Shown here: positions 1 through 11,198 of the stretch, one piece after another
How the letters are laid out: each line of letters begins with the position of its first letter
How positions within the stretch are numbered: the stretch's first letter is position 1
Source of the DNA: Promethearchaeota archaeon
GTDB lineage: Archaea; Asgardarchaeota; Lokiarchaeia; Sigyniarchaeales; Promethearchaeaceae
Length of the DNA: 11,198 bases
Assembly (NCBI GenBank): GCA_016933055.1
Contig: JAFGBS010000025.1
Coordinates: 1 to 11,198, forward strand
Reading direction: 5' to 3'
Notes under the pieces: generated by a model
Told to the model about the DNA's origin: nothing
Seen by the model: the letters and a program-made list of their open reading frames with translations, nothing else
The model's database searches: none
Program-made: the position numbers and the translations under genes

Positions 1-24
1 ATTCTTTGGGAGAAGGGAGAAGAC

Positions 25-175
25 CGTACAGTACAAAGGAAAAAAAGGGAAAATTTTACCGATTAGCTTCGGTAAAAAAAGATTAATCCGCCAAAACGCG
101 TCCCGATTTTTGAGGGAATTGTGTAGATTTTTTGACTAGCATCATAGAGTGTTAGCGTTATCACCCGACAAATGA
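25..175 (+). repeat. Left degenerate terminal inverted repeat
   Basis: 60-112 aligns ungapped to the reverse complement of 11085-11137 at 42/53 identities. Further collinear matches: CGTACAGTA 25-33 = rc 11187-11195 (9/9); 144-160 vs rc 11050-11067 (14/18, one gap); GACAAATGA 167-175 = rc 11034-11042 (9/9). Confidence 0.85.
54..77. repeat. 9-6-9 perfect palindrome TTTTACCGA-ttagct-TCGGTAAAA inside the left terminal repeat
   Basis: Arms 54-62 and 69-77 are perfectly complementary. The arm core TTACCGA is the same as in the iteron copies at 360-368 and 368-376. Confidence 0.7.
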
Positions 176-266
176 GTAGTTTCCGCCCAATTCGATATTT
201 GTGGGCTTTTTAGATGAAATGTCGGTATTGTCCCGTGTTTTATCTAAGGCATCTTTGTGAAATCAA

Positions 267-566
267 AATTACCCGAAATTACCGGTGAAAGTAATTTCTA
301 CGCTAAGGAGAAGTCCCAAATACCTAAGAAGATGTTCAGTTGAGTAAGATGAAGTTAAAAATTACCGAATTACCGAAATTACCGCCAAAATCAAGTATTT
401 ATTTTACAATAATAATACTGTGTAATTAGATTTCTATAGGAACGAATGGTAATTTGGTAATTATTAGAGATTATAGATATTAGTAATCAGTAGATATTTA
501 GAATGGAGTAAAAGATTACTGTTCGATTGGTAATTCTATGGTAATTGATGGTAATTACTTACCATC
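267..566. promoter_or_regulatory. Iteron-like repeat array, candidate replication origin
   Basis: AATTACC starts at 267, 277, 360, 368 and 377; its inverse GGTAATT starts at 448, 456, 529, 540 and 550. The centre (~391-447) is AT-rich. Perfect 8-bp inverted pairs lie at 275-282/291-298 and 547-554/559-566. No ORF covers the region. Confidence 0.65.
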
Positions 567-601
567 TTCATAGTTACGCAGTGGGTTCAGTAAGTTTTCC
601 T

Positions 602-1051
602 CTATTCTTCTTTTAATTCCTTCATTCGTTTATTAATCAAATAACTCAATTCTTCCTATTCTTCAATTTTCTCGGATTTAATCTTTTGAGAAATCGAATT
701 TTTCGAGTCATTTATTAATGCAACACTAATTTGATTACTGACTTGAGTTTTGAATTCTTCTAATTTTTTATCAGCCAGAATATACGAGATTTTTCCATCT
801 CTGAGGAAGAACACACGGTCTGCTATAATTTTGAAATCAGGATCATGAGTTACAACGATGATGGTCATGGAAAGATGATCCTTGTGTAAGTCAGTAATCA
901 AGTTCAGAATTTTTTCTTTGTTTTCTGAATCCAATTCACCGGTAGGTTCATCAGATAATAAAACTTCTGGTTCTTTCACTGCAACTCGGATAAGTGCAAA
1001 TCTTTGTTGATCTCCACCTGAAAGTTGGTCTGGATAATGGTGCAAACGATT
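602..1051 (-). pseudogene. 5'-truncated ABC transporter ATP-binding protein (LolD/MacB-like), C-terminal half only
   Basis: It has the ABC signature LSGGDQQR, Walker B/D-loop VLLSDEPTGELD and H-loop VVTHD, but no Walker A or Q-loop. The frame is closed upstream by TGA after ESNRLINRL. After the TAG at 656-658 the same frame continues EELSYLINKRMKELKEE to a TAG at 602-604. Confidence 0.85.
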
Positions 1052-1080
1052 TATTAAACGATTGGATTCTCAAAAACAAG

Positions 1081-1084
1081 GGAG
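1081..1084 (+). promoter_or_regulatory. Shine-Dalgarno-like GGAG for ATG 1094
   Basis: GGAG lies 9 nt upstream of the ATG at 1094. Confidence 0.4.
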
Positions 1085-1093
1085 TACATAAAT

Positions 1094-1439
1094 ATGCTTA
1101 AATCAAAAATAACTCCTGATTTAATCAAAGAATTTCAAAGAGGAGGGAAAGCATATTTTTTTGACTGATTTAATAAATGAAGGATTTTGTGACAATATTA
1201 GTTCCGTATGGGTATATCCCTCATGTAGAACCGAAGAAGGCAATACGAAGGGGTGTGTGGTATGTTTCCATCCCCCGTCATCATTATTAGGCGAAATTAC
1301 GAACAAAGCAGTCCATGATAACGAGAAATTACGAGCCATAAATCGTGTCGGAAATCCCTCTATTACTTGGGAACCATTTCGACTATATATATCAGACTTA
1401 AACTCCTCAGAAGTATACTTGAAAATACATCAGTTCTAA
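1094..1439 (+). pseudogene. Small hypothetical gene (~114 aa) split by a frameshift in a T7 homopolymer
   Basis: ATG 1094 reads MLKSKITPDLIKEFQRGGKAYFFD*. Removing one T from the run at 1156-1162 fuses it to the called 1161-1439 ORF (…KAYFLTDLINEGFCDN…). No family recognised. Confidence 0.5.
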
Positions 1440-1584
1440 AGTTAGATATAAAAAATTGGCTGGATTATAATGCTTCGTTAACGTATTGGCTTTTTCACCA
1501 GCAGAATCTTAGGACTGAAGGCAGATTATAGAAAAAAGAAGTGTTTGTGGTCATACATTTATGCCTTTTTAAACAAATATTCAG

Positions 1585-1596
1585 AAAAAATGAAAA
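1585..1596 (-). terminator. Possible archaeal-type oligo-T terminator of the giant gene
   Basis: The minus strand reads TTTTCATTTTTT shortly after the stop codon at 1607-1609. Confidence 0.3.
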
Positions 1597-1606
1597 TTTT
1601 TTTATT

Positions 1607-4600
1607 TTAGTAGTCATCTCTTATTCGGTCTTGCCAATCAACTTCAGGATATTTTTTTAGATATTTCCATCGAACTGCATTTCCTAACGCATAGAAACCT
1701 CTATAAAAAGGTGTCAATCCTCCCAGTAATGCTGTGGCTACATATGCCATTCCTAAAGCAAATTCATCTCTGGAACAATAGAGAAAACCGGCACCCATCC
1801 AACCATACGGTAATCTACTAAGACTTATCCACATGAAACCGAATCCTCGTAATGAGAAACAATTACCCGATATTATCATCCAATTATACCACAAAGGATT
1901 AAGTATTCTTGAAAATTTCCCTTCAGACTCCAAGAAGAAATGATATATATTCAACAGTCTTAAAAATGTTCCGACCGAAAACTCGTGGAGTAAATTAACA
2001 TCACCATCAAACAAATTTCGATATCTTGCATTATATATCAACCCAATATTAGGTACACCTACAACCATAACAGCTGTCAATAAAGTGAAATACACTGAGG
2101 AATAGGTTTGCGGAACTTTATTTGGTGCTCTTAGATATCCACTAGCTTGTCCGTCTAAGAAGAAAGAGTCATCCATAGTATTATCTCTTCTACACTCGTA
2201 ACACACCAACGGAAAAATTTGTGCGTCTTTGCAATCAACTACACCGACATGGTTTCCACCATATCCCGCAGTCCATAGTGCAGATACTTCTAATGGTCGT
2301 AATATTTGCCATGAGTTCACCCACCATCCATAATCACGAGAGAATTCACTAGATCCGTGAGCTTCTACCCACATAGACACCAAATCGTTCTTATATATAA
2401 CTCCACCATACATGACATCTTGACAAGCGTCACGAATAATTTCTGTTATAATACTTTTAGTATAGGGTTCTGTAGTTCCCACAACATAGTAATTATCTAT
2501 AAATATCGAATTTGTAACCCCCGTTAGACCTTGGACGAACCAAGTATCACGATAGTGATTCCACATAAATTGTGGTTGTCCTAAACGATTCGCCATTGTT
2601 TCATAATCTGAATCTGCATATAATGAAATATGCCAATATCTCTCTTCATACGTTAATGATTGACTTATGGTTTGAGGATTAATTTGAATCGGTGTATAAA
2701 TTGCAGAATTATTATTACATGCAGTATATTCTGATTCTAACGATCCAAGTGTTGTATTATAGATACCCACAGTAATATAATAATAAGCTGTGGTGTTAAA
2801 TGCTTGAACCATTGTACTATTTTCAACCGTTGTTTCTATTGGTTTTAGACCGATCGTAGAATTTATAGGTGATTCACTTGAATATATACGATATACTAAT
2901 ACATTTTCGGACATATTATACCATGTATTACTAATAAATGTGCTATTCATATCGTTCCATGTAAAGTTTAACTTGCCGAAACATTGTTCATACGTTTCCC
3001 ATTCATAGGTCGCGTAGGTCCTGAGTCCATAAATTGCTGTATAATTATCTTCACCTGTAACATTTCCGGCATATCCTCTAATGCGTATTCTAAAATCATC
3101 CCAATCATCAAGACTGACGTTCCAATTTGATGTGTCTATGGTAAGATTGTGCCATGTTAAAGTGGTATTTCCGATACCGGAAATCAAATCGACGTATTCA
3201 TGCCACGTTTCACCGTCATATAACATACATTCTAAACTTCCGGTGTTGTTACCTTCCTTACCATAAACTTCTACCGTAATATTCATTATTGGGTATGTAG
3301 TGTTCAAATTGGTGTCAACATCTTGTAATTCGAACGTTTGTTCATCACCATCCGTGGTATCAGTATATATATATGTCGAATTGTCCAAAAATCCTACCTC
3401 ATTAATTGTCATATATTTATCCAATTCGCCGTAATACTCATATCCTACCTTAATTCTCACAGAATACACAAACACAGGATGAAAGTTTTTCTGTATCCAT
3501 AATTCAAAATAATCATCGAATTCATCAATTGTTTTATTTTGATCGAATTGATCGGTCCACTGACTATCTTCATTTGTTAATGTATATGATTCGCAAACAG
3601 TTTCACCTTCATCTCTTAGAAAATAATCCATGCTTGTGTCAAAATTTGATTTTGTCCCATGATCGTTGAATCGTATATATGGTGTAATTCTTGATGAGGT
3701 GATTCCATTTTCATATCCAATCCATGACATTGTGACATTCTTCACAATAGCAGATCCATTATTCAACCCTTGAATTTCATCAAAAGACAATTCAAGATAA
3801 CAAGAATCATACCAATACGGACTTGCATATTCATATATATAATCGGTTGTGTCATTCCAATCATCAATTACTGTATAATGTCCACTATTATTCGTGGCAC
3901 CGTTATTATAAATCCCATCATAAAAATCCCATTCTCGATTATATGATAGATAAGACATATACGAACTGGTTGGATACATCCATTCAGTTTCACCGGATAC
4001 CCATTCTTCACTTGTTACTGTTTTCCAATCAGTTGGAGTATCATAACTATAATCTATTTCAGAAACATATACCTCTGACAAATAACAAGTGTATCCGTCA
4101 TCTCTCGTAGATTCATATTGCACTAACAAATCATCATTGAAATCTTCAATCGTGAGTGATCCAAAATCCGCACTTGTAAATTCATAAGTTTTAGTGACAG
4201 AGGTTCCGGAAGCTCCTCCCATAATAGTTTTCCAATCAGTCCAAGATCCCCCTATATAAACTTTTAATCTCAAAGGATGATTCGCGCTATATATCGCAAA
4301 TTTCGTTGTTATTGTGAAACTATCAAGATCATAGGAAGAATCTATCGTGGAATTCTCAAAACTATATTCTTCAATACTAGCAACTGAACCAGAATTATCC
4401 ATTATGAACCCAGTTGATTGTGTCAAACTAGTATAATGATTAATTGAATCTCCTCCGTTTTGTAACACCCAATCATTCGGACTCGTATCTCCATCGACAT
4501 GATATAGCGTTGTATCAGTGCCACTTCCGGAATAGAATTCTTCACCAGATACATATTTATATCCCGTGTTTGTGACTCCTCTTAACACTTCATAATCGAT

Positions 4601-7369
4601 CTCCTCATATTGAAAATCTGTTACCTCTGGAAGACCAAAGTCTTTCAATATTGTTTCAGAATTTGAAATTAAAGACCATTTATTATTGAATTTGCATGTG
4701 ACTGCATAATGATAATATCCTTCCATTAAATTAAAAGTGTCAATATTATGAGCTATATCACCAAGATCATATACTTCTTCTGTCACTGGATCAAGCATTT
4801 CTGGTGTATATGAATCAATATAAATTTTATAATCACATCCGGTATAATCCGTAGTTATATATGTATGTGTGATTTGGTGATGATTTGTATCAACTATTAC
4901 ATTACTTGACAATATCTCATCATCGATATAAAACGAAGCATTATTTGTATATGTTGTAGAGTTGTAATATTCGAAATCGTATACCACAGTGAGTAGGTAC
5001 CATTGATTTTCATTAACACCGCTATTCAAAGTTGTATATCCGTGAGTATAATCGTACGACGTCCAATTATAGTTTTTTGTTCCAAATCCTAAAAGCTTCG
5101 TGGTACCATTATATATGTCTATAAAATTTTCAGTTGAATTATCCGTTGTCATAAACCAAGTTTGAACAAAAGAACGATTGGTTTCTATTGACTGATTCAC
5201 ATTCATTACCCAATTACCAGTATTCGAATTATCAAATATTTCATACACCTTTTTATGATCTTCGTGACTCGAAATCACTTTCTGAGTACCAGAAGTGCTA
5301 TTTATTATATCAAATTCTTCTGGTTTAGATCCTAATTCATCTCGATAAAATGTGTGGCGTCCTTTATAATTTCCGTAGTCAAATTCGTCAATAAATCCAG
5401 AATAAACATTACTAGTTGATTCTTCAAACATAAAAGCTTTATTTATATTGTCGACTGTTATATCCTCGCTATAAAGATAATATCTCCAAACTTCTGGTTG
5501 TTCATATTCGGTAATATCATCAACCACATAATAATGGTGAGTATTGTTTTCCCATGATATATCAATCGAATCGACATACGCGTGGTAATTATATCGTGAA
5601 GATCCAGAACGAACTCCGATTATGTTGATATTGGTGATTGAGTTTGCCAAATTATCTCCAGTTTCATATAGAGTATCATTAACATAGAAACTAACAGATT
5701 GATCGCTTTCAAATATGATTTTAAAAACATACCAGGTATTATCTGAAGGTGTTCCAATACCACTATGATATTCATATCCACTACTATCATAAGATCGGAA
5801 ATTCCCAGATTCCACACCAAATTCGGCTGCCAACGTGGTTCCATCTAATATACGAATATAGACCGCTTTATCATTATCTGGTACTATTCCCAACATTTCA
5901 ACAGTTCCGCTATCGGTTTCAATACAACCATGACTAGCTTGTACTGATCCACCAGAGGATGTGTCATATATATCCATTAGATTATTATGTCCATCATAAC
6001 TTGAAATAATACTTGTTGTCCCATACGTCTCGGTTTCATCCCAATCCGAAATTGAAGAATCAATTGTGTTATTCCAAAAGGTATATACTCCTTGATAATG
6101 CCCTCTTCCTTCTTCCCATTCAGCATCTATTTCTAAATCCATACCATCTTGTGTTAGTTCAATAATAGGTGCTGATAATGGATTGATAATAATTTCTATA
6201 CTCTCATAATTAGAAATCTCACTTGATCCCGTCCCGTTTACCGCTGTCACGGCATAATAATATGTATCATTCGATATTATTGTTTGATCTATATATTCAG
6301 TTTCTTCAGTTTCCCATATTTTTGTCGCTGAAGTAACACTGGTGATTTCTGAAAGACTTCTATATACCTTATAATAAGTGGCACCGTCCTCATCACTCCA
6401 ATTTAAAGATACTTCTCCCTCTACACCTGTTTCTTCAAGATCATCTAAGGTAGGAGGATCTGGTGGAAAATATTCGATATCATCGTCCGCTGGTACATAT
6501 ATTGAACTCCTTGGAATACTACTCTCGTCACTGTATTTGCTTAGAAGATTACCCATCTTCAGATCATAATCAGATTTTAAAGTATCCGCATTATTTACTT
6601 CTTCCCATGCTCTTTCAACACCCACAGTCTCATGTTCAGAAAACGTAGGATGAAAATCTATATATGTAGCATCAACTAATTTTCCCCCAAAATACAAAGC
6701 ATAAGGATCTGATTTTTTATCACCACTGTTTTTTAGATCATCTATTCCCATATTATATATTTCATACATTCTGATTTTATTATTAGCGTCACAAAACTCT
6801 AATACAGTATAGGTTAAACGTATTTCAATTGTCGCGCTCGTACCTCTAATAGAATCATAACATGATATATCGTAGTAAAACAGATCACCCGATTCAGTGA
6901 ATTTTCTTTCGCTAGACACTATAGGAATCACATACAATTGCCAACCATATCCGATAAAAACATCAAATTCAAACTCATTTAAACTATGTTGTCGCATATG
7001 TATTCGGATATCTGTTAAAGGTGATTTTCTATAATCCATATTTGCAAAATGTCTTAACATTTCGTGATTAGCTTTAGTCCCCTCATATAAAGATGGATTG
7101 TCCGACTCCCATATAATTTCACCATTAGGTCGATTAAGTGTTTCTGGTTCTCGAAACACATCAACATTTATTCTATTTTTATCACTTGAACCTCCAACAT
7201 AATGAAGAGTAACTTCTCCACTCTGAATTGATTGTGCCAAAAGCGATAATGTTTTTGTATCTGTTTTAACTGTAGTTGGTATAAAAAAAGTTAATACACC
7301 ACCAGTCGATAACAACATTATTCCTATGAAAAAAACCGAACTTATTTTCAGTTTTGTCTTATTTAACAT
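1607..7369 (-). CDS. 1920-aa secreted or surface glycoprotein: signal peptide/N-terminal TM, FN3-like domains, two concanavalin/LamG-like repeats, three further beta-sandwich repeats, C-terminal clan-CD-like cysteine peptidase and hydrophobic tail
   Basis: Uninterrupted 5763-bp frame with a basic then hydrophobic N-terminus. A canonical FN3 lies at aa ~302-393 (VSLNW…YYKVYRS…YYYAVTAVN…SEISN). There are about 36 N-x-S/T sequons. SMWVEAHGS (H1671) and AQIFPLVC (C1723) mark the peptidase. SD GAGGT is present upstream. Confidence 0.95.
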   Translation of the reverse strand: MLNKTKLKISSVFFIGIMLLSTGGVLTFFIPTTVKTDTKTLSLLAQSIQSGEVTLHYVGGSSDKNRINVDVFREPETLNRPNGEIIWESDNPSLYEGTKANHEMLRHFANMDYRKSPLTDIRIHMRQHSLNEFEFDVFIGYGWQLYVIPIVSSERKFTESGDLFYYDISCYDSIRGTSATIEIRLTYTVLEFCDANNKIRMYEIYNMGIDDLKNSGDKKSDPYALYFGGKLVDATYIDFHPTFSEHETVGVERAWEEVNNADTLKSDYDLKMGNLLSKYSDESSIPRSSIYVPADDDIEYFPPDPPTLDDLEETGVEGEVSLNWSDEDGATYYKVYRSLSEITSVTSATKIWETEETEYIDQTIISNDTYYYAVTAVNGTGSSEISNYESIEIIINPLSAPIIELTQDGMDLEIDAEWEEGRGHYQGVYTFWNNTIDSSISDWDETETYGTTSIISSYDGHNNLMDIYDTSSGGSVQASHGCIETDSGTVEMLGIVPDNDKAVYIRILDGTTLAAEFGVESGNFRSYDSSGYEYHSGIGTPSDNTWYVFKIIFESDQSVSFYVNDTLYETGDNLANSITNINIIGVRSGSSRYNYHAYVDSIDISWENNTHHYYVVDDITEYEQPEVWRYYLYSEDITVDNINKAFMFEESTSNVYSGFIDEFDYGNYKGRHTFYRDELGSKPEEFDIINSTSGTQKVISSHEDHKKVYEIFDNSNTGNWVMNVNQSIETNRSFVQTWFMTTDNSTENFIDIYNGTTKLLGFGTKNYNWTSYDYTHGYTTLNSGVNENQWYLLTVVYDFEYYNSTTYTNNASFYIDDEILSSNVIVDTNHHQITHTYITTDYTGCDYKIYIDSYTPEMLDPVTEEVYDLGDIAHNIDTFNLMEGYYHYAVTCKFNNKWSLISNSETILKDFGLPEVTDFQYEEIDYEVLRGVTNTGYKYVSGEEFYSGSGTDTTLYHVDGDTSPNDWVLQNGGDSINHYTSLTQSTGFIMDNSGSVASIEEYSFENSTIDSSYDLDSFTITTKFAIYSANHPLRLKVYIGGSWTDWKTIMGGASGTSVTKTYEFTSADFGSLTIEDFNDDLLVQYESTRDDGYTCYLSEVYVSEIDYSYDTPTDWKTVTSEEWVSGETEWMYPTSSYMSYLSYNREWDFYDGIYNNGATNNSGHYTVIDDWNDTTDYIYEYASPYWYDSCYLELSFDEIQGLNNGSAIVKNVTMSWIGYENGITSSRITPYIRFNDHGTKSNFDTSMDYFLRDEGETVCESYTLTNEDSQWTDQFDQNKTIDEFDDYFELWIQKNFHPVFVYSVRIKVGYEYYGELDKYMTINEVGFLDNSTYIYTDTTDGDEQTFELQDVDTNLNTTYPIMNITVEVYGKEGNNTGSLECMLYDGETWHEYVDLISGIGNTTLTWHNLTIDTSNWNVSLDDWDDFRIRIRGYAGNVTGEDNYTAIYGLRTYATYEWETYEQCFGKLNFTWNDMNSTFISNTWYNMSENVLVYRIYSSESPINSTIGLKPIETTVENSTMVQAFNTTAYYYITVGIYNTTLGSLESEYTACNNNSAIYTPIQINPQTISQSLTYEERYWHISLYADSDYETMANRLGQPQFMWNHYRDTWFVQGLTGVTNSIFIDNYYVVGTTEPYTKSIITEIIRDACQDVMYGGVIYKNDLVSMWVEAHGSSEFSRDYGWWVNSWQILRPLEVSALWTAGYGGNHVGVVDCKDAQIFPLVCYECRRDNTMDDSFFLDGQASGYLRAPNKVPQTYSSVYFTLLTAVMVVGVPNIGLIYNARYRNLFDGDVNLLHEFSVGTFLRLLNIYHFFLESEGKFSRILNPLWYNWMIISGNCFSLRGFGFMWISLSRLPYGWMGAGFLYCSRDEFALGMAYVATALLGGLTPFYRGFYALGNAVRWKYLKKYPEVDWQDRIRDDY

Positions 7370-7375
7370 TTTGTA

Positions 7376-7380
7376 ACCTC
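7376..7380 (-). promoter_or_regulatory. Shine-Dalgarno GAGGT of the giant gene
   Basis: The minus strand reads GAGGT-tacaaa-ATG (6-nt spacer). Confidence 0.6.
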
Positions 7381-7401
7381 ATTTTTTTTTACATACACTG
7401 T

Positions 7402-7469
7402 ATTTTGAGGAAACTGTATTCTTGGTAATCTTGATTTATTTCCCTCAAAATGTGAATGCATAATGCATT
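7402..7469. promoter_or_regulatory. Operator-like inverted repeats upstream of the giant gene
   Basis: ATTTTGAGG 7402-7410 pairs with CCTCAAAAT 7443-7451. AATGCA-taa-TGCATT lies at 7455-7469. Confidence 0.35.
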
Positions 7470-7764
7470 TCACTATTAAATATGAAAAAATAGAAAATTT
7501 ATTGTGATATATTGTGTCAAATATTGAGCCAAATTGAAATGGACAAAAATATGATTTTATTGTAAAATACCGACTAAAATCTTAATTCTCACATATGTTT
7601 CAAGTAACTTGATATGTAATGAAGCGTCCCATACTTATTTCCTCGATATATTTTTAATGAATTTAATTAGCCGTGAGATTTATTTCAATCATATTAAAAT
7701 CGATTCTTACTTAAGTGGGTAAGAATGTGTGACATTTCAAGAATATTTGTATCTCAGTACGAGA

Positions 7765-7770
7765 TTTAAA
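7765..7770 (+). promoter_or_regulatory. TATA-like box for a possibly leaderless transcript of ORF 7794
   Basis: TTTAAA lies at -29 to -24 relative to ATG 7794, the usual archaeal TATA spacing. The region is AT-rich, so chance is plausible. Confidence 0.3.
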
Positions 7771-7793
7771 TTGAAGTACTATTTAGTAAAATT

Positions 7794-8378
7794 ATGAGTT
7801 TTCATGTCATAAGAACCATCTTTTTTCCCACTGTTCGTTTCATTTTAGGCGTAAATACAACATCTAATAAATTCGGCCTTAAAAAGGCAGATTCGGAAAA
7901 CTGGGTAACATTGAAAGCAGAGTTTAACTTTCACGGTCCTAGACCAGGAGGGAGTTGGGTGTATCGACCCACTGCCGACATGGTTACGGAGATTGGGGAG
8001 TCTCCCGAGCAAGCCGAAGAACGGAGAAGAAGAATTTCATCATCTGTATTTAATAATAAATTAAATACAGAATATAAGACATTTGATGAATTGAAGGTCT
8101 GGTTTATCGATGAGGAGTTAAAGAATTTCATAAAGCGAGTAACAAGTAAGATATCCTTGGAATTTATAGGGGAGTTGTGGAAAGTGTGTGTGAATACGTG
8201 GGACGGTCTGGAATTAATTACGAGAAGAAATAGAGATGATCCCCGATTATACACCGGGGATATTCCCCACGATTATACACATGCACGAGAAGAGATTTGC
8301 ACTGTAATTCATAAGTTAGAACCAAAACTTAATCCATCGTGCATCCAATCACGCGTATCGGAATTATTATCTGATTAG
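7794..8378 (+). CDS. Hypothetical protein, 194 aa
   Basis: Long ORF for this AT content, ATG start, globular-like composition, not overlapped by a better gene. No motif recognised. Confidence 0.65.
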   Translation: MSFHVIRTIFFPTVRFILGVNTTSNKFGLKKADSENWVTLKAEFNFHGPRPGGSWVYRPTADMVTEIGESPEQAEERRRRISSSVFNNKLNTEYKTFDELKVWFIDEELKNFIKRVTSKISLEFIGELWKVCVNTWDGLELITRRNRDDPRLYTGDIPHDYTHAREEICTVIHKLEPKLNPSCIQSRVSELLSD

Positions 8379-8674
8379 CTCGCTCTCTCTTCTAGAAAAT
8401 CTGATCATTAACAGAATTTAAAAAATTATAATTAAAAATTGAACTTTATAAATTGAATTTGTCCAATTAAAAATCCTCCTATGAGAGAAAAAAGAGAAAT
8501 CATTAAGGCATGTGATTTTAGTTTCGCCCACAGATTTCCCACTCAACAATTCTGTTATTAAATACTTACTTGAGAAATTTAACTATTTTCCTATTCTGAG
8601 GATTATGGACAAATTTTCGATCTTCATCAGTACGCATCACCAGCTAAAAGAAGGAATGTAATAATATTATCCGA

Positions 8675-10411
8675 TCACAAAAAATGCTTTTTAGGGATTA
8701 GAATAGCGTTTTTTGTTATTCCATCTATGCTTATTTTATCTTGTGGTGTTTTTGGTATATCAGTCCACACTCTTTGAAGTTGCTTAATGAAATCGTTGAA
8801 TGATGGCTGGAGATTCAAACGTTTTTTTAGATCAATGTAATTATCACTTGTATATACTGCTGCATCATCGATGGATTTAACCATAGTTCTCGATTTATAC
8901 TTCTTTTTCACTTTGATTTCACTTTGGATCCAATAAGGTCGTTCGAGTCGATCGTTTGTTCTTCCTTCTCTGAGTTGCTCTATTAAGGTTGTCAACGTTT
9001 CCTCAAATCCCAATGTTAAAGATAGTTGGATAAGGTGTTTCAATCGAGAAATTGCTTGATCATCAAATAGTATTTTTCCAAATGCTTTTTTGGTTAATTC
9101 CGCACCGAACATGAAATACTTAAAGATCGTATCCCGACGAGGATCAGAAGGAAACGCATCTTCTTGAGAATTGAATAACGCAAGAACTTCCTTTTCTGTC
9201 CAGCCTTTGGTAAATTCAATTACACACTTACCCAAATATCCATAGGGAATACCCTTAATTTTCTGAAATCTTTTGGTATCAGTAGGTTGGGAGTCAAAGA
9301 GAAAATGAACTCCACGATCATTCATCCCTTGATCATTGAACATTTCAGGTCGTGTATTGCTTGTATATATAATTGGAGCAAGCCATTGTTCATCTTGAAG
9401 TAATTTCTGAGTTTTACTCAATTTTTGAACATTAACGTCATTCGTATGATAGGATTTCAATGTTCCCCACATACCTTTTGGGATATCATTCACGTCATCA
9501 ATTCCGATCGGCAATGTAGATACACTAACGTAATTATCAAATCGTGCTTCACTGCTAATATTCCTGCCAGTTACCGTGAAGCTATTCCATAAAGTTTTCA
9601 CCATAATTTCCATCATTTGGGTTTTACCAGAACCCGGGGGACCGATGAAACTTATCCATGGATTTAGAAAATTATGCTTTTTAAGTAAATGCAAGAAGGG
9701 TGAAGCGATAGCGACTCCAATAAATAGTTTCTTATTGGGAATTGTTATGGAATCCATTAGGAGATCGATGTATTTTGCTCCTTCAATTGAATCTACCGTT
9801 AATTCGTTCATCTCTTCAATTTGTTTTATATATTTTTCTTGAATGCTATCTTTTATTTTATCAAATACCTTCTCTGGAGGAAGATTCCATCCATTTTGTC
9901 CAAATCCGCAGATTGTTACTACATTTTCAGTGGGAATTTCTGCTTTATCAAGATATCGATGGATTAATACACTAAAATATCGAGGTTTTTCAATACAAGA
10001 GTGTTTTCTGACGTTTTCCTCCATTTCTTTGAATGTTTTACCTATATAAGAAATACCGTTCAACATATAATTGAGTAAGATCTCAAGATTTGGTCTGATA
10101 ATTTTTTTATTTATATTAAACGATTCCCAACCCCAGTAACGTTTCCCATCTTGATCATATATACCCGATTCAAGATTTAATTCAACATACCGAGATCTTT
10201 CTCTATTTGTATAGAAACGAACGTTAGTGCTTTTAAAAATCTGGTTAGAAATTACTAATTTAGAACGGAAATTTTTGACTCTAGCTTTTTTCTTGCTTTG
10301 TCCTGTAAAATGAGGAATTTCTTCGTTTCTGAAAATTTCATTCTCTTCTTTCGAGTAGGGATTAGAAACAGCTTTATTTTCTACTATTTATGGTGTGACC
10401 GCCGAATTCAT
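8675..10411 (-). CDS. DUF927/Cch-like (or D5/SF3-like) AAA+ replicative helicase; probable full frame starts at ATG 10411 with an in-frame TAA at 10388-10390
   Basis: Walker A ISFIGPPGSGKT, Walker B LPIGIDDV, sensor-I region QWLAPIIYTSN, Arg-finger GMNDR and a wHTH-like C-terminus. Manual translation shows the frame open from 10066 to 10387, and in frame with ATG 10411 beyond one TAA. Confidence 0.8.
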
Positions 10412-10433
10412 ATTGTTTTTGTAAATTTGTATT

Positions 10434-10625
10434 TCATAATGATCTAAAACATATAAGTCCTTCCTCCAAATACGATATTAATTTAAAATAATCGTTAGAC
10501 TTGGATCTCCGAAGATTTAGACTGTCATAACAATTGTCGCTGTTTAAATTAGAATGTCGGAATGTTTTTACGAGCAGTAGATTTATAAATTCCTGTACAT
10601 TATTAATAAATGAGTGATTCTTCAC
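10434..10625 (-). CDS. Small hypothetical protein, possibly a winged-helix DNA-binding protein or remnant
   Basis: GTG start. It is co-oriented with the helicase and ends 22 nt before ATG 10411. The C-terminal DSLNLRRSKSNDYFKLISYLEEGLI loosely resembles the wHTH recognition helix plus GLI. Confidence 0.3.
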   Translation of the reverse strand: MKNHSFINNVQEFINLLLVKTFRHSNLNSDNCYDSLNLRRSKSNDYFKLISYLEEGLICFRSL

Positions 10626-10863
10626 TTATTTAGGGTTGACCGCCCTTTGCTCCCTTAAACATGGGAGCGCCTAATTTTTCTAATTGTATTGTCCGTGTAA
10701 TCGTTATCACTTTTTGTTAGCACTTTTTCTTGGAAAATACTGTTATCAAAAGGGTACTGTGCGATGTTCGATGGATGAAGGTAAAAACAATTCCTATTCA
10801 CAACTATTTTTAACACGAAAACCTAAGGAAATCAGGGAAATCTCCAGCAGATGAAAGATGACA

Positions 10864-10905
10864 TAGTGAATTCACTAGTGAGTTCACTAGTGAACTCACT
10901 AGTGA
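10864..10905. repeat. 3.5 tandem copies of a 12-bp unit forming a 34-bp perfect palindrome
   Basis: Units TAGTGAATTCAC / TAGTGAGTTCAC / TAGTGAACTCAC / TAGTGA. 10872-10905 (TCACTAGTGAGTTCACTAGTGAACTCACTAGTGA) equals its own reverse complement. Confidence 0.95.
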
Positions 10906-11033
10906 TTACGATAAAGATATGTTGAAAGAAATAAGGTAAAAGTCCTGACAAATCATAAAAGGAAAACAACATTTGATCTGATAGCCCGATTATCCACCAA
11001 ATTTCCCCTATCATTACCCTTACCACTGCCCTA

Positions 11034-11195
11034 TCATTTGTCATAAATTTAACTGATAGCAGTCTATTTTTTGCTAAAATCAAGCAAGAAACGGGACGCG
11101 ATTTGGCGGTCTAATCTACATTTGCTGAACCTAATCGCTTTTTTTTTATTTTTTTTTCATACGACAGATGTATAAAGGGGTAACTATACTGTACG
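11034..11195 (-). repeat. Right degenerate terminal inverted repeat
   Basis: Reverse-complement counterpart of 25-175, with the same four collinear blocks and indels between them. Confidence 0.85.
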
Positions 11196-11198
11196 CGG

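Follow-up and report, generated by a model that had tools for sequence, protein, structure and literature searches.

The staphylococcal mobile islands SCCmec and SaPIbov1 each encode an MCM-like AAA+ initiator-helicase that is self-loading, Cch in the first and Rep in the second. An SCCmec-type element needs, besides Cch, the Ccr large serine recombinases and an attB in rlmH. The small plasmids and other mobile elements described for Asgard archaea measure 2.5-40 kb, are all circular, with integrated and free forms coexisting, and encode integrases of the tyrosine type, paired with short att motifs (Valentin-Alvarado et al. 2024, PMC11529989).

The window analyzed here (11,198 nt) is an entire contig, C34, one of 36 in a Loki-type Asgard MAG (G000); the archaeal SSU found there points to an Asgard archaeon as host, as the first-pass annotation had supposed. 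C34 resembles the described Asgard elements in size class, inferred circularity, host, mostly hypothetical genes and possibly the occurrence of both forms. It differs in that it has no recombinase, leaving a shared MITE as the sole candidate recombination site, and in that one giant surface-protein gene takes up half of its coding capacity. With SCCmec Cch and SaPIbov1 Rep it shares a helicase of the whole three-domain architecture with conserved ATPase motifs, in each case encoded on a mobile element near short repeat arrays; unlike those islands, it has an archaeal host and lacks Ccr (or any other recombinase), SaPI integrase and pri genes, and its repeats do not lie immediately 3' of the helicase gene as in the SaPI ori. 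Aloposons, casposons and SCCmec are likewise archaeal or bacterial mobile elements in which large cargo or Cch-type helicases are possible, but no homologue of TnsB/TnsC, Cas1, PolB or Ccr was detected on C34. We consider it probable that C34 is one copy of a plasmid-type Asgard mobile element of ~11.25 kb, broken at a MITE in the assembly and apparently decaying, which would add one to the few mobile elements so far listed for Asgard archaea.

The contig ends

The inverted homologous ends reported in the first-pass annotation exist (39-112 and 11085-11158, arms of 74 nt each, 74% complementary), and the signal has two sources: the internal TIRs of a dispersed repeat, and an 18-nt inverted pair.

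1-87, plus strand: right half of a MITE-like repeat (~225 bp), the last ~2 nt being flank; its reverse complement is identical to the final 87 nt of contig C31
88-105, plus strand: right arm of a GC-rich hairpin (18-bp stem) interrupted by the MITE, with a T5 run after it
11092-11109, minus strand: left hairpin arm, pairing with 88-105 at 17 of 18 positions
11112-11198, plus strand: left half of the same MITE-like repeat; its reverse complement is identical to the initial 87 nt of contig C15

The complete repeat is ~225 bp, palindromic and non-coding, with imperfect TIRs of ~24 bp, and occurs at 13 or more genomic sites (nine or more complete copies, and others at contig ends). Each half in the window matches 12 further genomic places by BLAST at 77-100% identity; identity of 100% is limited to the halves on C34, C15 and C31, and the remaining copies stand at 77-94%. 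Copies are also present in G002, a same-genus comparison genome that is 76% complete. TA flanks both borders in most copies, a 2-nt repeat that is too short to prove a target-site duplication, and the insertions lie at palindromic A-run/T-run sites or at hairpin sites; the C15 and C31 flanks are A-rich and T-rich, as is typical for the other chromosomal copies. Being short, non-coding, TIR-bearing and dispersed in many copies, the repeat has the general hallmarks of a MITE. Size, imperfect TIRs, TA borders, dispersed copies and palindromic insertion sites liken it to the Stowaway/IS630-Tc1-type MITEs, from which it differs in that this assembly has no autonomous, transposase-encoding partner whose ends match: the search for such partners, proposed earlier, returned dispersed copies and no longer or transposase-encoding element. 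Rfam has no family for the repeat.

Exactly 87 nt are common to nine contig-end pairs in the assembly, including C34/C15 and C34/C31, and C34, like other contigs, ends one assembly k-mer (87 nt) inside the repeat. The termini of C34 are de Bruijn graph break points (k=87), and the graph node at the repeat (2-in/2-out) fits a cointegrate or separate forms alike.

The 18-nt arms occur nowhere else in the G000 genome. Rejoined without the MITE, they fold as one hairpin (-39 kcal/mol, z = -7.5) whose loop holds the TA that is the MITE target. With a single MITE separating the two halves of this hairpin, the contig ends were presumably adjacent at one time, and the unit appears to be, or lately to have been, a circle of ~11.25 kb; the small linear replicon suggested in the first pass is disfavored by the same reconstruction. 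A TA-targeting MITE of the host's own repeat family would have inserted into the hairpin loop, an identical chromosomal copy would have caused the k=87 assembly to break inside the repeat, and the circle, linearized at that point, would display apparent 'terminal inverted repeats'.

Gene content

656-1057, minus strand: 3' fragment of a MacB/LolD-type ABC ATPase gene, with signature motif, Walker B and H-loop only
1607-7369, minus strand: orphan gene with intact ORF (1920 aa, 5.8 kb, half of the unit)
7794-8378, plus strand: orphan protein gene (194 aa), convergent with the helicase gene
8675-10411, minus strand: Cch/SaPI-Rep-like AAA+ initiator-helicase gene, 578 codons from the ATG at 10411

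The AAA+ helicase had been recognized as of mobile-element type, which is confirmed by its homologues and by the match of its AF2 model (pLDDT 82) to Cch and SaPI Rep. The best structural match is Cch (5DGK, chain 5DGK_B; Z 22.4, rmsd 4.9, 437 aligned residues, model positions 56-570), and SaPIbov1 Rep (8TCH, chain 8TCH_B) aligns over 427 residues at Z 18.0; for MCMs the score stays at Z ~14 and covers the ATPase core alone (residues ~175-465). The protein thus models as a full-length, three-domain homologue of SCCmec Cch and SaPI Rep, with predicted helicase activity and with an N-terminal beta-rich domain, an MCM-like AAA+ core and a C-terminal winged-helix-type domain. It is distant from both in sequence (13-14% identity): Pfam gave only sub-threshold RNA_helicase and AAA matches, with neither DUF927 nor any other family, and the helicase profile had no match among PDB sequences. 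In 23 homologues G254/K255 and N344 are nearly invariant and D297 and R358 invariant, columns that by our reading would correspond to Walker A, Walker B, sensor 1 and the Arg-finger.

Some 145 metagenomic homologues, from Loki-order genomes and one Hodarchaeota MAG, constitute an uncharacterized helicase family that has no Pfam family and has the full Cch/SaPI-Rep architecture. Members adjoin a tyrosine integrase in the Hodarchaeota MAG, and in a complete genome of the same family a DnaG-fused one and a serine resolvase are ~4.4 kb apart. Alignments of the 145 homologues continue 5' of the ATG called at 10066, a start that would cut off part of the conserved N-terminal domain. From the ATG at 10411, codon 8 is an in-frame TAA (10388-10390). 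An independent Logan contig (k=31), which stops at ~10740, yields an identical 463-aa helicase call, implying the same interruption there; the TAA could alternatively be a consensus error, or could be bypassed. The ABC ATPase fragment is 5'-truncated, without its Walker A half, and with the stop at codon 8 of the helicase gene this shows early decay of the element.

No integrase, recombinase, transposase, primase, polymerase or capsid gene was found on the contig (Pfam and PHROGs, ORFs of at least 60 aa), so the gene set is as poor in mobility functions as first described; terminal-protein and transfer genes were not detected on it either, and no CRISPR spacer match supports mobile-element status. 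The 194-aa orphan has one metagenomic homologue, 57% identical.

The single gene that fills half of the unit had been described as an adhesin-protease. The protease half of that description is unsupported: nine sub-segments of the product have no Pfam match at E <= 1, and the AF2 single-sequence model of aa 1490-1920 (pLDDT 31) is too poor for use. A surface protein, on the other hand, is plausible, since the product has the makings of a membrane-anchored one: a TM or signal anchor at the N terminus, a hydrophobic, helical stretch at the C terminus, and between them an ectodomain of ~1700 aa rich in Thr, Ser, Tyr, Asp and Asn, with 38 N-x-S/T sequons. One weak fn3-like module lies at aa ~310-400. 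A His-Gly ... Cys spacing in the protein is, to our unaided eye, reminiscent of clan CD.

Repeat arrays and the shared non-coding module

267-383, minus strand: five GGTAATT heptamers, left half of a symmetric array; limited to this contig
384-447, no strand: AT-rich spacer between the inverted heptamer sets, a candidate unwinding region
448-556, plus strand: five GGTAATT heptamers, right half of the array
10690-11111, no strand: non-coding module ending in the left hairpin arm, 86.5% identical overall to G002 contig C51
10864-10905, no strand: palindromic 12-mer TAGTGAAYTCAC, 3.5 tandem copies

Both arrays are statistically real, that of the heptamer being the symmetric iteron array of the first-pass annotation. 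GGTAATT occurs 13 times versus 2.4 expected, a count reached in none of 200 shuffles, and the 12-mer has seven matches versus 0.24 expected. Clustered short repeats above chance, beside an AT-rich stretch, are what characterizes a replicon with an iteron origin, and by sequence the arrays may have an origin role. The proposed replication module, whose mobile-element type is upheld by the helicase fold, would comprise the self-loading AAA+ initiator-helicase and an adjoining non-coding control region of ~1.5 kb that holds the 12-mer array, the strong hairpin and the inverted GGTAATT sets flanking the AT-rich spacer, a putative origin.

Comparison with G002 complicates this assignment. The block 426-1051, which includes the right half-array, is 88% identical to a chromosomal counterpart in G002 (contig C27), downstream of an intact ABC ATPase gene, and no helicase lies within about 5-9 kb on either side of that locus; retention of the half-array there weakens its reading as the origin of this helicase. 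The module at 10690-11111 is by our estimate about 92% identical to its G002 counterpart when a 24-nt indel is left aside, and it adjoins helicases that are just 30% identical between the two species, so it is unlikely to be a helicase-specific origin. It is single-copy and limited to the genus, where two genomes carry it, and its 12-mer array has only 1.5 copies in G002.

The G002 relative, similarly organized, is chromosomal and consists of an ABC ATPase gene, a large FtsX-type permease gene, a ~173-aa ORF, a helicase gene, the ~420-bp module, the left hairpin arm and the MITE; it directly adjoins core genes whose synteny is with C2, another contig of G000. All that it has in common with C34 in sequence is the module and the MITE. 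Element sequence lies on one side of its MITE and chromosome on the other, one hairpin arm being kept; a search of G002, 76% complete, gave no reciprocal junction, in which the right arm would lie beside a MITE. The differing context indicates related elements at different places, one of them recombined at the MITE.

Origin and present state of the element

Plasmids integrate by homologous recombination at shared IS or MITE copies, e.g. Hfr formation by the F plasmid via IS. The situation of C34 is alike in that the element and the chromosome bear an identical repeat, and the graph fits such an event, which we infer. The decaying plasmid-type element that we favor, its cargo presumably the giant orphan membrane-anchored surface protein and the ABC ATPase remnant, would at present be either a circle or, somewhat more likely, integrated between C15 and C31. 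Homologous recombination of its MITE with the identical chromosomal copy may have brought it in, which would make a recombinase of its own unnecessary. The shared MITE ties the element to the host chromosome and would offer a testable, recombinase-free integration route.

A free, replicating circular plasmid of ~11.25 kb is a reasonable though unlikely alternative, with the TAA an error, polymorphic or bypassed by re-initiation, and the MITE recently transposed between plasmid and chromosome. The split hairpin uniting the ends, the 2-in/2-out node (a circle plus a chromosomal copy), the outlying tetranucleotide composition of C34 (98th percentile) and the intact 1920-codon ORF are all in keeping with it. 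However, a free plasmid whose initiator has a stop at codon 8 should not replicate, and the Logan contig implies the same interruption; moreover the ABC gene is truncated and C34 was binned together with the chromosome.

Less credible is a helper-dependent, satellite-like family in which the 420-bp module and the MITE form a cis site (for attachment, packaging or transfer) recognized by machinery supplied in trans, with helicase and cargo exchanged freely. The first-pass suggestion of a non-autonomous element mobilized in trans may likewise hold. A single-copy, genus-limited module, about 92% identical between species with ~70% identity in core genes and kept beside such divergent helicases, on a contig that lacks recombinase, capsid and transfer genes, would suit this arrangement, and the Logan break at ~10740, inside the module, would fit other copies in the sample. 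Against it, no helper was identified, there are no viral or conjugative genes near the G002 copy, and the module, in two genomes only, could be a tract exchanged by recent recombination or have a promoter or other regulatory role. A kindred idea, which we hold to be doubtful, is that a family of Asgard elements without recombinases enters and leaves chromosomes via the shared host MITE, keeping the ~420-bp cis module near-invariant across species while the Cch-like initiator and giant surface cargo are swapped; if true, such a family would amount to a 'surface-gene shuttle' dependent on a helper or on the host.

An immobile, fast-evolving chromosomal locus for a surface protein and ABC transporter, with a dead helicase between two MITE insertions, seems quite improbable. 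The same gene order in G002, with its ABC ATPase and FtsX-type permease, the decaying genes and the chromosomal 426-1051 block in G002 would agree with it, but the flanks differ between the two species, the helicases are 30% identical where core genes are ~70% identical, helicases of this family lie elsewhere beside integrases or resolvases, and a single split hairpin requires formerly adjacent ends.

The first-pass model of a discrete TIR-bounded transposon-like or linear element is very improbable: although the 18-nt inverted arms, 87 nt from each end, are unique to the contig and no other mobility gene accounts for movement, the outer 87 nt are halves of a genome-wide dispersed MITE unrelated to these genes (an outcome that the first-pass annotation itself had named as refuting its model), in direct orientation rather than element-specific TIRs, the contig breaks off at k-mer nodes, the arms pair into one hairpin whose loop contains the MITE's target TA, no transposase, Cas1, PolB or terminal-protein gene is present, and only one arm is kept in the G002 copy. 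With the apparent new class removed as a false lead, an effect of a linearized, repeat-broken contig, C34 provides a worked example of how such contigs can be spotted: contig ends that share one k-mer length of sequence, a repeat dispersed in the genome, and a hairpin divided between the ends.

Contig ends and a dispersed repeat

The window covers all of contig C34 in a 3.76-Mb assembly (G000; 36 contigs, 91% complete) in which a full-length archaeal SSU rRNA was found. Its tetranucleotide usage is an outlier, at the 98th percentile relative to 11-kb chunks of the genome, and scans of the window for Rfam families and tRNAs found nothing. Four substantial ORFs are present:

656-1045, minus strand, 129-aa piece of an ABC ATPase
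1607-7369, minus strand, 1920-aa ORF
7794-8378, plus strand, 194-aa ORF
8675-10066, minus strand, helicase-like ORF, as called

On balance we favor reading C34 as a plasmid-type Asgard element with an initiator resembling SCCmec Cch and SaPI Rep, linearised by the assembler inside a MITE of its host. The first-pass annotation had proposed a new class of TIR-bounded replicon. Part of what it observed stands, including an inverted match between the ends (39-112 with 11085-11158; 74 nt, 74%), but the new class does not, because these ends are halves of a dispersed MITE at assembly break points. When the terminal repeats were compared with the host genome by BLAST, window positions 1-87 and 11112-11198 each matched 12 other places at 77-100% identity, i.e. 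the end repeat is dispersed genome-wide. In complete copies the sequence of the window's right end comes first, and that of its left end follows after a middle of ~55 bp; C34 therefore starts with the right half of a repeat of ~225 bp and ends with the left half, both in direct orientation. The ends appear inverted because this repeat is a palindrome: its TIRs, ~24 bp long, are imperfect, and a TA stands at each border. No Rfam family matched the copies.

The repeat is also present in G002, a genome of the same genus. Copies of this MITE-like family were noted on G000 contigs C2, C9, C15, C16, C17, C23, C24, C31 and C36, and on G002 contigs C28, C51, C55 and C136; with its TA borders it mostly has an A-run on one side and a T-run on the other, or lies inside a hairpin loop. 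At least eight contigs end or start in the MITE, making it one cause of the assembly's fragmentation.

Nine pairs of contig ends in the G000 assembly share exactly 87 nt, which is the signature of a de Bruijn graph with k = 87. At its right end, C34 has its last 87 nt in common with the start of contig C15; at its left end the overlap is again 87 nt, with the end of contig C31. Both shared stretches start exactly at the MITE border, and the window ends are therefore graph break points one k-mer inside the repeat.

A split hairpin and probable circular ancestry

Immediately inward of the MITE halves, two inverted arms of 18 nt (88-105 and 11092-11109) match at 17 of 18 positions, with no second copy found in G000. 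Joined by a single TA, the two flanks form a GC-rich hairpin with an 18-bp stem and the loop TCTAAT, followed by T5, with a folding energy of -39 kcal/mol (z = -7.5). Since a hairpin cannot be split across two unrelated places, the ends of C34 once lay next to each other with a single MITE between them, in the TA of the loop. From this arrangement of sequences we infer that the unit is, or was until recently, circular, with a length of about 11.25 kb.

The flanks in C15 and C31 have the A-run/T-run character seen around other chromosomal MITE copies. Both 87-nt halves are identical between the MITE of C34 and that of C15/C31, while other copies are 77-94% identical. In the simplest history the circle and the chromosome would each carry one MITE. 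The graph node, with two paths in and two out, fits a free circle beside the chromosome and fits equally well a cointegrate formed by recombination between two MITE copies. In a search for an empty site, the only G002 DNA homologues detectable for the flanks at the C15 start, the C31 end and 44.5 kb in C2 were MITE copies. In G005, a complete genome of the same family, the MFS gene of the C31 end and the 222-aa gene of the C15 start are ~400 kb apart. The element is probably integrated or decaying, because codon 8 of its initiator gene is a stop and the ABC gene has been truncated. CRISPR spacers gave no spacer-like match in G000, and the short matches in four genomes of the order lacked flanking repeats.

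A comparable layout is found on contig C51 of G002: the N-terminal part of an ABC ATPase (at the contig edge), a 957-aa FtsX-type permease, a 173-aa ORF, a 605-aa helicase, a 420-bp module, the left hairpin arm and a complete MITE. The matching gene order shows the layout to be conserved; the proteins of the two units are unrelated or very distant. The module (window 10690-11111; L028:6449-6849 in G002) is 86.5% identical overall, and an estimated 92% or so with one 24-nt indel set aside, against ~66-75% for core genes at the DNA level. It is single-copy per genome and limited to the genus. An 83-aa ORF overlapping it is only 71% identical in protein, which argues that the module is probably non-coding.

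Beyond the MITE in G002 lie a beta-propeller gene and then core genes syntenic with G000 contig C2 (66-75% DNA identity), a chromosomal neighbourhood unlike anything linked to C34. Chromosomal sequence there replaces the right hairpin arm, exactly at the MITE, as would be expected had the chromosome recombined through the MITE; G002, which is 76% complete, yielded no reciprocal junction. Small circular and integrating Asgard mobile elements have already been described (PMC11529989). What remains of interest is a helicase family lacking annotation, the strong conservation of the 420-bp module, the giant surface gene with its orphan product, and a possible route of integration through the MITE that would need no recombinase.

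The helicase and the candidate control region

With the helicase frame taken from stop to stop as query, exhaustive HMMER searching returned 145 homologues (33% identity at best). The alignments of these start 25-50 residues upstream of the called ATG, and the annotated start at 10066 would remove conserved N-terminal strands. An in-frame ATG lies at 10411 and codon 8 is TAA (10388-10390), giving an interrupted gene of 578 codons; the TAA could be a nonsense mutation or a consensus error, or could be bypassed by re-initiation. A frameshifted N-terminus was rejected, as the ATG at 10411 in frame together with this TAA suffices.

The AF2 model (pLDDT 82, from a 23-sequence alignment) placed SCCmec Cch (5DGK) and SaPIbov1 Rep (8TCH) at the top Foldseek ranks. 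In VIA-align, Cch reached Z 22.4 over 437 aligned residues (model 56-570) and Rep Z 18.0, whereas MCM proteins reached Z ~14 over the ATPase core only. Walker A, Walker B, sensor 1 and arginine finger columns are invariant or nearly so in the 23-sequence alignment. No Pfam family was assigned and tblastn against plasmid and phage collections gave no match; judged by such sequence searches, the family is unannotated.

Relatives often carry fused DnaG-type primase, Toprim or MCM-OB domains, and a search across the order found a match in 11 of 154 genomes. Uninterrupted members include the 605-aa protein of G002 and a 611-aa protein of G012. Some relatives occur in mobile contexts. In the Candidatus Hodarchaeota MAG GCA_048886965.1, a 753-aa relative with a weak MCM8-type winged-helix match (L015:1466-5018) has as neighbours a tyrosine integrase and the core genes FTR and SIR2; the locus is an integrated element, in an Asgard lineage other than that of C34. 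In G005 a 1272-aa DnaG-primase/Toprim fusion of the family (L031:8148-11966) adjoins GMP synthase, and a 217-aa serine resolvase (L031:16400-17053) lies ~4.4 kb downstream, so that a Cch-like helicase and a serine recombinase occur together in this Asgard chromosome.

The heptamer GGTAATT occurs 13 times in the window (2.4 expected), with five minus-strand copies (267-383) facing five plus-strand copies (448-556) over an AT-rich spacer. Within the 420-bp module, 10864-10905 consists of 3.5 copies of a palindromic 12-mer. If the map is drawn as a circle, the two arrays come together with the hairpin and the MITE in a single non-coding stretch of ~1.5 kb, which lies upstream of the helicase gene and fits a candidate replication-control region. 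The model in which the helicase reads these iterons is weakened by two observations from G002. The block 426-1051, including the right half-array, is 88% identical to a segment of contig C27 (L054:8955-9580), where the half-array follows an intact ABC ATPase gene (a 323-aa ORF whose flanking genes are syntenic with G000 contig C22) with no helicase nearby. The module on C51 has only 1.5 of the 12-mer repeats, beside a helicase only 30% identical. On G002 contig C100, an intergenic stretch of 124 bp just downstream of a 132-aa ORF (L055:8604-8727) is 78% identical to window 433-556; the segment that bears the heptamers may be a small dispersed repeat in its own right.

The giant gene and other cargo

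The 1920-aa protein found no homologue but itself among 5.8 billion proteins, its C-terminal 361 aa found none in 154 genomes of the order, and it has no similarity to the 957-aa permease of G002. Its only detectable relative is a chromosomal 702-aa open frame on contig C17, part of which (G000:C17:67108-67482) is 32% identical to aa 265-391, the stretch with the protein's single, weak fn3-like module. It has a hydrophobic N-terminal anchor, and a long region rich in Thr, Ser, Tyr, Asp and Asn that carries 38 N-x-S/T sequons, and is best read as a putative membrane-anchored surface glycoprotein. Its C-terminal region is predicted, with low confidence, to be helical and hydrophobic. The protein had been called an adhesin-protease; a surface protein is plausible, and the protease label was dropped given the lack of homologues, the absence of any Atlas or PADLOC match and an unusable AF2 model of aa 1490-1920.

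For the 194-aa protein only one homologue was found, with no Pfam, PHROG or PADLOC match, Atlas scores at chance level and no similarity to the 173-aa ORF of G002. The 550 bp at 1058-1606, which separate the ABC piece from the stop of the giant gene, hold no detectable coding remnant and match nothing elsewhere; this is presumed to be the scar of a recombination that removed the 5' half of the ABC gene, and the N-terminal half was not found elsewhere in G000. The piece, which lacks the Walker A half, is a truncated counterpart of the intact gene on G002 contig C27, with 16 synonymous and 17 non-synonymous codon differences between them.

Follow-up and report, generated by a model that had tools for sequence, protein, structure and literature searches.

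What makes the two ends of an 11-kb contig from a Loki-type Asgard archaeon mirror each other? The window, i.e., the whole stretch of DNA analysed here, is the complete contig C34 (11,198 bp, positions 1-11198) of an assembly (G000) that comprises 36 contigs and 3.76 Mb at 35% G+C. A repeat search of the whole window shows that its longest inverted pair, by far, is the one joining its ends (about 39-112 versus 11085-11158; 74 nt, 74% complementary), in line with the inverted repeat from which this study started. Judged from sequence alone, this repeat had been taken for the termini of a window-spanning element carrying tandem transposase or recombinase sites or, alternatively, for two outward-facing copies of a miniature inverted-repeat element (MITE) with oligo-T tracts. 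The evidence presented below favors, with a probability of roughly 0.8, another arrangement: the two halves belong to a single MITE, hereafter E, which was split where the assembler broke the contig inside the repeat. The original observation is real, yet the pattern that it captured is composite and owes its form to an assembly break.

The inverted repeat joining the contig ends

Formal alignment bears out the repeat. When the first 300 nt were locally aligned to the reverse complement of the last 300 nt, the score was 53, compared with 19.4 ± 2.5 for dinucleotide shuffles (z 13.7), and none of 1000 shuffles scored as well. Identity over the 53-nt core (42/53) is 79%, exactly the figure claimed. 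The ~150 bp of collinear similarity said to surround this core proved too generous, as positions 111-300 and 10899-11086 align at chance level (z 0.6, with 271 of 1000 shuffles as good). Within the significant stretch, the part lying in the arms of E (1-87 versus 11112-11198; 33/47 identical) is weakly significant when taken by itself (z 3.1, 8/1000 shuffles as good), and the 25-nt flank lying outside E is strongly so (z 7.1, 0/1000). The end-to-end repeat is therefore a composite of two unrelated layers, namely the imperfect terminal inverted repeats (TIRs) of E and the two halves of a GC-rich palindrome located immediately outside them.

The internal periodicity attributed to each end was correct in part. 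The 20-nt spacing is present, with GATTA at 61-65 and 81-85 and TAATC at 11112-11116 and 11132-11136; the proposed 12-nt tandem sub-repeats are not, given that the letters that they have in common amount only to GATTA on the left or GATTAG on the right. Moreover, the second sub-repeat of each arm spans the border between E and an unrelated flank. The inner repeats CGTACAGTA (25-33) and TACTGTACG (11187-11195) were located as described, with A/T runs between them and the GATTA/TAATC motifs.

The orientation of the arms argues against a terminus role. Their tips (TA followed by ATC) adjoin the 11-kb body and their inner ends, which lead into the middle of the repeat, are cut off by the contig ends, so the ends of the window are not the termini of an 11-kb element. 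A genome-wide copy count, by which the sequence-only reading had itself proposed to judge this role, points the same way: the arms recur paired, 53 nt apart, in at least nine intact copies. They are true TIRs, only of the small element E. The alternative that had been offered thus survives in its identification of a MITE, and what falls away is the pair of outward-facing copies, as the two ends correspond to one copy (or to two identical ones) cut in half.

Element E and its insertion sites

E is a ~228-bp non-coding repeat, with units of 221-235 bp. An nhmmer search with a profile built from the nine intact units of G000 recovers ~13 copies in this genome, represented by the nine intact units, with arms 53 nt apart, plus eight halves. 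All eight halves lie at contig ends: the left and right ends of C34, the ends of C31, C24 and C36, and the starts of C15, C9 and C23. The congeneric metagenome-assembled genome (MAG) Promethearchaeota archaeon AMARA_1 (G001) carries three copies and one partial copy. Pairwise identity between copies ranges from 78 to 93% (median 86%); the halves on C34 are 100% identical to those of C31 and C15, and the other copies differ from them by 6-22%.

In the window, the left half of E occupies positions 1-83 on the minus strand (model positions 3-89 correspond to window 86-1), with its tip, ending in GAT, at 81-83. It contains a T7 tract (A7 at 74-80 on the plus strand), a small hairpin, ACCGAAGCTAATCGGT, at 58-73 on the minus strand, and the inner repeat at 25-33, and it is followed by the junction TA at 84-85, a presumed target-site duplication. 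The right half (11114-11198, likewise on the minus strand; model positions ~143-230 correspond to window 11198-11111) begins with its tip ATC immediately after the right junction TA (11112-11113) and comprises CTAATCG at 11131-11137, two T9 tracts within 11139-11157, a TATA-like TATAAA at 11171-11176 (TTTATA on the minus strand) and the inner repeat at 11187-11195. Read in alignment orientation, the left part of the element runs from TA through ATC, the T7 tract, ACCGAAGCTAATCGGT and a T-rich stretch to GTACTGTGCGG; an asymmetric middle of ~75 nt follows, and the right part consists of CCGCGTACAGTA, TTTATA, A8-A9 runs and CGATTAGGTTCAACAAATGTAGAT, after which comes TA. The tips read ATCT... 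and ...AGAT (TA, then ATCT... up to GAAGCTAATCG), and GAAsCTAATCG is found in both arms; the TIR match is weak but invariant across copies. The T tracts lie on opposite strands, T7 just inside the left tip on one and T8-T9 ~27 nt inside the right tip on the other. The inner TACTGTRCG repeat could also suggest a Tc1-like element nested in E, with outward-facing CAGTA tips; this reading was discarded, as both the divergence of the flanks and the empty sites described below place the borders of E at the outer tips, where TA meets ATC.

Two of the three intact copies in G001 have orthologous sites in G000 that are free of E. The flanks of the copy on G001 contig C136 align to an empty site on G000 contig C17 (299,662 / 299,659), and those of the copy on G001 contig C55 align to another on G000 contig C36 (about 88,285-88,421). 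The dinucleotides next to E are TA on both sides (TA/TA) in 10 of 13 copies and are degenerate in the three that have diverged most, i.e., in old copies. Being self-complementary, TA does not by itself separate a duplication from the last bases of the TIRs; the one copy that does, located in G001, has TC on both sides and favors a 2-bp duplication. Across copies, no reading frame is kept open. We infer that E was moved in trans by a cut-and-paste DDE transposase duplicating TA, in the style of the IS630/Tc1-mariner elements, an assignment drawn from the TA junctions alone.

A search for the corresponding transposase gave no match to DDE_3 (IS630) or to Transposase_1/mariner-type domains in G000, which is 91% complete, and no match to DDE_3 in G001. 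The only transposase found in G000 is a broken IS4/5-type fragment on contig C8. IS630-type (DDE_3) genes occur in 4 of 13 relatives of the family. One of these relatives, the closed genome G011, holds an IS630-type element of 1349 bp in two 99%-identical copies (loci C1:3346988-3350419 and 1232617-1236048). The ends of this element begin TAGAG... and TAGAAC... and are unrelated to the arms of E, and it does not match as an autonomous partner.

Among the 41 genomes of the family and order that were searched, E was found only in this genus and in none of the 39 other relatives. Likewise, exact-pattern scans for its arms returned no match in the JGI metagenome contigs or in IMG/VR, and the same kind of scan with the left arm over species-representative genomes matched AMARA_1 alone. 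Shorter matches, of ~50 nt and to the left arm only, occur directly behind a stop codon at G000:C22:104908-104961 and G001:C28:694-743. These solo matches carry the T7 tract, ACCGAAGCTAA[T/A]CGGT and an A-run, and they may be truncated copies of E or, conversely, native gene-end sequence from which the arm arose.

The tracts on both strands and the conserved TATA-like TTTATA of the right half raise the question of whether the copies of E could represent a dispersed family of small structured RNA genes, single or in pairs with oligo-U terminators. In agreement with this idea, the predicted fold of one copy is more stable than those of its shuffles for one strand (z -3.0); on the other strand, the excess is not significant (z -1.9). 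However, a consensus fold of 11 copies contains no compensatory change in any of its 33 predicted pairs and has an unfavorable covariation term, and this absence of covariation indicates that the single-copy stability merely reflects the palindromic body expected of a MITE. An Rfam 15 search (E-value mode) of the window and three copies gave no match for E; a hammerhead match elsewhere in that search was dismissed as a chance hit. As the pattern of presence and absence and the TA junctions fit DNA transposition, an RNA gene is scarcely credible here. E behaves as a MITE in its empty sites, its TA junctions, its lack of a conserved reading frame and of covariation, and its position at gene ends; it is an ordinary kind of element in a little-studied host.

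This position at gene ends is pronounced. Counting genes of at least 80 codons that read towards E, the stop codon of a converging gene lies between -1 and 32 nt from the tip of E at 10 of the 15 left junctions and at 8 of the 13 on the right. In three cases, the stop codon consists of the junction TA and the first A of E. Because E starts with A and ends with T beside TA, a stop codon whose TA receives the element is restored as TAA, whichever strand it lies on. In archaeal transcription, oligo-T tracts serve as termination signals. It is thus plausible that the copies that survive are those at TA sites located at or just behind the stops of converging genes, where the terminal A of E would restore the TAA stop of the neighboring gene and the T7-T9 tracts, present on both strands, could terminate incoming transcripts in the manner of archaeal oligo-T terminators. 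Such copies would be tolerated if the neighboring proteins are not extended and their terminators are not removed. The flanks of E copies show a further regularity, e.g., at G000:C17:785230-785540: converging genes often end a few bases apart or share TTAA, and an A-run in the last codons of one gene faces a T-run of the other. The oligo-T terminator of each converging gene seems to lie within the lysine-rich tail of the other.

The assembly break and the body of the contig

The contig ends at which E is halved carry the signature of the assembler. In BLAST searches, the first 87 nt of the window and the reverse complement of its last 87 nt each occur ~12 times in the genome. The left 87 nt are 100% identical to the end of C31 and 88-94% identical to other copies, and the right 87 nt are 100% identical to the start of C15. 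Exact terminal overlaps of 87 nt occur in at least 12 pairs of contig ends in G000; therefore, 87 is the k-mer of the assembly graph. Around E, this graph takes a simple form in which C34 and C31 run into the same left-arm 87-mer, and C34 and C15 leave the same right-arm 87-mer. Both halves on C34 lie on the minus strand, with their outer tips adjoining the unique 11 kb. Only two layouts agree with this topology, a circle that contains E once or a segment flanked on each side by E in direct orientation (C31-E-C34-E-C15). The terminus of C31 contains an MFS transporter gene reading into E, and C15 begins with E followed by a converging gene of 222 aa, so that C31-E-C15 has the appearance of a regular chromosomal site of E, with genes converging on it.

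Read depth is compatible with both layouts. In the source run, the k-mer depth of the C34 body is 16.7, compared with 18.2 for a 65-kb chromosomal contig, which fits an integrated element and a single-copy circle alike, and the ~2x depth of the E pieces fits two identical copies of E per genome in either arrangement. The flanks of E on C31 and C15 were sought in G001 and not found there, and synteny could therefore not order the contigs. Logan contigs of the source run also break inside E; two apparent end joints among them were set aside, as their sides measure only 20-25 nt and derive from other E copies. Two metatranscriptome runs of the source study yielded no pieces of the contig.

Exact end overlaps of 87 nt (some of 72 or 61 nt) are likewise shared by C5/C27, C7/C15/C36, C9/C18, C12/C13/C25, C18/C35, C19/C20/C30, C21/C32 and C24/C9; the 61-nt overlap between the end of C24 and the start of C9 lies inside one copy of E. 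Much of the G000 assembly graph could be re-joined through such sharing. For users of this MAG, C34 should be regarded as a contig without transposon ends, and the breaks at C31/C15/C34, C24/C9 and C36/C23 as closable via E. In a second, unrelated study (labelled hot springs metagenome, 2017), one third of the sampled words of the contig were found, in pieces at least 99% identical across the body, so the identical element or organism is present in that second sample.

The body itself contains one gene recognizable as a replication gene. The ORF at 8675-10066 on the minus strand encodes 463 aa and is a putative helicase of primase-helicase (SF3/DUF927-like) type, an assignment that draws on a P-loop match and a predicted structure. 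The match to the Pfam family RNA_helicase reaches 17.2 bits, below its 21.5 cut-off, and falls on the P-loop; the Atlas model of the protein aligns over ~400 residues, with TM scores of 0.64-0.72 by query, to the helicase halves of phage and plasmid primase-helicases and to DUF927 proteins. Among 154 genomes of the order, 11 contain relatives of the helicase, some of which lie within closed chromosomes, and one relative, a 605-aa neighbor of the same non-coding module in G001, is 29% identical (E 7e-51). No match was found in IMG/VR, and a word-indexed protein search returned only the protein itself.

Half of the contig is taken up by its main cargo, an orphan ORF of 1920 aa (1607-7369, minus strand), for which searches of Pfam, PHROGs, NCBIfam and the Atlas gave no match and the PDB only a marginal FN3-like one. 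The G001 element has ORFs of 173 and 957 aa, which show no homology to the 194-aa and 1920-aa ORFs of C34; the 957-aa ORF occupies the same place in its element as the non-homologous 1920-aa ORF does in C34. Near the left end, positions 426-1051 on the minus strand are 88% identical to G001 contig C27 (1501-2126) and comprise the 3' fragment of an ABC ATPase gene (ORF 656-1045) together with the region downstream of it, which contains GGTAATT repeats within the same 88%-identical stretch. The fragment corresponds to the last 129 codons of a gene that is whole (323 aa) on C27 of G001 and has no other copy in G000. Since the stretch from about 426 onward is, in G001, ordinary sequence behind a chromosomal ABC gene, the right part of the AATTACC/GGTAATT repeats at 267-566 is less likely to be an origin.

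At the right end, a non-coding module of ~420 bp (10691-11111) with a sharp left boundary is ~93% identical to G001 contig C51 (6449-6848) and directly adjoins E in both genomes. No reading frame of the module is favored by tblastx, and Rfam returned nothing. The module contains 12-nt tandem repeats, with 3.5 copies in C34 (10864-10905) and 1.5 in G001, as well as several TATCA/TGATA words. Its ~93% identity is found between elements whose adjacent helicases are 29% identical. It may represent an origin or a regulatory unit that has been exchanged, or else an RNA gene that escaped recognition. A helicase, orphan cargo and a gene fragment together give the C34 body the look of a mobile element or variable island.

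The second layer of the end-to-end repeat belongs to this body. One half of the palindrome, at 86-112, reads ATCCGCCAAAACGCGTCCCG followed by a T5 tract, lies outside E and is complementary to the other half, CGGGACGCGATTTGGCGGTC, at 11085-11111, which is kept beside the same copy of E on contig C51 of G001. Its 18-mer occurs only at two sites in the window (in the 86-112 half and at 11092-11109) and once in G001, and none of the other E copies has this sequence beside it. The 20-mers at 86-105 and 11092-11111 are 65% G+C, compared with 34% for the contig. With one TA between them, the halves fold into a 9+8-bp hairpin that contains one mismatch and closes on the 6-nt loop TCTAAT; an A-rich tract precedes this hairpin and T5 follows it, and its folding energy of -34.4 kcal/mol lies far below that of shuffles (-11.0 ± 2.6; z -9). 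The most economical history would be that the C34 body was originally a circle whose palindrome took up E at its loop TA. In 154 genomes of the order, matches to a palindrome half with two mismatches stay at the control level; six matches in IMG/VR, all in GC-rich phage contigs without the partner half, were attributed to chance.

The same 20-mers could also be taken for the TIRs of a transposon corresponding to the whole 11-kb body, with GATTA as transposase binding sites, inasmuch as one matches the reverse complement of the other at 17/20 positions, both have TA next to them and their G+C content is conspicuous. Nevertheless, such a transposon would have to be inserted exactly between tandem copies of E, or else two same-orientation insertions of E would have to have occurred at its tips. 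No transposase is recognized on the contig, and the motif has no further copies beyond chance in either genome or in 152 relatives. Given that the joined halves form a hairpin with a 6-nt loop, which a circle explains in a single event, we consider an 11-kb transposon very unlikely.

On G001 contig C51, half of the palindrome is joined to E at the same base as in C34, and this shared junction between E and its flank implies that the insertion beside the palindrome is old. The far side of E in G001 is not the palindrome partner: E connects the helicase homologue and the module to ~1.3 kb of unrelated DNA, beyond which lies a chromosomal segment syntenic with G000 contig C2. This arrangement would reflect either integration of the element by way of E or a chimeric contig joined at the repeat.

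These observations bear on whether E acts as a recombination or attachment site for the helicase-encoding element, through homologous exchange between E copies or through an unrecognized site-specific recombinase. Several features are as expected from such a role: the complete identity of the C34 halves to those of C31 and C15 against the 6-22% divergence of other copies, a graph with two paths in and two out, as for an element found integrated and excised, flanks on C31 and C15 that resemble an ordinary chromosomal site, a body depth of about one copy per chromosome, and, in G001, both the linkage of a related element through E to DNA that becomes syntenic with C2 ~1.3 kb further on and the missing palindrome partner. 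Still, no integrase or recombinase is recognizable on C34, the G001 junction may be an assembly chimera at the repeat, and the identity of the terminal 87-mers is partly forced by the way in which the assembler cuts contigs. As E also spreads alone to sites that hold no DNA of the element, a MITE is needed in any case, and we regard an attachment site as quite unlikely to be the explanation of the locus. A broader proposal, in which E serves as a portable site of homology or attachment, so that the orphan helicase element enters at any of ~12 MITEs and the MITE family travels on it, is rather doubtful; if such entry does occur, C34 would be an element integrated into, or excising from, the chromosome with an identical MITE at either side.

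Comparison with known systems

MITEs that duplicate TA are known to derive from IS630/Tc1-mariner elements, e.g., SM1 of Sulfolobus with ISC1048 and the Correia elements of Neisseria. To our knowledge, MITEs and plasmid-like elements of Asgard archaea have barely been described, and a full-text literature search for miniature inverted-repeat elements in these archaea returned no relevant paper. A MITE and an assembly break are ordinary on their own, and the use of the present result is mainly practical, for this MAG. For cataloguing the Asgard mobilome, it adds a MITE that targets TA, re-forms stop codons and supplies converging genes with oligo-T tracts, i.e., predicted terminators, an 11-kb element with a putative primase-helicase-type helicase and a 1920-aa orphan protein, and a 420-bp non-coding module that retains 93% identity despite the 29% identity of the helicases.

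E resembles the MITEs of the IS630/Tc1-mariner group in being small (~228 bp), non-coding and dispersed (~13 copies), in its imperfect TIRs with TA on both sides and its palindromic body, and in residing in short intergenic gaps at gene ends. Unlike them, it has no autonomous partner sharing its ends in G000, in G001 or in the IS630-type element of G011, its arms are only ~70% alike, and its host is an Asgard archaeon.

If identical repeats do bracket an element with its own replication helicase, C34 would be comparable to the Hfr-type co-integration of plasmids mediated by insertion sequences (IS) or MITEs, and the related element in G001 is likewise bounded by E. The likeness has a limit, as a free circle together with a separate chromosomal copy of E explains the assembly of C34 equally well. 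The junction that remains once E is removed finds its parallel in the hairpin terminators and cruciform palindromes of plasmids. Oligo-T suffices for archaeal termination, and the palindrome may serve as a terminator, as an origin element or as neither. Although no gene visibly ends at the C34 palindrome, the E-less junction shares with bidirectional hairpin terminators and cruciform-forming plasmid palindromes a GC-rich stem of 9+8 bp, which an A-rich tract precedes and a T-rich tract follows.
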